Source of the DNA: an uncultured delta proteobacterium
GTDB taxonomy: Bacteria > Myxococcota_A > Polyangia > Polyangiales > Polyangiaceae
Assembly (NCBI GenBank): GCA_963716725.1
Contig: CAVQUB010000030.1
Coordinates: forward strand, 1 to 64,000
DNA length: 64,000 nucleotides
Direction of reading: 5' to 3'
The notes under the pieces were generated by a model. That model had not been told where the DNA came from, searched no databases, and saw only the letters and a program-made list of their open reading frames with translations. The position numbers were made by a program, and so were the translations under genes. Shown piece by piece: positions 1 to 64,000 of this stretch (within the stretch, counting starts at the first letter, position 1; every line of letters begins with the position of its first letter).

Positions 1-2
1 AA

Positions 3-836
3 ATCTGCAACACTGCGGGTACGGCCTGCGTCGCGTGCACGGCCGACGGGCACTGCGGTCCGGGGAAGTACTGCACCGCCAATGTGTGCGCGAACTGCAC
101 CACCAACCAGAAGTGCGGACCGGCCTGCGCGGCCTGCGGCACCAACCAACAGTGCACCAGCGGCGCTTGCCAGGTGTGCAAGTCGAACACGGCTTGCGGG
201 GCTGCGTGCTCCGCCTGTGGCGGCACGACGCCGCTCTGCCTCGACCAAGGCACCACGTCCAAGTGCGTCCAGTGCTTGGGCAATGCGGACTGCACCGGCG
301 GGCACATTTGCACCAACAACGCCTGCGTGCCCTCGGGGTGCCCGCCACCCGCCGAAGCCTGCACCAATGGCAACCAGAACCGCGACAAGTGCTCGGGCGC
401 GCGGGTGATCGGCCGAATCGACGCTGGCGACTCTAATGGGTTCAGCATCAACGCCGACACCTGCTACGCCTACAACCGGCTGGACGACAGTGGCAGCTGC
501 TACGACGCCGGCGCGGACCATACCTACCGGATCTACCTGCGCGCTGGCGAGAGCATGGCGGTCACGTTGACGGACTCTTGGGCGTGCCCCACGTACAACA
601 GCTCGTTCTGGGACGCGACGCTGAAGATCTTCTCGAACGCCGGCTGCAACGATCTGCTTTGCACGAGCAGGGACTTCTGTGACGACTACTTCAGCGGAAC
701 CAAGAACTACGTTGCCGCCAAGGACGGTTGGTACATCATCGTCGTCGACGGTAGCACGGCCTTTGACGACGAGGGCGACTACACGCTGAAAGTCAAGCTG
801 ACCTGTGGCGCGCAGGGTTGCGCGTGCACGCCTTGA
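3..836 (+). CDS. Cys-rich secreted/surface protein with C-terminal pre-peptidase (PPC)-like domain, 5'-truncated by window edge
   Basis: Frame is open from position 3 (ICNTAGTACVACTADGHCGPGKYC...); repeated CxxC..C motifs typical of myxobacterial Cys-rich proteins; C-terminal 'GADHTYRIYLRAGE...GWYIIVVDG...GDYTL' resembles a PPC beta-sandwich. Confidence 0.7.
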   Translation: MCNTAGTACVACTADGHCGPGKYCTANVCANCTTNQKCGPACAACGTNQQCTSGACQVCKSNTACGAACSACGGTTPLCLDQGTTSKCVQCLGNADCTGGHICTNNACVPSGCPPPAEACTNGNQNRDKCSGARVIGRIDAGDSNGFSINADTCYAYNRLDDSGSCYDAGADHTYRIYLRAGESMAVTLTDSWACPTYNSSFWDATLKIFSNAGCNDLLCTSRDFCDDYFSGTKNYVAAKDGWYIIVVDGSTAFDDEGDYTLKVKLTCGAQGCACTP

Positions 837-848
837 CGCTCACTCAGA

Positions 849-2177
849 TCACGGTGGTGGGCCGGTCCGCCGGAGCCCCGAAGCACGGACTTGCTGCTCG
901 AGATCGCGAAAGCGATGGGCGAGCGCACGCACCAGCGCACCGGTCCAGCCGTCGACGCCGAGCCCTTCGCTGAGGGTTTCCTTGTCGAGCACGAGCAGGG
1001 TCACCTGGTCGACGGCGATTACGCTGGCGGCCCTCGGTTCGTAGAGCAGGAGCGCCATTTCGCCGAACACGTCCCCGGGCTCCATGGTGGCCAGGGTTTC
1101 TTCCCGGCCATCGACGCTCCGGTAGGCGCGACAGGTGCCGCTGGCGATCATGTACGCCGCGTCGCCCACGTCCCCTTCTCGAATCACGATTTCTCCGGGG
1201 GCGAAACTCTTGGTCGGCAGGTACAGCCCGCCGCGCAGGAACCGCCGTACATCTTCCGCGAGCGCGGCGACGGTCGGGTAGCGGTCCGCCGGTGACGCCG
1301 CCACGGCACGCATCACGACCTGCCGGATGCGTTTTGCCACCGGCAGGCTCCCGAGGGCCGTGTCGATGGGCACCACCTTTCCGGCGAGCGCAAGCTCGAG
1401 GGTCTCCTGAGCCGGTCGCGGCGGTCCGTAGGGCAACCTGCCGCTCACGATCTGATAGAGCACCGCGCCGAGGCCGAACACGTCCGTGCGCTCGTCCATC
1501 TCGTGCGGGTTTCCCCGCGCCTGCTCGGGGGCCATGAAGGGCGGCGTGCCGACCGGACCCTTGGACTCCATCGAGGCACGCGCTCCCGAGGCCGGGACGC
1601 TCTTGGTCAACCGTGCCAGTCCCCAGTCCATCACGTAGACCTGGCCGAAGCTCCCCACCATGACGTTGTCGGGCTTCAGGTCGCGATGCACGACGCCGCG
1701 GTCGTGGGCGTAGGCGATGGCCTCGCAGACCTTCAGGAAGATCTCCAGTCCACCCTCCAGCCGCTCGATCGAGCCCGGCGCCCGACTTCGTAACCACTGG
1801 CTGAGGGACACGCCCTGGACGAGCTTCATGGTGAAGTAGGGCACTCCCTCGGCGCTGGTGCCCAGCTCGTGCACGGGAACGATGTTCGGATGTTCGAGCT
1901 GTCCGGCAATCTGAGCCTCGGCCACGAAGCCCTCACGGTAAAACGGGTGGTTCGCCAGCTCTTTCGACAGACGCTTGAGCGCGACCTTGCGCAGCAAGAA
2001 GCGATCGAAGGCGGGATGGATGCGCCCCGCGACTCCGCGACCGAGCTCCGGTGACAGGAACAGCGCATCCGGCGTCGGGATGCCTTCGCTCACAATCTCC
2101 GCTGGGTCGATCTGATGAGCGCCGCTGACGGGGATGGCTTCGCAAACCTGAACGGGCTGGAGGAGCTCGGTGGTCAT
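849..2177 (-). CDS. Ser/Thr protein kinase with C-terminal cyclic-nucleotide-binding domain
   Basis: Hanks motifs LGRGVAG, VALK, HRDLKPDN, DWG, GTPPFMAPEQ, DVFGLG; C-terminal cNMP domain 'FAPGEIVIREGDVGDAAYMIASG...FGEMALL..PRAASV'; start placed at MTTELLQ (ATG 2177). Confidence 0.9.
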   Translation of the reverse strand: MTTELLQPVQVCEAIPVSGAHQIDPAEIVSEGIPTPDALFLSPELGRGVAGRIHPAFDRFLLRKVALKRLSKELANHPFYREGFVAEAQIAGQLEHPNIVPVHELGTSAEGVPYFTMKLVQGVSLSQWLRSRAPGSIERLEGGLEIFLKVCEAIAYAHDRGVVHRDLKPDNVMVGSFGQVYVMDWGLARLTKSVPASGARASMESKGPVGTPPFMAPEQARGNPHEMDERTDVFGLGAVLYQIVSGRLPYGPPRPAQETLELALAGKVVPIDTALGSLPVAKRIRQVVMRAVAASPADRYPTVAALAEDVRRFLRGGLYLPTKSFAPGEIVIREGDVGDAAYMIASGTCRAYRSVDGREETLATMEPGDVFGEMALLLYEPRAASVIAVDQVTLLVLDKETLSEGLGVDGWTGALVRALAHRFRDLEQQVRASGLRRTGPPP

Positions 2178-2345
2178 GGCCGCGAGGCTACCAGAGCAGC
2201 GCGGAGCGGCTCGCGCCGCGCGTTCAAGCGTGCTCAACCGTCCAGCAGGCCCGACTCCCGAACCGGGAAAGCACCGCTCGCCGCTTTCGATGGGCCGGAC
2301 CCGGGCTCGATGACGGTGGACCTCACACCAGTTATCGTGGCGCCC

Positions 2346-3116
2346 ATGAGCCAATGCGAGCACTGCGGCGCGCCCCTGCAGCGGAATTTCGAGAGCCAAG
2401 CCACCTGTGAGTTCTGCGACCGCGTCAACGCGCCCTTGCAGCGCCAGGTCGAAGTCCCGGTGCCGGTGCAAATAGTCCAGAAGGTGGTGCACGTCGTTGG
2501 GGCCGGCTCCCCGGAGGCGCTGGAGCTGCGCTGCCCGCACTGCCGCAAGCGGTTGGTCAGCGTGGTCGCCAAGGGCGTCGAGCTCGCCGGCTGCGGCGGC
2601 TGCGGCGGGATCTGGATCGACAACCAGAGCGCGCGTCAGGTGCTGAGCACACCGGATGCGGTGTTTGCCGATCTGGCCCGGCGCGCCGGCGGCAACGCGC
2701 GGGATCGCGGCCCTCGCGGGTCGAGGGCGAGCTGTCCGGTGTGCACGGCGGTGCTCGATCGCGTGGTCACGAAGGGCATCGAACTCGACGTCTGCGGCGA
2801 GCACGGCACCTGGTTCGATCCCTTCGAGCTGGCGGCGCTGGTGGACACGCTCGGGGGGCGCACGCCGAGCAGGATGCCGCTCGGTGACACGCGGGCGATT
2901 CACTGTGCGACCTGCAAGACCGAGATCCGCGCCGACCGCGCCAACATCACCGAGGACGGCTTGTGCTGCGAGGCCTGCTGGCGCTCCCAGCAGGCGGTGG
3001 TGATCGCCGATGCGGACCGCCGGGCGCAGGCGTCCGGCGCGATGGCGGTCGGCGGAGTGCTGTTGGGCGTGGCCGCCGTAATGCTGGGCGCCGCGGCGGG
3101 CTCGAAGAGCGCCTGA
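2346..3116 (+). CDS. Multi zinc-ribbon protein (two zf-TFIIB-like domains) with C-terminal transmembrane helix
   Basis: CEHC..CEFC; CPHC..GVELAGCGGCGGIWID; CPVC..GIELDVCGEHGTWFD; CATC..CEAC; hydrophobic C-terminus. Confidence 0.75.
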   Translation: MSQCEHCGAPLQRNFESQATCEFCDRVNAPLQRQVEVPVPVQIVQKVVHVVGAGSPEALELRCPHCRKRLVSVVAKGVELAGCGGCGGIWIDNQSARQVLSTPDAVFADLARRAGGNARDRGPRGSRASCPVCTAVLDRVVTKGIELDVCGEHGTWFDPFELAALVDTLGGRTPSRMPLGDTRAIHCATCKTEIRADRANITEDGLCCEACWRSQQAVVIADADRRAQASGAMAVGGVLLGVAAVMLGAAAGSKSA

Positions 3117-3164
3117 GGCCGGCGGTGTGCCCAGCGTGGAGCCAGGCAGCCTTGGGCCGAGTCC

Positions 3165-4445
3165 TCAGCCCTGTCGCCAGGGCCCCATCGACAAAGGCGC
3201 GTCGGAGCGGTCGGGCAAGGATGGTTCGAGCTCGACCCGGTGTTCTTCGTAGCCGTAGGCGGTGGGCGTGAGCTCGACCAGCGTGTGCAGCGGGATGGGC
3301 ACGTGAGGACACTCCTCTTGCGGGCGCCCGGTGAGGTAGCCATAGAGCGCCCGGATGATGGCTTGGTGAGCGACCACCAAGATGGGCTGTCGCTGCCGCT
3401 CGAGATCCACGATGACGGGCTCGAGGCGCTGGATCACGTCGGCGTAGGACTCGCCACGCGGGTAGCGGTAGCGAAACTTGTCGGAGCCACGCGCACGGAA
3501 CTCGTCGGGCAGATCGCGCTTGATCTCTTCGTAGGTCATGCCGTCGCAGATGCCCGCGTCGATTTCGTCCAAGGCCCTCCGCGCGATGGGTCGGAGCCCG
3601 AGCTGGGTGGCGGTTTGCACCGCCCGCTTGAGGGTGCTGGTCCACACCACCAGCCGCTCGGTCTTGGGTTGTCGAAGCATGTGCGTGGCGAGGCTCCGCG
3701 AGTATGCCATGCCGCGCGCAGAGAGATCGCTGTCGCCGCCGATGCGGTTGGCAGTGTTGAACACGCTCTCGCCGTGTCGGGTGAGCCAGATCTTTCGCCG
3801 TGCTGGGTGGATGTTCATCAAGAAGAACATCAGCCGCGCGCTGAAGTAGCCCGCCATCCGATTGACGACGACCTGCCGCCCCTCGTCGATGATCTTCACA
3901 TAGCCCTTGTCGGGCTCGTTCACTGGTTCGTAGTTGCGCTCGTAAAACGCGATGCGCTGGCGGAAGTCCCGCACGGCTTCTTCGGTGTCGACGTCGGCGT
4001 AGTCGGGTGAGCGGAGTTTGTTCTCGCGCACGTTGCGCTCGACGACGGCTTCGTCCTCGCAAATGCTCTCGACGAACACGACTTGGATGCCAACGGCGTT
4101 GCAGCGTTGCCAGATGGCATCACGGCGAGACTTCTCGATGTTCGTCGCGTCGTAGATGGCGACCTCGCCGCCGCCGATGAGCCAGCCCACTAGATCGTCC
4201 AGCGCGCGGCGGGCGATGGCTTCGCGCACCTCGCTGTTGCTGGCGTCTTCTGGGTCGAAGAAGCTCGCCGGCTGGCGGGCTCCGACCTGCGAGCGCCGGT
4301 ACTCTCCCACGTTGAAGGTGCGGGTGTTGTAGCCGAGCCAGGACAAATAGCGGGCGATCTTCCGGGCGATGTAGGTCTTGCCCCGAGCCGGCAGCCCCAC
4401 CATCACCAGTGCGTGTTTGGGGATCTCGTGGCCTTCGTGCAGCAC
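3165..4445 (-). CDS. Bifunctional 6-phosphofructo-2-kinase / fructose-2,6-bisphosphatase (PFKFB-like)
   Basis: Kinase domain MVGLPARGKT, FNVGEYRR, DATN, ESIC, SPDY; histidine phosphatase domain IWLTRHGES, STLKRA, LDEIDAG, RYPRGESY, VAHQAI. Confidence 0.92.
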   Translation of the reverse strand: MLHEGHEIPKHALVMVGLPARGKTYIARKIARYLSWLGYNTRTFNVGEYRRSQVGARQPASFFDPEDASNSEVREAIARRALDDLVGWLIGGGEVAIYDATNIEKSRRDAIWQRCNAVGIQVVFVESICEDEAVVERNVRENKLRSPDYADVDTEEAVRDFRQRIAFYERNYEPVNEPDKGYVKIIDEGRQVVVNRMAGYFSARLMFFLMNIHPARRKIWLTRHGESVFNTANRIGGDSDLSARGMAYSRSLATHMLRQPKTERLVVWTSTLKRAVQTATQLGLRPIARRALDEIDAGICDGMTYEEIKRDLPDEFRARGSDKFRYRYPRGESYADVIQRLEPVIVDLERQRQPILVVAHQAIIRALYGYLTGRPQEECPHVPIPLHTLVELTPTAYGYEEHRVELEPSLPDRSDAPLSMGPWRQG

Positions 4446-4457
4446 GGCGCAGTCTCT

Positions 4458-4739
4458 CTACTTGGCCCGCTCGTCGCAGCGTGCGAGCTCGGGCTGGCTG
4501 TTGGCAAACTGCACGCACTCGAACTGCGCGCGGGTACCGTGCGACATGCAGCCGTCGACGGTGGTTCGTTGCTGCTTGCTGTTGACGCGCCCGAGCTCCT
4601 TGTCGCGAAGTTCGTTGACGCGGATGGTCATCTGCACGCACTCGGCGCGGCTGAGCTCTCCGGTCGCTTCGCCCGTGTCCGAGCCGATCTTGTCGCAGCC
4701 GACGAGGGCGAACGGCAGCAGGAGTAGGCCGCGATGCAT
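4458..4739 (-). CDS. Small Cys-containing lipoprotein
   Basis: MHRGLLLLPFALVGC lipobox; four further Cys; ends 13 bp upstream of the PFKFB-like gene on the same strand. Confidence 0.6.
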   Translation of the reverse strand: MHRGLLLLPFALVGCDKIGSDTGEATGELSRAECVQMTIRVNELRDKELGRVNSKQQRTTVDGCMSHGTRAQFECVQFANSQPELARCDERAK

Positions 4740-4824
4740 ACACCGATCTTGTCGCCATCCCCTTTGTTCCGTCAACTCGGGGGTTCGGTGGCGATCGGAG
4801 CCCGCCCGTCCTAACCTGTGGTCC

Positions 4825-6060
4825 ATGTACAAGCGCGCCTTCGTCGGGGGGGTGTTCGCATGTGGTCTGTTGGTCCTGGGTTGCGGCGAGGACTCGGAGG
4901 ACGCCGGCCCCGGTAGCGGCGGCGCTACCAATACCGGCGGCTCGGCTGGAGCGGGCGGCTCAGCCGCGGCGGGCGGCTCGGGTGGCACGGCCGGCGTGCC
5001 GAGCAAGGGTGAGCTGGTCACCATCGAGCCTGGGGGCGACACCATCTGCTCGCGTGGGACTCCGTTCCGCTTCTTCGTCGCAGGAGGTGATCCCGAAAAG
5101 ATCGTGATCGACTTCCGAGGGGGCGGAGCCTGCTGGAACGAGATCACCTGCTCGATCTCCGATGCCATCTTCTCCCCCGAAGCCCCCACCGAGATGGAAA
5201 TCGCAGCGGCGCTCGGCGGCGGAGCGAGCGGCATCTATCGCCTCGACGATCCTAAGAACCCAGTGGCCGGTTGGAGCCTCGTACACATCCCGTACTGTAC
5301 CGGCGATATTCACTGGGGAGACGCGGTCAAGGACTATGCGCCCGACCTGAAGATCCACCACAAGGGTTTCGTGAACACCAAGTCGGTGCTCGACTGGGTC
5401 TTCGCCCGTTATCAGCCCAAGGAGGTCTTGATCACCGGCTGCAGCGCGGGCGCTTACGGAGCCATCGGGCACGCGCCCTACGTGGCGGACCAGTACCCGA
5501 ACGCGAAGATCACGGTGATCGCGGACTCCGGTTGCGGCGTCGTCAGCGACTCGTTCTTCAAGGACAGCTTTCCGAACTGGAACGCTCAGATCCCGCAGCA
5601 GGTCCCGGACCTGAAGGGCAAGGACATCACCACGCTCACCATCGTCGACCTGTACGTTGGCATCGGGAAGCACTACCCAAACATGCGCATCGCAGAGCAG
5701 ACCGCGGCCTTCGACAAGGACCAGACCAGCTACTTCCAGGTCATGGGCGGCGACCCGGCGGACTTCACCGGGAAGGTGCAGAAGTCCCTGGCGGACATCA
5801 GCGCAGGGACCCCGAACTTCCGCTACTTTTTGTCGCCGGGGCCGCTGCACTGCCTGCTCCCCTACGCGTCCATGTACGATCGCAAGAGCGAGGGCACGCC
5901 CTACCTCACGTGGATGGACGGGATGCTCAACGGCGCCACCGCGCCGCCCAGCGTGGGCTGCACGGCCACCAGCTGCAAGACGGATCCAGTCTGCGACGCC
6001 TGCAAAGCGGGTTCGGGCTTGCCAGAGTGCAGCTGGTGCGAGGGTTGGACGGGGCAGTAG
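4825..6060 (+). CDS. Pectinacetylesterase/Notum-family alpha/beta hydrolase lipoprotein
   Basis: Lipobox VLGC, Gly-rich linker, CSRGTP, GGGACW, YCTGDIHWG, nucleophile motif GCSAG, ADSG. Confidence 0.85.
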   Translation: MYKRAFVGGVFACGLLVLGCGEDSEDAGPGSGGATNTGGSAGAGGSAAAGGSGGTAGVPSKGELVTIEPGGDTICSRGTPFRFFVAGGDPEKIVIDFRGGGACWNEITCSISDAIFSPEAPTEMEIAAALGGGASGIYRLDDPKNPVAGWSLVHIPYCTGDIHWGDAVKDYAPDLKIHHKGFVNTKSVLDWVFARYQPKEVLITGCSAGAYGAIGHAPYVADQYPNAKITVIADSGCGVVSDSFFKDSFPNWNAQIPQQVPDLKGKDITTLTIVDLYVGIGKHYPNMRIAEQTAAFDKDQTSYFQVMGGDPADFTGKVQKSLADISAGTPNFRYFLSPGPLHCLLPYASMYDRKSEGTPYLTWMDGMLNGATAPPSVGCTATSCKTDPVCDACKAGSGLPECSWCEGWTGQ

Positions 6061-6110
6061 CCGACGGCAGGGCTGGCGCCGGCAGGGCAGTGGTGTAGCC
6101 TGCCGCCGCC

Positions 6111-7016
6111 GTGTACTTCCAAGACCTCATCCTCACCCTTCAGAGCTTCTGGGCGGCGCGCGGCTGCCTGATCGTGCAGCCCTACAACTCCGAGGTCGGC
6201 GCGGGCACCTACAACCCGGCGACCTTCCTGCGCTCGCTGGGCCCGGAGCCCTGGAACGTCGCGTTCGTGGAGCCCTCCCGGCGCCCGACCGATGGTCGCT
6301 ACGGTGAGAACCCGAATCGTCTTCAGCAGTTCCACCAGTTCCAGGTGATCCTGAAGCCGAGCCCGCTCGACCTCCAGGATCTCTACCTCGAGTCGTTGGT
6401 CGCCCTCGGAACCAATCCGCTCGAGCATGACGTGCGCTTCATCGAGGACGACTGGGAGAGTCCGACCTTGGGCGCGTGGGGGCTCGGCTGGCAGGTCTGG
6501 CTGGATGGGCTCGAGATCAGCCAGTTCACTTACTTTCAGCAGTGCGGCGGCTTCGACTGCAAGCCCGTGAGCGGCGAGCTCACCTACGGGCTCGAACGCA
6601 TCGCGATGTACCTCCAAGACGTCGACAATGTGTACGACCTCGCCTTCGACAAGAGCGTGAAGTACGGTGAAATCTACCGGCGCGCCGAGTGGGAGTGGAG
6701 CACGTACAACTTCGAAGAGGCGGACGTTCCCGCCCACTTCGCGACCTTCGACCACGCCGAAGCAGAAGCCAAACGCCTGCTCGACCGCCACGAAGACCCA
6801 CTGAAGAAGCTGGTCTTGCCGGCCTACGATCAGGTCGTGAAGGCCGCGCACGCCTTCAACGTGCTCGATGCCCGGGGAGCCATTGGCGTCACCGAACGTC
6901 AGCGCTACATCCTGAGAGTTCGCACGCTGGCCCGAGCCGTCGCCCAGGGTTGGATGGCGCAGCGCGAAGCGCTGGGTTTTCCGCTACTTCGTGGCGCCCG
7001 TCAGGCGGCGGAGTAG
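6111..7016 (+). CDS. glyQ: Glycine--tRNA ligase alpha subunit
   Basis: [63 protein letters not shown]. Confidence 0.98.
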
Positions 7017-7044
7017 AAAGCGGCTGCGGTCGTGTTCTGAGGGT

Positions 7045-7614
7045 TCAGCGCTTCGGCGCCGGGCGGTCGAGCCCCTGATGCTTCATGGCCTCGAGCACCC
7101 TGAGCACTTCTTGGACGTGTACCGCCGGGTCCACCTCCGGAAAGATCCGGCGGATGATGCCCTCGGCGTCGATGATGAACGTGGTGCGCGCGGCGTAGCC
7201 TTTGGCGTTGCGGGTCACGCCGTAGGCCTCCAGTACGCGGCCTTCGGCGTCGCTCAGCAGTGGGAATGGGAGCGCGTGCTGTCGCTTGAAGGCCGCGTGG
7301 GACTCCACGCTGTCGAGGGACACTCCGAGCACTTGGGCGCCGGTGGCCGACAATCGCTGCCATTCATCGCGGAATGCACAGGCCTCGCGCGTGCAGCCCG
7401 GCGTTCCGTCCTTCGGGTAGAAGTAGAGCACCACCGGGCGACCGCGGAACTCGGCGAGTGAGCGCAGCGTGCCGGTCTCGTCCGGCGCTGAGAAACCGGG
7501 CGCTGCCGTGATGGGCTCGAGTCGCTGTGGCCCAGCCCCGCCCGACTGCTTCGGACCGCAGGCGGGGGCGAGCGCTACCGCGATTGCGAGGACCCACGCC
7601 GGCGAAGTGGCCAT
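7045..7614 (-). CDS. bcp: Peroxiredoxin, BCP/PrxQ family, with putative lipoprotein signal
   Basis: VVLYFYPKDGTPGCTREACAFRD; FPLLSD; RTTFIID; N-terminal VLAIAVALAPAC. Confidence 0.88.
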   Translation of the reverse strand: MATSPAWVLAIAVALAPACGPKQSGGAGPQRLEPITAAPGFSAPDETGTLRSLAEFRGRPVVLYFYPKDGTPGCTREACAFRDEWQRLSATGAQVLGVSLDSVESHAAFKRQHALPFPLLSDAEGRVLEAYGVTRNAKGYAARTTFIIDAEGIIRRIFPEVDPAVHVQEVLRVLEAMKHQGLDRPAPKR

Positions 7615-7660
7615 GGGCCGGTGGTAGTGCTCCTTGCGTCGCAGGGCAAGTGCCGCTCGA

Positions 7661-10084
7661 TCATCCGAGCCAGACGACCGTGAAAGCATCGCCGCCGTCG
7701 TCCGGCCCGGCGGGCTCGGCCCGGCGCACATGCGGGGCGGCCGAGAGGTGAGAGCGAAGGGCGAGCTTCAGCGCACCGGTTCCGTGACCGTGCAGTACGA
7801 AAGCGACGGGTTCGCTCACCCTGAGCATTCGATCGACGAACGCATCGGCGGCGTCGAGGGCTTCGTCCACGCGCTGGCCACGCAGATCCAAGGTGTTGTG
7901 CGAGGTGCGTACCGGCACGAAGCCATCGAGGATCGCGACCTTGCTCTGGTCTTTGGGAGCTGCTGCGCGCGGCTTGGGACGCTGGTGCTGTGCTGTCAGC
8001 TCGATGTCCTCGAGCCGGACGGTGAGCCGCATGGATCCCACCAGCACTTTGAGTTGGCCTCGGCTCGGCGCTTCGGTCACCTCGGCGACCTGGCCGAGTT
8101 TCTTCAAGAACACGCGGCTGCCCGCCGAGAGCTCCGCGGCCTGGGCCGGGCGTCCGTCGGGACGTGGCGGCGCGAGGGCACGCTGTGCGTTTTCGAGGGG
8201 GCTGCCCACGGCGACCTGGCCCGCCGCAGCGTTCACGCTCTTCTCCGCGGCTTTCAGCTCACCAATTCCGACCTCGCCGCGAGCGACTCGCCGTTTTGCC
8301 TCGGAGAGCTCGGCCCGCGCGCGCCGCACTTCACCGAGCAGCTCGCGGGATTCCGCCGCGAGTCGCCCTCGCTCCTCCTCGCGCGCTCTCTTGCGTTCGT
8401 CTTCGATCTCGGCGCTGAGCTGCCGCTGCCGACGCAACTCTTCCTCGGCCGCGTGCCTCGCGGCCTCGAGCGACGCTCGCTCGGCTTCGAGCTTCTGCAC
8501 CAGCTCTTCGCGATCCAGCGCGCGTTGTGGCAAGAGCGACTGCGCTCGCTCGACCACCGACTCCGGAATGCCGTAGCGCGCCGCGACAGCCAGTGCGCTC
8601 GACGCGCCCGGGACGCCGATGGTCAGGCGAAACGTGGGCGCCATGCGCGAGAGGTCGAAGCCCACCGAGGCGTTGACCATCGGTCCGTCCTTGGCGCCGA
8701 GCTCTTTGAGTCGTTCATAGTGGGTGGTGACCGCCACCGCTGCGCCGCGACTGACCAGCGCTTCGAGTACGGCGGCGGCCAGTGCCGAGCCTTCCTCTGG
8801 ATCGGTGCCCGCCGCGACCTCGTCGAGCAAGACCAAGGCTCTCCCGTTGGACCGATCCAAGATCGACGCCAGATTCTTCACGTGGGCGCTGAAGGTCGAA
8901 AGTGATCGGGAAAGCGACTGCTCGTCGCCCACGTCGGTCAGCACCGGCTCGAAGAAGCCGAGCTCGGAACCAGGCTCGGTCGGAATCGGGATGCCGGAGC
9001 GAGCCATCCATGCGGCCAGCCCGAGGCATTTGAGCGCGACGGTCTTGCCGCCGGCGTTTGGTCCAGAAATGACCAGTGCTTGGCCCGCCCGCAGGCTGAT
9101 ATCGCTGGGGATCACCTCGATCTTCTGCGTCACCAACAGCGGATGCCGCATGCCGAGCAGATCGAAGGCCGCGGAGTCACTCAGCTGGACCGCAATCGAG
9201 CGCGTCTCCTTGGCGAAGCGACACAGCGCCGAGAGCGAGTCCGCCGTGATGCAGGCCTCGAGGGCCGTAGCGAGGGCAGGGGAATGACTCTGAACTCGAG
9301 CCGAGAGCTCGGCGAGCACGCGAGCGACCTCGCGTTCGACCTCTGCCTCGGCGACCTTCAAGCGGTTGCCGAGCGCGGTCACTTCCTCGGGTTCCACGTA
9401 GAGTGTGGCGCCCGAAGCGCTCGAACCGAGTACGATGCCGCTCACCTTCAAGTGAGCGTCGGATCGGACTGGGAGCACGAAGCGGCCATCGTGCTCGGTC
9501 CAGTACTCGTCGCGCAGGACCTCGGAGTAGCGGCGCATCAGCTGTGACAGCCGAGTGCCCAGCTCCCGACGGACCTCACCGACGCGGCGTCGAACGCCAC
9601 GGAGCGTCGGGGAAGCGTCGTCGGAGACGCTCCCGTCGGCCTCGATTGACCGGGAGAGAACCTTCGCGAGTTCGTCCAGCGTCGGATCGCTCTCGAGTGC
9701 GCTGGCCAACACAGGCCGCAGATTGCGCGCCGCGCGGGCGTAGCTCCGGAGGGTGCTGGTCAACGCGAGCAGGAGCCCGATGTCGCGGAGTTCTTCGCCG
9801 CTCGCGACACTTCCCTTCGCGACCCGCACCAGCGCTGGCTCGAGCTCGGGCAACGCGCGGGCCGGGATCGGAGCGTCGTCGTCGTGGGCGTCGATGGCCT
9901 CGGCCGTGAGTGTCATGCGCGCCCGCGACTCGGCCGGGGTCGTGGCCGGCGCGAGCGTCAGCATTCGTTCCGCGGCTGGCCGCGAGAGGCAGAGTCCGGC
10001 GAGGTGTGCGAGCAGATCGCGCCACTCGAGGTCTTGCGCGGTCCGCGCTCGCGCAGTGGCCGAGCTGTCGTCGGTCGTGCTCAC
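7661..10084 (-). CDS. mutS2: Endonuclease MutS2 (ATPase plus C-terminal Smr domain)
   Basis: SASGATLYVEP, Walker A SGPNAGGKT, GDEQSLSRSLSTFSAH, LLDE, TTHY; C-terminal LDLRG..HGHGTG. Confidence 0.95.
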   Translation of the reverse strand: MSTTDDSSATARARTAQDLEWRDLLAHLAGLCLSRPAAERMLTLAPATTPAESRARMTLTAEAIDAHDDDAPIPARALPELEPALVRVAKGSVASGEELRDIGLLLALTSTLRSYARAARNLRPVLASALESDPTLDELAKVLSRSIEADGSVSDDASPTLRGVRRRVGEVRRELGTRLSQLMRRYSEVLRDEYWTEHDGRFVLPVRSDAHLKVSGIVLGSSASGATLYVEPEEVTALGNRLKVAEAEVEREVARVLAELSARVQSHSPALATALEACITADSLSALCRFAKETRSIAVQLSDSAAFDLLGMRHPLLVTQKIEVIPSDISLRAGQALVISGPNAGGKTVALKCLGLAAWMARSGIPIPTEPGSELGFFEPVLTDVGDEQSLSRSLSTFSAHVKNLASILDRSNGRALVLLDEVAAGTDPEEGSALAAAVLEALVSRGAAVAVTTHYERLKELGAKDGPMVNASVGFDLSRMAPTFRLTIGVPGASSALAVAARYGIPESVVERAQSLLPQRALDREELVQKLEAERASLEAARHAAEEELRRQRQLSAEIEDERKRAREEERGRLAAESRELLGEVRRARAELSEAKRRVARGEVGIGELKAAEKSVNAAAGQVAVGSPLENAQRALAPPRPDGRPAQAAELSAGSRVFLKKLGQVAEVTEAPSRGQLKVLVGSMRLTVRLEDIELTAQHQRPKPRAAAPKDQSKVAILDGFVPVRTSHNTLDLRGQRVDEALDAADAFVDRMLRVSEPVAFVLHGHGTGALKLALRSHLSAAPHVRRAEPAGPDDGGDAFTVVWLG

Positions 10085-10197
10085 GGCGGCGGCCTATGGC
10101 ATGGCTGGCCAAGCGATGCCACTCGCGCAGGCGGTGCGGCGGCGAGGGGGGGCGCATCGACGCGAAACGAGCGGGCCCCTTCGGACGACGGGCTCGC

Positions 10198-11300
10198 TCA
10201 CGCCGCGTGCACCTCGGCGACGCGACGACCCGCAGGTTCCATGTCGTAGCCCAGCGCGGTGAGCTCGCGTCGGAACTCGGCCGACACCAAGACGTCGAAC
10301 AACCGCGCCAGGCGCGGATCCCGACCGACGCAGAAGGGACCACCAGATTGTAGCGTTCTTCTGCCAGCGGGAGGAAGCGCAGGCCAAACGCCAGCGCAGC
10401 GTCCCGGGTCGCGACGCCCGCGTCCGCGGCGCCCATGCTGATGGCCCGGGCGACTTCGAGGTGTCCCGGTGCGACCAGCTTCGCCGAGCGCGCCAGGTCG
10501 GGCGAGAGCCCCGCAGCACGCAGCTCCTGCTCGAACAAACGCTGAGCGCCGGCTCCGGGCTCCCGGGCGACCAGCCGGGTGCCACGTCGCCCGAGATTGG
10601 CGACACCGGTCAAACGTCGCGCGTCTTCGGCCCGGGTGATCAGGCCCACCTCCCAGCGCGCCAGGGTCACGAGCACCACGGAGCCGGAGGTCGCCGCGCG
10701 GCGCGCATCCACGACGTTGGCTTCCCCGGTCTTCGGATCGACCAGATGGACGCCGGCCACGTGCGCCGTCCCCTCCCGCAGTTCGTCGAGCGCCGCCGTG
10801 CTCGACGAAGCGAACCAAAGAAAGCGGCCTGGTCCCGGTCGCGAGTTGAGTCGGTCCGAGAGCACGCCCAGTCCCGCTGCGCAGCCCGTCAGGAACACGT
10901 TTTCACGAGCCTCGCTCACGGTGCGCACGAGATCCACTTGGGCCTTTCCTCGACGGGCCGACGACACCACGCCGTCGGCCGAGACCCGTGCGCCGTCCGC
11001 CGAGAGCGCTCGCGATACCCAGCGACCCCCGACTTGCGCGACGGCGACGCGTCCCGTGACCATCGACGAGGTCGAGGTCGTCGACAGACGTTCCAAGCCG
11101 GTGCTCGCATCGAACAGGTCTTCGACCCGACAGTCGAGGGCGCGGGTGAGTCGAAGCGCGACGTCCACGGCTGGCGTCGCACGTCCCGCCTCGATTGCCG
11201 CGACGCTCTGCCGGCTCAAGCTCGCGCGCTCCGCCAACGCCGTCTGCGAGAGCCCGCGGGCCTCGCGCCGCTCGCGGACACGATTGGGAGGGGAGGGCAT
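10198..11300 (-). CDS. XRE/HTH_3 regulator fused to molybdate-binding-type PBP domain; single frameshift near 10321 (probable sequencing error, otherwise pseudogene)
   Basis: N-terminal HTH 'RGLSQTALAERASLSRQSVAAIEAG..P...ALRL..AL...VEDLF'; PBP-like motifs SSTAALDEL..AHVAGVHL, REPGAGAQ, HLEVA..GAADAG, EERYNLVV; the C-terminus DPRLARLFDVLVSAEFRRELTALGYD continues in another frame after a CCC run at 10320-10322. Confidence 0.8.
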
Positions 11301-11303
11301 GTG

Positions 11304-11334
11304 AAGCAAACGCTACATCACGTATTGTTTGCTT
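11304..11334. promoter_or_regulatory. Inverted repeat, candidate operator of the adjacent HTH regulator
   Basis: AAGCAAAC-gcTACatcacGTAtt-GTTTGCTT; AT-rich, immediately upstream of the regulator ATG (11300) in a divergent intergenic region. Confidence 0.55.
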
Positions 11335-11437
11335 TCCAGCCTTGGGCCGCCGCCTTGACGCGGGCGGCCTGGGGAGCCAGTTTCGACGGGTGACTGCCGC
11401 CGAGAGCGACGCGCCGACGTCGCGAGCCCCGCTCCGA

Positions 11438-12301
11438 ATGGGCATGGTGCTCGCTCCGACCCGAAGTGCCTTCGGCGGCGGGGAGGCCGAGGCGGCGCTG
11501 CTCCGGGAGCGTCTCGTCCGATTCTGCTCTGCGCTGACCGACGCGACCGGGCTCCCGGCCGAGCCTCGCGAATTCGACGACTACCCGAGTCTGCTCGGTG
11601 CGATGGCGATGGGCGACCTCGACCTGGCCTGGTTGCCGCCGATCGTGGCGATGAGGGCGGCCGCCTCCGGCCGAACGCTGCCCATCGCGCTGCCGGTGCG
11701 TCGCGGCGTGTCGACCTTTTATTCGGCAATGTTCAGCGCCATGGGCTCCCACATACTGCGCCCGTCGGATCTGAACGGCGCCCGCGTCGCGTGGGTCGAC
11801 CCACAGAGCGCTTCCGGCTACTTGCTGATCCGCGCAGCGCTTCGCGCCCAGGGCGTGGACGTTCAAGCTGCCTTCGGAGAGGAGCACTTCTTCGGATCTC
11901 ACGAGGCGGTGGTGAGAGCCGTGCTCGGCGGCACCGCGGATGTAGGCGCCACCTTTCTCCACCACGATGCCACCGGAACAGGCGTCTGGCGTGCGGGTTG
12001 GGGAGACGCCAGGGTGCACATCGTCGCTCGCGTCGGACCCATCCCCTCCGACGTGATCGCGGCCGGCATCCATGTTCCGGTCTCCGAGCTACGCGGCGTG
12101 CAACTCGCCCTCACGGATGCGGTAAATTCGCAGCTGGTAGCGGCGGCGTCGTTGCTGATGGAGGCCGAGAAGTTCGTCGTCGCCGAGTCGTCCCACCTCA
12201 AGCAACTCGAGGAGTTGCTCGACTTCCTCGAAGACGCGGTCCGGCCGTGGCAGTCGATGCTGCCGCCGCCAGCATCGAGCCTGCCTCAGGACGACGACTG
12301 A
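11438..12301 (+). CDS. PhnD/SsuA-type phosphonate-binding-fold protein (stand-alone, no signal peptide)
   Basis: DLAWLPP, YSAMF, VAWVDPQSASGYLL, GSHEAVVRAVLGGTADVGAT, PIPSD. Confidence 0.82.
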   Translation: MGMVLAPTRSAFGGGEAEAALLRERLVRFCSALTDATGLPAEPREFDDYPSLLGAMAMGDLDLAWLPPIVAMRAAASGRTLPIALPVRRGVSTFYSAMFSAMGSHILRPSDLNGARVAWVDPQSASGYLLIRAALRAQGVDVQAAFGEEHFFGSHEAVVRAVLGGTADVGATFLHHDATGTGVWRAGWGDARVHIVARVGPIPSDVIAAGIHVPVSELRGVQLALTDAVNSQLVAAASLLMEAEKFVVAESSHLKQLEELLDFLEDAVRPWQSMLPPPASSLPQDDD

Positions 12302-12304
12302 GGA

Positions 12305-12946
12305 TCACGCGCTGCGGATCTCGACCTCGATCTTCGAGAAACCGAGCGCCCGCAGCAGATCTTCCACCGTGCGCCGGGCGTTCTTGGAAGCCTTGCCGAG
12401 GATGCCGGCCTCCAGCGCGGCGGCGGTCAACTCGCGCTCGGCGCGCGCGCGCGCGTCGGATTCCAGCTGGGCGTTGTGGGTTGCCAAGAGATCCGTTCGC
12501 CGGCTGTGCACGTAGGTGCGCCCGCTGTCGAGGCGCGCGCTGAGGATCTTCGCCGCGGGCAGCGTGACCTTGACTCGGCGCGCCTGGTGGTCGACTTGGA
12601 TGTCACGATCGCCGAGCGCAGATAGATCCACACCCGCGACCACGTCTCCGGCGGCGACCAAGAGCAGGTGGTCCTCGGATTCGAGCAAGCCGAAAGCCCG
12701 CGACTGGCGATCCTTCACGTCCAAGACTCGCTCGAGGTGATACTCTGCGCTCTCGAGCCGCGCGAGGTCGCGGATGGCGGTCACGACGTTGGGGGTCGCT
12801 CGAACCACCGTCACCGAGCGTGTCGCGCGTCCCGCGAGCAGCGGGGACGACAGATCGAGCCCGTGGCTCGCGACTCCGATGCCCACGCCTGTTGCCAGAA
12901 CCAGGACTGCCCACAGTGCGTTTCGACCACGCTCTCTCGAGATCAT
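12305..12946 (-). CDS. DUF4230 domain membrane-anchored protein
   Basis: N-terminal TM; LARLESAEY, AAGDVVAGVDLS, VTLP, GIL..A..NA....LLRALGF. Confidence 0.8.
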   Translation of the reverse strand: MISRERGRNALWAVLVLATGVGIGVASHGLDLSSPLLAGRATRSVTVVRATPNVVTAIRDLARLESAEYHLERVLDVKDRQSRAFGLLESEDHLLLVAAGDVVAGVDLSALGDRDIQVDHQARRVKVTLPAAKILSARLDSGRTYVHSRRTDLLATHNAQLESDARARAERELTAAALEAGILGKASKNARRTVEDLLRALGFSKIEVEIRSA

Positions 12947-13035
12947 GCGATCAAGGTAGCGCCGCGCGGCAACCTGTCGACGTGACAATCCCGACGCGGC
13001 CTGCGAAACGCGATTCGCACCCCCCGCGCGTAGGT

Positions 13036-13503
13036 TCAGGGCGCGGCAGCGTGGGGCGTTTCCCACTCCATGCCGATCATCGGCTCGCGCCGGCCAATTC
13101 GCAGCGCCACCCGGACTTTCGCCCGGCGAGCATCGGAGTCCAGTGCCGCGGCGAGCCCGAGCAGGTTCTCGCACACGCGCGCGCTCACCTGATCAGACAC
13201 CGTCAGCGTGATGCTGCCGCCGTTGCTCTTGGAGAGCCGCGCGAGCAGGCCCCGCGCCAAGACGCTCCGCGCCGAGAACGCGGCCGGATCGGTGCGGTCA
13301 TTCGCGACGAGCACCGTCGAGCCAAGGCGCCACCCTGTAGCCTCGAGTCGCGCGATCCGGTTGGCAACCTGGGTCACCAGCGATGTCGGCTCCCCTTCGT
13401 AGTGCTGAGCGACGACCGCTAGGTCACCGCCGCGGCTCGGCTCGAGCCAACGCGGCCAGCTGGCACCGAACTCGATCACCACCAACGTTGCGTCTCGTGT
13501 CAT
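13036..13503 (-). CDS. Hypothetical protein
   Basis: ATG 13503 preceded by GAGGGAG; natural-looking sequence MTRDATLVVIEFGASWPRW... Confidence 0.6.
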   Translation of the reverse strand: MTRDATLVVIEFGASWPRWLEPSRGGDLAVVAQHYEGEPTSLVTQVANRIARLEATGWRLGSTVLVANDRTDPAAFSARSVLARGLLARLSKSNGGSITLTVSDQVSARVCENLLGLAAALDSDARRAKVRVALRIGRREPMIGMEWETPHAAAP

Positions 13504-13602
13504 CGAATTCTCCCTCGGACCCCACGGGCATAGGGTGCTCGGGGTGAACTGGCCAAAAAAACGGGGCCTGGCTCCGGGACCAAAACGGCGTAGGCTCCAA
13601 CC

Positions 13603-14934
13603 ATGGCTTTGCGGGCGATCTGGGGAGTTTCGCTGGTTTGTGTGGGGCTGGGGGCGGGCTGCGCGGCTGATGACTCGGACCTTGGCGGCGGCGGTGGGAG
13701 CTCGGGCTTTGGCGGTGTGGTCACCGGAGGCAGCGGTGGCGCGAGCGGAGGCAGCGGTGGCGCGAGCGGAGGCAGCGGTGGCGCGAGCGGAGGCAGCGGC
13801 GGAACCGGAGCTGCGGCCACGGGCGGGACTGGTGGCGCGAGCGGTGGCGCCGGCGGAACGGCGGGCGGCGCGGGCGGCGCGGGCGGCGCGGGCGGCGCGG
13901 GCGGCGCGGGCGGCACAGGCGGCACAGGCGGCACGGGCGGCACGGGCGGCAGTACAGGGGGCGCGGGTGGCAGCGGAGGCGCCGGGGGCTCCGGCGACAC
14001 GACGCCGCCGACGGTCACGTCTACGACGCCAGCTCCGACGACGACGGCAGTCGTCAAGAGCGCACCCATTGTCGTGACCTTCAGCGAGCCGATGCAGGTG
14101 ACGTCGATCAGCGCCGCGACGTCGGGAACCACATGCACGGGGACGCTTCAGGTCTCCAAGGACGAGTTCGCGACCTGCATCGCCATGAGTGGAAACCCCG
14201 TCGCGAGCGGGGGCAACACCGCGTTCACCCTGACGCCATCCGGCGGGCTCGCCAGCATCGGCATCTACAAAGTGCGCGTGACGACTGCGGCGAAGGACGC
14301 CGCAGGCAACAGCCTTGCCGCGCAATACACCGCGACGGACCCGTTCACGGTTCGCTACTTTCACACCATCACCATCGATGGCAACAACGACTTTGCCTCG
14401 AACGAAAGCTTCACCAGCTCATCCGGCGGCTACACCGGCTATTTGGCCTGGGACGAAGGCTATTTGTACGTCGGCATGAGCGGCGCCGACGTGGGCTCGA
14501 GCAGCGCCAACAAGTGGGTCGCGCTCTACCTCGGCGGAACACCCGGCACGAACGCCGGCTTCACTTACAATACCCAGCAGCCCACGGTCCCCTTTGCGGC
14601 GCGCTGGCACCTGCGCTGGCGCGGCAGCAACGATCTCACCAACACCCAGGCCTGGACCGGCTCGGCTTGGGCCGACGCGGGCTGGAGCTTCGCTGGCGAC
14701 GTCTACAAGACGGGCAGCTTCGTCGAGCTGCGCATCCCGTTGGTCGACATTGGCTCTCCGACCACGCTGTCCGCGCACCTCGGCATGCTGAACGACAGCG
14801 TGGGCGTCGAGGCAACCTACGCCGCCGTACCTTCGACCTCGCATTCCGACGGCTACGACCCCAACTTCAGCAAGTACCTCGAGCTGTTGATCGGCGGCTC
14901 GATCGCGCCGAATGCCTCACCGATCAAGCCTTGA
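13603..14934 (+). CDS. Lipoprotein with Gly-rich linker, Ig-like (Big_5) domain and DOMON/CBM9-like C-terminal domain
   Basis: Lipobox LGAGC; DTTPPTVTSTTP..IVVTFSEPM..DAAGN (Big_5-like); TITIDGNNDF..LAWDEGYLYVG..VELRIPL. Confidence 0.75.
   Translation: MALRAIWGVSLVCVGLGAGCAADDSDLGGGGGSSGFGGVVTGGSGGASGGSGGASGGSGGASGGSGGTGAAATGGTGGASGGAGGTAGGAGGAGGAGGAGGAGGTGGTGGTGGTGGSTGGAGGSGGAGGSGDTTPPTVTSTTPAPTTTAVVKSAPIVVTFSEPMQVTSISAATSGTTCTGTLQVSKDEFATCIAMSGNPVASGGNTAFTLTPSGGLASIGIYKVRVTTAAKDAAGNSLAAQYTATDPFTVRYFHTITIDGNNDFASNESFTSSSGGYTGYLAWDEGYLYVGMSGADVGSSSANKWVALYLGGTPGTNAGFTYNTQQPTVPFAARWHLRWRGSNDLTNTQAWTGSAWADAGWSFAGDVYKTGSFVELRIPLVDIGSPTTLSAHLGMLNDSVGVEATYAAVPSTSHSDGYDPNFSKYLELLIGGSIAPNASPIKP
13726..13914 (+). 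repeat. Intragenic tandem repeats encoding a Gly-rich linker
   Basis: 21-bp GGAGGCAGCGGTGGCGCGAGC x3 (13726-13788) and 9-bp GCGGGCGGC x6 (13861-13914). Confidence 0.85.
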
Positions 14935-15214
14935 GCCAGACCAGCGTGGCTCCCCACCCGCCGCGGGTGGCGGGGGCGTCGCTGAAGCGACCGACCAGCG
15001 GGTGAGTCTCGAGCACCTGTCGCACCCTCGAACGCTGAAATCCGGTGCCGCGACCGTGGATCAACCGGACCTCACGGAAACCCTTCTCGTGGGCCGCTTC
15101 GAGGTACGACAGCACCACGTCTGGGATGTCCCGCGGCTGAAATCCGTGCAGATCGATGCTGTCCTCGATCTCGACGACCGCCGCGGGCTGCTCGTCGTCG
15201 GGCGCGTCCTTCAC
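14924..15214 (-). CDS. Stand-alone Smr/MutS2-C-terminal domain protein
   Basis: IDLHGF..VRLIHGRGTG..R..V..L..HP.V..F..A...GGWGATLV; GTG start overlaps the Ku stop codon (GTGA). Confidence 0.9.
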   Translation of the reverse strand: MKDAPDDEQPAAVVEIEDSIDLHGFQPRDIPDVVLSYLEAAHEKGFREVRLIHGRGTGFQRSRVRQVLETHPLVGRFSDAPATRGGWGATLVWLKA

Positions 15215-16098
15215 TTCTTGGCGCCACGACGGCGGGTGGCGACCTTCTTCTCCGCAGGAGCCGCAGCTTCGCTCCGCGCCTTCACCAGCGGCTTGGGCGC
15301 TTCCGTCGTGTTGCCGACGCGCTCCTGGGCCTCGGAGAGGCTCCGCTTGAGCGCCTCGAAGAGATCGATGATCTGTGCGCGCGGCGCTTCGGGCGCCACG
15401 CTGATCTCTTGTCCGGCCACCTTCTTCTCGACCGCAGCCCGCACGCGTTCTTCGTAGGTGTCGCTGTAGCGCTCCGCAGAAAAACCCTTGCTGGTGAGCT
15501 GGTCGACGAGCTTCGCGGCGAGACCGCGCTCGACTTCGCTGAAACTGAAGCGCGCACCCGCGTCGATCTCGTCGAAGGCGCGCACCTCGTTCTGGTAGTA
15601 GAGTTGGTGCAGCACGAGCCCGTGCTCGGCGTAGGGTCGGATCAGCACCAGCTGCTCTTTGCCCCGAGCCGCCCAGCGTCCCACGGCCACCACGCCCTGC
15701 TCGCGCATGCACTCGCCGAGCAATTGATAGGGTTTGTCGCCTCCTTTGTCCGGTCCGAGGTAGTAGCTCTTCTCGACCTGTACGAAATCCACGCTCGAAA
15801 GCGGCACGAACTCGGTGATCTCCATCGAGCCCGATCGTTCGCTCTCCAGGGACTTCAGCTCTTCCTCGCTGAAGAGCACGAACTGTCCCCGAGAATACTC
15901 GTATCCCTTCACGGTAGCGCTGCGCTCGACGACCTCGTCGTCCACCGGGCAGAGGTACTGCTGCTTGAGCCGACTGCCGCATTTGTCGTGCAGCATGTTG
16001 AACCGCACCTGTTCGCTCGACGCCGCGGTGTAGAGCTTCACCGGAATGGCGACGAGGCCAAACGAAATGGTGCCGGAAGAGGTGGCGCGTGCAGCCAT
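15211..16098 (-). CDS. ku: Non-homologous end-joining protein Ku
   Basis: SGTISFGLVAIPVKLYTA, VKGYEY, YYLGP, IIDLFEALKRSL; basic C-terminal tail. Confidence 0.96.
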   Translation of the reverse strand: MAARATSSGTISFGLVAIPVKLYTAASSEQVRFNMLHDKCGSRLKQQYLCPVDDEVVERSATVKGYEYSRGQFVLFSEEELKSLESERSGSMEITEFVPLSSVDFVQVEKSYYLGPDKGGDKPYQLLGECMREQGVVAVGRWAARGKEQLVLIRPYAEHGLVLHQLYYQNEVRAFDEIDAGARFSFSEVERGLAAKLVDQLTSKGFSAERYSDTYEERVRAAVEKKVAGQEISVAPEAPRAQIIDLFEALKRSLSEAQERVGNTTEAPKPLVKARSEAAAPAEKKVATRRRGAKK

Positions 16099-16247
16099 GG
16101 TGAAGCGAATGGTAACGACCCGAGTGTGACGTAGGGAAACATTGTGGCGTTGCCCGCGACTGCGAGCTGAACGCGGGAGCAGGCGCGCGGAGGCCCGAGC
16201 GGCGCTCGGTGCCAGCTTGTGCCAGGCGCGGCGGCACGTGCGTTGCA

Positions 16248-16733
16248 CGCTTCGACGAGACCATGGACATCGCCGCGCGTTCGGTGGGAGTCGAGCTGCG
16301 TTTGCCCTGGTACATGGGCATCCAGAAGTTCTACGGCGAGGAATACTCGACGAACCCGGGGGTGATCGAGCCTCAGCACCTCGCGCCCGACGACGCCATG
16401 GTGTTCAATCAGATCGTGGCACCTTGCGCCGCTTCGGCGTTCGACGCCGCCGATCCGGTCGAAGTGGTGGTGCGCTGGCAGACGCCGACGGGGCACGCCA
16501 AACAAGAGACGTCGGCGAAGACGACCCTCGCGGCGCTGCTCTCGTCACCGCCCAAGTACCTCGGCAAGGCCAAGGCCATCATCGCCTACGCCGAGGCGCT
16601 CAAGGGCCCGGTCACTGCGAAACAAGACCTCGCCCAGGCCAAACAGCTGGCCAGCACGGCCAACCCCGGCGGCACCGATCCCGAGCTGAACGAGATCGCC
16701 GCGCTGATCGACCAGGCTCTGTCGGTGTACTGA
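16248..16733 (+). pseudogene. Probable C-terminal remnant of a larger (vWA-type) myxobacterial lipoprotein
   Basis: Protein-like sequence starts abruptly (RFDETMDIAARSVGVELRLPWY..FYGEEYSTNP..EPQHLAPDDAMVF); resembles from recall the C-terminal part of Polyangiaceae vWA proteins; no credible N-terminus. Confidence 0.45.
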
Positions 16734-16742
16734 CGCCGGTCG

Positions 16743-17387
16743 TCAGTCTCGCTCGACCAGCAGCGCGCGGGCGCGGTCGGCGCGTTTTGCCGAGCGCTCG
16801 ACGCCGATCGCGTCGAGGCCGTGCGCGTTGGCCACCGCGAGCATGGTGCCCATCCCGCAGAAGGGGTCGACCACCGTCGTGGCCGTCGTGCTTTGTTTCA
16901 GGAAGCGGCACACGGCCGCGCACACATCCACCCCCATCGCTCGCGGCCACGGCATCTCGCCCAGGCGCGGCAGCACGTCGGCGAACGAGTCCCGAGGCTC
17001 GAGGCGCAGCTCACGGGAAAAACAGAGCAGGTGGGCGTAGGCGGGTCGCCCGAAGGTGGCTCGTCCGGCGGGCGCGCGGCACACGACCTTGTGCCAGAGC
17101 AGCTCGACCGCGGCGAGCTCCGCGCCCTTCGCGACGAGGTATGCCTTGTCGACCCAACGACCCTCGCGCTTGATATCGGTCTGGAAGAAGATCGCGACGG
17201 ACTGGTCGGAAATCTGGCGCAGCGCGAGCGCGGCGGTCTCCACGAACCAAGCCTTCCAGCCCTCGAAGCCCAGCTGCGGCAGCTCCGACGTGTCGGGCAT
17301 CGATGTGACGACAGCGTGTGACGCGGGCAAGCGCTCGCGGGCGAGCCACGCGACCCCGTCGCCGTGATGCACCGTGCGGGTGGGCAT
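16743..17387 (-). CDS. SAM-dependent methyltransferase (DNA-methylase-like fold)
   Basis: VVTSMPD (motif IV-like) and VVDPFCGMGT..GVE (SAM-binding motif I). Confidence 0.75.
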   Translation of the reverse strand: MPTRTVHHGDGVAWLARERLPASHAVVTSMPDTSELPQLGFEGWKAWFVETAALALRQISDQSVAIFFQTDIKREGRWVDKAYLVAKGAELAAVELLWHKVVCRAPAGRATFGRPAYAHLLCFSRELRLEPRDSFADVLPRLGEMPWPRAMGVDVCAAVCRFLKQSTTATTVVDPFCGMGTMLAVANAHGLDAIGVERSAKRADRARALLVERD

Positions 17388-17409
17388 GTCCGAGCCATGT
17401 TAGGCTGCG

Positions 17410-19212
17410 ATGATGGCGAGGCGTCGGGGATTCGGACGGGGTGTGCTGATGGGGTCGCTGCTCACGGTCTTCGCGACCCCAGTTGCCGCAGAGCAATCGA
17501 AGCTCTGGGGGGCGAAGGGTGAACTCTTCGTGCCCACCGGACGGATCATGGATTGGTCCTACGCCGGCTATCGCGCTGGCGAGGTCGCGCTTCCGAGCCT
17601 GAAGCCCACGCTCAACGTCACCGATCACGGGGCGAAGGCCGACGACAGCACGGACGACACGGCGGCCTTCGTGGCGGCTCTCGGGGTGGCCAAAGCTGGA
17701 GACGTGGTGGGCATCCCCGCTGGCATCTTCATCATCAAGAAGAAGTTGACGGTGCCGAGTGGCGTGGTGCTCCAGGGCGCTGGGCAAGACAAGACGATCC
17801 TCGACGTTCCGGTCAGCCTCACCGACGCCTACGGTAACCCTGGGCTCGCAAGCGGGACTTCGACTTACTCCTTTGGTCAGGCGTTCATCGAGGCCTCCGG
17901 CAGTGACGGTGGAGCCACCCTCGCGACGGTCACTCAAAAGGCGCTGCGCGGCGACACCAAGCTCACGCTGAGCACCACCACTGGCATTGCCGTGGGCGAC
18001 TGGATCCAGATCGAACAGACCGATGTGGGAGGTGCACTGATGAAGCGCCTGCACGCCGGGCTGCTCGACGGCGGCAGCGACAACATCGGCGACAAGGGCA
18101 TGGACTTCTACACGCGGGTGAAGGCCATCGGTGCCGGCGGGATCGAAATCGAGCGCGCGCTGCCCGTCGACGTCGAGCTCGGGTGGTCACCCACGGTCAA
18201 GAGCGTGAAGCCGAAGACGAGCGAGGTCGGCATCGAACACCTGGCCCTGCGCTTTCCACCGACGACCTACCCCGGGCACTTCAAGGAGCCCGGCTACAAC
18301 GCCATTCACTTCAAGAGTGTGCAGAGCTCCTGGGTTCGCAGCGTGAAAATCGTCAACTGCGACTTCGGAGTGAACATCACCGGTAGCCAGTTCGTGACCG
18401 TCCAGGACGTGGTCATCGAAACCACGAACTCTCGCAGTGGCCATCACGCGCTGAACAACGGTCACGGCGGTGACAACCTCTTCGTCGGCTTCGACTTGAA
18501 AGTGAAGCACGTGCACGACCTGACCAACGAGTGGTACGCGACCGGCGTGGTCTTCACCCAAGGCCGCGGCGACGATTTGGCGATGGACCATCACCGTGCG
18601 GCTCCGTACACCACGCTCTGGACCGAAATCGACTGCGGCGCCGGCACCCGGCCCTTCGCGAGCGGGGGCTCGTCCAATCGCGGTCCCCACACCGCTGCCT
18701 ACGACACGCTCTGGAACGTGACCGCCGCCAAAGACATGGTCTTTCCCAAAGACGACTACGGGCCACGCATGAACTACGTCGGTTTTCGGACCGCCGCGAC
18801 GAAGGTCACCTCGCCCTACGATTGGTGGTTCGAGGCCGTCGCGCCCAAGAACATCGACCCTCCCAACTTGTGGATCGCGATGCGCGACCGCCGGCTCGGC
18901 GCGGGAACCGGCGGCAGCGCAGGTTCGGGCGGCAGCGCAGGTTCGGGCGGCAGCGCAGGTTCGGGCGGCAGCGCAGGTTCGGGCGGCAGCGCAGGTTCGG
19001 GCGGCAGCGCAGGTTCGGGTGGCGTTGGGGCGAGCGCTAGCAGCGGCGGGACCGGCACCGGCGGCACGGGCGCGGGGACCGGCGGCGCCGCCGCGAAGCC
19101 GACGACGGACGAATCGAGTGGCTGTGGGTGTCGTACCGCGCCGCTGCGGCACGACGCGTGGTGGCTCGCCGGGACCCTGCTCTTGTGGGGTGCTCGCCGC
19201 CGGAGGCGCTGA
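17410..19212 (+). CDS. Secreted right-handed beta-helix polysaccharide-active enzyme (pectate_lyase_3/GH28-like) with MYXO-CTERM anchor
   Basis: Signal peptide; DWSYAGY, NVTDHGAKADDSTDDTAAF, VVLQGAG; Gly/Ser linker; C-terminal SSGCGCRTAP..WWLAGTLLLWGARRRR. Confidence 0.82.
   Translation: MMARRRGFGRGVLMGSLLTVFATPVAAEQSKLWGAKGELFVPTGRIMDWSYAGYRAGEVALPSLKPTLNVTDHGAKADDSTDDTAAFVAALGVAKAGDVVGIPAGIFIIKKKLTVPSGVVLQGAGQDKTILDVPVSLTDAYGNPGLASGTSTYSFGQAFIEASGSDGGATLATVTQKALRGDTKLTLSTTTGIAVGDWIQIEQTDVGGALMKRLHAGLLDGGSDNIGDKGMDFYTRVKAIGAGGIEIERALPVDVELGWSPTVKSVKPKTSEVGIEHLALRFPPTTYPGHFKEPGYNAIHFKSVQSSWVRSVKIVNCDFGVNITGSQFVTVQDVVIETTNSRSGHHALNNGHGGDNLFVGFDLKVKHVHDLTNEWYATGVVFTQGRGDDLAMDHHRAAPYTTLWTEIDCGAGTRPFASGGSSNRGPHTAAYDTLWNVTAAKDMVFPKDDYGPRMNYVGFRTAATKVTSPYDWWFEAVAPKNIDPPNLWIAMRDRRLGAGTGGSAGSGGSAGSGGSAGSGGSAGSGGSAGSGGSAGSGGVGASASSGGTGTGGTGAGTGGAAAKPTTDESSGCGCRTAPLRHDAWWLAGTLLLWGARRRRR
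18910..19017 (+). repeat. Perfect 18-bp tandem repeat x6 (GGSAGS linker)
   Basis: GGCGGCAGCGCAGGTTCG repeated six times in frame. Confidence 0.9.
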
Positions 19213-19224
19213 GCTCGCGCGGCC

Positions 19225-21771
19225 ATGTCCCCGCGCCGTCGTGCGCCGCCCAGCGGCACCGATCCGCTCGAGCGCTATCGCGAGAAGCGCGATCCCGCGG
19301 GCACGACCGAGCCCTTCGCGACGGCGCCCGAGGGCAAGAGCTCGACGCGTGTCGGTCGCTTCGTCGTGCATCGTCACTCGGCGACCCGCGACCACTACGA
19401 CCTTCGGATCGAGATCGGCGGAACGCTGCAGAGCTTCGCGATCCCGCGCGGTCCGAGCCTCGACCCCGACGAAAAGCGGCTCGCGGTCCGCACCGAGGAC
19501 CACCCCGTCGACTACCTCGAGTTCGAGGGCGTGATCCCCGACGGCCACTACGGGGCCGGCCCGATGATCGTCTGGGATCTCGGGCGCGTGCGCTATCTCG
19601 AGACCAGCGCCGAGGAGGGCGTCGCGGGTGGAAAGATCGACTTCGAACTCGCGGGTTTCAAGCTCTCGGGCCGCTTCGCGCTCGTGCACACCGGAGCCCG
19701 TCGCGGTGAAGAGAGCCACTGGCTCCTGATCAAGAAGGCCGACGCCCACGCCCGAACCGATGCCGAACTCGACCCACGCAGCGTGCTCTCGGGGCTCGAC
19801 CTCGCCGAACTCGCGGATCTGCCGGCCCTGACCCGGCAGATCGAAGCGCATGCCGCCCAGCTCGGTGCGCCGGCCGGCGAAGTCGATGTCCGCGCGCTTC
19901 AGCCCATGCTGTGTGCCCTCGAGGGTGCGTCGCTCGACGACCCAAGCCGGCTCTACGAGCTCAAGCTCGACGGAGCGCGCATCCTCGCGTCGCGTCGAGG
20001 CGGCGCGGTCGTCCTCCGCTACCGCGCCGGGCGCATTTGCACCCAGACCTTTCCGGAAATCGCCCGGGCAGTCGCCAAACTGCCCGCCGAGCGCTGCGTG
20101 CTCGACGGCGAGATCGTCGCCTTTGACGACTTGGGACGACCTCGATTTCAACGTCTAGCGCCCCGGCTCATGAGCGTGCGTCCCGACGAACTCCTTCGAG
20201 TTCGTGACGAAGTCCCGGTCGCCTACTTGGCCTTCGATCTGCTCGAGCTCGGCGGCCGGTCCCTCGTTGGCCTGCCGCTCCGCGATCGCAAGGTATTGCT
20301 CGCCGAGCTAGTTCGCGGCCGCGGCCTGGTGCGCGCCCTCGATCACCTGGAGGGGCACGGCCGCGCCCTGTTCGACTTCTGCCGGGCTGAACGTCTCGAG
20401 GGGGTCGTCAGCAAGCGCGCTGACTCGCCCTATCGCCCAGGCCCTCGGCGCAGCGGCGATTGGGTCAAGATCAAGTGCGAGCGCGACGAGGACTTCGTGG
20501 TGGTCGGTTGGGAAGAGGGACGCGGCGCGCGCAAGCGCCTGGGATCACTCCGGCTCGCCAGCTTCGACGGAGAGGCGCTGGTGCTGCGCGGCAAGGTCGG
20601 TAGCGGGCTCGACGGCGCGACCCTCGACGCGATGGCAGCGCTGCTCGCGCCGTTGGAAGTGCCGGAGTGCCCCGCCCAAGCAGAACTCGATCGGCCGCGC
20701 GGCGGGGTCCACCACACGCGACCGGAGCTGGTGGTCAGCGTGCGCTTCGTGGGCTTCAGTGACGACGGCCGCCTGCGCGAACCCGTGTTCCGCGGCATCC
20801 GCGCCGACATGCCCGCGGGCTCGTGCACCGCTGCGCCACCCGGAGGCGACCGTCTCGACCCCGCGACGCTGCCCGAGGCGCCGCCGGCATCGACCCGCGT
20901 TTCGCTGACCAATCGCCAGAAGGTCTACTGGCCCGAGCAGGGCTACACGAAGGGCGATCTGCTCGAATACTACGCGACGGTATCGCCGGTGCTACTCCCG
21001 TTCTTGGTCGATCGCCCGGTGATCTTGCTGCGCTACCCGGACGGTATCCAGGGCAAGAGCTTCTTCCAGTGGCGCCCCCCGGATGGCGCCCCGTCGTGGC
21101 TCCACAGCGTCGAGCTCGGGGAGGGTGACAAGCGGGTGTTTGTCGTCGACTCGATGGACTCGCTGCTCTACGTGGTGAATCTCGGCTGCATTCCCCTCCA
21201 CGTGCTCGCGAGCCGGAAGTCGGATCTCGACTCCGGTGACTTCTTCACGATCGATCTCGATCTCGGCGCCGGATCGTTTCGCGACGCCATCTCGCTGATG
21301 CGAACGCTGCACGAACTCTTGTCAGTGGCGGGCTTGACGGGCTACCCCAAGACCAGCGGTCAGACCGGGCTTCACGTCCTGGTTCCGGTCGGCCCCAAGG
21401 TTTCTTTTGCGGTCACCCAGTTGTTGGCGGAGCTGTTCGGAAGGCTGCTCGAGGCACGTCACCCGAAGATTGCGACCACCGAGCGCAGCCTGGAGCGACG
21501 TGGAAAGCGGGTGTTCATCGATACTGGACAGGTGGGACGTTCGCGCGCCATCGTGGCGCCCTACTCGGTGCGTGCCGTCGAAGGTGCCACCGTGTCGACT
21601 CCCTTGAACTGGGACGAAGTCTCCCTCGCCCTGGATCCACGCAGCTTCGACATCCTGAGCCTGCCCGTTCGGATCGCCGCCCGCGGGGACCCACTCGCAG
21701 ACTTCTTCGAGCAACACCCCGACGTGGCCCGGGCCGTCGAGGCCCTCGAGGGCGCCACGCGCGGGGGCTGA
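19225..21771 (+). CDS. ligD: DNA ligase D (phosphoesterase - ATP-dependent ligase - polymerase)
   Basis: YREKRD..T.EP, H.ATRDHYDLRIE, GPSLDP..KRLAVRTEDHP; ELKLDG, EGVVSKR, WVKIK; GYTKGDLLEYY, RYPDG, KTSGQTGLH, PYSVR. Confidence 0.95.
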   Translation: MSPRRRAPPSGTDPLERYREKRDPAGTTEPFATAPEGKSSTRVGRFVVHRHSATRDHYDLRIEIGGTLQSFAIPRGPSLDPDEKRLAVRTEDHPVDYLEFEGVIPDGHYGAGPMIVWDLGRVRYLETSAEEGVAGGKIDFELAGFKLSGRFALVHTGARRGEESHWLLIKKADAHARTDAELDPRSVLSGLDLAELADLPALTRQIEAHAAQLGAPAGEVDVRALQPMLCALEGASLDDPSRLYELKLDGARILASRRGGAVVLRYRAGRICTQTFPEIARAVAKLPAERCVLDGEIVAFDDLGRPRFQRLAPRLMSVRPDELLRVRDEVPVAYLAFDLLELGGRSLVGLPLRDRKVLLAELVRGRGLVRALDHLEGHGRALFDFCRAERLEGVVSKRADSPYRPGPRRSGDWVKIKCERDEDFVVVGWEEGRGARKRLGSLRLASFDGEALVLRGKVGSGLDGATLDAMAALLAPLEVPECPAQAELDRPRGGVHHTRPELVVSVRFVGFSDDGRLREPVFRGIRADMPAGSCTAAPPGGDRLDPATLPEAPPASTRVSLTNRQKVYWPEQGYTKGDLLEYYATVSPVLLPFLVDRPVILLRYPDGIQGKSFFQWRPPDGAPSWLHSVELGEGDKRVFVVDSMDSLLYVVNLGCIPLHVLASRKSDLDSGDFFTIDLDLGAGSFRDAISLMRTLHELLSVAGLTGYPKTSGQTGLHVLVPVGPKVSFAVTQLLAELFGRLLEARHPKIATTERSLERRGKRVFIDTGQVGRSRAIVAPYSVRAVEGATVSTPLNWDEVSLALDPRSFDILSLPVRIAARGDPLADFFEQHPDVARAVEALEGATRGG

Positions 21772-21817
21772 ACCCATTGCGGTGTGCTACGGCTCCAACT
21801 GGCGAGGTGACGGTTTC

Positions 21818-22030
21818 GTGAAGAACGACGACGCAGCGGACGACGCAAACCAGCTCATCGCGGGTGGGCTCGGAGTTGGAGCCATCGGGGTCGTGGGTGC
21901 CGTGTTGCTCGGGGCGACCTGCCCGGTCTGCGTCGTGGCGACTCCGGCCTTGCTGGGCGCCGGGCTCTACAAGAAGTGGAAGCAAAGGCGGGCCATCCTG
22001 GACGACGAGCCCCCAGCCGCGCCAGAATGA
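21818..22030 (+). CDS. Small membrane protein with CPVC motif
   Basis: GAGGTG RBS before GTG; hydrophobic stretch GGLGVGAIGVVGAVLLGATCPVCVVATPALLGAG followed by a basic tail. Confidence 0.55.
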   Translation: MKNDDAADDANQLIAGGLGVGAIGVVGAVLLGATCPVCVVATPALLGAGLYKKWKQRRAILDDEPPAAPE

Positions 22031-22034
22031 CTGG

Positions 22035-22778
22035 ATGTGGCGCGCTGCCTTCATCTGCATCCTCGCGCTGGTCGGCTGTAGCGGGAGCGATTCGTCTGGT
22101 TCGAACGGGACGGGTGGCGCGGCTGGTGCCGGTGGCGCGGCTGGCGCCGGTGGACTCGCGGGTGCGGCCAACGCCGAGCAGGTCAAGGGTTGGGCCCGCC
22201 AGGTCGCGCTCGGGACCGAGTACGGTTCAGGTGACAAGGTCATCGCGCGATGGAACACCTCGCCGTCACTCTCGGTGGTGCAGGGAACTGCGGCGGACCG
22301 CGTCCACCTCGACGAGCTGATCCCGGTCTTGAACAAAGAACTCGGCGCCAACAAGATTCAGGTGGTTGCAGATGGCGACGAAGGCGCGCAGATCCGAGTG
22401 TATTTCGTTCCGCTCGCCGAGTTCGACGGCATTGGTCAGAAGAACGGGTTCCCGGTCGTGCCCGGGAACTACGGCTACTTCTACATGTTCTGGGACCAGA
22501 GCCGCGCGCTGACCAAGAGCTTCGTGCTGCTGGCCACGGACGTGCTGTCGGGCGACCAGCTCCGTCACTACACCTTCGAAGAGCTGACGCAGTCCCTCGG
22601 GATGGCGTCGGACTCGGAGGTCTTCGACGACAGCATCTTCTACGCGAGCGGCTTGGAGGGCGGCGACGCCACCGAGCTCAGCAGTCTGGACAAGCGTCTG
22701 CTGCGTTTCGTCTACGCCCGCACCACGCCAGGCGATGGTCCGGCGGCATTCGACGCGGCTTTCGATCAGTTCTTCTGA
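22035..22778 (+). CDS. DUF2927-like lipoprotein
   Basis: Lipobox LVGC; EELTQSLGM..DS....SIF..LSSLDKRLLRFVY. Confidence 0.75.
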   Translation: MWRAAFICILALVGCSGSDSSGSNGTGGAAGAGGAAGAGGLAGAANAEQVKGWARQVALGTEYGSGDKVIARWNTSPSLSVVQGTAADRVHLDELIPVLNKELGANKIQVVADGDEGAQIRVYFVPLAEFDGIGQKNGFPVVPGNYGYFYMFWDQSRALTKSFVLLATDVLSGDQLRHYTFEELTQSLGMASDSEVFDDSIFYASGLEGGDATELSSLDKRLLRFVYARTTPGDGPAAFDAAFDQFF

Positions 22779-22781
22779 AGC

Positions 22782-23087
22782 TCAGCGGACTTCAGTGCCC
22801 TGCGTCTCGACCACGTGGGGCGCCACGTAGGCCGGTTGCCGCGATTGCAGGGCTTGTCCCTGATCTCGTTGGTAGCGGCGCAGGGCGAAGAGCAGCCCCG
22901 TCCCGGCGCCGAGCAACGCGACGAGGTCGTCGATCCAGCCCACGAGCAGCACCACGTCGGGCACCAGATCGAGGGGCATGATGACGTACAAGACCGCCAG
23001 AACTAGGAACGCCTTCGCAAAGAACCCCGCCTTGGGGTTCAGGAAGAAGCGCAGGGTCGTTGCCAGGTCGGTCGCTCGTTCTTTCAT
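22782..23087 (-). CDS. YkvA/DUF1232 family membrane protein
   Basis: YVIMPLDLVPDVVLLVGWIDD. Confidence 0.88.
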   Translation of the reverse strand: MKERATDLATTLRFFLNPKAGFFAKAFLVLAVLYVIMPLDLVPDVVLLVGWIDDLVALLGAGTGLLFALRRYQRDQGQALQSRQPAYVAPHVVETQGTEVR

Positions 23088-23188
23088 GGCTCACTCCGCG
23101 AGACAGACCCGCCCAAGCTAAGGCCCCATCGAATTCGTGCAAGGGGCGCCCTTGGCAGGTGGCACGGCAGGCCTTACCAAAGGCCGCC

Positions 23189-24037
23189 ATGCCGAAGTAC
23201 GATCTGGAGGGCAAGACGTTCGTGGTGACCGGGGCCAACACCGGGATCGGCAAGGAAACGGCACGCAGCCTGGCCGCGCGGGGCGGCCGAGTGGTGCTCG
23301 CCTGCCGGTCCAAAGACAAGACTCTGCCGGTGATCGACGAGATCCGCGCCCAGACGGGCAGCGACGCTCTGAGCTTCGTGCCCCTCGATCTCGAGGAGCT
23401 CTCGTCGGTGCGGCGCGCCGCGGAGCAGATCCTCGCGGAGCAGCCTGCCATCCAGGTGCTCGTGAACAACGCCGGCCTCGCCCGTGCGCCCGGGCTCACC
23501 AAGGACGGCTTCGAGCGCACCTTCGGCGTGAATCACCTCGGCCACTTCTTGCTCACTCGCCTCTTGCTCGAGCGGCTCGAGGCATCGGCGCCGGCCCGCA
23601 TCGTAAACGTCGCCAGTCAGTCGCACTACCGAGCCCAGGGCATCGATTTCGGGGCTTTGCGGGAGCCCACGAAGACTTACTCGGGCATGCCGGAGTACGA
23701 GGCGAGCAAGCTCTGTAACGTGCTATTCACGGCGGAGCTCGCGCGCCGCCTCGAAGGCAAGCCGATCACCGCCTACGCGGTGCATCCTGGCGTCATCGCG
23801 TCGGACATTTGGCGCGGGGTTCCCTGGCCCTTCGGCTCCATCGCCAAGCTCTTCATGAAGAGCAATGAAGAGGGCGCCGCGACCTCGCTTTATTGTGCGA
23901 CGTCGGACGAAGTCGCTACCCACTCCGGACGCTACTACTCGAACTGCCGCGAGAAGAAGCCGAATCCTGCGGCTCTCGATCGCGATCTCGCCCGAGAACT
24001 CTGGGAAAAGAGCTCGCAGTGGGCCGGGCTCGACTGA
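23189..24037 (+). CDS. Short-chain dehydrogenase/reductase (retinol-dehydrogenase-like)
   Basis: TGANTGIG, NNAG, GVNHLGHFLLT, YEASK, VHPG. Confidence 0.92.
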   Translation: MPKYDLEGKTFVVTGANTGIGKETARSLAARGGRVVLACRSKDKTLPVIDEIRAQTGSDALSFVPLDLEELSSVRRAAEQILAEQPAIQVLVNNAGLARAPGLTKDGFERTFGVNHLGHFLLTRLLLERLEASAPARIVNVASQSHYRAQGIDFGALREPTKTYSGMPEYEASKLCNVLFTAELARRLEGKPITAYAVHPGVIASDIWRGVPWPFGSIAKLFMKSNEEGAATSLYCATSDEVATHSGRYYSNCREKKPNPAALDRDLARELWEKSSQWAGLD

Positions 24038-24067
24038 GCGGCACGGACCAAGTTAGGGTGCGGCCCC

Positions 24068-24382
24068 ATGAGCTTCGGAGTCGAACACGCCCATTCCCTG
24101 ACCGCCGACGATGCGCGCGCGCGTATCAAGGCGCTCGGAGAGTACCTCTCGAACAAACACGGCATCGCCGTGACCTGGACTGGCGACGATCAGGCCAAGA
24201 TCGCCGGTAAGTACCTGGTCGTCTCCATCGAGGGGACGGTCAGTATCGAGAGCAACCGAGTGCGTTTCGAGGGCAAGGATCCGGGCATGCTCTGGCGCGG
24301 CAAAGCGAAAGACTACCTCGCGGCCAAGCTCCAGAAGTACTTGAACCCCGCGACCCGCCTCGAAGACCTGCCGACCCGCTGA
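24068..24382 (+). CDS. Polyhydroxyalkanoic-acid-system family small protein
   Basis: HAHSL...DARARIKAL..YL..KHGI..TW.GD..; size and pattern fit the PHA_gran_rgn family. Confidence 0.6.
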   Translation: MSFGVEHAHSLTADDARARIKALGEYLSNKHGIAVTWTGDDQAKIAGKYLVVSIEGTVSIESNRVRFEGKDPGMLWRGKAKDYLAAKLQKYLNPATRLEDLPTR

Positions 24383-24392
24383 GCGCGTGCGG

Positions 24393-25703
24393 TCAGTCGA
24401 GCTCGTTCTCGACCTCGAGCTCCGGAGCGACGGCCCAGCGCCCGTCTTTCCCCCGCGAGAGTGTGACGCTGTACTTGGAGAGCACGCCGTCTCCGTCGAG
24501 ATCGCCGACGGCGCGCACGACCACCTTCTGTCGGCCCGGCGCGGCCTCCACTTCGTAGGCGAAGTACTGCCTGCCCGTGACGCTGAAACTCGCGGCGGTC
24601 CAGGTTGGGTGCCTCCACCACGTCGCATCTGAAGTCACCGCGGCTCCCTTGGGCACGTCACGGGGCGTGCGCGGGGCCGAAGCGGGTACGGCCTTCCCGC
24701 CCTCGAGATGGCTGAGCAGCCCTTTCGCGATGATCATCACGTTGTGTTTGGCTTCCGACTCCTTGGCGCGGCCGAGGTATTGCCGCGCGCCGTGCACACC
24801 GATGGAAGCGAGGGCGCCGATCTGGCGCACTTGCGCAGCTTGATCGCCATCGATGGTCAGCTCGTGGACCACGCGCCGGTCCTGGAGCCAGGTGCGCTGG
24901 GTTCCGACCAGGAGCTGAAGACCCTTCGCGGCGAGGCTCTTGGGATCGATCCTCTGCTGCATCTCCCGCGCCGCCTCGACGCTGTCCAGCTCGATCTCGG
25001 TGTGCACGAGCAAGCGCTCTGGCGCGGGTGCCACTACGAGCGCGCCGCCCACTATGGGCACTCCGGCCTCGGCGGCCGGCAAACGCATGGCTCCGGCCAA
25101 GGCAGCGGTCGAAAACGACAGCGCTGCCCGGGCGAAGTCCGGAACGCTGGGGCCGCCTCCAGCTTCGATACGGCTTCTTGCGGATCGGACCGAGGCGTCG
25201 TCGCCGGCCAGCACCAGCTCCCCGACGCTCTCGACGGCGAGGCCAGGCAGCAGTTTCTGCACGCAAGTGACGACCTCGCCCGGTGGCCGATTCGTGGAGA
25301 TGGCGGCGGCACCGGTGAAGTCCCGCTTGCCGCCACCGGTCGCGGTGCCGGTCCAGGTGATGAAGCGGATGGCCTCGACCGGGTCAAAGCCGCAGCTCGC
25401 TCGCGCCGCCGCCAGCGGATCGTCGCCGAGCTTGGCAACTGTCTCGCGGTAGGCGACTACCAGCGGGCTCTTTCGCAGGCGCTCGCCGTCGATGTGCACC
25501 ACGACGGAAGAGCTCGAGTCCACGATGGCGAGAGTTGGCGCCGTGGGAAGTGAGCCTTCACCGAGTCGAGTGGGCTCGGTCAGGCTGTCGGGCTTCGCCA
25601 CGACCGTCTCGGTCCGCGACTTCGGCGGGGCGTTCGTGGTTGGCGGAGCGCAAGCGGCGCACCCCAACGCCAAGATGAAGAGCACCGTTCCGTTTCCTGC
25701 CAT
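24393..25703 (-). CDS. Lipoprotein with C-terminal type IV pilin-like domain
   Basis: Lipobox LGC; C-terminal IGALASIGVHGARQYLGRAKESEAKHNV...W....F...QYFAYE...AVGDLDGDG, like deltaproteobacterial PilA. Confidence 0.65.
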   Translation of the reverse strand: MAGNGTVLFILALGCAACAPPTTNAPPKSRTETVVAKPDSLTEPTRLGEGSLPTAPTLAIVDSSSSVVVHIDGERLRKSPLVVAYRETVAKLGDDPLAAARASCGFDPVEAIRFITWTGTATGGGKRDFTGAAAISTNRPPGEVVTCVQKLLPGLAVESVGELVLAGDDASVRSARSRIEAGGGPSVPDFARAALSFSTAALAGAMRLPAAEAGVPIVGGALVVAPAPERLLVHTEIELDSVEAAREMQQRIDPKSLAAKGLQLLVGTQRTWLQDRRVVHELTIDGDQAAQVRQIGALASIGVHGARQYLGRAKESEAKHNVMIIAKGLLSHLEGGKAVPASAPRTPRDVPKGAAVTSDATWWRHPTWTAASFSVTGRQYFAYEVEAAPGRQKVVVRAVGDLDGDGVLSKYSVTLSRGKDGRWAVAPELEVENELD

Positions 25704-25976
25704 GCAGGGCGAGCTAGCACGGATTCCTTCGCCGCGTCACTCGACGATCAGAATGCACTGACGCCATCCGTGCGGAGTGCCGACTCGCGCCGCGTCTGCG
25801 GCATGGAGTCGCATGCCATGGGCAACAGCAAGCCCCATGCCCAACGCTGGCGTGGCTAAACCGCGCGATTCACCAGCTGCGCGGTGCCGCAAGCGCGCGC
25901 ACTGTGGTCGTTCTGCGACACCTGGCAGGGACTCGGCTGCTTCTCGGTGGCCAGCCGCTGCTATGATCGCCGCGAG

Positions 25977-26963
25977 GTGCGGGTGCGCGTGGCCATCGTG
26001 GTCGTCGGCGACTCAGCGAGCGAAAATGAGCGGGGCGCCGCCTTGCCCTACGCCTTCGGCCCGCGGCGCGTGCACGCCTCGTTGCTCGATCCCCGGATGG
26101 ACATCGAGGTCACCGTGATCGAGTCGCGCACGCCCGACGCCGACGTGATTTACGCCGAAATCGAGCGCTTCGATCCCGACCTGATCGGCTGCTCGGCATA
26201 CGTGTGGTCCTTCCCGACCCTGGTGGAGGTGGCACGGCGGGCCAAGGCCGCGCGTCCGGATTGCCTGGTCGTGTTCGGCGGGCCCTCGGCGCGCCCCAGC
26301 ATGTTCGGGCTCGCCCCCTTCGTGGACGGGGCCTCCAGCATCGACGCGCTCGTGCTCGGTGAAGGCGAGATCGCCATGCGCGAGATCGTGGCGGCAAGCG
26401 CCCACGGGCGAGACGCGCTCGCGAACGTGGCCGGGCTCGCGTTGCCCGACGGTGCCGGGTTCAGGCGAACATCCTGCGAACTCTACGCGACTCATCTGCG
26501 GGACGAAGACTTCGAGTTCCTGGAGGGATGCCGGACGAGACGGGTCGGTGTCGGGCTGCAATCCTTCAACGCCGCGGTGAACGCCGCGATGGGGCGTCCC
26601 TTCGATGCGGACCGCTTCATCCGTGGCCTGAGCCGCCTCGCGACGGTGGCGCCGGTCACCATCGAGATCATCCTGGGCCTGCCTGGCGACAACCCCGTGT
26701 CCTTCCGCGACACAGTCAGGCGTGCCTTGGCGCTACCGGGCAAGAACCTGCAGGTCTTTCACTGCCTGGTCTTGCCCGACGGGCTGATGACGCGCGCGCC
26801 GCCGGGATCCGATCTGCTCTTTGACCCCTTCAGCCTCGAGATGCGCTCGTGTCGCGGGTGGAGTGAACTCGACATGGGTCGTATTCGCGACGAGCTGAAC
26901 GAAATGGTCCAGCGTCGCGGCGGACGGAGTCACGACGGTGGTTGGGAGATCCCCATGGGGTGA
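25977..26963 (+). pseudogene. Cobalamin-binding radical SAM protein lacking its central CxxxCxxC region (internal deletion)
   Basis: B12-binding domain DPDLIGCSAYVWS..VFGGPSA..LGEGE, then an abrupt jump at ~26470 (GFRRT/SCELYA) to the C-terminal barrel VGLQSFN..IILGLPGD..VLPD; no CxxxCxxC motif; start codon uncertain. Confidence 0.7.
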
Positions 26964-26967
26964 GGGG

Positions 26968-27957
26968 TCACTCCGGGGACTGCTCGCGCATCAAGAAAGC
27001 GATCACCACGTGGGCTTCAGCTGTCTTGGTCGGGCCGGGGGTTCCCGTCAGCTGGCGGTACCTGGCCGCGATGCGGCGCTTCTTGTAGCTCGTGAACAGC
27101 GCCTGTGGCCCGTCGGGGTGAGGCGCCCAGGACGCCGGGCGGAGCAGTGACCGGGCCTGCTCCGGTGACATCGCGCTCTGCCCCGCCGCCACCATCCGCT
27201 CTCTCACCGTCGCAATCTCCTCCCAGGACAGCCCGAGTAGGAATTCTTGGAATGCTTGGAGGTGTTCTTCCGGGACCTCGCTGCCGAAGTGGTCGAGGAA
27301 TCGGGTGTCGGTGCCTTCGCGCAGCAAGGCAAAGAACTCACTGGTCCCCAGCGTGGTCCCGATCACCGGGCGCACTTTGTTGCGCGCGCGCCACACGGAT
27401 TCGAGCACGGGCGAGAAATCGTCGATTTCCGCGACCAATCGCCGTTCCCAGATCTCGAACAACGCACGCGCTGCCGCCGCCCGCACCGGCCGGGTGCAGG
27501 TGGTGTCGGTCATGATCGAGATGTACAGCTCTTCTCCGAGCTTCGAGTAAATCGACTGACTGATCTCTCGCTCAGCGAGCGCTCGCAACGGCTCGGGTGC
27601 GCGCGTTTCTTCGAGCGTGTAGCCAACGGACTTGAGGAAGTTGATCTTGGCGACCAGGTAGGCCTGGCCGAAGATCACCCGCACCGGCACGTGCAGGTCG
27701 AAGTCCCACTCCGGCACGCTGCACATCAGCTCCAGCAGCGTCTGGTAGGTTGCGCTGGAGCGAGGCGTCTCCATGCTGCGCAGGATCGACGGGCTGCTTC
27801 GCACGAGATCCGCGGCGCGCTCGAGGCGCTCGAGTCCCTCGCGAAGCGAACCCGCCAGATCGGGATCCACGGAACTGACGACCGCGAGCGCATCCGAGAC
27901 CAACGCGCGTTCCGATTGGTCGAGGCAGTCGTCGACAATCGCGTCCGCGCTGCGCAC
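26968..27957 (-). CDS. Hypothetical helical protein
   Basis: Long ORF with host-like codon usage; no recognisable motif. Confidence 0.6.
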   Translation of the reverse strand: MRSADAIVDDCLDQSERALVSDALAVVSSVDPDLAGSLREGLERLERAADLVRSSPSILRSMETPRSSATYQTLLELMCSVPEWDFDLHVPVRVIFGQAYLVAKINFLKSVGYTLEETRAPEPLRALAEREISQSIYSKLGEELYISIMTDTTCTRPVRAAAARALFEIWERRLVAEIDDFSPVLESVWRARNKVRPVIGTTLGTSEFFALLREGTDTRFLDHFGSEVPEEHLQAFQEFLLGLSWEEIATVRERMVAAGQSAMSPEQARSLLRPASWAPHPDGPQALFTSYKKRRIAARYRQLTGTPGPTKTAEAHVVIAFLMREQSPE

Positions 27958-27998
27958 ACGCCGAGAGTAGCAGGAAACGACGGCGCGGGCGCCGAGCG

Positions 27999-28463
27999 TC
28001 ACGGACAGTGCAGCGACGTGAGACGAGCTTGAGCGAAGCGCGCTCGGTCCGGCTGACCCTTGTTCTGGGCCAGGTTGCGTGCGTCTTCGAATAGCTGGCA
28101 GGCGCGCACAATATCCCCAGCCTTCTCCGCGCAAGTGGCGAGGTTGAGCAGCGTGCCGATGGCCACGTCGAGCGCCAGGCTCCGGGCAAAGAGCCCACAG
28201 GCGTCGTCGAGGCGTCCCTGGCTCATGGCCTCGCGCGCCTCGCGGAACAGGCTCTCGGCGCGCGAGCCCTCGCTCGGCGATGGGGACGTCCCGGGACTCG
28301 ATTCTGAGGCCGCCTCGCGCGACGGCGACGCTGGGTCAACCGTCGAGTCGCCCTGCGCGGTCGGCACGACCACTGTGGTCGACGCAGGGCGACCGTCGGG
28401 CCGCGCGCAAGCGACCGCGAGCAAAAGGAGGCCGGCAGAGAGCACGACGGCAGGCGGGGTCAC
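27999..28463 (-). CDS. Lipoprotein with TPR-like helical repeat
   Basis: LAVAC lipobox; AESLFREAREAM..G...AC..F..SL.LD...GTLLNLA.C.E..G; GTG overlaps upstream stop. Confidence 0.75.
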   Translation of the reverse strand: MTPPAVVLSAGLLLLAVACARPDGRPASTTVVVPTAQGDSTVDPASPSREAASESSPGTSPSPSEGSRAESLFREAREAMSQGRLDDACGLFARSLALDVAIGTLLNLATCAEKAGDIVRACQLFEDARNLAQNKGQPDRARFAQARLTSLHCP

Positions 28464-30046
28464 TTGGCCCCCGGCAGCGCCGACGGCGTTTGCCAAACGA
28501 GAGGCCCCGTCGCCAACTCGGTGCCGTCGCTGTCGCGGCCGCGCGCGATCAGGACCTTGCCGTCGGGGGCGAGCCCGAGGGGGCGCCCCGAGATGGTTCC
28601 CACCAGCCTTTCGGTGTCGATGTTCACCACCGCTGGCGCGGCGACGACCATCGGCGGCTCGGCGATCGAATCGAGGCTCGGCGAGAGCGCAGCCTCCAGC
28701 GGCCGCTCGGAGCTGCGATCGGCATCGTGGAGCAGCAGCGAGCGTTTGCGCCGAACCAGCGAGCGTCCGCCGTGACTGGCGAGTACCGCGTCACCCGCAG
28801 CGAGGGGCAACAGCTTCTTCTCGCTCAAGTCGAGCAGCTTGGTGTCGTTTCCTGGGTAGAGCGCGAACAGGCGCGCACGGGAGCCGTCCGTGAGATCCTG
28901 GCTCTGATGGGCGACGTCCGCGTCGAGAGCCAGCGTCTTGCCGACGGAAATGAGTTCGAGCTTCGGACGCCCCTTGGGCTTGGTGCACGCCACGACCAGC
29001 TGCTCGCGTTCGTGGTCCACGTGCACGACGCGGGCGCCGCACCTCTCGCCGGAGAGCTCCTCGGTCTTGCCCGCTCGTCGGAGCAGCAGTCTTCCAGGCG
29101 CCTCGCGCACGACGACTCCATCCCCGAGGGTGGTCACGAACCCCGGGACCGTCTCAGGCTTGCCCCCGTCGAGGGGGATCAGGCGCACGACAGGCGAATC
29201 TCCGCGGCCGACCCAAGCGTCGTAGGTCGTGACCGGTCCGCGGCAGGGGCGCGGTCCGGTCCGGGCTGGCGCCGGCCAGCTGAGCTTCTTGTCGCGATTG
29301 GTATCATCCACTACCAAACGGACGACGACGTAGCGCCCTGTCGGCTCGAACTCCACCCGCCAGATGTCTCCGTCTCCGGCTTCGAGGATCTTCTCGACGC
29401 CATCGGCGGACGCGCGCACGACGATACGCGCGTCTTTGCCCGTGCCGCGCAGGTACACGAGTCTCGAGCCGCTGGCGTCGAAGGCGACTGCGCGGTGCGG
29501 ACGGAAGGAGAGCGAGTCGTCCCGCAGATCGAGGGAATCGAGTCGCACTTCGTGCCCGGTGTCAGTGTCGATGAGGCTGGCGGCGCCCGAGCGCGTCACG
29601 ACCACCCAGCGACCGGAGTCGTCCCTCGTCAGCAAGTCGTCGATGTTCTCGCCGAGCCCGGCGCCACGGGCGAAGAAGCGCTGCACCTCGTCTCCGATCA
29701 GCTTGCCGCCCGGCCCAATTCGCGTCGAGACATTGCCGTCCCCGTCGCTGTCGGTCCGCGCTTGGCAGAACACGACCCAGCCGCCATCGCGGGCGACGGA
29801 CTCGACGACGACTGGCGCCGCCGTGCCAATCTCACCGTTGGGTGCCCGTGCTTCGCGGGCGGGGACGCCGGGGTGGGGGGGCGGCGCCGTGGGGGCGGGG
29901 GCCGCGCTCGCGCTGGTCGTGCTCGTGGCCACCGGCGGGGGAGCCGTCGGCGTTGCAGCCGGGTGCCGCGGCTCGACCGCGCACGCGCCGCTGACCGCGA
30001 CTAGGCAGAGGCCGAGTGCGGCTCCGATGACCCTCGGCGCTGGCAT
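28460..30046 (-). CDS. Lipoprotein, probable beta-propeller (TolB-like) with DxDGDG motif
   Basis: VSGAC lipobox; Pro-rich linker; repeated 'DGGWVV', 'DSGRWVV', 'DASGSRLV', 'EPTGRYVV', 'PDGKVLI' blade-like motifs. Confidence 0.65.
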   Translation of the reverse strand: MPAPRVIGAALGLCLVAVSGACAVEPRHPAATPTAPPPVATSTTSASAAPAPTAPPPHPGVPAREARAPNGEIGTAAPVVVESVARDGGWVVFCQARTDSDGDGNVSTRIGPGGKLIGDEVQRFFARGAGLGENIDDLLTRDDSGRWVVVTRSGAASLIDTDTGHEVRLDSLDLRDDSLSFRPHRAVAFDASGSRLVYLRGTGKDARIVVRASADGVEKILEAGDGDIWRVEFEPTGRYVVVRLVVDDTNRDKKLSWPAPARTGPRPCRGPVTTYDAWVGRGDSPVVRLIPLDGGKPETVPGFVTTLGDGVVVREAPGRLLLRRAGKTEELSGERCGARVVHVDHEREQLVVACTKPKGRPKLELISVGKTLALDADVAHQSQDLTDGSRARLFALYPGNDTKLLDLSEKKLLPLAAGDAVLASHGGRSLVRRKRSLLLHDADRSSERPLEAALSPSLDSIAEPPMVVAAPAVVNIDTERLVGTISGRPLGLAPDGKVLIARGRDSDGTELATGPLVWQTPSALPGAK

Positions 30047-30113
30047 GCTCGAAATGTCGTTCACAATGCCTCCGGGGCGCAAGCCCGAGGACCGATGCTA
30101 TGCTCTCGGCGCA

Positions 30114-30578
30114 ATGAACCGCTCGATCACGATGCTTGTCGCGCTGGTGGCGCTGGGCTGCGGCAGCAAAGACAACATCTCGGTCAGCGCCACGGTGAGC
30201 GACGTGAACCTCAGCGTCACGGAGAAGACCCTCGGCACCCAGCTGAGCGGGAGCTTCTCGCTTCAGCTGGAGGTCGGCGAACAGGCTGAGCGCGACGCCA
30301 CCGTCGAGCTGGGCAGCTTCTCTTTGGTTCGCGACGGCGCCACGTTGGTCGGGGCGCTGAAGGTAGTGCCCCAAGGTGTCACCTTTCCGGTGAAGGTCGG
30401 CAAGGGCCAGTCCAAGGCGATCCCGTTCACCTTGGACGACTCGGCCCTCCTTCCCGCGGGCGACAAGGCGAGCCTCTGCGCAGGAGACGTTCAGCTCGTA
30501 GGCGCCGTGACCCACGACCTGAACGGAGGCGAGACCAAGCCGCTTCGAGGCAAGCCCGGGCTGCCTTCTGGTTGCTGA
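30114..30578 (+). CDS. Small lipoprotein (Ig-like beta fold)
   Basis: [16 protein letters not shown] lipobox; beta-rich sequence. Confidence 0.65.
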
Positions 30579-30624
30579 CGAGAGGCGGCTGGCCAAGCCG
30601 GCCCCCCTTCGCTATTTCCATCCC

Positions 30625-32357
30625 ATGACACAAGAAGTTCGGGCCGAGCCGTCAGACGCGGGCGCATTCTCGGGCGAAGGAGAGAGTCCCGAGGGCTTGA
30701 GCGAGCTCGCGCGAGCGGTGAGCGATTGGCGCCGGCGCGACGTGGCAGCCAGCGTCGCCAAGATGCCGGCGCGCAAGGCGCAATTCACCACCTGGAGCGA
30801 CCTCGAGGTGCCCGATCTCGTGACTCCCGCCGAGCTCGATCTCGACTACGCGCGGGACCTCGGGTTGCCGGGTCAGTATCCGTTCACACGCGGCGTCCAG
30901 CCGACCATGTACCGCAGCCGCCTCTGGACCATGCGCATGTTCGCGGGCTTCGGCACACCGTCTCAGACCAACGAACGCTTCAAGTACCTGCTGCGGGAAG
31001 GTCAGACTGGTCTTTCCACGGCCTTCGATTTCCCCACCCTCATGGGCTACGACTCCGACTCTCCACGCGCGCTCGGCGAGGTCGGGATGTGCGGCGTCGC
31101 CGTGGACACCCTGCGCGACATGGAGATCCTGTTCGGGGACATTCCACTGGAGCAGGTGACCACGAGCATGACCATCAATGGTCCTGCCATCGTGCTGTTG
31201 GCCTTCTACGTTGCACTCGCCGACGTGCGCGGCATCGCCCGCGATCGCATCGGCGGCACGGTCCAGAACGACTGCCTGAAGGAGTTCATCGCCCAGCACG
31301 CCTGGTTGGTCCCGCCCCGCCCTGCCATGCGCATGGTGACCGACATGATCGAGTTCTGTTCGCAGGAGGTGCCGCGCTGGAACACGGTCAGCATCAGCGG
31401 CTATCACATCCGCGAGGCTGGTGCGACGGCTGCTCAAGAGCTGGCGTTCACGCTGGCTGACGGCCTGGCCTACGTCGACGCCTGCCTCGAGCGCGGCATG
31501 GACGTCGATGCCTTTGCGCCTCGACTTTCGTTCTTCTTCGACGTGCACAACGACTTTTTCGAGGAGATCGCCAAGTTCCGCGCGGCCCGCCGGATGTGGG
31601 CGCGATTCATGAAGGAGCGCTACGGCGCCAAGAAGGCCGAGAGCTTGAAGCTGCGCACCCACGCCCAGACCGCCGGCGTCTCGCTCGCCGCGCAGCAACC
31701 CTACAACAACGTCGCGCGTGTGGCGTTGCAGGCGCTGGCGGCGGTGCTCGGCGGCACGCAGTCGCTGCACACCAACTCGCTGGACGAGACCTACGCTTTG
31801 CCCACCGAAGAAGCGGTGACGATTGCGCTTCGCACCCAGCAAATCGTCGCGCACGAGAGCGGTGTCGCCAACACCATCGACCCACTCGGTGGCAGCTACT
31901 ATCGTCGAGTGGCTGACGAATCGCCTCGAGCAAGAGGCCCTGGACTACATCCGCCGGATTGACGAGATGGGCGGCATGGTGCGCGGCGGTCGAGAAGGGC
32001 TACCCGCAGCGCGAGATCGCCCGCAGCGCCTACGAGTTCGAGCGCAAGCTGAACCAGCGCGACCGCATCATGGTCGGCATGAACGAGTTTCAGCAGGATG
32101 AGCCCGATCGCATCCCCACGCTGAAGATCGACGAAGCGGTGCAAAAGCTTCAGATCGAAGCGCTCGGACAGGTGAAGGCGGGGCGCAGCAAGACCGAGGT
32201 CGAGGCGTCGTTGGGCGCCGTGCGCGAGGCCGCACGCGGGAGCGACAACCTGATGCCGCCGATCATCCGCGCGGCTCGTGCTTATGCCACCGAGCAGGAA
32301 ATTTGCGACGTGCTGCGCGAGGTCTTCGGGACCTACACGGACCCGGCGGAGTTCTGA
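30625..32357 (+). CDS. icmA: Acyl-CoA mutase large subunit, isobutyryl-CoA mutase-like; two single-base insertions near 31903 and 31987 break the frame
   Basis: [64 protein letters not shown]; the C-terminus is recoverable across three frames (GGSYY / [26 protein letters not shown] / [11 protein letters not shown]); no B12-binding domain. Confidence 0.8.
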
Positions 32358-32403
32358 GCGCGAGGCGTTAGGGGCCGGTCACCGAGAGCGGCGGTGACGG
32401 CGG

Positions 32404-33435
32404 TCAGCGCGCCAAGTCGATCACCAGGCGCCCTTCCAGGCCTCCACTCCGCAGTCGCCGCTGCCCGTAGTCCGCGCGTTCGAGCGGCAGTCGCTCCTGA
32501 ATGCAGATCGACAGCGGCCATCTCGCGTGCAGTTCCAGCAGCTCCGCCATGTCGTGCCGAGCGGCCCCGGCGCTGCCGCAAATGCGCACACCTCGCGTCA
32601 CGACGTAGCCGAGGTTCAACTGGGGTCGGTCGGCCGCGACGTTTCCGACCACGACCACGGTGCCGCCGCTGCGCACGGAGCGCAGCGCGGAGTTGAAGGT
32701 GGGAGGGCCGACGCAGTCGAGCGCTACGTCGACGGGCTGAGCGATCTGCTTGTGGAAGCCCGCGCCCGCATCGACGATCACTCGGTCGGCGCCGAGGCGC
32801 ATCAGATGAGGTACGTGTTTTTCGTTGCGAACGACCGCGATGACTTCTGCGCCGAGCCGCTTGGCGACTTGTACGGCGGCGTTGCCGACGCCGCCGTTTG
32901 CACCCGTGACGAGGACGCTACCCCCCGAGCGTAGCTCGCCGAGCCGGGCGAGCCCGCGATAGGCGGTGCCGAAAGTGCAGTGCAAGATGGCAGCTTCGGG
33001 TGCCGGCAGCGTCGCTGGCAAGGCGTAGAAGGCGCGCTCGGGAGCCACGAGCTCGCTGGCGTATCCGCCGTCGATGGTGAGTCCGAAGAGAGACGCGCCG
33101 AACTCGCACAACGACGGGCTTCCGCTAGCGCAGGCGCGGCAGTGGCCGCAGAACTCTCGGTGCATGCTGGCCACGCGGTCGCCCACGCGGAAGTCCTTGG
33201 CGTCGGGCCCGAGTGCGATGACCCGACCCGCGGCCTCGTGGCCCGGTGTGATAGGGATGCGGATGAACGGAAAGCGCCCGTCTCGATCGATGATGTCGCG
33301 ATAGCAGATACCGCAGGCTTCGACGGCGACGCGGATCTCGCTCCCCGCGGGCGGCGAGGGATCATCCGCCGCGGATTCAATCACGAGATCCGTCTCCCAA
33401 CCCACCGCAGTGAGTCGCGCGCGCCGCGCGGTCAT
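32404..33435 (-). CDS. Zinc-binding alcohol dehydrogenase family (MDR) oxidoreductase
   Basis: ACGICYRD, PGHEAAG, CGHCRAC..C, VLVTGANGGVG. Confidence 0.9.
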   Translation of the reverse strand: MTARRARLTAVGWETDLVIESAADDPSPPAGSEIRVAVEACGICYRDIIDRDGRFPFIRIPITPGHEAAGRVIALGPDAKDFRVGDRVASMHREFCGHCRACASGSPSLCEFGASLFGLTIDGGYASELVAPERAFYALPATLPAPEAAILHCTFGTAYRGLARLGELRSGGSVLVTGANGGVGNAAVQVAKRLGAEVIAVVRNEKHVPHLMRLGADRVIVDAGAGFHKQIAQPVDVALDCVGPPTFNSALRSVRSGGTVVVVGNVAADRPQLNLGYVVTRGVRICGSAGAARHDMAELLELHARWPLSICIQERLPLERADYGQRRLRSGGLEGRLVIDLAR

Positions 33436-33501
33436 CGAGGCCTTCGGCCGCCGCTGGAGCTGGCTTCGTCTCTGGCCATGGTGCGCGCGCAACCCGGGGG
33501 T

Positions 33502-34374
33502 TCACCCCGATGACGACGAGGGTTCATCATCGCGGGTGCTGCGGATGCCCGATCGCGGGGTGCTCGGCAAGGTGTCGGTGCGAGCTGGATTGTAGGCTCT
33601 CGGCTCCTCCGCCAGGGTCGCCGGCCGACGACTGCGCACCGCGACGATCTCGTCGGGCCCTGCGGTTGGTGGCGCGACGCTGGCCCGCTGCAAGATGCGA
33701 TCGAGCGCCTCGAGAGTGGGCTTGGTGGTCGCCAGGTGCGGCTGCGAGCCACGGCGCTTGGGGGCGCGCGCCTCTGAAATGGGTAGGGGGGCGGCTGGTG
33801 CGAGAGCGCCGAGCCTCGCTTCGACGCGCGCCCGCTCACCGAGCGACTCAACCGAGATTCGGACCTCTTCGCTCGTGCCCTCCCGTGCGAAGCGCTGACA
33901 GGCACGCACGAGCGCGACCGTGAGGTGTGACAGAAGGCGGGTCGTGCGCGGTCGACCACGCACGCCGATGAACAATACGAAGCCGTCGCGCTTCTTCGAC
34001 AGATCGAAGCCGACGGGGAGTCCCACGAACAGGTGCTCGAGTGGGGCCTGCATGCGCGCTACCGTCCCCATCAGGTCACCCGGAATGCTGAAGCCGTCTT
34101 GGGAGAGCATTCGGCCCAGCTGCTCGGCGGCCATGCGCTCGAGTAGCTGCCCACTGCCGTCGCTCAGCGCCGAGTCGAGCCCGAAGAGCAGCTCCTCGGC
34201 GTCGGCGACGTCGATCGCGTCGGCGTGGGCGGCGCCGCGCAACGTGGCTCGAACCCCGGCTCTCGATAGACGCGGCTCGAGCCGCATCACGGCCCCGATC
34301 ACCGCGTCGGCGCCCGACTCCCGCTCGAACGAGTCGACCAGGTCGCGGACGAAGCGAGCGCGCAGCCCTTGCAT
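33502..34374 (-). CDS. Hypothetical protein
   Basis: Plausible ORF MQGLRARFVRD...; low-complexity Pro/Arg C-terminus. Confidence 0.55.
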   Translation of the reverse strand: MQGLRARFVRDLVDSFERESGADAVIGAVMRLEPRLSRAGVRATLRGAAHADAIDVADAEELLFGLDSALSDGSGQLLERMAAEQLGRMLSQDGFSIPGDLMGTVARMQAPLEHLFVGLPVGFDLSKKRDGFVLFIGVRGRPRTTRLLSHLTVALVRACQRFAREGTSEEVRISVESLGERARVEARLGALAPAAPLPISEARAPKRRGSQPHLATTKPTLEALDRILQRASVAPPTAGPDEIVAVRSRRPATLAEEPRAYNPARTDTLPSTPRSGIRSTRDDEPSSSSG

Positions 34375-34432
34375 GGTCGGCCAAGCATAAGTAAGTCGCG
34401 CGGACTTGAGAACCGCCCTCGTCGCTCGCTCA

Positions 34433-35899
34433 TCATTCTGGGGCGCGAAGGTGGCAGTCGCGCTCTGCCCCCAGGCGGAGTCGCGGAAAATACATACCAA
34501 TGGCAAACGCGCCCAGCGAGAGCGCGAAGATCACCCAAAACACCGGGGACAGGCTAGCCGCCAGGACGTTGGACAAGTGATCTCGCTGGCTTTGCACGAG
34601 GCCGTCTCCACCGCCGGAACCCGCGAGCAGTCGCGCCGCATCGGCCGCCAGCGACGGATCGCGTCGCAGCGCGCCCGCCAGCACCTCCCCGAGCAGGCCG
34701 ACGGCGAGCGCCCCCCCGATGGTGCGAAAGAGCATGGTGCTTGCCGTCACGACGCCCCGCTCTCTGAAATCGACGCTGCCCTGCACTGCGATCAACGTGA
34801 CCGTGTTGGCGAACCCAAGCCCCACGCCGAAGAGCCCGCTCGCGATGCGAGGCACGAGCCGGCTCGCGCCGGGCTCCAAGAAGAGAGCGAGGCCGAGCGC
34901 CGCCAGGGTGGTCACCGCCAGCCCAGTGCGGATCAAGGGGCGGTATCCGACGCGGCCGACGAGGCGTCCCGCGAGCGCGCTCGAGAGCGGCCAGCCGATG
35001 GCCATCGGCGCGATGGCGGCGCCGGCGTCTGCCGCGGTGCCGCCGTTCACGCCTTGCACGAACAGCGGGACGAAGGTCAGCATGGAGACTAGCGCGGCGC
35101 CGATCAGCGTGCCCAGAGCCGTTGCGATGCGGATCAGCGGACGGGACAGCAGCGCCACGGAGAGCACCGGCTCGGCAGCACGACGCTCGACCCAAATGAA
35201 GGCAGCCAGCAATCCGGCCGCGATGGCGATGGCCCACGCGCCAACGCCGCCGCGCACGCCGAAGAGGATCAGCACGATGATCGCGCCCAGCATGCTCGCG
35301 CCCAGCAGATCCAGCTTGGCGTCTCGGCGCTCGACCCGCTCGCGCAGCGAAGTCGCGAGCAGGATAGCGGACGCCACTCCGAAGGGCACGTTCACGTAGA
35401 ACACCCAGGGCCAACCCACGTGGTGCACGATTGCGCCGCCCACCAGCGGCCCCAGGATCCCCGCCAGCCCCCATACCCCGCCGATCAGCCCCTGCATGCG
35501 TGCGCGCTCGTGCACGGTGAAGATGTCGCCGACGATAGTGAGCGCCATGGCTTGCATCGCTCCGCCGCCGAAGCCCTGGAGCGCGCGGGCAGCGATCAAG
35601 AACGCCATGCTGGGCGCCTGGCCCGCGGCCATGGAGCCGACCAAGAACAGCGCGATGGCGCTGAGCATCACCGGCTTGCGCCCGTAGAGATCGGCGAGCT
35701 TGCCGGCCATCGGCATGCTGACGGTCGAGACCACGATGTAGGCCGTGAAGACCCACGCATAGAGCGAAACGCCTCCGAGATCTCCCACCACCGTCGGCAT
35801 CGCGGTCGAGACCACGGTGATCTCGAGCGCCGACATGAACACGGCGAGCATCACCGCGAGGACCGTCAGCGGCCGGTGCGTCGAGGCGTCGACGGACAC
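34433..35899 (-). CDS. MFS multidrug transporter (DHA2/EmrB-QacA-like, 14 TM)
   Basis: ALEITVVSTAMP, GKLADLYGRK, RALQGFGGG, GPLVGG, WPWVFYVNVPFG. Confidence 0.92.
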   Translation of the reverse strand: MSVDASTHRPLTVLAVMLAVFMSALEITVVSTAMPTVVGDLGGVSLYAWVFTAYIVVSTVSMPMAGKLADLYGRKPVMLSAIALFLVGSMAAGQAPSMAFLIAARALQGFGGGAMQAMALTIVGDIFTVHERARMQGLIGGVWGLAGILGPLVGGAIVHHVGWPWVFYVNVPFGVASAILLATSLRERVERRDAKLDLLGASMLGAIIVLILFGVRGGVGAWAIAIAAGLLAAFIWVERRAAEPVLSVALLSRPLIRIATALGTLIGAALVSMLTFVPLFVQGVNGGTAADAGAAIAPMAIGWPLSSALAGRLVGRVGYRPLIRTGLAVTTLAALGLALFLEPGASRLVPRIASGLFGVGLGFANTVTLIAVQGSVDFRERGVVTASTMLFRTIGGALAVGLLGEVLAGALRRDPSLAADAARLLAGSGGGDGLVQSQRDHLSNVLAASLSPVFWVIFALSLGAFAIGMYFPRLRLGAERDCHLRAPE

Positions 35900-35904
35900 G
35901 GTCC

Positions 35905-37104
35905 TCAGATCGCGCGGAGCGCGTCGTCGATGTCCGCGAGCACGTCGGACGGCTCTTCGATCCCCACCGAAAGCCGGATCAGTGCCGGATCGATGCCGAC
36001 GCGGGCCAACTCTTCGTCGGAGAGTTCGAAGTAGCTCATCAGCGCAGGCTGCTCGATCAAGGTCTCGACGCCGCCCAGCGATGGCGCGATGGCGGCGAGG
36101 CGACAGGCGTCGACGACGCGGCCCGCCGCCGCGCGGCCGCCTTTGACGACGAAGCTCACGACGCCCCCACCGCCGCGCATCTGGCTTGCGGCGACGGAGT
36201 GCGACGGATGACTCGACAGCATCGGGTAGTAGACGCGCTCGATCGCCGGGTGGAACTCGAGCATCTTGGCGACGGCCAGCGCGCTGGCATTCTGCTTTTC
36301 GACGCGCACCGCCAGGGTCTTGAGCCCGCGGCCAATCAAGAACGCCGCGTGGGGGTCCAGGTTGGAGCCCAGTACGCCGCGTAGCTCGCGGATCAGCGAG
36401 ATCAGATGGGTCGGTCCTGCGACGAAGCCCCCCATTACGTCGTTGTGACCTGAGAGGTACTTGGTCGCGGAGTGCACAATCAGATCGATGCCATGATCGC
36501 GCGGCCTGAGGTTCACCGGCGTGGCGAAGGTCGAATCCACCAGCGTGCGTACGCGCCCCTTGCTCTTTGCGATGCGCGACAGTGCCGCGAGATCCGTGCA
36601 GTAAAGGTAGGGGTTCGTCGGCGACTCTCCGATGCAGAGTCGTGTCTCCGGCAAGATGGCTGCCTCCAGCTCATCGAGCGCGGCAGGTCCCACCAGCGTG
36701 TGTCGGACGCCGAAGCGCGCGAGCGTCTGGCTCACGAACTGGCGCGTGCGGCGGTAGCAGTCACGGAACAGCACGACGTGATCGCCGGACTTGGTCAGCG
36801 CCAATATCGACGTGGTCACGGCCGCCATGCCCGTGGCGAAGGCGACGGCGTCGTCGGTGCTCTCGAGCGCCGCGACACGCCGCTCGACCTCCCGCACCGT
36901 CGGGTTGCCGTAGCGGCCGTATTCCTCCCGGTCGGCGTCCCGGTCTTCGCCCCGCATGTAGCGCTCGAGATCCGCCGTGTCCTTGAAGGTGTACGTGGCC
37001 GTTTGGGCGATGCTCGGCGTCAGCGCATGGTGTGGGCGGTGGGCGAGGGCGCCCGCGTGCACCGCGTCCGTGCTGCTGGCGCCCTTGCGCTCGTGCTCGG
37101 ACAT
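35905..37104 (-). CDS. metB: Cystathionine gamma-synthase/lyase family PLP enzyme
   Basis: YGRYGNPT, ATGMAA, ESPTNP, DSTFATP, HSATKYLSGHND, SLGGVETL, RLSVGIE. Confidence 0.85.
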   Translation of the reverse strand: MSEHERKGASSTDAVHAGALAHRPHHALTPSIAQTATYTFKDTADLERYMRGEDRDADREEYGRYGNPTVREVERRVAALESTDDAVAFATGMAAVTTSILALTKSGDHVVLFRDCYRRTRQFVSQTLARFGVRHTLVGPAALDELEAAILPETRLCIGESPTNPYLYCTDLAALSRIAKSKGRVRTLVDSTFATPVNLRPRDHGIDLIVHSATKYLSGHNDVMGGFVAGPTHLISLIRELRGVLGSNLDPHAAFLIGRGLKTLAVRVEKQNASALAVAKMLEFHPAIERVYYPMLSSHPSHSVAASQMRGGGGVVSFVVKGGRAAAGRVVDACRLAAIAPSLGGVETLIEQPALMSYFELSDEELARVGIDPALIRLSVGIEEPSDVLADIDDALRAI

Positions 37105-37109
37105 GCTGG

Positions 37110-38828
37110 TCAGTGCCCGAGCAGCTGGCGAACGCGCGCGGAGATGGTCTCCGCCGCGTCGGCGAGCGGCACGATCTCGACCTGCTTCGGATCCGGCTCA
37201 CTGCGTGGTTTGAGTTCCACGCCGCCGCTCTTCAGCGCCCTGGCTCCGATGGTGACACGCAGCGGGATGCCGATCAGGTCGGCGTCCTTGAACTTGACCC
37301 CGGGGCGGTCCTCTCGGTCATCGACCAGCACTTCGATGCCCTTGGCTTCGAGCGCTTGCTCGAGCTCAGCCACGGCGGCCTCGACCTCCGGCTCGGCGCC
37401 GAGTTGAACGATGTGCACCTGGTAGGGCGCCAGGGCCATCGGCCAGGTGATGCCGTTTTGGTCGTGGTTCTGCTCCACGGCGGTTGCGACCAAGCGGGAC
37501 ACGCCGATGCCGTAGCAACCCATGACGATGGGCTGCTGCTCTCCTTTGTCGTCGAGGTAGGTCGCGCCCATCTTGCTCGAGTAGTGGGTGCCGAGCAGGA
37601 AGATGTGCCCCGCCTCGATGCCGCGGTAGATGCCCAGCGGAGAGCCGCACTCGGGGCAAAGGTCGCCCTCTTTCACGCTGCGGATGTCGCAGACCTGTCC
37701 GGTGAAGTCGCGGCCGGGCTGGACGTGGTTCAGGTGGTGGTCGGTCTGATTGGCACCGGTGATGCCATCGACCACGCTGGCGGCGCTGCCGTCCACGATC
37801 AGGCGGCCAGAGAAGCCCACCGGCCCTGCGAAACCCACGGCCGCGCCGGTCGCCTTCTGCACGTCCTCGGCGCTGGCCATGAACACCTCTCCCACGCCCA
37901 GGGCGCGGGCGAGCTTGATCTCGTTGACCTCGTGGTCGCCCCGCACGACGGCCATCACGACCTGCTTGTCGGCGACGTAGAGCAAGCTCTTGAGGAACTT
38001 GTGGGGGGCGGCGCCGAGGAAGGCGCTGACCTCTCCGATGCTGCGTTGGCTCGGCGTGTGCACCCGCTCGTGCGCCGGTGTCTGCTCGGGATCCGCGCTC
38101 CGGGGCGCGGGAGGCGAGCTCGCCACCTCGAGGTTGGCCGCGTATTGGCACTTGGTGCACGCAGCCAAGAAGTCCTCTCCGCTCTGGACGAGCACCTGAA
38201 ACTCGGCGCTGCCGGAGCCGCCGATGGCGCCCGAGTCCGCGCTCACCATGCGATAGCTGAGGCCCATGCGATCGAAGATCTGCGTATAGGCGACCCGCAT
38301 GGACTCGTAGCTGGCCCGTGCCCGAGTTTCGTCTGCATCGAACGAGTAGGCGTCCTTCATGCTGAACTCGCGGCAGCGCAAGAGTCCGCCTCGCGGTCGG
38401 GGCTCGTCGCGGAACTTGGTCTGGATCTGGTAGAGGTTCTTCGGCATGTCCCGGTAGCTCTTGATCTCATGCCGGGCGAGATCGGTGATGATCTCCTCGT
38501 GGGTGGGGCCCAGGTGGTAGTCCGTGCCTTTGCGGTCCTTGATTCGGAACAGGACCTCGCCGTACAGGTCCCAACGGCCCGTCTCACGGAAGTACTCGGC
38601 GGGCAGCAGAGCCGGCAAGAGCACCTCTTGGGCGCCTGCTCGGTTCATCTCGTCACGCACGATCTTCTCGACGCGCCGGAGCACCCTCACGCCCAGCGGC
38701 AAGTAGCTGTACACGCCGGCACCGACGCGGCGGATGTATCCTGCGCGAAGCAGGAGCACGTGGCTCGCGCTGGTGGCGTCGGAGGGGGCTTCCTTGAGGG
38801 TCGGCAAGAGCAGGTTGCGGTACCGCAT
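37110..38828 (-). CDS. proS: Proline--tRNA ligase (bacterial type with editing domain)
   Basis: LGPTHEE, QIQTKFRDEPRPRGGLLR.REF.MKDAYSF, GIEAGHIF.LG, MGCYGIGVSR, GVKFKDADLIG. Confidence 0.98.
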   Translation of the reverse strand: MRYRNLLLPTLKEAPSDATSASHVLLLRAGYIRRVGAGVYSYLPLGVRVLRRVEKIVRDEMNRAGAQEVLLPALLPAEYFRETGRWDLYGEVLFRIKDRKGTDYHLGPTHEEIITDLARHEIKSYRDMPKNLYQIQTKFRDEPRPRGGLLRCREFSMKDAYSFDADETRARASYESMRVAYTQIFDRMGLSYRMVSADSGAIGGSGSAEFQVLVQSGEDFLAACTKCQYAANLEVASSPPAPRSADPEQTPAHERVHTPSQRSIGEVSAFLGAAPHKFLKSLLYVADKQVVMAVVRGDHEVNEIKLARALGVGEVFMASAEDVQKATGAAVGFAGPVGFSGRLIVDGSAASVVDGITGANQTDHHLNHVQPGRDFTGQVCDIRSVKEGDLCPECGSPLGIYRGIEAGHIFLLGTHYSSKMGATYLDDKGEQQPIVMGCYGIGVSRLVATAVEQNHDQNGITWPMALAPYQVHIVQLGAEPEVEAAVAELEQALEAKGIEVLVDDREDRPGVKFKDADLIGIPLRVTIGARALKSGGVELKPRSEPDPKQVEIVPLADAAETISARVRQLLGH

Positions 38829-38868
38829 GGCGGTCCGGCTCCTACCACGAACGTCCCCCAGCGCCCTG

Positions 38869-38917
38869 TTCTTGACCAGTTTAGTGGCCTTTGTTTTAGA
38901 CCAAGACAGCATGTTTT
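38869..38917. promoter_or_regulatory. AT-rich divergent promoter with two tandem Rrf2 (IscR/CymR-like) candidate boxes
   Basis: TTCTTGACCAGTTTAGTGGCCTTT followed by TTTTAGACCAAGACAGCATGTTTT between proS and the sulfite reductase gene. Confidence 0.4.
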
Positions 38918-38986
38918 GTGCTGGACCGGGTCGTCGTCGCAATTGCCGAGTTGTCGGACCGGGAATTGCGGATAATACAGCCGCAG

Positions 38987-41257
38987 ATGCCGACGCTGGC
39001 CCCGACCACCTGGAAAGCGCTGCTCGCTGCTCGAACCCGCGAAGACTGGAGCCGCGAGATCGACGTGTTCGAGAGGCAGATCGAGCTGAGACAACTCGGC
39101 AAGATCGAGGAAAAGCTGTTCGCTGAGACCCGGCTGCGGCGCGGAGCCTACGGGCAGCGCTACGACAACGGTCAGCGTCACGACGGGCAGAAGTCTCAGG
39201 CGCTCGCCTTCCCCGCACGTCCGACCAAGGGCCCGGGAACGTTCTGGGACGCGCCGGGCATGATGCGTCTGAAGGTCCCCTACGGGAAGCTCGCGGCCGA
39301 GCAGCTCGAAGCGATGGCCGAGCTCGCCGAGGAGTACTCGGATTCGATCTTGCACGTCACGACCCGACAAGACGTTCAGCTGCACTTCGTTCACATCGAA
39401 GACACACCTGACCTGATGCGCCGACTCGCGGCCGTCGGCATCACCAGCCGCGAAGCCTGTGGCAACTCGGTCCGCAACGTCACGCAGTGCACCAGCGCTG
39501 GTGCTTGTGCGGGAGAAGCCTTCGATACGACGCCCTACGCTCGAGCGCTGACCTTTTTCTTGCTCGGGCACGACGACGTCCAAGACATGGGTCGCAAGTT
39601 CAAGGTTGCGTTTTCGGGCTGCCGGCAGAGCGCCTGCGGGCTAACGAGCTTCCACGACATCGGCGCAATCGCCGCTACGCGCGACGTGGAAGGCAAGACC
39701 GAACGCGGATTTCAGCTCGTCGTCGGCGGCGGCCTCGGCGCGGTGCCCCAGGCCGCGCAGCCCCTCGAAGCGTTCACGCACGAGTCGGAGCTCCTACCGA
39801 TGTCGCAGGCGATCTGCCGCGTCTTCGCCCGCCTCGGTGAGCGCGAGAACCGGCAGCGGGCGCGCCTCAAGTTCCTGGTCAAGCGGCTGGGCATCGAGGA
39901 GTTCCGCCGGCTCGTGCGCGAGGAGCGGGCCGCGCTCCGTCCCGACCCGCGCTGGACCGCGTTCCTGGACGATCTCCACGCGACGGACGAGCAACCGCTC
40001 CGGCCACCGCGCCCTTTGTCCAACCAGGCCGCGGCCGCGGCCGGCGAAGGCTTCGCCCGCTGGCGCACGGACAACGTCCGCGCCCAGAAGCAGCCGGGGT
40101 ACTCGCTGGCCACCATCACTCTCCCGCTCGGAGATCTGACGAGTCACCAGGCGCGCGCGGTGGCGGTCATCGCCCGGCGGTTCACCGGAGACACGATGCG
40201 AACCACCGTGGACCAGAACCTGCTCCTGCGCTGGGTGAGCGACGCCGATCTGCCGGAGGTCCACGCCGCGCTCGCGAGCGTCGGGCTCGACGAAGCGGGC
40301 GCCGGGACCATCGCGGACGTCACGGCGTGCCCGGGCACGGACACCTGCAAGCTGGGCATTTCGGCGTCACGCGGCCTGGCTGGCGAACTCCGCCGTCGCC
40401 TGCGGGTCGTGCAAGCGGCGGCGGCGCGGGAGCTGCACGTCAAATGCAGCGGTTGCTACAATTCGTGCGCGCAGCATCACGTAGCGGACATCGGATTTCT
40501 CGGAGTGAGCCGAGTCGTGGCAGGTCGCCGGGTGCCGCACTTCCAGCTGGTGGTCGGTGGCCAGTGGAGCGAAAACGCCGGCGCGTTCGGTCTTGCGATC
40601 GGCGCGGTTCCGTCCAAGAACGTGCCGATGCTCATCGACGCGCTGGTGGCGCGCTTCGTGGCTGAGCGCGCCGAGGGGGAAGGCTTTCGCGCCTGGGTCC
40701 AGCGGGTGGGCAAGAAGTCGATTCGCGCCATGGTGGACGCTCACGCTCACGTGCCTCCCCGCGACGTCGACCCGTCGTACTACTCGGACTGGGGCGACCC
40801 CCGGGAGTACACCATCGGCGACATCGGAGAAGGCGAGTGTGCAGGGGCCGTGGTGAGCTATCTCGAGATGGGCCTCGCTGCCAGCGAGCGCGAGGTGTTC
40901 GAGGCGCAGCTCATGCTCGACGACGGGGACGCGGCTGCTGCGGCCGCTCGAGCGCTCAGCGCCATGCTTCAGGCCGCCCGCGCCCTCGCTCACGAGAAGA
41001 ACAGCAACGTCTCCGACGATCCGTCGGAGGTCGTGGCGGAGTTCCGGACGCACTTCTACGATACCAAGCTGTTTTTCGATCCCTTCGTGGGTGGCAAGTT
41101 CGCGCACTATCTGTTCAACGCTCAGGCCGAGCGAGCCAAGAGCGCAACGCTGGAGTCTGCGCGTCAGCTGCTCGAAGAGGCGCAGCTCTTCCTGGATGCC
41201 GCGCACGCCTGCCACGCGCGGCTGGTGGCTGTGCAATCACCCACGGCGGCGGAGTGA
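38987..41257 (+). CDS. Nitrite/sulfite reductase hemoprotein (siroheme, 4Fe-4S) with extra C-terminal helical domain
   Basis: RLRRGAYGQR, MMRLKVPYG, HVTTRQDVQLH, CGNSVRNV, RKFKVAFSGC, ACPGTDTCKLG, SGCYNSCAQH. Confidence 0.92.
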   Translation: MPTLAPTTWKALLAARTREDWSREIDVFERQIELRQLGKIEEKLFAETRLRRGAYGQRYDNGQRHDGQKSQALAFPARPTKGPGTFWDAPGMMRLKVPYGKLAAEQLEAMAELAEEYSDSILHVTTRQDVQLHFVHIEDTPDLMRRLAAVGITSREACGNSVRNVTQCTSAGACAGEAFDTTPYARALTFFLLGHDDVQDMGRKFKVAFSGCRQSACGLTSFHDIGAIAATRDVEGKTERGFQLVVGGGLGAVPQAAQPLEAFTHESELLPMSQAICRVFARLGERENRQRARLKFLVKRLGIEEFRRLVREERAALRPDPRWTAFLDDLHATDEQPLRPPRPLSNQAAAAAGEGFARWRTDNVRAQKQPGYSLATITLPLGDLTSHQARAVAVIARRFTGDTMRTTVDQNLLLRWVSDADLPEVHAALASVGLDEAGAGTIADVTACPGTDTCKLGISASRGLAGELRRRLRVVQAAAARELHVKCSGCYNSCAQHHVADIGFLGVSRVVAGRRVPHFQLVVGGQWSENAGAFGLAIGAVPSKNVPMLIDALVARFVAERAEGEGFRAWVQRVGKKSIRAMVDAHAHVPPRDVDPSYYSDWGDPREYTIGDIGEGECAGAVVSYLEMGLAASEREVFEAQLMLDDGDAAAAAARALSAMLQAARALAHEKNSNVSDDPSEVVAEFRTHFYDTKLFFDPFVGGKFAHYLFNAQAERAKSATLESARQLLEEAQLFLDAAHACHARLVAVQSPTAAE

Positions 41258-41261
41258 GCGG

Positions 41262-41831
41262 ATGAAGGCCCGACGCGTCGAACTTTCGCTGCCCATCGAG
41301 GCCGGCACGTTGCCGGATCCCGAGGACGCGGTGCCGGTCTTTCACGCGTGGATCGGCGACGAGACGCTGGGGGAGGTTTTGGTGGACGTTGCGCGCTACG
41401 GACACGTGGCCAACGCGCCGGCGGTGATCTTGGTTGGGCTCCTGAGCGATTACGCCATTGAGGTGACACCAGTGGGCCAGCGCTTCGCGGCCGTCAGGAA
41501 GCGCGATGCGGCCACGGAGGAGGACCGCCTCGGGGACGTGGCTGAGAGACTGCTGAGCGCGGCGAGGCTCTTCGGGCTTGCGCTGCCGCAGGTCCGGTTT
41601 CGCACCGACGAGCTGACGCTTCGAGTGCTCGATCGACTCAATGCACCGAATACGCCTGAGACCTTCACACGCATCGCGGAGGAGGTCGGGGTGTTCGCGA
41701 GGGCCTGGCTCGGAGAAGTGAGACTCGAGCACGCAGCGGATCTCGCCGCGCCGCTCGCGATCCGCATCCATCGCTCGTTGAACGAGCCCTTGGACGCCCT
41801 CGCGTCCCGCTTGCCCGGGCGCACGGGCTGA
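41262..41831 (+). CDS. Hypothetical protein downstream of sulfite reductase
   Basis: Starts 4 bp after the reductase stop; PVFHAWI...DVARYGHV...DRLNAPNT. Confidence 0.7.
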   Translation: MKARRVELSLPIEAGTLPDPEDAVPVFHAWIGDETLGEVLVDVARYGHVANAPAVILVGLLSDYAIEVTPVGQRFAAVRKRDAATEEDRLGDVAERLLSAARLFGLALPQVRFRTDELTLRVLDRLNAPNTPETFTRIAEEVGVFARAWLGEVRLEHAADLAAPLAIRIHRSLNEPLDALASRLPGRTG

Positions 41832-41840
41832 ACGACGCAC

Positions 41841-41871
41841 AAAAAGTGACGGGTCCCTTTCGGGACCCGTC
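41841..41871 (-). terminator. Rho-independent terminator between convergent genes
   Basis: Perfect hairpin GACGGGTCCC-TTTC-GGGACCCGTC (41848-41871) with A5 at 41841-41845, giving a U-tract on the minus strand. Confidence 0.8.
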
Positions 41872-41899
41872 GTGTCGGGGTTGGGGGGTCCGGGATGAA

Positions 41900-42754
41900 T
41901 CATTCACCAGGTGGCTTGGCGAACTGGCTCGGGAAGGGATCCGCGCCGTGGCGCTTGTCCACTTCTTGTTGGTTCCAGGGGAAGCTCGCGCCGCGCTCTT
42001 CGAACAGTGCGACGCCGATCACGCCCACGTTGCGATCTTCGCCCTTCTTGCCCGCGTACGACTCGCTCACGCGGCCGAACCGGAATGCAGCCACGGTGTC
42101 CGTGCTGCGGCGCCAGCCGTCGATATCGACGGTGGAAAATCCGTTGACGATATAGCCGCGGTTCGAGAACGAGCCCGAGCGGCCGCTGATCACGTCGAGC
42201 CCGTCGACCGTCGTCACGGCTTCGAAGCGGACGCCGGTGTTGTTCTTGATCTGGATGATGTATCGCCCGCCGTGGTCGCCCACGACGTAGGTATTTCCGC
42301 TGGACGTGAAGCCTTCGAGCGGGCGACCGCCGCCGTCCAGGAGTCGCACGGTCAGGGCGCCACGAGTCGAGCGACCCGAGCTGTCACGGAAGTCGCTGAC
42401 GCCGGCCCGACGAGCCATGGCGCGAACGCCTTCGGAGTCGTTGTAGAACATCTTCACGACGTCGAAGGGTTGCTCGGGCCGTTCACGGAAGAAGGTTCCG
42501 GTCGACACGCGGCTCTCGCGGTTCTCACCCCACTCCGTGCCGAGGCCGGGGCGCTCGCTCTTGGCGCTGTCGGCCGCCATCGGCTCGGCCTCGGAGGCCG
42601 GTGCGCCCGGTTGTGCCGCCCGGGACTCGCCATATCCCGCCGATGCGGACTCGGGCGCGCTGGCCGGGGCGTATCCGCCCCGCGAGCCGCCACCCGCGCA
42701 ACCGACTGCCATCAGCCCAACCGCAAATACGCCCAGAATCGTTGACTTTCGCAT
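41900..42754 (-). CDS. Conserved hypothetical lipoprotein
   Basis: AVGC lipobox; RPGLGTEWGE, VDGLDVI.G, IDGWR.S...VAAFRF, NVGVIGVALFEE. Confidence 0.75.
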   Translation of the reverse strand: MRKSTILGVFAVGLMAVGCAGGGSRGGYAPASAPESASAGYGESRAAQPGAPASEAEPMAADSAKSERPGLGTEWGENRESRVSTGTFFRERPEQPFDVVKMFYNDSEGVRAMARRAGVSDFRDSSGRSTRGALTVRLLDGGGRPLEGFTSSGNTYVVGDHGGRYIIQIKNNTGVRFEAVTTVDGLDVISGRSGSFSNRGYIVNGFSTVDIDGWRRSTDTVAAFRFGRVSESYAGKKGEDRNVGVIGVALFEERGASFPWNQQEVDKRHGADPFPSQFAKPPGE

Positions 42755-42862
42755 GACTTGCTCCCGCTTTCGCAACCGACGCTCGAAGAACGCGACGCCC
42801 CCAGATGGGCTTACACCTCTCGGCCGCACCGCGAAAGAGTCGCTGAGGGACACTCAGGGGAC

Positions 42863-43297
42863 ATGCGGCAGAGCGCCATCGTGGCCATCGGCGGCTTCGT
42901 CCCAGTGGGGTGCCTGAACATTGCGGAGGTCGACTCCGCGCAGGACCCCGACGGAGGTGGGAGCGGCGGGACGGGGGTGGCCGACGCGTCCTGGGACACC
43001 AGCGCGACCGGTGGCATTGGCGGCGGAGCCGCCGGGAGCGGGGGATTCGTGGCGGCTGCCTGCACCAGCTGCGGCGCCGGCGGCTGCGAGTGTGTTCCAG
43101 AGGTGGGTCACGGTCGTCCCACGTTCGGATCGCCGAGGGCAAGCTCTCCAAGTGCTCCGGCTGCAAGGCTCGTTGGGGTAAGGCGCCCGGTCGCGTTGGA
43201 CCGCAAGACGCGCATCGCCATGTGTGTGCGGAGCACACATCGTGAGACTCATCTGCCAGAACTTCGAGTTGCGCGAGCACCTCGCGACTTGATGTGA
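42863..43297 (+). pseudogene. Probable truncated lipoprotein remnant at the left edge of the island
   Basis: Degenerate signal (..VPVGC), Gly-rich linker and CTSC..CECVP, then sequence loses protein-like character after ~43105. Confidence 0.35.
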
Positions 43298-43343
43298 CCG
43301 CGACGGACGTGATGCTATCGGGTTTCACGCGGGGAGGTAACAC

Positions 43344-46300
43344 ATGCGACTGAATCGAGTGGCCGCCTTGGCACTTATCGTGCAGGGGGGGGCCTTGGCG
43401 TGTTCTGGCGAGACTTCAACTGAAGCGCTGAGTACGAATCGTTCGGAGGTGTTTCAAGCGGCAGGCGGCGCGAACAACGGCAACTTCGGCGGACCTTGGG
43501 TGTTCAACACCATGGCTGCGACGAATCTACCGGCGGCACCCGTGGGGATGCTCGGCGGCTTGAAAACGTGTTCCGCCACCGCGATCGAACGCGACGTGAT
43601 TCTCACCGCGGCGCATTGTTTCTGTCCCTTTGACAACAATGCTTTGGACGCGACGAAGTACACATTCCAGTTGCCCACCATGGCAGCGCCGGTGGCCGGC
43701 GTAGGAACCGCTGGCTACAAGATCTTTGACAAGGACAACTGCGACGGAGGCGCGAGCCTAGCCACAGACGGAAACGCCGACTTGGCGATCATGAAGCTCT
43801 CGCGCAACCTGACGTTCGCGGAGCTGCCTCAGGTGATGCCTGTCTACACCTTCAGCGATCTTGAAGACCGCTTGTTTAACGCGAAGACCTTGTCGCAGCA
43901 CGGCCCGCTCCAGATGACGGGCTGGGGAGTCCCGAACAGCGTAGCGAGCAGCATCCGGGCGACCGGCTTCATGAGTGCAAGCAACGAAGTAACCTTCACA
44001 GATTTTTGCAACATCTTCGGCAATAACTGCGACCCCAGATACATTCACGCGAAGAACATCGTTTCCTCTGGCGTGAATACGATAAGCGGCGATTCAGGCG
44101 GCCCGCTCACGATCAGACTGGCCGGCGAGCCCAACGAGGCGGTGATTGCTACCTACAAGGGAAGGTACACTGGCTTCACGGGCGCGATCATTCCCGACGA
44201 ATGGCAGCTTTATTCGCCGACCTGGGACAACGGCGGCGGCAATGGCGCGTTTATTCGGCTGCACCTGAATGATGCGGACGGGGACGGTTTCGCGGAGAAC
44301 CAGGACAACTGCCCCGCAACGCAATGCGAGGTGCTGTCGCAGTGCAACAACCCCACCCAGCTGGACACAGATGGTGACGGTTTCGGTGACGCCTGTGACA
44401 ACTGCCCGCTCATTCAGAATGCTGCGCAGGGAGATTTCGACAAAGACGGTGTGGGCGACGCCTGCGATCCGTGTCCGGAAATTGGAGGCGTCGGCTCCGG
44501 CGGAGACGACGATGGCGACGGCGCGCCGAACAGCTGCGATAATTGTCGCAAGGTGGCCAATCCGCCGCTGCCGTGCGGCGCCAGCGGCAACTGTGAGGGC
44601 AATCCGAAGTCCCAATGCCTGGTGGATCTGAACCGCTGCAGTGGCCAGCCGGACGGCGATGGAGACGGCATCGGCAGCGCCTGCGACATCTGCGCGGGCC
44701 TCAAGCAACTTGGGCTTCAGGCCAACTCAAACTCCGTAGCGGAGATGAGAGAGCTTCAGGCCGAACTTGGTGACTTTTGCGAACCCGTGCCCCAGTTCAT
44801 TGCGAGGCAGGTGCGGAAGACTCTGCAGTCGCCTCCCGACCCGCCCGACCCGAATGCGCAGGAAGGTGTGGGCAACACGATTACGCTGGACGCCACCGCC
44901 ACTTTCGGCCGTGTGTCCAGTCCTGGCGTGCCGGCCGGCGTGGCGGCTGCGCCGAGAAGCGGAAAGGTGGGTTTCCGCTTCTGCGATTGTTTCGATGTCG
45001 GAAGCGGCACTTTCCGCGACAAACAATCTTGTCTTGACTCGGGCCTTTGCACGCCCGATCCGTTTCAGTTCGATCTGCCGGCATCGCTATGGAAACCGAT
45101 CACGGTTGCTAGCACCTACCCAGGATGGAATAAGTTCGGTCCGGTTCCGTCCACTCCGGCGGCCCGCGGCGCGGTGTTCGGGCGGAGCAATGCGTTCACG
45201 GGCGACCTGGTCGTGAACAACGAGGTCAGCTACGCCAATCCGGACGAGGCCGAATCAGGTCGCATCGGGCGCAGGGAGATGCTCGCCTGGAGATTCGCCA
45301 AGGACCTAGTCTCGTCGGGCCTGGGTGGCGCGGTGCAGGGACATGTCCTCGCTGGCGTTCAATTCGAGCAGGTCGCGGGGATCTTCTGGAGCCGAGTGTC
45401 GTCGGCGAACTACGAATCGAGCCGGGACGCAACCACCTTTGGCAGATTGCGGCACACTCACACCTACGCGCGCAGCAACGCTTGGACGTTGGCCTTTCCA
45501 GCCGCGGTCGAGCCGCCGGAGTGCGCCCCACCGTGCGGGCTGTTTTTCGATCCGGGTATCGCCGGCTGGCTCGTGCAGCCCAGCATCGACTTCACAACCC
45601 GGCGCGGCTTGGCTGAGCTCTTGCCGCAGCCCGGGTGGTTACTCCCGGGTGCTGCTGGTAGCGTGGTGGCCATCGGTGGCGGCCTCGGCGCGGGCTTGGA
45701 TGTCTCGGGGCTGCTAACACCCACCCTGCGCCAGCTCTTGGCGGCCGGCACGACCCGCTGGGTGGCGCCGGTAGAGACGGGCGCCAGTCTGCGCCAACTG
45801 GGCATCACGACTCAGGCGGTGCTGCTGCCCGCAAACTGGACGCAGGACAGCGTGATTGCCGAAGTTGTCTCCACGCCGGACGGCGCACTGTCCCTGCCAT
45901 CCGCGCCGCCCAGTGTACAGTGCGGCGCCGGGCGGGTGCTGGCGCAATGCTCCGGCGGCTTGCGCTGCGTGATTCCCTGCGACGGCGTCGTTGGGAATTC
46001 GCCAGGCAACGACGATTTGCCTGATCCCGGTTGTGTACTGGTGGCGGGCACCGACTACAACGATGAATCGCCCTTTGTCTGCGAAAGCAATTCCGGGTTT
46101 TGCATGCCAGGTGAAGTGGCGTGTGCCAGCGCCTGTTTCACACCGTGCGACGGCTCCGTGGGCTGCACCCTCAACGGTCGTTTTGGCGACGAAAATCCCT
46201 CGCTGTGCGGAGCGGAGGCGCCCGGCATGGCCGGAGTGCTGCTACAAGCGGCCTTCAGCGAGCCAGTGTTACAACAAGAAGCGACCTCTGAGTTTGTGCC

Positions 46301-46976
46301 GGGAGATCGCGTCGGGGACTCTGCAGTGTTCTCCGCCACAGAAAACAGCGTATTCCTGATTTCTGGCAAGCGCGGGTCTACACACACCAGCGAAGTTTGG
46401 AGTTACAACCTTGCCGCGCGCAGCTGGCAGCACCTGTTCCGAGGTGCGTCGGTGCATCCGCGGCGGGTGCTGGCCGCGACCTATGACTACAGCGCGAGGC
46501 AGCTCCTCGTTCTGGATGAAGTGCAGGTGGAGGACATTTTCATATCCAGTCAAGACGATGCCTACGGCAACGGAAAGGCGAAAAAGAAGACCAAGCTTCC
46601 GCCCGGATTGAATGCCCTGACCAAGCTGCGCCGGGCGCGCCTGATCCGCTACGATCTTGCCACAGGCGCCTCAAGTGTGGTGGCAACCTGGCCGCGCCAC
46701 AAGATCACTGATCGCTTTGCGATGTCGGTGTTGCCCGACGGATCATTCGTCCTGTTCGCAAGTGGGAAGAAGCTTCCCATCACGTTTGCGCTCAAAGGGC
46801 GTGTGACGGACAAGCTTCAGTGGCAGGGCGTGCGCATTCTGCACGGTCGGTTCTTCCTGGAGCCTTCCGCAACAGAGCAAGGCGTCGCCGTGGCGCTCAG
46901 ACGCAACAACCACAACGAGTTCGCGTTGCTCGCGTCTGATGACTTTCACGGGGGAGCCCCGCCCGGAGAGATGTAG
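43344..46976 (+). CDS. Large mosaic lipoprotein: trypsin-like (S1) serine protease, thrombospondin type-3 repeats, LDLa-like Cys repeats and C-terminal propeller-like region
   Basis: GGAGG RBS; lipobox ALAC; catalytic triad ILTAAHC / DLAIMKL / GDSGGP; DxDGDGxGDACDNCP repeats 44270-44700; CxxPCDG..DE..C motifs 45921-46208. Confidence 0.85.
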   Translation: MRLNRVAALALIVQGGALACSGETSTEALSTNRSEVFQAAGGANNGNFGGPWVFNTMAATNLPAAPVGMLGGLKTCSATAIERDVILTAAHCFCPFDNNALDATKYTFQLPTMAAPVAGVGTAGYKIFDKDNCDGGASLATDGNADLAIMKLSRNLTFAELPQVMPVYTFSDLEDRLFNAKTLSQHGPLQMTGWGVPNSVASSIRATGFMSASNEVTFTDFCNIFGNNCDPRYIHAKNIVSSGVNTISGDSGGPLTIRLAGEPNEAVIATYKGRYTGFTGAIIPDEWQLYSPTWDNGGGNGAFIRLHLNDADGDGFAENQDNCPATQCEVLSQCNNPTQLDTDGDGFGDACDNCPLIQNAAQGDFDKDGVGDACDPCPEIGGVGSGGDDDGDGAPNSCDNCRKVANPPLPCGASGNCEGNPKSQCLVDLNRCSGQPDGDGDGIGSACDICAGLKQLGLQANSNSVAEMRELQAELGDFCEPVPQFIARQVRKTLQSPPDPPDPNAQEGVGNTITLDATATFGRVSSPGVPAGVAAAPRSGKVGFRFCDCFDVGSGTFRDKQSCLDSGLCTPDPFQFDLPASLWKPITVASTYPGWNKFGPVPSTPAARGAVFGRSNAFTGDLVVNNEVSYANPDEAESGRIGRREMLAWRFAKDLVSSGLGGAVQGHVLAGVQFEQVAGIFWSRVSSANYESSRDATTFGRLRHTHTYARSNAWTLAFPAAVEPPECAPPCGLFFDPGIAGWLVQPSIDFTTRRGLAELLPQPGWLLPGAAGSVVAIGGGLGAGLDVSGLLTPTLRQLLAAGTTRWVAPVETGASLRQLGITTQAVLLPANWTQDSVIAEVVSTPDGALSLPSAPPSVQCGAGRVLAQCSGGLRCVIPCDGVVGNSPGNDDLPDPGCVLVAGTDYNDESPFVCESNSGFCMPGEVACASACFTPCDGSVGCTLNGRFGDENPSLCGAEAPGMAGVLLQAAFSEPVLQQEATSEFVPGDRVGDSAVFSATENSVFLISGKRGSTHTSEVWSYNLAARSWQHLFRGASVHPRRVLAATYDYSARQLLVLDEVQVEDIFISSQDDAYGNGKAKKKTKLPPGLNALTKLRRARLIRYDLATGASSVVATWPRHKITDRFAMSVLPDGSFVLFASGKKLPITFALKGRVTDKLQWQGVRILHGRFFLEPSATEQGVAVALRRNNHNEFALLASDDFHGGAPPGEM

Positions 46977-48379
46977 TGAGTGCTCGGCGCGCCAGGGCGC
47001 GTCTCGTCGCGCTGGCGCTCGTTGGCAGCGCAACGGGCGCAGCTTGCTCTTGTGATGACAAGTCCGACCGAGCACGGGCGGACGCGAATGCCTCCGAGTC
47101 CGGTGCTGGCGACTCGGCTCCGGACGGGGTGGCAAAGGACGGTGCGGGCACGGACGCGGCGGACGTGCACGACGGGTTCGCACCGATTGACGCGCCTTAC
47201 GACGTGGATCTGCCCGGCTTCGATTGGCTGGGTGATCCTGCTTGGAAACCGGTATCCACACTGCCGGGCTGCGATGTGCGCGTGGCGGACGGAGGCGTGC
47301 TTCCGCCGTGGCCAGGTTTCTTGTGGAAATCCTGCGGGCCGGGGTGCGAGCACGCGGACGTGGTCGCTGGTCCGGAGGCAATCTTCAAGGGCGCACAGCG
47401 TTTCGGCTCGCGCAGTGTGCTGGTGGGCGGCGAACCCATTCTCACGCTCGCGGCTGCGGTGCGGCAAACCAACCAGCCCGGTGTTGCCTGGGGCATGACC
47501 ATCCATGGCCGCACCGAGTTGCCCATCGCGTTCCTAGGCGAGTTTAGCGCTACCTGTTTGGGCTCTTTCCCTGGACTCTCCACGAATGCCTTTGCGCTGC
47601 GCGTCAACGGAGCCGGCGCAACCGTATTGGTTGGGCATGTTCCTGTCCAACCGGGTGGCACTGTCGTGTGGGCTAGTCCAGTGTTGACGAACAGCAACGG
47701 CGCGTTCCTCGCACGCCCCGCAGGCTGGATGGAGTTGCGCGCTGAGGCTTTGCTTCGAGAATCTCCCGCACTGACGTCCACCGCGTTCACGACCGTGCAC
47801 ACAATCCCGGGCGGAGCCTACCGCGCACTGCCTGTCGGCGAGACGGTCGCATGGGTTGAGTTTGGCAGCCGCATCACCATCGGCGGCTGGTCCGCGAAGC
47901 GTGGTGGGCGCACGCTCGTGCAGGACCCGGCCTATCACGCGGCTCACTTCGCCGCGGGCTCGAACTGGCTGGCCTGGGTCGGCGTCACTGGCAGCCAGGC
48001 GGATCAGGGTTCCTATGACACCGCGCGCCTGTACTGGGCGGCGTTCAATTCAGATCCCGAAAATGTGACCGCGGAACACAGCATTTCCTTGCCCGTGGCC
48101 AACTCCGTAGAACCCATCGTCGGAGGCGGGAACTACGTCGCGATGCAGGCCGGCACCGCGCCATTGCCGTCCCGGATGATCGTGGTCAACGTCACGGACA
48201 AGTCGGCGTGGAGCATTGACGGCAGCCTGGACGGTTACGCTACGCCACTCGCCGTTTTTGACGACACGCTCTTGGTCATGCGGGCCACGCCGGGCCTGCT
48301 GCAGCCCGCTCAATACTACGACGACCTTATTCGTTACGATTTGAAGCAACTCTCGTCTTTCGCGAAAAAACTGCCATGA
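46976..48379 (+). CDS. Lipoprotein, probable beta-propeller
   Basis: GTG overlaps upstream stop; signal ending AAC; WKSCGPGC motif seen in Polyangiaceae lipoproteins. Confidence 0.7.
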   Translation: MSARRARARLVALALVGSATGAACSCDDKSDRARADANASESGAGDSAPDGVAKDGAGTDAADVHDGFAPIDAPYDVDLPGFDWLGDPAWKPVSTLPGCDVRVADGGVLPPWPGFLWKSCGPGCEHADVVAGPEAIFKGAQRFGSRSVLVGGEPILTLAAAVRQTNQPGVAWGMTIHGRTELPIAFLGEFSATCLGSFPGLSTNAFALRVNGAGATVLVGHVPVQPGGTVVWASPVLTNSNGAFLARPAGWMELRAEALLRESPALTSTAFTTVHTIPGGAYRALPVGETVAWVEFGSRITIGGWSAKRGGRTLVQDPAYHAAHFAAGSNWLAWVGVTGSQADQGSYDTARLYWAAFNSDPENVTAEHSISLPVANSVEPIVGGGNYVAMQAGTAPLPSRMIVVNVTDKSAWSIDGSLDGYATPLAVFDDTLLVMRATPGLLQPAQYYDDLIRYDLKQLSSFAKKLP

Positions 48380-48696
48380 AGCTGCGGCAGGTCGCGATCG
48401 TGCTCGCTGTCGTGCGCGGGTCAATTTCGTGTGGCGGTTGTGACGACACAGGAAAGAGCACGAGGCTGATCGTCTTGGACGCGGACAACCTCGATCCGGT
48501 CTGTGCTCTTATTGAGTCGCCCTTTCCTGCCCAGGCCTGTGCCAGTGTCTGGCACATCAACATCGGAAGCTCCAGCAATGAGGTGATGGTGACCGCAGAC
48601 GGGTATCAGGCACGCTCAGTCGTTGTCAGCCCGGTGCGCTTCACATCTTGCGGCGAATCGGGCGGCTGCAACCTCGTCTTCATGGTCAAGCAATGA
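48376..48696 (+). CDS. Small Cys-containing lipoprotein-like protein
   Basis: ATGA overlap with the upstream gene; signal-like N-terminus then SCGGC; VTADGY motif. Confidence 0.55.
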   Translation: MKLRQVAIVLAVVRGSISCGGCDDTGKSTRLIVLDADNLDPVCALIESPFPAQACASVWHINIGSSSNEVMVTADGYQARSVVVSPVRFTSCGESGGCNLVFMVKQ

Positions 48697-49046
48697 CGCG
48701 ATTTGTCACTCGTACTTTGCTGTTCATAGCCCTCGTCGGAGCGTGTTCTTGCGACAACGAAACGGCGTGTCGTACGAGCCGAGTACTCATGGTAGTAGGT
48801 GAACAAGACGTACCCGTCTGCGATGCAACCGTGCGCCGCGAGTCACCAGGACCGCCGGTGGTGTTGGACACAACCGCAACGTGCAAGGCGGTCTACGAAA
48901 TCGCCGTCGATGGAGACGTGGCTATAGAAGTCTCCGCGCCCGGCCGTGCGACGCAGCGCGCGACTCTCGCCCCAGCCGTCGCCACGGATGACCGCCCATG
49001 TCGTTCGCAAGCATGCGCGATTGTGATCCTGGAACGTACGCCGTAG
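48693..49046 (+). CDS. Small lipoprotein
   Basis: ATGA overlap; MTRFVTRTLLFIALVGAC lipobox; IEVSAPG motif parallels VTADGY of the neighbour. Confidence 0.6.
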   Translation: MTRFVTRTLLFIALVGACSCDNETACRTSRVLMVVGEQDVPVCDATVRRESPGPPVVLDTTATCKAVYEIAVDGDVAIEVSAPGRATQRATLAPAVATDDRPCRSQACAIVILERTP

Positions 49047-49074
49047 CCGGGACCCGCTCTCGGTTGTAGTGGGC

Positions 49075-49435
49075 GAGTAGGAGGTCCATCAGCTTCTTGT
49101 CCATGACGAAGTAGAGTCCGACCGGATCGGCGCGCGTTTCTTCCAGCGCCGAACCGTAGTTCTTCAGCGCCTCGCCCGAGACACCCGCTTCCCACTGCCC
49201 CGAGGCGTGCCCGATCAGTTCGTGCATGTCCACCTTGAGGTTCTGCCCCTCGGTGCCGTGTTCATCGGCCAGTTGGACCTCCTCCGGGGAGAACGCGAAC
49301 TCGTTGAGCACGCCGCTGTCTTTCGACGCCTCGTCGTAGGCGTCCACGATGTTGTCCACGGACTCGTGGGTCGCGCGGTAGCCCAGCGGGTCTTCGTAGG
49401 TCTCGATGAAGCCATTGACCACGTCGATGCGCGAC
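49075..49435 (-). pseudogene. Dipeptidyl peptidase III (M49) fragment with internal deletion
   Basis: SRIDVVNGFIETYEDPLG..ES; NIVDAY; HELIGHASG (HExxGH); ALKNYGSALEETRAD; about 120 codons only, lacking N- and C-termini. Confidence 0.8.
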
Positions 49436-49453
49436 GCGCGCGGCCCGAGGTGC

Positions 49454-50302
49454 TCACCGAGCAGGCGCGTGATCTGAGTCCACGATCCGCCCGGCGCCCG
49501 CGTAGACGTTGAAGTTCGGCCCGCGCGAAAAGCCGATCAGGGTGAGCCCCGCGCGCGTCGCGGTGGCCACCGCCATGGAGGTCGGCGCCGAGACGGAAAC
49601 GAGCGCAGCGAAGCCCGCCACGACCGCCTTTTGAACGATCTCGAAGCTGGTGCGCCCGGAGACGACCAGGATCTTGCCTTGGGCGGGCAGCGCGTCGTCG
49701 AGGATCAGGCGTCCGACGGCTTTGTCGACGGCGTTGTGCCGACCCACGTCTTCGCGGACCAGCAGCCACTTGCCTTGCGCGTCGGCGACGCCCGCGGCGT
49801 GCAGCGCGCCGGTTCGAGCAAATACCGGCTGTTCCGCTGCGAGCCGAGTCGTGAGCGCGGCGAGCATTGTCCGCGCGAGTTCCGTACTGTCGTCGATGGG
49901 GGTGACGCGGTCCATCAGATCGTCGATGCTACGTCGCCCACACACCCCACAGCTCGCGTTGGTGAGCGTACCGCGCCTCGCGAGCTCGAAACGCTCTCCG
50001 TCCAGCCGCGTGCCCGGCGCTGCGGTGACTTCGATGGTGTTGCCGAATCCTTCGTCGCCCGCACGACCGCAATGGGCCAGTCCACCGAGATCGTGCTTGC
50101 TCCGGATCAGGCCCTCGCCCAAGAGCAATCCCGCTGTCAGCTCGGCGTCTTGGCCAGGGGTGCGCATGGTGATGGCGAAGGTCTCACCCGCGATGCGGAT
50201 CTCGAGAGGCTCTTCCACCACCACGAAGTCGTCGGTGGGCTCGGACGCCCCGTCTGCTCGGTGGCGCACGGCACGGTGCTTCGCCACCGCCTTGTCGGTC
50301 AT
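49454..50302 (-). CDS. fdhD: Formate dehydrogenase accessory sulfurtransferase FdhD
   Basis: EEPLEI, MRTPG, SCGVCG, TGALHAA, EDVGRHNAVDK, SGRTSFEIVQK, SAPTS. Confidence 0.95.
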   Translation of the reverse strand: MTDKAVAKHRAVRHRADGASEPTDDFVVVEEPLEIRIAGETFAITMRTPGQDAELTAGLLLGEGLIRSKHDLGGLAHCGRAGDEGFGNTIEVTAAPGTRLDGERFELARRGTLTNASCGVCGRRSIDDLMDRVTPIDDSTELARTMLAALTTRLAAEQPVFARTGALHAAGVADAQGKWLLVREDVGRHNAVDKAVGRLILDDALPAQGKILVVSGRTSFEIVQKAVVAGFAALVSVSAPTSMAVATATRAGLTLIGFSRGPNFNVYAGAGRIVDSDHAPAR

Positions 50303-51360
50303 TGGGCCTCGATACGCTCGAGGAAGCGCGCGAGGATGCGCTGACCTTCGACCAAGCCCGAGATCAGCGTCCACTCGTTCTTCTGGTGGGCCTGAGCCTG
50401 GACGCCTGGGCCGAAATTCACCGCGGCCACCCCGAGGGCTGCAAAGCGCGCGACGTCGGTCCATGCCTGCTTTGGCTCCACCGAGTGGACTCCGCTCGCG
50501 GCGAGTGCCTCCGCGAGGGGGTGGTGTCGGTGCGGGTGAGCGGCGGGCGACAAATCGATGAACTCGACATCCGCTTCGCCGGCGACCAGCGCGAGCACCT
50601 CCGCTTGGACTTGATCCAGTCCGCGATCGGGTCCGAATCGGCGATTGAGGTTGAGCTCGAAGAGGTCCGGGATCACGTTGCGTCCGCGACCGCCGCTGGC
50701 CAGCGTTGCGCTGGTGACGTGGACCCACTCGAGCTCGTCCACGCGGACGCGCTCCGGCTCCAGGGCGTTCAGGCGAGAAAGCAACGCCGCGGCTTTCTGG
50801 ATCGCGTTCTCGCCCTGCCAAGGTCGCGCCGAGTGGGCCGTGCGACCGCGGAAAGACAGCTTGGCGTGCACGGAGCCGCCGCATCCCAGCTGCAGCTTGT
50901 TGTCGCTGGGCTCGAGGGCGATGGCGAAGTCCACGTGTGCGAGCTCGGGATCTTCTGCGAGCACCAGCCCGAGCTCGTTCTCGGCAAAGGGACCTTCCTC
51001 CCGCGCGTAGAAGACCAGAGTGAGGTCCACGCGGTGCCGTTCGGTGCGCTCGGCCAACTCGAGCATCAGCGCGAGCCCGCTCTTCATGTCCGCCGCCCCC
51101 GGACCGTAGAGGCGATCGCCCTCTATCCCCGGCGGGTGCTCGTGCTCGGTGCGCACGACGTCGAGATGCCCCAGCAGGGCCAGCTTCGGGCCGCCGCTGC
51201 CCCGCGTCAGTGGCACCACAATGGAGTCGCCGAAGCGGCGGATGGGCGCCGCCAGCGGCACTCCGGCGAGGCGAGCCACGACAGCGTCGCACAGCGCGCG
51301 CTCCTCCCCGATGAACGACGGGGTTTCACACAACCAGAGCAGCGTTTGGGCGAGCTGCAT
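50299..51360 (-). CDS. dapE: Succinyl-diaminopimelate desuccinylase (M20 peptidase)
   Basis: GHLDVV, GAADMKSG, REEG, EPS, AHSARPWQGENAI, WTDVARF, NFGPG..AH..NE; directly downstream of dapD. Confidence 0.9.
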   Translation of the reverse strand: MQLAQTLLWLCETPSFIGEERALCDAVVARLAGVPLAAPIRRFGDSIVVPLTRGSGGPKLALLGHLDVVRTEHEHPPGIEGDRLYGPGAADMKSGLALMLELAERTERHRVDLTLVFYAREEGPFAENELGLVLAEDPELAHVDFAIALEPSDNKLQLGCGGSVHAKLSFRGRTAHSARPWQGENAIQKAAALLSRLNALEPERVRVDELEWVHVTSATLASGGRGRNVIPDLFELNLNRRFGPDRGLDQVQAEVLALVAGEADVEFIDLSPAAHPHRHHPLAEALAASGVHSVEPKQAWTDVARFAALGVAAVNFGPGVQAQAHQKNEWTLISGLVEGQRILARFLERIEAQ

Positions 51361-52184
51361 CAGACGGCAACGTTGAACTCTCGGAGCGCCGCGTTCAAGC
51401 TAGTCTTCTTGTCGGTGCTGTCTTTGCGCTGACCGATGATCAGGGCGCAGGGCACCATGTACTCTCCGGCGGGGAATTTCTTGGGGCGCATCCCCGGGAT
51501 CACGACGCTTCGGGCCGGGACCCGGCCGCGGTGCTCTACGGGTTCGCTGCCGGTCACATCGACGATGGGGGTCGACGCGGTGAGCGTGACTCCGGCGCCA
51601 ACCACCGCTTCGCTCTCGACCAACACGCCCTCCACGACGATGGCGCGGGAGCCGATGAAACAGCCGTCTTCGACGATCACCGGCTGAGCCCCCGGCGGCT
51701 CGAGTACGCCGCCGATGCCCACACCGCCCGACAGGTGGCAGTTCCTCCCGATTTGGGCGCAGGAGCCGACGGTGGCCCAGGTGTCCACCATGCTGCCGGC
51801 TCCGACCCGGGCACCAATGTTGACGTAGCCGGGCATCACGATGGCTCCGGCTTCGATGAACGCGCCGTAGCGCACGGTGCCCGGCGGGACGACGCGCACG
51901 CCCGCGGCGGCGAGGCCCTGCTTGAGCGGGATCTTGTCGAAGAACTCGATGGGCCCGGCTCTGAGGCGGCGCATCTCGGCGACGCTGAAATAAAGCAGCA
52001 CGGCTTGCTTCACCCAGGCGTGGGTCTGCCAGCTCCCCGGCCCGAGGGGGGAGGCCACGCGGATCTTGCCTTCGTCCAAGAGCGCGATGGCCGCATGGAC
52101 TGCGGCGCGGTGACGCGGCTCCTCGAGGAGAGCGCGGTTCGCGAAGGCTGCTTCGATCAACGGGCGGACGTCGGAGGCTTCCAC
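51360..52184 (-). CDS. dapD: 2,3,4,5-tetrahydropyridine-2,6-dicarboxylate N-succinyltransferase
   Basis: WVKQAVLLYF, FFDKIPLK, RVVPP, MVDTWATVGSCAQIG, GIGGVLEP. Confidence 0.97.
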   Translation of the reverse strand: MEASDVRPLIEAAFANRALLEEPRHRAAVHAAIALLDEGKIRVASPLGPGSWQTHAWVKQAVLLYFSVAEMRRLRAGPIEFFDKIPLKQGLAAAGVRVVPPGTVRYGAFIEAGAIVMPGYVNIGARVGAGSMVDTWATVGSCAQIGRNCHLSGGVGIGGVLEPPGAQPVIVEDGCFIGSRAIVVEGVLVESEAVVGAGVTLTASTPIVDVTGSEPVEHRGRVPARSVVIPGMRPKKFPAGEYMVPCALIIGQRKDSTDKKTSLNAALREFNVAV

Positions 52185-52230
52185 GACTGGCGTGGATAGC
52201 CCGAATCGACCGGGAGCAGAACGAAATCCG

Positions 52231-53037
52231 TCAGGCGGACATCAGCAACGAGACCCGAGGAATGCTCTCGTCCCACTCGAGGCGCGCTGAACAGCCATCT
52301 GCCGCGGCCCGGGCGCAGGCCAGCGTGGGCTCGACGAGGGGGAGGGTCGGCAATGAAACTATCTCTGCCAGCGAATCGCCGACCTCGATCACGAGGCAGC
52401 TGTCGGAACCGCGCCGCACGATGGGCGTGCTCTGGGTGTGTCGGTGCACGAGGCTCGCGCCGATCCCCAACACCAGACCACACACGCGTGGGTTGACCGA
52501 GACCTCTCCAGACAGTCCCGGTTCGATGCCCACTTTGATCTGAGCACCGTCGCCGTGAGACATGGCTGCGTTGCGCAGGAAGTCCGACAGTTCGAGGGCC
52601 ACATGGCTCCCGGACACGGCGTCGTCCAAGAGATCGACCAACGCTCGACCCACCTCGAGCTCCAGGCACAGGCGGGCGACCGACTGCTCGAGCGCCAGGC
52701 GAGCCTTGGCGTTGACAGGTTTTCCCGATGCGCCCACCAGCGTCCGCTCGAGCTCGCGAGTGCGTGGCGCGATCCAGTCGAGCAGCTCGTCGACCGCCGC
52801 GCGACCTCCCGGCAGCCGCTTGGCCACCGCTTCGAGAACGATGCGGATGTTTGCCTCGATCGCGGCGCCGGAGTCACCGACTTCGGGCAAGACGCCCTCG
52901 ATGGAGCGGGGCCCGACGCGAACGCTCTGCAGGCCGCGAAGGAGGTTCTTCACGCTCCCGAGGGCGTCACGCAGATTCCCGCGCGCAGCCGCGAGCCGTT
53001 CCCCTTCGGGTGTCGCGTCGGAGGTTCCGCTCGGCAT
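52231..53037 (-). CDS. Hypothetical protein (possibly degenerate histidine-kinase-like fold)
   Basis: Long ORF between ndk and dapD on the same strand; helical N-terminus; no intact H/N/G boxes. Confidence 0.55.
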   Translation of the reverse strand: MPSGTSDATPEGERLAAARGNLRDALGSVKNLLRGLQSVRVGPRSIEGVLPEVGDSGAAIEANIRIVLEAVAKRLPGGRAAVDELLDWIAPRTRELERTLVGASGKPVNAKARLALEQSVARLCLELEVGRALVDLLDDAVSGSHVALELSDFLRNAAMSHGDGAQIKVGIEPGLSGEVSVNPRVCGLVLGIGASLVHRHTQSTPIVRRGSDSCLVIEVGDSLAEIVSLPTLPLVEPTLACARAAADGCSARLEWDESIPRVSLLMSA

Positions 53038-53055
53038 TGGGCGGAATTGTGGGGC

Positions 53056-53475
53056 TCAGAGCAGGTCGTGACCAGGGAAGAAGTAGGCGCACTCTTTCAC
53101 GCCATTTTCCTCGGAGTCCGAGCCGTGACAGGCGTTTTCGCCCACGTTCGTTCCGTAGAGTTTGCGAATCGTGCCCTCGGTAGCCTTGGCCGGGTCCGTC
53201 GCACCGATCACGTCTCGGTAGTGTTGGACGGCGTTGTCGCGCTGGAGGGCGACGAGCACGACCGGCCCGCGGGTCATGAATGTGCACAGCTCGTCGAAGA
53301 ACGGCCGTTCGCGGTGGACCGCGTAAAAGCCCTCGGCCTGCACGCGCGTGAGGTGGGTCTGGCGCATGGCCACCACCCCGAAACCCTCGACCAGCAGTCG
53401 CTGGAGGATGTGTCCTTGGACGCGCTTCTCGACGGCGTCGGGCTTGATGATGCAGAGCGTTCGCTGGGTCGCCAT
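53056..53475 (-). CDS. ndk: Nucleoside diphosphate kinase
   Basis: RTLCIIKPDAV, FYAVHRERPFF, GATDP, GTIR, NACHGSDS. Confidence 0.98.
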   Translation of the reverse strand: MATQRTLCIIKPDAVEKRVQGHILQRLLVEGFGVVAMRQTHLTRVQAEGFYAVHRERPFFDELCTFMTRGPVVLVALQRDNAVQHYRDVIGATDPAKATEGTIRKLYGTNVGENACHGSDSEENGVKECAYFFPGHDLL

Positions 53476-53610
53476 GGTAACTCCGATGATTTTCGCTAGG
53501 TTATCCCGCCCGATGGGCGGGCCTCTTACGGCAGGGCCGGGCCCCGATCAACAGAGAACTGCCTGCTGAGCACCCGGTCAGTGGGGGTTTGTGCGGCTCT
53601 TGCCCAGCGA

Positions 53611-55110
53611 TCAACTGGCCGCGCACTGCTGGAGAAAGTGTGAGCGTTCTCGGGAGGTCGTCCAGCGCGTGAGCGTCCGGACCACCTCGGCATCGTCTTG
53701 GAGCAGCTTCTCGAACAGGTAGTCCTGGATGCCCTTGTGCACCTGGCACCAGTCGCTCTCTCGCATGCGCCCGTGCAGCGAGCCCTGGGTCTCGTAGTTG
53801 TGCACCGGACAGATGCCGCAGTAGGCCGCGTAGGTGCAGCTCACGCAGTCGGGTTGAGCGTCGAGGTTGGATGCGGCCAGCATGGCTCTCACCGTGTCGT
53901 GCGTCATCAGCTCGCGGTACTTGGCCTCGCCTGCCGTGCCGAGCATGAAGAGGTCGTCGCCCATCTCGTGCAACATGCGCCCCTCGTCGCAGGTGAACAG
54001 GCTGCCGTCGTAGTTGTAGGCGAGCTGACCGATGCCCGCCCCGCAGGGTGATCGGATGTCCAAGAAGTTCGGATCGTCGTCGGTGAGGATCTTGGTCAGA
54101 AAGATCGCCGCGTAGCGCTCGAGGATCTCAGAGCCCGCGGCGTTCTTCTCGAGCATGTAGTCGACGGCCTCCCGATAGAAGTCCAGGTAGCTCCGGCGCG
54201 CGTACTCGATCTTGTGCGAGGTCTCGCTGGCGAAACCGAATGGATCCAGGGGTCGCAAGAACAGCGCTCGACAGCCGAGCTCGAGGTAGGTGTCCACGAT
54301 CTGCCGCGGATGGTCCAATGCTGCGCGCGTGACCGTGATCAAGGCCTCGACGTGGTACAGGGTCGGGTCGAGACCGAGGTCCACGTAGCGCTGATTGATC
54401 GCGCGGATCCAGTGCGCTGCCTTGTCGAAGGCGCTGCCGCCGGCCAAGATCCGCTGCTTGTCGTGCAGCGCGGGCGGCCCGTCGATGCTGGTGCAAATCT
54501 GCACCTTGTGCCGGACCAGGTAGTCGAGGCGCTCGTCGTCCATGAGCGAGAGGTTCGACACCATGGTGAACTCGAGCTCCTTGCCGTAGGCGCGGTTCTT
54601 TGCCAGCGCGTACTCGATGGCGTGCTGCACCACAGGGAAATTCGCCAGCGGCTCGCCGCCCTGAAACTCCAGAGTGATACGCGGGGCCGTGGAGCGCAGA
54701 GCGAGATCCACACACTTCTCGGCCGTCTCCCGCGACATGTCGGTATCCACACGGTCCATCGGGGCGCGACTGGCGTGGCAATACACGCAGGTCGCGTTGC
54801 AGCGAAGGGTCACCACGAGCACGTGCAGGTTGGGCCCGTAGCGCAAGAAGGACTTCTTGTGCCGCAGGCGCTGGGCCAGCGCGTTCGAATCGAGGGAGTC
54901 GACCAAGAAGCCCTTGTCGCGCAGACGGCGCTCCAGCTCGGAGCCGCTCTCGAGCTGGCCCTGCATGAGGCCGGCGAACTCCTGCTCGCTGACGAAGACC
55001 CAGTCGCCGAAGTGGGTGGTGAGCAGCACCGCGGCACCAACTTTCCGATGCCGCACCGGCACCAGGTTGTCCGGTCGCTTCGGGCGTGTCCCCAACTTCG
55101 CGAGCTGCAT
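53611..55110 (-). CDS. hxsB: His-Xaa-Ser system radical SAM maturase HxsB
   Basis: LHVLVVTLRCNATCVYCHAS, EFQGGEPL, TSIDGP..LH, LDIRSPCGAGIGQLAYNYDG..TCDEGRML, C-terminal CVSC..YCG.CP..C (SPASM-like). Confidence 0.88.
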   Translation of the reverse strand: MQLAKLGTRPKRPDNLVPVRHRKVGAAVLLTTHFGDWVFVSEQEFAGLMQGQLESGSELERRLRDKGFLVDSLDSNALAQRLRHKKSFLRYGPNLHVLVVTLRCNATCVYCHASRAPMDRVDTDMSRETAEKCVDLALRSTAPRITLEFQGGEPLANFPVVQHAIEYALAKNRAYGKELEFTMVSNLSLMDDERLDYLVRHKVQICTSIDGPPALHDKQRILAGGSAFDKAAHWIRAINQRYVDLGLDPTLYHVEALITVTRAALDHPRQIVDTYLELGCRALFLRPLDPFGFASETSHKIEYARRSYLDFYREAVDYMLEKNAAGSEILERYAAIFLTKILTDDDPNFLDIRSPCGAGIGQLAYNYDGSLFTCDEGRMLHEMGDDLFMLGTAGEAKYRELMTHDTVRAMLAASNLDAQPDCVSCTYAAYCGICPVHNYETQGSLHGRMRESDWCQVHKGIQDYLFEKLLQDDAEVVRTLTRWTTSRERSHFLQQCAAS

Positions 55111-55141
55111 GGGCACAAGCGTAGCGTGCTAGTGTTCGAAT

Positions 55142-56035
55142 GTGAAAGCCGCGCGACGATTGGATCTCAAGCTCGGCTTCGCCTGCAACAACCGTTGTCT
55201 ATTCTGCGCCCAGGGCGAGAAGCGAACGGAGTGCGCCGCGCGTCCCCCCGAGCAGCTCTTGTCCGAGCTCCGCGCGGCTCGACCTGAGGCCACCGGGCTG
55301 GTGCTCACCGGCGGAGAACCCACGCTCTACAAGAAGCTGGTGCCGCTGGTGCGCGCGGCGAGCCAGCTCGGATTCTCGAGTATCCAACTGCAGACCAACG
55401 GGCGCATGCTGGCGTACCCCGACGTGCTCGCGAGGCTGGTCGAGGCTGGCGTGACCGAGATTTCTCCGTCACTCCACGGACCCACCGCAGAGGTGCACGA
55501 CGCGCTGACCCGAGCTCCGGGCAGCTTCGACGAGACCACCCGCGGCATCGAGAACGCGGTCACGGCCGGGCTTTCCGTCCTCACCAACAGCGTGATCACT
55601 CGAAGCAACGTCGAACTGCTGGGGGAGACCGTCGAGCTGCTGGCGGGCCTCGGCGTACGCTCGGCGCAGCTCGCCTTCGTGCACCCGGTGGGGACGGCGC
55701 TCGAGGAGTTCGACGAGGTCGTGCCGCGCCTCTCGGCGGTGGTGGAGCCGCTTCGGCGTGCGCGCGGCGTTGCTCTCGAGCACGGTGTCCGACTGTGCAC
55801 CGAAGCGATCCCGGTTTGCTTCCTGCGGGGCATGGAGGAGCTCGCAGTGGAGGCGTGCATTCCCCTCACCACCGTCAGCGACCTCGCGGGTCGGCTCGAC
55901 TATTCGGCGTGGCGAGTTGCCGAAGGCAAAGCGCACGGCCCGCCCTGCGAAGCCTGCGCGGCGCGTCCAGGCTGCGAGGGGCCTTGGCGCGAGTATCCGG
56001 AGCGACGTGGGTGGAGCGAGATGCAGCCGCTGTGA
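55142..56035 (+). CDS. Radical SAM protein, HxsC-like
   Basis: DLKLGFACNNRCLFCAQ, LTGGEPT, LQTNGR, SLHG....HD.LT...GSF, C-terminal CEAC..CEGPW..Y; divergent from hxsB. Confidence 0.8.
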   Translation: MKAARRLDLKLGFACNNRCLFCAQGEKRTECAARPPEQLLSELRAARPEATGLVLTGGEPTLYKKLVPLVRAASQLGFSSIQLQTNGRMLAYPDVLARLVEAGVTEISPSLHGPTAEVHDALTRAPGSFDETTRGIENAVTAGLSVLTNSVITRSNVELLGETVELLAGLGVRSAQLAFVHPVGTALEEFDEVVPRLSAVVEPLRRARGVALEHGVRLCTEAIPVCFLRGMEELAVEACIPLTTVSDLAGRLDYSAWRVAEGKAHGPPCEACAARPGCEGPWREYPERRGWSEMQPL

Positions 56036-56048
56036 CCGGGCCGAGCGA

Positions 56049-56942
56049 TCAGAGCATGCTCTTCAGCGTTGTGCCCATGTCGCTCGGCGTTGGGGCGACC
56101 TTCACGCCCGCCGCAATGAGCGCGGCGATCTTGTCTGCCGCGGTGCCCTTGCCGCCGCTGATGATGGCGCCGGCGTGACCCATGCGCTTGCCCTCGGGTG
56201 CGGTGGTGCCCGCAATGAAGCCCGCCACGGGCTTCTTGAAGTGGGCCTTGATGTACTCGGCCGCGTGCTCTTCGGCGGTTCCACCGATCTCGCCGATCAT
56301 GATCACACCCTCGGTGTTCGGATCTTCGTTGAACAGCTTGAGAACATCCACGAAGTCGGTGCCGTTCACCGGATCGCCACCGATGCCGACGCAGGTGCTC
56401 TGGCCGATGCCCAGCGCCGTGAGCTGACCGACGGCCTCGTAGGTGAGGGTGCCCGAACGGCTGACCACGCCGATCTTGCCGGGCTTGTGGATGTGTCCCG
56501 GCATGATGCCGATCTTGCATTCGCCCGGCGTGATCACTCCGGGGCAGTTCGGGCCGACCAGGCGCACGTTTCGGCCTTCGAGCACGCGACGTGCGCGGAT
56601 CATGTCCATCACCGGGATGCCTTCGGTGATGGCGATGACGAGGCGGCAGCCGGCGTCGGCGGCTTCGAGGATCGAGTCCGCGGCTCCGAGGGCTGGAACG
56701 AAGATGCACGACGAGTCGGCGCCGGTCTGCTTCACGGCGTCGGCCATGGTGTCGAAGACCGGGATCTTCACCTTCTTGCCGTCGGGGCCCTCGGCCTCGA
56801 AGGTCTCTCCGCCTCGGCCCGGCGTGCAGCCGGCGACGACCTGGGTGCCGTAGGCGATGCACTGCTTGGCGTGGAAGGAACCGGCCGAGCCGGTGATGCC
56901 CTGGATGACGAGGCGAGTCTGCTTGTTGACGAGGATTGCCAT
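56049..56942 (-). CDS. sucD: Succinate--CoA ligase alpha subunit
   Basis: [41 protein letters not shown]. Confidence 0.98.
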
Positions 56943-56959
56943 GGTTCGTGTGCTTTCGC

Positions 56960-58159
<1,200 letters not shown>

Positions 58160-58283
58160 GACAGGTCGAGCGCGTAGATCGGCGCTCGGCCGGGGGCAAG
58201 CGTTGGCTGGAGACGTTCGCGGGCGAGGTGGAACGCTGCCGCCGGAGCCTGCCTGTCGAGCGCTCCGACGCCAGTGGCAGCCT

Positions 58284-59813
58284 TCAGCGGCAATCTGCGA
58301 GGCACGAGACGCTTTTGCTCTTGCAGTCGCCGTTGCAGTAGAGGTTGCACTCGAGCAGGGTGTCGCAGAACTGCACTTTGCCTTCAGCGAAGGTGTCGTC
58401 GCAGACCGCGCCGATCTGCTGATGGGTGGTGCAGCCCGGGATCAGTTTTCCCCGCACCGCGGAGAGGTCGCTCAGGATCTTCGGGTCCAGGGTTCCCTCG
58501 CACTTCTTGCCCTTCCACGACGTGCTCAACTTCTTCCCGAGACAGGCCGCGATGTGACACTCGGTCGGCGAGGTGCCGAAACAGGCGTACTCGCAGGCCT
58601 CGGTCGGATCCGACAGGCGGCGGGCGTCGTCATTGTCCTTCAAGGCCGCCTCCGTATTGGCGTCGTGGGTTCCGTCGAAGTGCAGGAGTTCGTGAAACGC
58701 GGTCCCCAAGGATTCCGCGTGTGTGGGCGATTCTTTGAACATCTTCGTGTGGAACGCCAGACGGAACTTCTTGTTGTTGTACAGGTTGGCAAAGCCGCGG
58801 TCGTTGAAGGCAATGAAGCCCTGGTCGACATCGGTGCACTCGATCTTCTGCAACTTGTGCGTGAAGATGTTGAGCACTTCGTGCCCCTGAGCGTTCCGTC
58901 CCATCGCAGACAGACACTCGGCGCCCTTGGAAGCGGCGGTTCCGAGCGTCTCCATGAGGCTCTCGCGCTCTGCATCTGAGCAGTCGCGCGTCTGGGAGTC
59001 CTTGGCCGGCTGCTTGCTGTTGAGGTCCTTGACCGGGGGCTTGTCTTTGGGGAATTCGCAGACCGCCTGGCTCACGGGGGCCCAGGTCGTCGTGACCTCC
59101 GGCGCGCCGCCGGTATCGAAGCGCTCGACCTTGATGTCGTAGAACCACTGGTCCGCCGTGAGCGTCACCGTTCGCCGCCACTGCACCCCACCCGCAGTCG
59201 CGTGCACCTCGGCCACCGACTGTTTCTCGTACGCTGAAGTAGTGCGGTACTCGAAGAACTGGTCGGCATTCATGTCCGCGTAGAAGCTCTCGCCGGTGGC
59301 CGAGGGGACCCAAGCCGAGAGCGCACCGGTGTAGGGCGACAGCTGGGTCGGATCGGTGGTCGTCACGACCGCGTAGGGCGGCGAGACGATCCAGACGCTC
59401 TTCACGCTCGTTACGTCGCGGTCCACGAACATGCGCGTGCAGCCTGAGGTGGACAGCGGCAGATCCGTTGCACCTTGAGCAAACTTGTCCCGAGCAGCTC
59501 CGAGCAGCTTCGAGTCTACGGGATCGCCGACGTAGTTCACATCCGACGTGATGCAGATCAACGCCAACTCATCGAGCTTCTCCTTGATGTCCGCTGGCGG
59601 CGCCGGGCCTCCGATCGGACCGCCGGCGCTGCCGCCGGTCCCTCCGGCACCGTAGCCGGCCTCGCCACCCACGCCGTAGCCCGCCTCGCCCCCGAGCCCC
59701 GAGTCCGGACCGAGTCCGGAGCCGCCGGAGTTGGAGCTGCCGCAACCTCCCGCCAAGAGCACCGCCGAAGCGCCGCTGGTCACGACCACGCCCAAGAAAG
59801 CAGAGACCTTCAT
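58284..59813 (-). CDS. Lipoprotein with HEXXH zinc-metalloprotease-like motif and Cys-rich C-terminus
   Basis: LAGGC lipobox, Gly-rich linker, [12 protein letters not shown], many C-terminal Cys. Confidence 0.65.
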
Positions 59814-59901
59814 CGCGAGAGGCTAACGCGAGATGGATCCGGCGCGTAGGTCATTTTCGAAGTCGTTCGAGCATGTTCGGCCGACCGTCCGGCGCCTCAT
59901 C

Positions 59902-61329
59902 TCAAACGAACGCGCGTGCCACGTTGAACCGCGTCTCTCGCGCCGAGAGCACACGGCGGATCGCGGCCAGCGGGCGACCCTCCGGGCGGGCGCCGAGATC
60001 GAGTTCGGTGGCGGACGAGAGCGGCTGACCGCGCGCATCGGTCACCACCCGCAAGACCGGCTGCGTGGCGGATCGCGGTGACGAGCCGATCACCACGGCC
60101 CACTCGCCGGAGTCGAGTTCGACCACGCTGCCGGCGGGGATCAGTCCCAGCGTGCGCACCAGGAGCTGGAGCAGGAAGCGATCGGTGGTGCGGTCCGCGG
60201 CCATCGCATCCAGCGCTTCTGCTGGAGAGAGCGCGTCGCGTGCGTCGTGCGGTGCGAGATGGTCGACGAGCTTGCGCACGAACACGAGGATCTCGGCTTG
60301 AGGTAGGGGCTCTTCGCGGAGCTTCGCGCCGGGGTGGGACACGCGGCTCTCGAGCCAGGTCGTCTCGTAGGCGGTCACGGCTCGCTCCGCGCTGTGGGGG
60401 TTGATGCCGCCTGTCGCGACGCAAACCAACGCGGTGACGGCAGGCACCAATGCTTCGTCGCTGTCCGACAGGCCGCCAAGCGGGCTCGGTGAACGCGCTT
60501 CGAGTCGTCGCCGCCCGCTGTCGGCCAAGAGCGCGGTGGTCGCGAGGCGCACCAGGTGCTGGCGCTCGGTCGTGATCTCGCGCGCCAAGAGCGCGGCGAG
60601 GATCGCGGTCTGTACCGAACGGGCGGCGGTGTCACGGTGCGCGGACGCGAGAGCGGAGATTCCCAGCAAAGCCGGGTTCTTCTCTTCGACCAGCATGACC
60701 ATGCGTTGAGCGAGGCGCTTGACTCGATGCGGGACGAGACGGCGCCCCGCCGAGACGTCGTCGTAGAAGCGGCGCATGGCCACCAGCGCGGTGGCGTAGA
60801 AGCGCACCACGCGCTCGGAGGGCAAGTTGGTGTCGTCTTGCCGGCGCTGCAGCAGCGCGGGCTCCACGGCTCTGAGCGAAACGCCCGGGATCTTGGCGTT
60901 CACCAGGGCTTGCCGGCGTTCGGGATCGCGCAAGGCCACGGCCAGCGCTTCACCAAAGGCGTACAGTCCCTCGCTCGTGAGGTGGGGCTCGAAGCTCAGC
61001 TCCGAGACGCCCGCTCGTGCCAAGATCTTCCCGAGCTCGGTCGCGGACTCGTACACGCCTCGCGACGCTCGGAGCAGCTGACCGCACACGAAGATGGTGT
61101 CGTCGGCGAAGGTGACGGTCGCCGCGCTGCCCACTTCGCGGGCGAACGCCGTGAGGGTCTCCAGCGCTCTGGCCATGGACTCCGTCACGGCGTCGTTGTC
61201 CATCTGGTGCACCAAGGCGTTCTTGGCGAGCCGGAAGACGGCCAAGGTGACGTCCGCGCCGCGATCTTGGATCTGCTCCGCCAAGGCGTTGGGGGCCAGG
61301 CTCGGCAAGAGCGGAGCGGCCGCGCTCAA
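59902..61329 (-). CDS. Degenerate HD-GYP-like protein
   Basis: TTG start overlapping the upstream TGA with GGAGG RBS; LLADSG in place of LLHDIG; C-terminal LGLIPAGSVVELDSGEWAVV typical of HD-GYP tails. Confidence 0.7.
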   Translation of the reverse strand: MSAAAPLLPSLAPNALAEQIQDRGADVTLAVFRLAKNALVHQMDNDAVTESMARALETLTAFAREVGSAATVTFADDTIFVCGQLLRASRGVYESATELGKILARAGVSELSFEPHLTSEGLYAFGEALAVALRDPERRQALVNAKIPGVSLRAVEPALLQRRQDDTNLPSERVVRFYATALVAMRRFYDDVSAGRRLVPHRVKRLAQRMVMLVEEKNPALLGISALASAHRDTAARSVQTAILAALLAREITTERQHLVRLATTALLADSGRRRLEARSPSPLGGLSDSDEALVPAVTALVCVATGGINPHSAERAVTAYETTWLESRVSHPGAKLREEPLPQAEILVFVRKLVDHLAPHDARDALSPAEALDAMAADRTTDRFLLQLLVRTLGLIPAGSVVELDSGEWAVVIGSSPRSATQPVLRVVTDARGQPLSSATELDLGARPEGRPLAAIRRVLSARETRFNVARAFV

Positions 61330-64000
61330 GAACCCCTCCGGAAAGCCGCTGAGTCCGACGGGTCGGCGACGCCGTTGCTTGGAAGTGGTGTGGAACTGCT
61401 GCGCGGAGCCGCTGGCTGCAGCGAGAGGCGCACGACCGCCAGCTCGCGGGCGGACACGGCGGAGTTTCGCACGCGTTCGCTGTAGCGAAAGCGCCCGGTG
61501 CACGCATCTTCGAGGGCAGCGAGGGAGTCCCGCGAAGACGCGAGCTGCCCCAGTTGCTCGGCGGCGAGCGCGCGGCTGTCCTCATGGGACCCCAGCGTGA
61601 GCAGCCGCGAGTCCTCGAGGATCTCGACGCAGAGCTCCTCCGCCCGCGCCGGGGCCAGCGCCGCCAGTGAGAAAAGGATCTGCCGGCGCTCTTCCAGCGG
61701 CAGCTTGTCGAAGCCGGCGGATTTGACCCTCATGGCGAGGTACGGACCAGCCGCCCGGATCTGGCGTTCGCGAATGGTTCTGAGGGCCACGTTGCGCACC
61801 TCCGGCGCCGGGTCCTCGATCAGGGCGCGGAGCTCGAGGCGCAAGCGCTCGCTGCCGGCGTCCGCGTGGGACAAGGCCTCGATGCGGAGCACCGCGTGAG
61901 GGCTCTCGGCCGCGCGCAGCATGGCCTCACGCGCAGCGGGGGTGGCCAGGCGTCCGAGGATGCGGACGAGCGCGAGGCCGGGGTCCAGATCCGCTTCGGC
62001 GAAGGCAGCTGCCAGGACCTCTTCGTTGTTTTCGGCGGACCGGGTCAGGTAGGCGTGGACCGCATCGCCGAAAGCCGCCGCACTCCCTTGAACGAAGAGC
62101 TCGAGGACAGCGGGAACGAACGAGCCGTCGGCGACGGCCAGCAGCTCCCGCAAGAGACCGACGACGGCGCCATCGGCGTCGGGCGACGAGGCTTCGGCGA
62201 GAAGCGCCCGCAGCGCCTGATCCGAGACCACTTCTCGAGCCAAGCAGCCGCGCAGCGACGCGGCTTCGCCCGGAGCCTCTCGGTCTTCGAAGGCCGCGAA
62301 GAGGGCGCTCACCAGGCGCACCGCTGAGGAGAGGGACGACGTCGCGAGACCGTCCATGGCGGCGCGCAGTGGCACGCTGACCGCGCTCGCACTGCCAAGC
62401 GCTCGGCCGGCGCGGTAGGCATCGGCGAGGACCGGCACGAAGCGGGCGTCGAGCCGCAGCCGATCGCTGAGCTGCGCGCGCACGACCTGCAGCGTCGCCT
62501 CGTCGAGCTCGAGCGCGTGGCGTAGGTCGCCCTCCGAGGCCAGATCGCGCATCTGGAACGACTCCGCCTGGACCAAGGCCGCGCGGTCGCGGGTCTCGCC
62601 GAGCGTGAGCAAATGGCGAAGTCGTTGTTCGCGAGCTGGCGCTGTCTCTTGGGCCGGACCGCCGCGGGCATCTTGCCAGCACTCCTCCAGTTGAAAGCTC
62701 GCGTCGAAGCGCACGAGAGCGCTGACTTCGTTCGCCGCCTTTTCGAACGCGGCGCGACTGGCCTGCTCGCCCTCGCTGAAGGTGTCGATGGCCTGATACA
62801 CGATGTGCTCGAACCCGGCGTCCCAGAGCACCGTCACGAAGTCGTCGTCGGGGGCGAGATCTCGCACCCTGTCCAGCGTGATGATGCGCAACAGCTCCAT
62901 CACCTCTTGGTGGCGCACGCCCCGCACGAAGCCCAAGAGGCGAAGGCCGTCGGCGAAGAGCTGGTAGGGCACGCGATCGAAGGGCGCTCGGGGTTCCCAG
63001 ACGACGCTGCCCGCGAGCGTGAAGGCGTAGGGTGTGACCCGCCAGACCAAGGCGTCGTCGCTCTGCGCGAGCGCGTGCTCGCAGGCGGACAGCGCTCGCT
63101 CGAATTGGCGGCCGGTCTCCGGGTGGCTCGCGCCGTATTGCTGGCGAGTGAAGAGCGCGTTCTCCAGCTGTCGAAATGCCTCTGCCAGCCCGGCCACGTC
63201 GCCGGACCCCGTGAAGCGCTCGTCGAAGGCGTCGAGGGCGTCGCCGCCGCTCTCCCTGGGCCTTTCTTGCGCAGGATCGGGGTTGGGTGGGGGTGCGCCC
63301 GCCGAGTCGAGTTCGAGCTTTGGGACGCGCGCGCCGGGAGCGGCCGCGGGGCCCCCGGCCGTCGGCGCCGGCACCGACTCGCGTGGCAGCTCCGAGAGCA
63401 CCCGCAGCACGTCGCCGTGCATGGTCGCCGCGTCGTCGAAGCGTTTGCTCCGATCGTAGGCCAGCGCGCGATCGATGCAACGGACCACCGCTAGCGGCGC
63501 GTCGGAATGGCGCGCGAGCGATGGAGCCGGGCGAGAGGCCGCGAGGACCAAGGTCTCGTTGCCGCTCGGCGCTTCGTGCACCACGCGCCCCGTGATCAAG
63601 TTGAACGCAATGGCGCCGATGGCCCAGAGATCCGTCCGCCCGTCCACCTGGGACCATCGGCCCAGCGCCTGTTCGGGCGCCATGAAGGTCGGCGTCCCCA
63701 TCAGCAGCCCGGTTCGCGTACGGCTCTGGCCCTCATCCGCCTCGACCAGGCGAGCGATGCCAAAGTCGAGGACCTTGATCTCACCCTCGCGGGTCAGAAA
63801 GATGTTCTCGGGCTTCAGATCGCGATGCACGATGCCGACCGCGTGGGCCTCCTCCATCACGTCGAGCACCCGCTCGACGAGGCGCATGACCTCGCCGGCG
63901 GGCAGCTTGCCGCCTCGGCGAACCCGAACCTGCTCGAGGGATTCGCCATCGAGTAGCTCCATCACCAAGAAGGGCAGCCCGTCTTCGGTGCAGGCGTCGT
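61326..64000 (-). CDS. Ser/Thr protein kinase fused to HEAT-repeat region, 5'-truncated by window edge
   Basis: PFLVMELLDG, HRDLKPEN, DFGIA, GTPTFMAPEQ, DLWAIG; C-terminal HEAT-like repeats (ESPHAVLRIEAL, DPAPEVRNVAL). Confidence 0.88.
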   Translation of the reverse strand, partial: DACTEDGLPFLVMELLDGESLEQVRVRRGGKLPAGEVMRLVERVLDVMEEAHAVGIVHRDLKPENIFLTREGEIKVLDFGIARLVEADEGQSRTRTGLLMGTPTFMAPEQALGRWSQVDGRTDLWAIGAIAFNLITGRVVHEAPSGNETLVLAASRPAPSLARHSDAPLAVVRCIDRALAYDRSKRFDDAATMHGDVLRVLSELPRESVPAPTAGGPAAAPGARVPKLELDSAGAPPPNPDPAQERPRESGGDALDAFDERFTGSGDVAGLAEAFRQLENALFTRQQYGASHPETGRQFERALSACEHALAQSDDALVWRVTPYAFTLAGSVVWEPRAPFDRVPYQLFADGLRLLGFVRGVRHQEVMELLRIITLDRVRDLAPDDDFVTVLWDAGFEHIVYQAIDTFSEGEQASRAAFEKAANEVSALVRFDASFQLEECWQDARGGPAQETAPAREQRLRHLLTLGETRDRAALVQAESFQMRDLASEGDLRHALELDEATLQVVRAQLSDRLRLDARFVPVLADAYRAGRALGSASAVSVPLRAAMDGLATSSLSSAVRLVSALFAAFEDREAPGEAASLRGCLAREVVSDQALRALLAEASSPDADGAVVGLLRELLAVADGSFVPAVLELFVQGSAAAFGDAVHAYLTRSAENNEEVLAAAFAEADLDPGLALVRILGRLATPAAREAMLRAAESPHAVLRIEALSHADAGSERLRLELRALIEDPAPEVRNVALRTIRERQIRAAGPYLAMRVKSAGFDKLPLEERRQILFSLAALAPARAEELCVEILEDSRLLTLGSHEDSRALAAEQLGQLASSRDSLAALEDACTGRFRYSERVRNSAVSARELAVVRLSLQPAAPRSSSTPLPSNGVADPSDSAAFRRGS

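Follow-up and report, generated by a model that had tools for sequence, protein, structure and literature searches.

The window is the whole 64,000-nucleotide stretch of DNA analysed here, and its host is a Polyangiaceae myxobacterium that lives in soil and water, with biofilters or wastewater among its habitats. It carries a PFK-2/FBPase-2 (PFKFB) gene at 3165-4445 on the minus strand, recognized from the ORF list, translation, Pfam and a PDB sequence search. The gene is a single 426-residue open reading frame that starts with GTG at 4445-4443 and stops at 3167-3165; the translated frame is uninterrupted and has no intron. Orthologues of 91-92% identity have the same N-terminus, residue 1 included. 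Two domains are fused in the same chain, the kinase first. The PFK-2 kinase domain (6PF2K, PF01591) covers residues 10-214 (3804-4418, minus strand), scores 249.2 bits against a Pfam cut-off of 27 (E 3.9e-74) and matches profile positions 13-221 of 223; a whole-genome family search gave the same coordinates. The C-terminal FBPase-2 domain, a branch 1 histidine phosphatase (His_Phos_1, PF00300), covers residues 219-402 (3240-3791, minus strand) and scores 135.4 bits against a cut-off of 21.7 (E 2.5e-39).

The landmarks of both halves can be read in the translation. The kinase half has the Walker A P-loop GLPARGKT at residues 17-24 (4374-4397, minus strand), followed by FNVGEYRR at 44-51 and DATN at 99-102. 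The phosphatase half has the RHG motif at residues 223-225 (3771-3779, minus strand), STLKRA at 270-275, LDEID at 292-296 and VAHQ at 358-361. H360, the predicted second catalytic histidine, lies in the AHQ part of the last motif (3366-3368, minus strand). The original prediction, that one frame holds all of these motifs in the animal domain order but without long regulatory tails, is borne out: the chain extends no more than about 10 residues ahead of the kinase core and about 20 beyond the phosphatase core, and the AF2 model has low confidence at residues 1-6 and 412-426. The HMM search that it proposed places both domains far above their cut-offs.

A small ORF encoding a predicted lipoprotein of 93 residues (MHRGLLLLPFALVGC...) was read from the sequence at 4458-4739 on the minus strand, directly upstream of the PFKFB gene, and its stop lies 12 nt ahead of the PFKFB start. 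By tblastn, 11 related loci have this ORF directly upstream of PFKFB and in the same orientation, at 36-74% identity, and it is possibly co-transcribed with PFKFB. The 24 sequencing runs listed for the locus include no RNA run. To compare the wider neighbourhood, eight neighbouring genes of the window were searched for by tblastn in 80 related loci. Neighbours are kept in the closest loci only: glyQ in 5 of the 80, a PAE-like gene in 2, Bcp in 3 and MutS2 in 3. The Zn-ribbon neighbour gave no tblastn match in any of the 80. A PKA-like partner, a Ser/Thr kinase with a cNMP-binding domain, was considered and rejected, its matches in 26 of the 80 loci being generic kinase-domain matches of 29-35% identity. 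Because the conserved flank is confined to the glyQ side, in the 3-5 closest of the 80 loci, the neighbourhood gives no metabolic clue. Searches by tblastn of 72,556 plasmid and 50,697 phage records gave no match at E 1e-20. PFKFB is a stand-alone chromosomal gene.

The protein matches human liver PFKFB1 (1k6m) with an E-value of 6.8e-115 over residues 13-405, and it is collinear over residues 12-406 with 1k6m, 2axn, 1bif and 5htk (E 1e-109 to 1e-115). The AF2 model (pLDDT 89.6, pTM 0.86) has PFKFB3 2dwp as its top Foldseek match, with an E-value of 6.5e-50, a TMq of 0.89 and an rmsd of 1.7 Å over 406 columns. Against 26 PFKFB chains the TMq is 0.88-0.91 and the rmsd 1.6-2.9 Å. The phosphatase domain superimposes on the rat liver bisphosphatase domain 1tip with a TMt of 0.96 and an rmsd of 1.0 Å, at 52% identity.

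The animal enzymes PFKFB1-4 (human liver 1k6m; human PFKFB3 2axn and 2dwp; rat testis 1bif; human heart 5htk) share the two domains and their order, and have 42-46% identity to the window protein in structural alignments, with a TM of 0.88-0.91 and an rmsd of 1.6-1.8 Å. They also share its P-loop, the arginines and tyrosine of the fructose-6-phosphate (F6P) pocket, the RHG/E/H set and the residues of the fructose-2,6-bisphosphate (Fru-2,6-P2) pocket. The solved animal chains have about 20-40 residues before the core; the window protein is shorter at that end and has no C-terminal tail. Animal tails carry PKA/AMPK-type phosphorylation sites, and the window protein, which lacks the tails, therefore lacks these sites. 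Regulatory tails are a trait of the animal isoforms and not of the PFKFB family as a whole.

The nearest relatives outside Myxococcota are PFKFB proteins of amoebozoans, fungi and other protists (Acytostelium, Flabellula, Rhodelphis, Podila and Sodiomyces), with 48-54% identity over the whole core. These eukaryotic proteins are longer, 444-1069 residues, with N-terminal extensions or CBM20-type additions. The Myxococcota copies form a separate clade. Copies from Sorangium, Chondromyces, Minicystis and Polyangium have the architecture, clade and invariant sites of the window protein; Myxococcota copies in general are about 405-430 residues long and 54-92% identical to it. The monofunctional branch 1 phosphatases CobC, PspA, PhoE and GpmB share the fold and RHG core of the C-terminal half but have just 22-29% identity and no kinase domain. 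Every NCBIfam score is below its cut-off (CobC, for example, 94.9 against 162.9). Judged by its sequence, the window gene is a genuine and intact member of the eukaryote-like PFKFB family, predicted to be bifunctional, and it is another orthologue of the annotated Myxococcota PFKFB with nothing essential different.

Conservation of the active sites was assessed in two sets, alignment A1, which has 14 sequences including fungi, amoebozoans, an oomycete and other bacteria, and 90 distinct Myxococcota orthologues, the latter at 26 catalytic and substrate-binding positions. All 26 positions are present in the window protein, so that the earlier expectation of two complete catalytic sets holds, and 23 are invariant over the 90 orthologues. 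The three variable ones are T24 (73 T, 17 S), R74 (65 R, 25 L) and Q361 (83 Q, 7 other). Residues invariant in A1 are K23, R50, R51, D99, T101, N102, R107 and Y172 in the kinase half, and R223, H224, N230, R274, E294, Y305, R319, K323, Y334, H360 and R365 in the phosphatase half.

In the kinase, G17, G22, K23, D99, T101, N102 and K143 are present in 90/90 orthologues; the Walker A motif, the DATN aspartate and the ENKL lysine are presumably the nucleotide-binding and catalytic residues. The F6P pocket, for which we assume the roles and PFKFB3 numbering of an Arg/Arg/Thr/Arg/Arg/Tyr set in the mammalian enzymes, comprises R50, R51, R74, T101, R107, R164 and Y168. The window protein has all seven, and every position but R74 is invariant in the 90 orthologues. 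In the phosphatase, the catalytic set R223, H224, N230, R274, E294, H360 and R365 is invariant both in A1 and in 90/90 orthologues, as is the RHG motif. From the literature on the rat liver and testis enzymes we take H224 to be the phospho-acceptor histidine. The Fru-2,6-P2 pocket, presumably Tyr, Arg, Lys, Tyr and Gln as in the mammalian enzyme, is represented by Y305, R319, K323 and Y334 in 90/90 orthologues and by Q361 in 83/90. The substrate-binding residues, whose divergence would have counted against the predicted function, are thus retained in both pockets. With dN/dS values of 0.07-0.17 against six orthologues of the genus, the gene is under purifying selection.

Of the 401 Myxococcota genomes sampled, 82 encode a full-length PFKFB, and within the genus 7/7 genomes do so. 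Cultured carriers include Sorangium cellulosum So ce56 and So0157-2, Chondromyces apiculatus, Minicystis rosea and Polyangium spp., and the NCBI annotation of cultured copies, such as that of So ce56, already names PFKFB. A scan of 185,579 prokaryote species genomes found PFKFB relatives in at least 574. One clade of PFKFB, about 408 residues in length, is marine. The earlier statement that bacterial homologues are sparse therefore stands over all bacteria and fails within this lineage, where the gene is common, already annotated and hence no rarity. A literature search, in which keyword matching of "2,6" was imperfect, gave no publication on PFK-2/FBPase-2 from Myxococcota. Statements in two recent papers still call control by Fru-2,6-P2 eukaryote-specific, or absent from bacteria barring Desulfovibrio desulfuricans (PMC12873801; PMC9721465). 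The exception for D. desulfuricans is a review-level statement of 2004 (Rider 2004), as quoted in PMC9721465.

In the phylogeny, the 21 Myxococcota copies, which represent at least 12 families, fall in one clade with an SH-aLRT of 97 and a short stem; PFKFB is inherited within Myxococcota. The eukaryotic affinity that had been predicted is upheld to the extent that the nearest outsiders are eukaryotic, at 50-54% identity, but the backbone of the 66-row tree lacks resolution and shows no direction of transfer. A tree constrained to a single bacterial clan against the eukaryotes was not rejected (p-AU 0.626) and scored better than the free tree; the bacterial sampling of these trees was made without Desulfobacterota copies. 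Rooting with a phosphatase-domain outgroup placed the root among holozoan rows, with an outgroup stem of 4.4 changes per column that carries a long-branch warning, and gives a weak hint that the root may lie inside the eukaryotes. The nearest outgroups of the kinase domain are too remote for rooting (AAA_33 at E 1e-7). It is conceivable, though quite unlikely, that the fused kinase/phosphatase arose in, or passed via, a myxobacterium-like lineage near eukaryogenesis and that Myxococcota keep the ancestral FBPase circuit. If this were true, the Fru-2,6-P2 switch would not be a eukaryotic invention, and Myxococcota would run a bare-core circuit on class I FBPase.

The candidate targets are encoded in the same genome. 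There is one class I fructose-1,6-bisphosphatase gene (NF006778, 456.6 bits against a cut-off of 368), and a family search found no GlpX in this genome. Four PFK-family genes encode proteins of 361-442 residues. The duplicated eukaryotic PFK-1 of the TIGR02478 type carries the allosteric site for Fru-2,6-P2. No such duplicated PFK-1 was found in the genome, the best TIGR02478 score being 229.3 against a cut-off of 708.4. Across the 401 Myxococcota genomes, class I FBPase is found in 74/82 PFKFB carriers against 138/319 non-carriers, and GlpX in 0/82 against 70/319; both associations are confounded by relatedness, whole families being all-or-none. Class I FBPase was not detected in 8 of the 82 carriers, and one family (f9) has it in 23/23 genomes and PFKFB in 0/23. 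Phyletic profiles of the PFK paralogues over 19 carriers and 22 non-carriers did not reveal a clear PFKFB partner: the L014 type is found in 12/19 carriers and 7/22 non-carriers, and the L015 PPi type in 6/19 and 11/22.

The favoured reading, to which we give a probability of roughly 0.75, is that the enzyme would make and hydrolyse Fru-2,6-P2 and that class I FBPase would be its target. The N-terminal P-loop kinase would phosphorylate fructose-6-phosphate at O-2 with ATP, yielding fructose-2,6-bisphosphate, and the C-terminal histidine phosphatase would hydrolyse it back via a phospho-His224 intermediate. Because the animal tails with their phosphorylation sites are absent, the balance of kinase and phosphatase in this tail-less catalytic core would probably be set by substrates, metabolite effectors or expression. 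The product most likely regulates the node between fructose-6-phosphate and fructose-1,6-bisphosphate. Its best-supported target would be class I fructose-1,6-bisphosphatase, inhibited by Fru-2,6-P2 at the active site; less probably, Fru-2,6-P2 would activate one of the four prokaryote-type PFKs. It is reasonable to suppose that Fru-2,6-P2 may be made by this organism. The data show family membership, the fold, active-site conservation, purifying selection, an authentic genomic location and the distribution in the lineage; the two activities, the presence of the compound in vivo and the target are what we infer.

The alternative that survives best grants an active enzyme and dispenses with the regulatory circuit. 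Fru-2,6-P2 or another sugar bisphosphate would serve a role outside PFK and FBPase, or the substrate would not be F6P. The missing eukaryote-type PFK-1, a metabolic neighbourhood that is not conserved and the unclear PFK co-distribution are in keeping with this alternative. So is the slight variation of the F6P pocket, position 74 being Leu in 25/90 orthologues, the window's not among them; when this was compared by eye with the row for Sorangium in A1, an Arg was placed three residues earlier. It is nevertheless unlikely, since the residues of the F6P and Fru-2,6-P2 pockets, for which mammalian roles are presumed, are present and almost invariant, and class I FBPase accompanies PFKFB in nearly all of the sampled carriers, GlpX in none.

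In a second alternative the protein would be effectively monofunctional, with the kinase or the phosphatase alone mattering in vivo, like some yeast and protist paralogues. Many eukaryotic PFKFB paralogues have one dead half, and this, together with the missing regulatory tails, can be counted in its favour. The window protein and its clade argue otherwise for both halves: H224, E294, H360 and R274 of the phosphatase and K23, D99, K143 and R164 of the kinase are clade-invariant, and purifying selection extends along the entire length. In addition, position 274 is Arg, as we take it to be in the phosphatase-competent isoforms of liver and testis, and not Ser as in PFKFB3. Loss of function in one half is accordingly improbable.

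Third, the gene could be an artefact, owed to eukaryotic contamination or to a chimeric contig. The metagenome-assembled genome is in draft form, with 35 contigs, a completeness of 84% and a contamination of 3.9%, and the eukaryotic affinity of the gene's nearest relatives beyond Myxococcota could be read that way. Contigs of independent studies cross both gene junctions: one of 9333 nt spans window positions 1500-6353 with 40 differences, and those of another run show no differences where they bridge 2861-3532 and 4077-4642, so that the chimera envisaged earlier as a possible objection is not seen. An artefact is extremely unlikely and, as far as sequence data reach, appears refuted, since the order glyQ, small lipoprotein ORF, PFKFB also recurs in other assemblies, the G+C content around the gene (0.68) lies inside the window range of 0.63-0.71, the frame is unbroken and intron-free, and the many Myxococcota families with a copy form one clade.

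Against the eukaryote-specific view, a whole bacterial lineage keeps both PFKFB active sites invariant under purifying selection. The genomic pattern in the Myxococcota sample is clean, with GlpX never found beside PFKFB and class I FBPase in most of the carriers. The minimal, tail-less PFKFB would be a useful reference for the addition of the animal regulatory tails. Several carriers, among them So ce56, Chondromyces apiculatus and Minicystis rosea, are cultured and non-pathogenic; bacterial Fru-2,6-P2 signalling is therefore open to direct biochemical test, both as to whether Fru-2,6-P2 is used as a signal and as to what its target may be where there is no eukaryote-type PFK-1.

The PFK-2/FBPase-2 gene (PFKFB) occupies window 3165-4445 on the minus strand as one uninterrupted open reading frame of 426 codons, which starts with GTG at 4445 and ends in TGA at 3167-3165. 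All motifs quoted in the original prediction are found in its translation. In Pfam searches a 6PF2K domain at residues 10-214 (249.2 bits against a cut-off of 27) is followed C-terminally by a His_Phos_1 domain at residues 219-402 (135.4 bits against 21.7). The predicted animal domain order without long regulatory tails is thus seen in a product of 426 aa. No NCBIfam model for monofunctional histidine phosphatases reached its own cut-off with the protein. In the Protein Data Bank sequence search the protein is collinear over the whole chain with human liver PFKFB1 (1k6m, E 6.8e-115), human PFKFB3 (E about 1e-113 to 1e-114), the enzyme of rat testis (1bif, E 2.3e-113) and, at E about 1e-109, PFKFB2. 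An AlphaFold2 model, computed from a 14-sequence alignment, has a mean pLDDT of 89.6 and a pTM of 0.86, with low confidence limited to residues 1-6 and 412-426. The top Foldseek ranks with this model are 26 PFKFB chains, for example 2dwp (E 6.5e-50, TMq 0.89, rmsd 1.7 Å over 406 columns). The observation of an intact two-domain PFK-2/FBPase-2 is therefore confirmed, and by every sequence- and fold-level test the protein is a member of PFKFB.

The alignment comprises the window protein and 13 others, of which five are Myxococcota or unplaced bacterial sequences and three belong to a marine bacterial clade, the rest coming from fungi, amoebozoans, a breviate and an oomycete. Invariant columns on the kinase side include the P-loop residues G17-P19, G22 and K23, together with R50, R51, D99, T101, N102, R107 and R108; on the phosphatase side they include R223-H224-G225, N230, R274, E294, Y305, R319, K323, Y334, H360 and R365. 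In PFKFB3/rat-liver numbering we take these to be, in the kinase, the ATP/catalytic residues and those of the F6P pocket and, in the phosphatase, the catalytic residues and those of the Fru-2,6-P2 pocket. Divergence of the substrate-binding residues had been named as grounds for rejecting the prediction; these pocket columns are conserved in the alignment. Orthologues were also cut from 103 related loci, giving 96 near full length without a stop, 90 of them distinct. In all 90, 23 of 26 active-site positions are invariant; the variable ones are T24 (73 T, 17 S), R74 (65 R, 25 L) and Q361 (83 Q, 7 other). The window protein carries the majority residue at all 26, and both catalytic sets are complete, as predicted. 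This invariance, with a dN/dS of 0.07-0.17 against six same-genus orthologues, means that both halves are held functional by selection.

The PFKFB stretch is present in DNA runs of nine studies. Four runs from four studies were compared with window 1500-7200: a single 9333-nt contig from one run spans 1500-6353 with 40 differences, and contigs of a second run bridge 2861-3532 and 4077-4642, the two ends of the gene, with no difference. A chimeric contig, raised earlier as a possible refutation, is not borne out, as both gene ends are bridged by contigs of separate runs. The G+C content near PFKFB is 0.68, inside the window's own range, and other assemblies show glyQ, a small lipoprotein ORF and PFKFB arranged in the same way. 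The gene belongs to the Polyangiaceae bacterium.

The small lipoprotein-type ORF (4458-4739, minus strand, 93 aa) has the signal MHRGLLLLPFALVGC and another four cysteines, and its end is 12 nt ahead of the PFKFB start codon. In 11 related loci it is kept directly upstream in the same orientation, at 36-74% identity, a conservation below that of PFKFB. Between it and glyQ lies a pectin-acetylesterase-like gene with a lipoprotein-type N-terminus (about 4830-6060, plus strand; PF03283, E 6.8e-16), which is at that spot in two (L021, L022) of five related loci keeping glyQ and is therefore a variable insert. Convergent with PFKFB, a plus-strand gene at 2115-3116 encodes a protein with a hydrophobic C-terminus and a pair of TFIIB-type zinc ribbons (PF13453, E 1.2e-12); in tblastn against 80 related loci it had no counterpart close to PFKFB. 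Two genes from PFKFB, at 849 to about 2140 on the minus strand, a Ser/Thr protein kinase (Pkinase, E 5.4e-34) is fused to a C-terminal cyclic-nucleotide-binding domain (cNMP_binding, E 8.4e-24), a PKA-like combination. It was ruled out as a conserved neighbor, not being kept across the 80 related loci. The C-terminal part of a probably secreted cysteine-rich protein (3-836, plus strand) runs off the window start and has no Pfam match.

PFKFB is present once in the window's genome, an assembly of 7.9 Mb in 35 contigs at 84% completeness. Of 41 related genomes, 19 have a full-length match (E 3.6e-143 or lower), among them all 7 of the genus; in three of the 19 the matched stretch has one in-frame stop. 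A pattern scan across prokaryotes, with one genome for each species, gave at least 597 candidate stretches, at least 574 of which encode a relative. The best 80 of these are nearly all Polyangiaceae or Polyangiales, including Sorangium cellulosum So ce56 and So0157-2, Chondromyces apiculatus DSM 436, Minicystis rosea DSM 24000 and Polyangium isolates. Four loci with 56-60% identical orthologues (L054, L076, L080, L083) are on contigs labelled as Rickettsiales, Burkholderiales, Enterobacteriaceae or Solibacteraceae MAGs; these are likely Myxococcota contigs that were mis-binned or mislabelled. Across an even sample of Myxococcota the kinase domain (E 1e-20 or lower) occurs in 82 of 401 genomes and 52 of 254 genera, being near-complete in some families (such as f32, 28/29) and nil in others (such as f29, 0/34, and f9, 0/23). 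No copy was found among 72,556 plasmid or 50,697 phage records.

The named close relatives are from Polyangiaceae, Sorangium, Byssovorax and Minicystis, and several, including the Sorangium orthologues, are already labelled "6-phosphofructo-2-kinase/fructose-2,6-bisphosphatase" by NCBI. The Fru-2,6-P2 system is held to be eukaryote-specific in a passage of PMC12873801 citing Michels & Rigden 2006, and Desulfovibrio desulfuricans is given as the bacterial exception in a passage of PMC9721465 citing Rider 2004. The family is not new in bacteria. The original interpretation is partly supported: the PFKFB identity stands, and the sparseness of bacterial homologues applies to bacteria as a whole, not to this lineage. 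Our literature search found no paper on PFKFB from Myxococcota or on myxobacterial Fru-2,6-P2.

An exhaustive profile-free search of 1.84 billion representatives returned 1236 proteins at the threshold of E 1e-30 or lower. Among 30 looked up, the named ones nearest to the window protein are eukaryotic (Acytostelium, Rhodelphis, Podila, Flabellula, Sodiomyces, Dermamoeba, Pygsuia, Phytophthora, a duck PFKFB3, Drosophila, Choanoeca, Stylosanthes, Volvox, Syssomonas and Calcarisporiella), with 48-54% identity for the nearest eukaryotes. One further Myxococcota cluster and a separate marine-metagenome cluster were also among them. The marine sequences (P0268, P0214, P0261) form a second bacterial clade of tail-less PFKFB, roughly 408 aa long and AT-rich in composition; one member is labelled Methylobacterium sp.

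Both domains are spanned by 128 of 161 candidate sequences. In a FastTree of the 128, ten Polyangiaceae, two other Myxococcota and one unnamed row form one group (support 94). For IQ-TREE (LG+C20, quick search), 52 of these rows were taken: all 27 that have names (8 on the Myxococcota side, 3 marine and 16 from eukaryotes) and 25 unnamed, mostly clade neighbors, with the other 76 left out and 14 copies added from genomes of 11 further Myxococcota families. In this phylogeny, which the original prediction had proposed, the 21 Myxococcota rows group with one unnamed row in a single clade (SH-aLRT 97); the marine clade lies apart (support 93) and the eukaryotic backbone is without resolution. A tree with all 25 bacterial rows constrained together is not rejected (p-AU 0.626), and its log-likelihood exceeds that of the free quick tree by 6.55 units. 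With ten monofunctional phosphatases of related genomes as outgroup to the phosphatase domain, the root fell among holozoan rows with Myxococcota nested, on a stem of 4.4 changes per column that warns of long-branch attraction. Our reading of these sequences is that PFKFB probably had one old arrival or origin in Myxococcota and was then inherited vertically, with losses. A transfer out of an early eukaryote, the more conventional direction, would account for it with a probability of about 0.6; a bacterial origin appears unlikely.

Because of the family membership and the conserved sites, two activities are proposed. The kinase half would form Fru-2,6-P2 from F6P and ATP, and the phosphatase half would strip the 2-phosphate via phospho-H224, with E294 and H360 assisting. 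Unlike the animal isoforms the protein has no tails; it is a bare catalytic core, and therefore animal-style control by tail phosphorylation cannot apply. The host also differs from eukaryotes in having no PFK-1 of the Fru-2,6-P2-sensitive type, and no duplicated eukaryotic-type PFK is present in its genome. Candidate effector targets in that genome are a single class I FBPase gene (NF006778, 456.6 bits against 368), an ATP-type PFK (L013), a "mixed"-type PFK (L012), a PPi-PFK (L015, G000:C2:457015-458340; NF041103, 642 bits against 550) and a divergent PFK with the GGDD...PKTIDND signature (L014, G000:C5:656486-657784). A fifth PFK-family match (L016 and L017, G000:C12:340495-340933, minus strand) is fragmentary, with an in-frame TAG between its two pieces, and is possibly a decayed copy.

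The distribution of PFK paralogues in related genomes gave no clear signal with respect to PFKFB. Outside the genus, the window's family (G007-G024) shows complementary PPi-signature types: the L014 type is in 5 of 7 carriers of PFKFB and 0 of 11 non-carriers, and the L015 type in 0 of 7 and 9 of 11. This may simply mark two subclades.

Fru-2,6-P2 binds the active site of class I FBPase. Among the 401 Myxococcota genomes, class I FBPase is found in 74 of 82 carriers versus 138 of 319 non-carriers, and GlpX in 0 of 82 versus 70 of 319, counts on which Fisher values overstate the case because the genomes, being related, are not independent. In the window's genome, at its 84% completeness, no GlpX was found. 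A passage of PMC6791715 has Myxococcus xanthus using GlpX, which fits the carrier pattern in a sample whose families are known by code only. The pattern is compatible with a partnership of PFKFB and class I FBPase. This would be a bacterial Fru-2,6-P2 system that is conserved across the lineage, directly testable and provided with a concrete candidate target.
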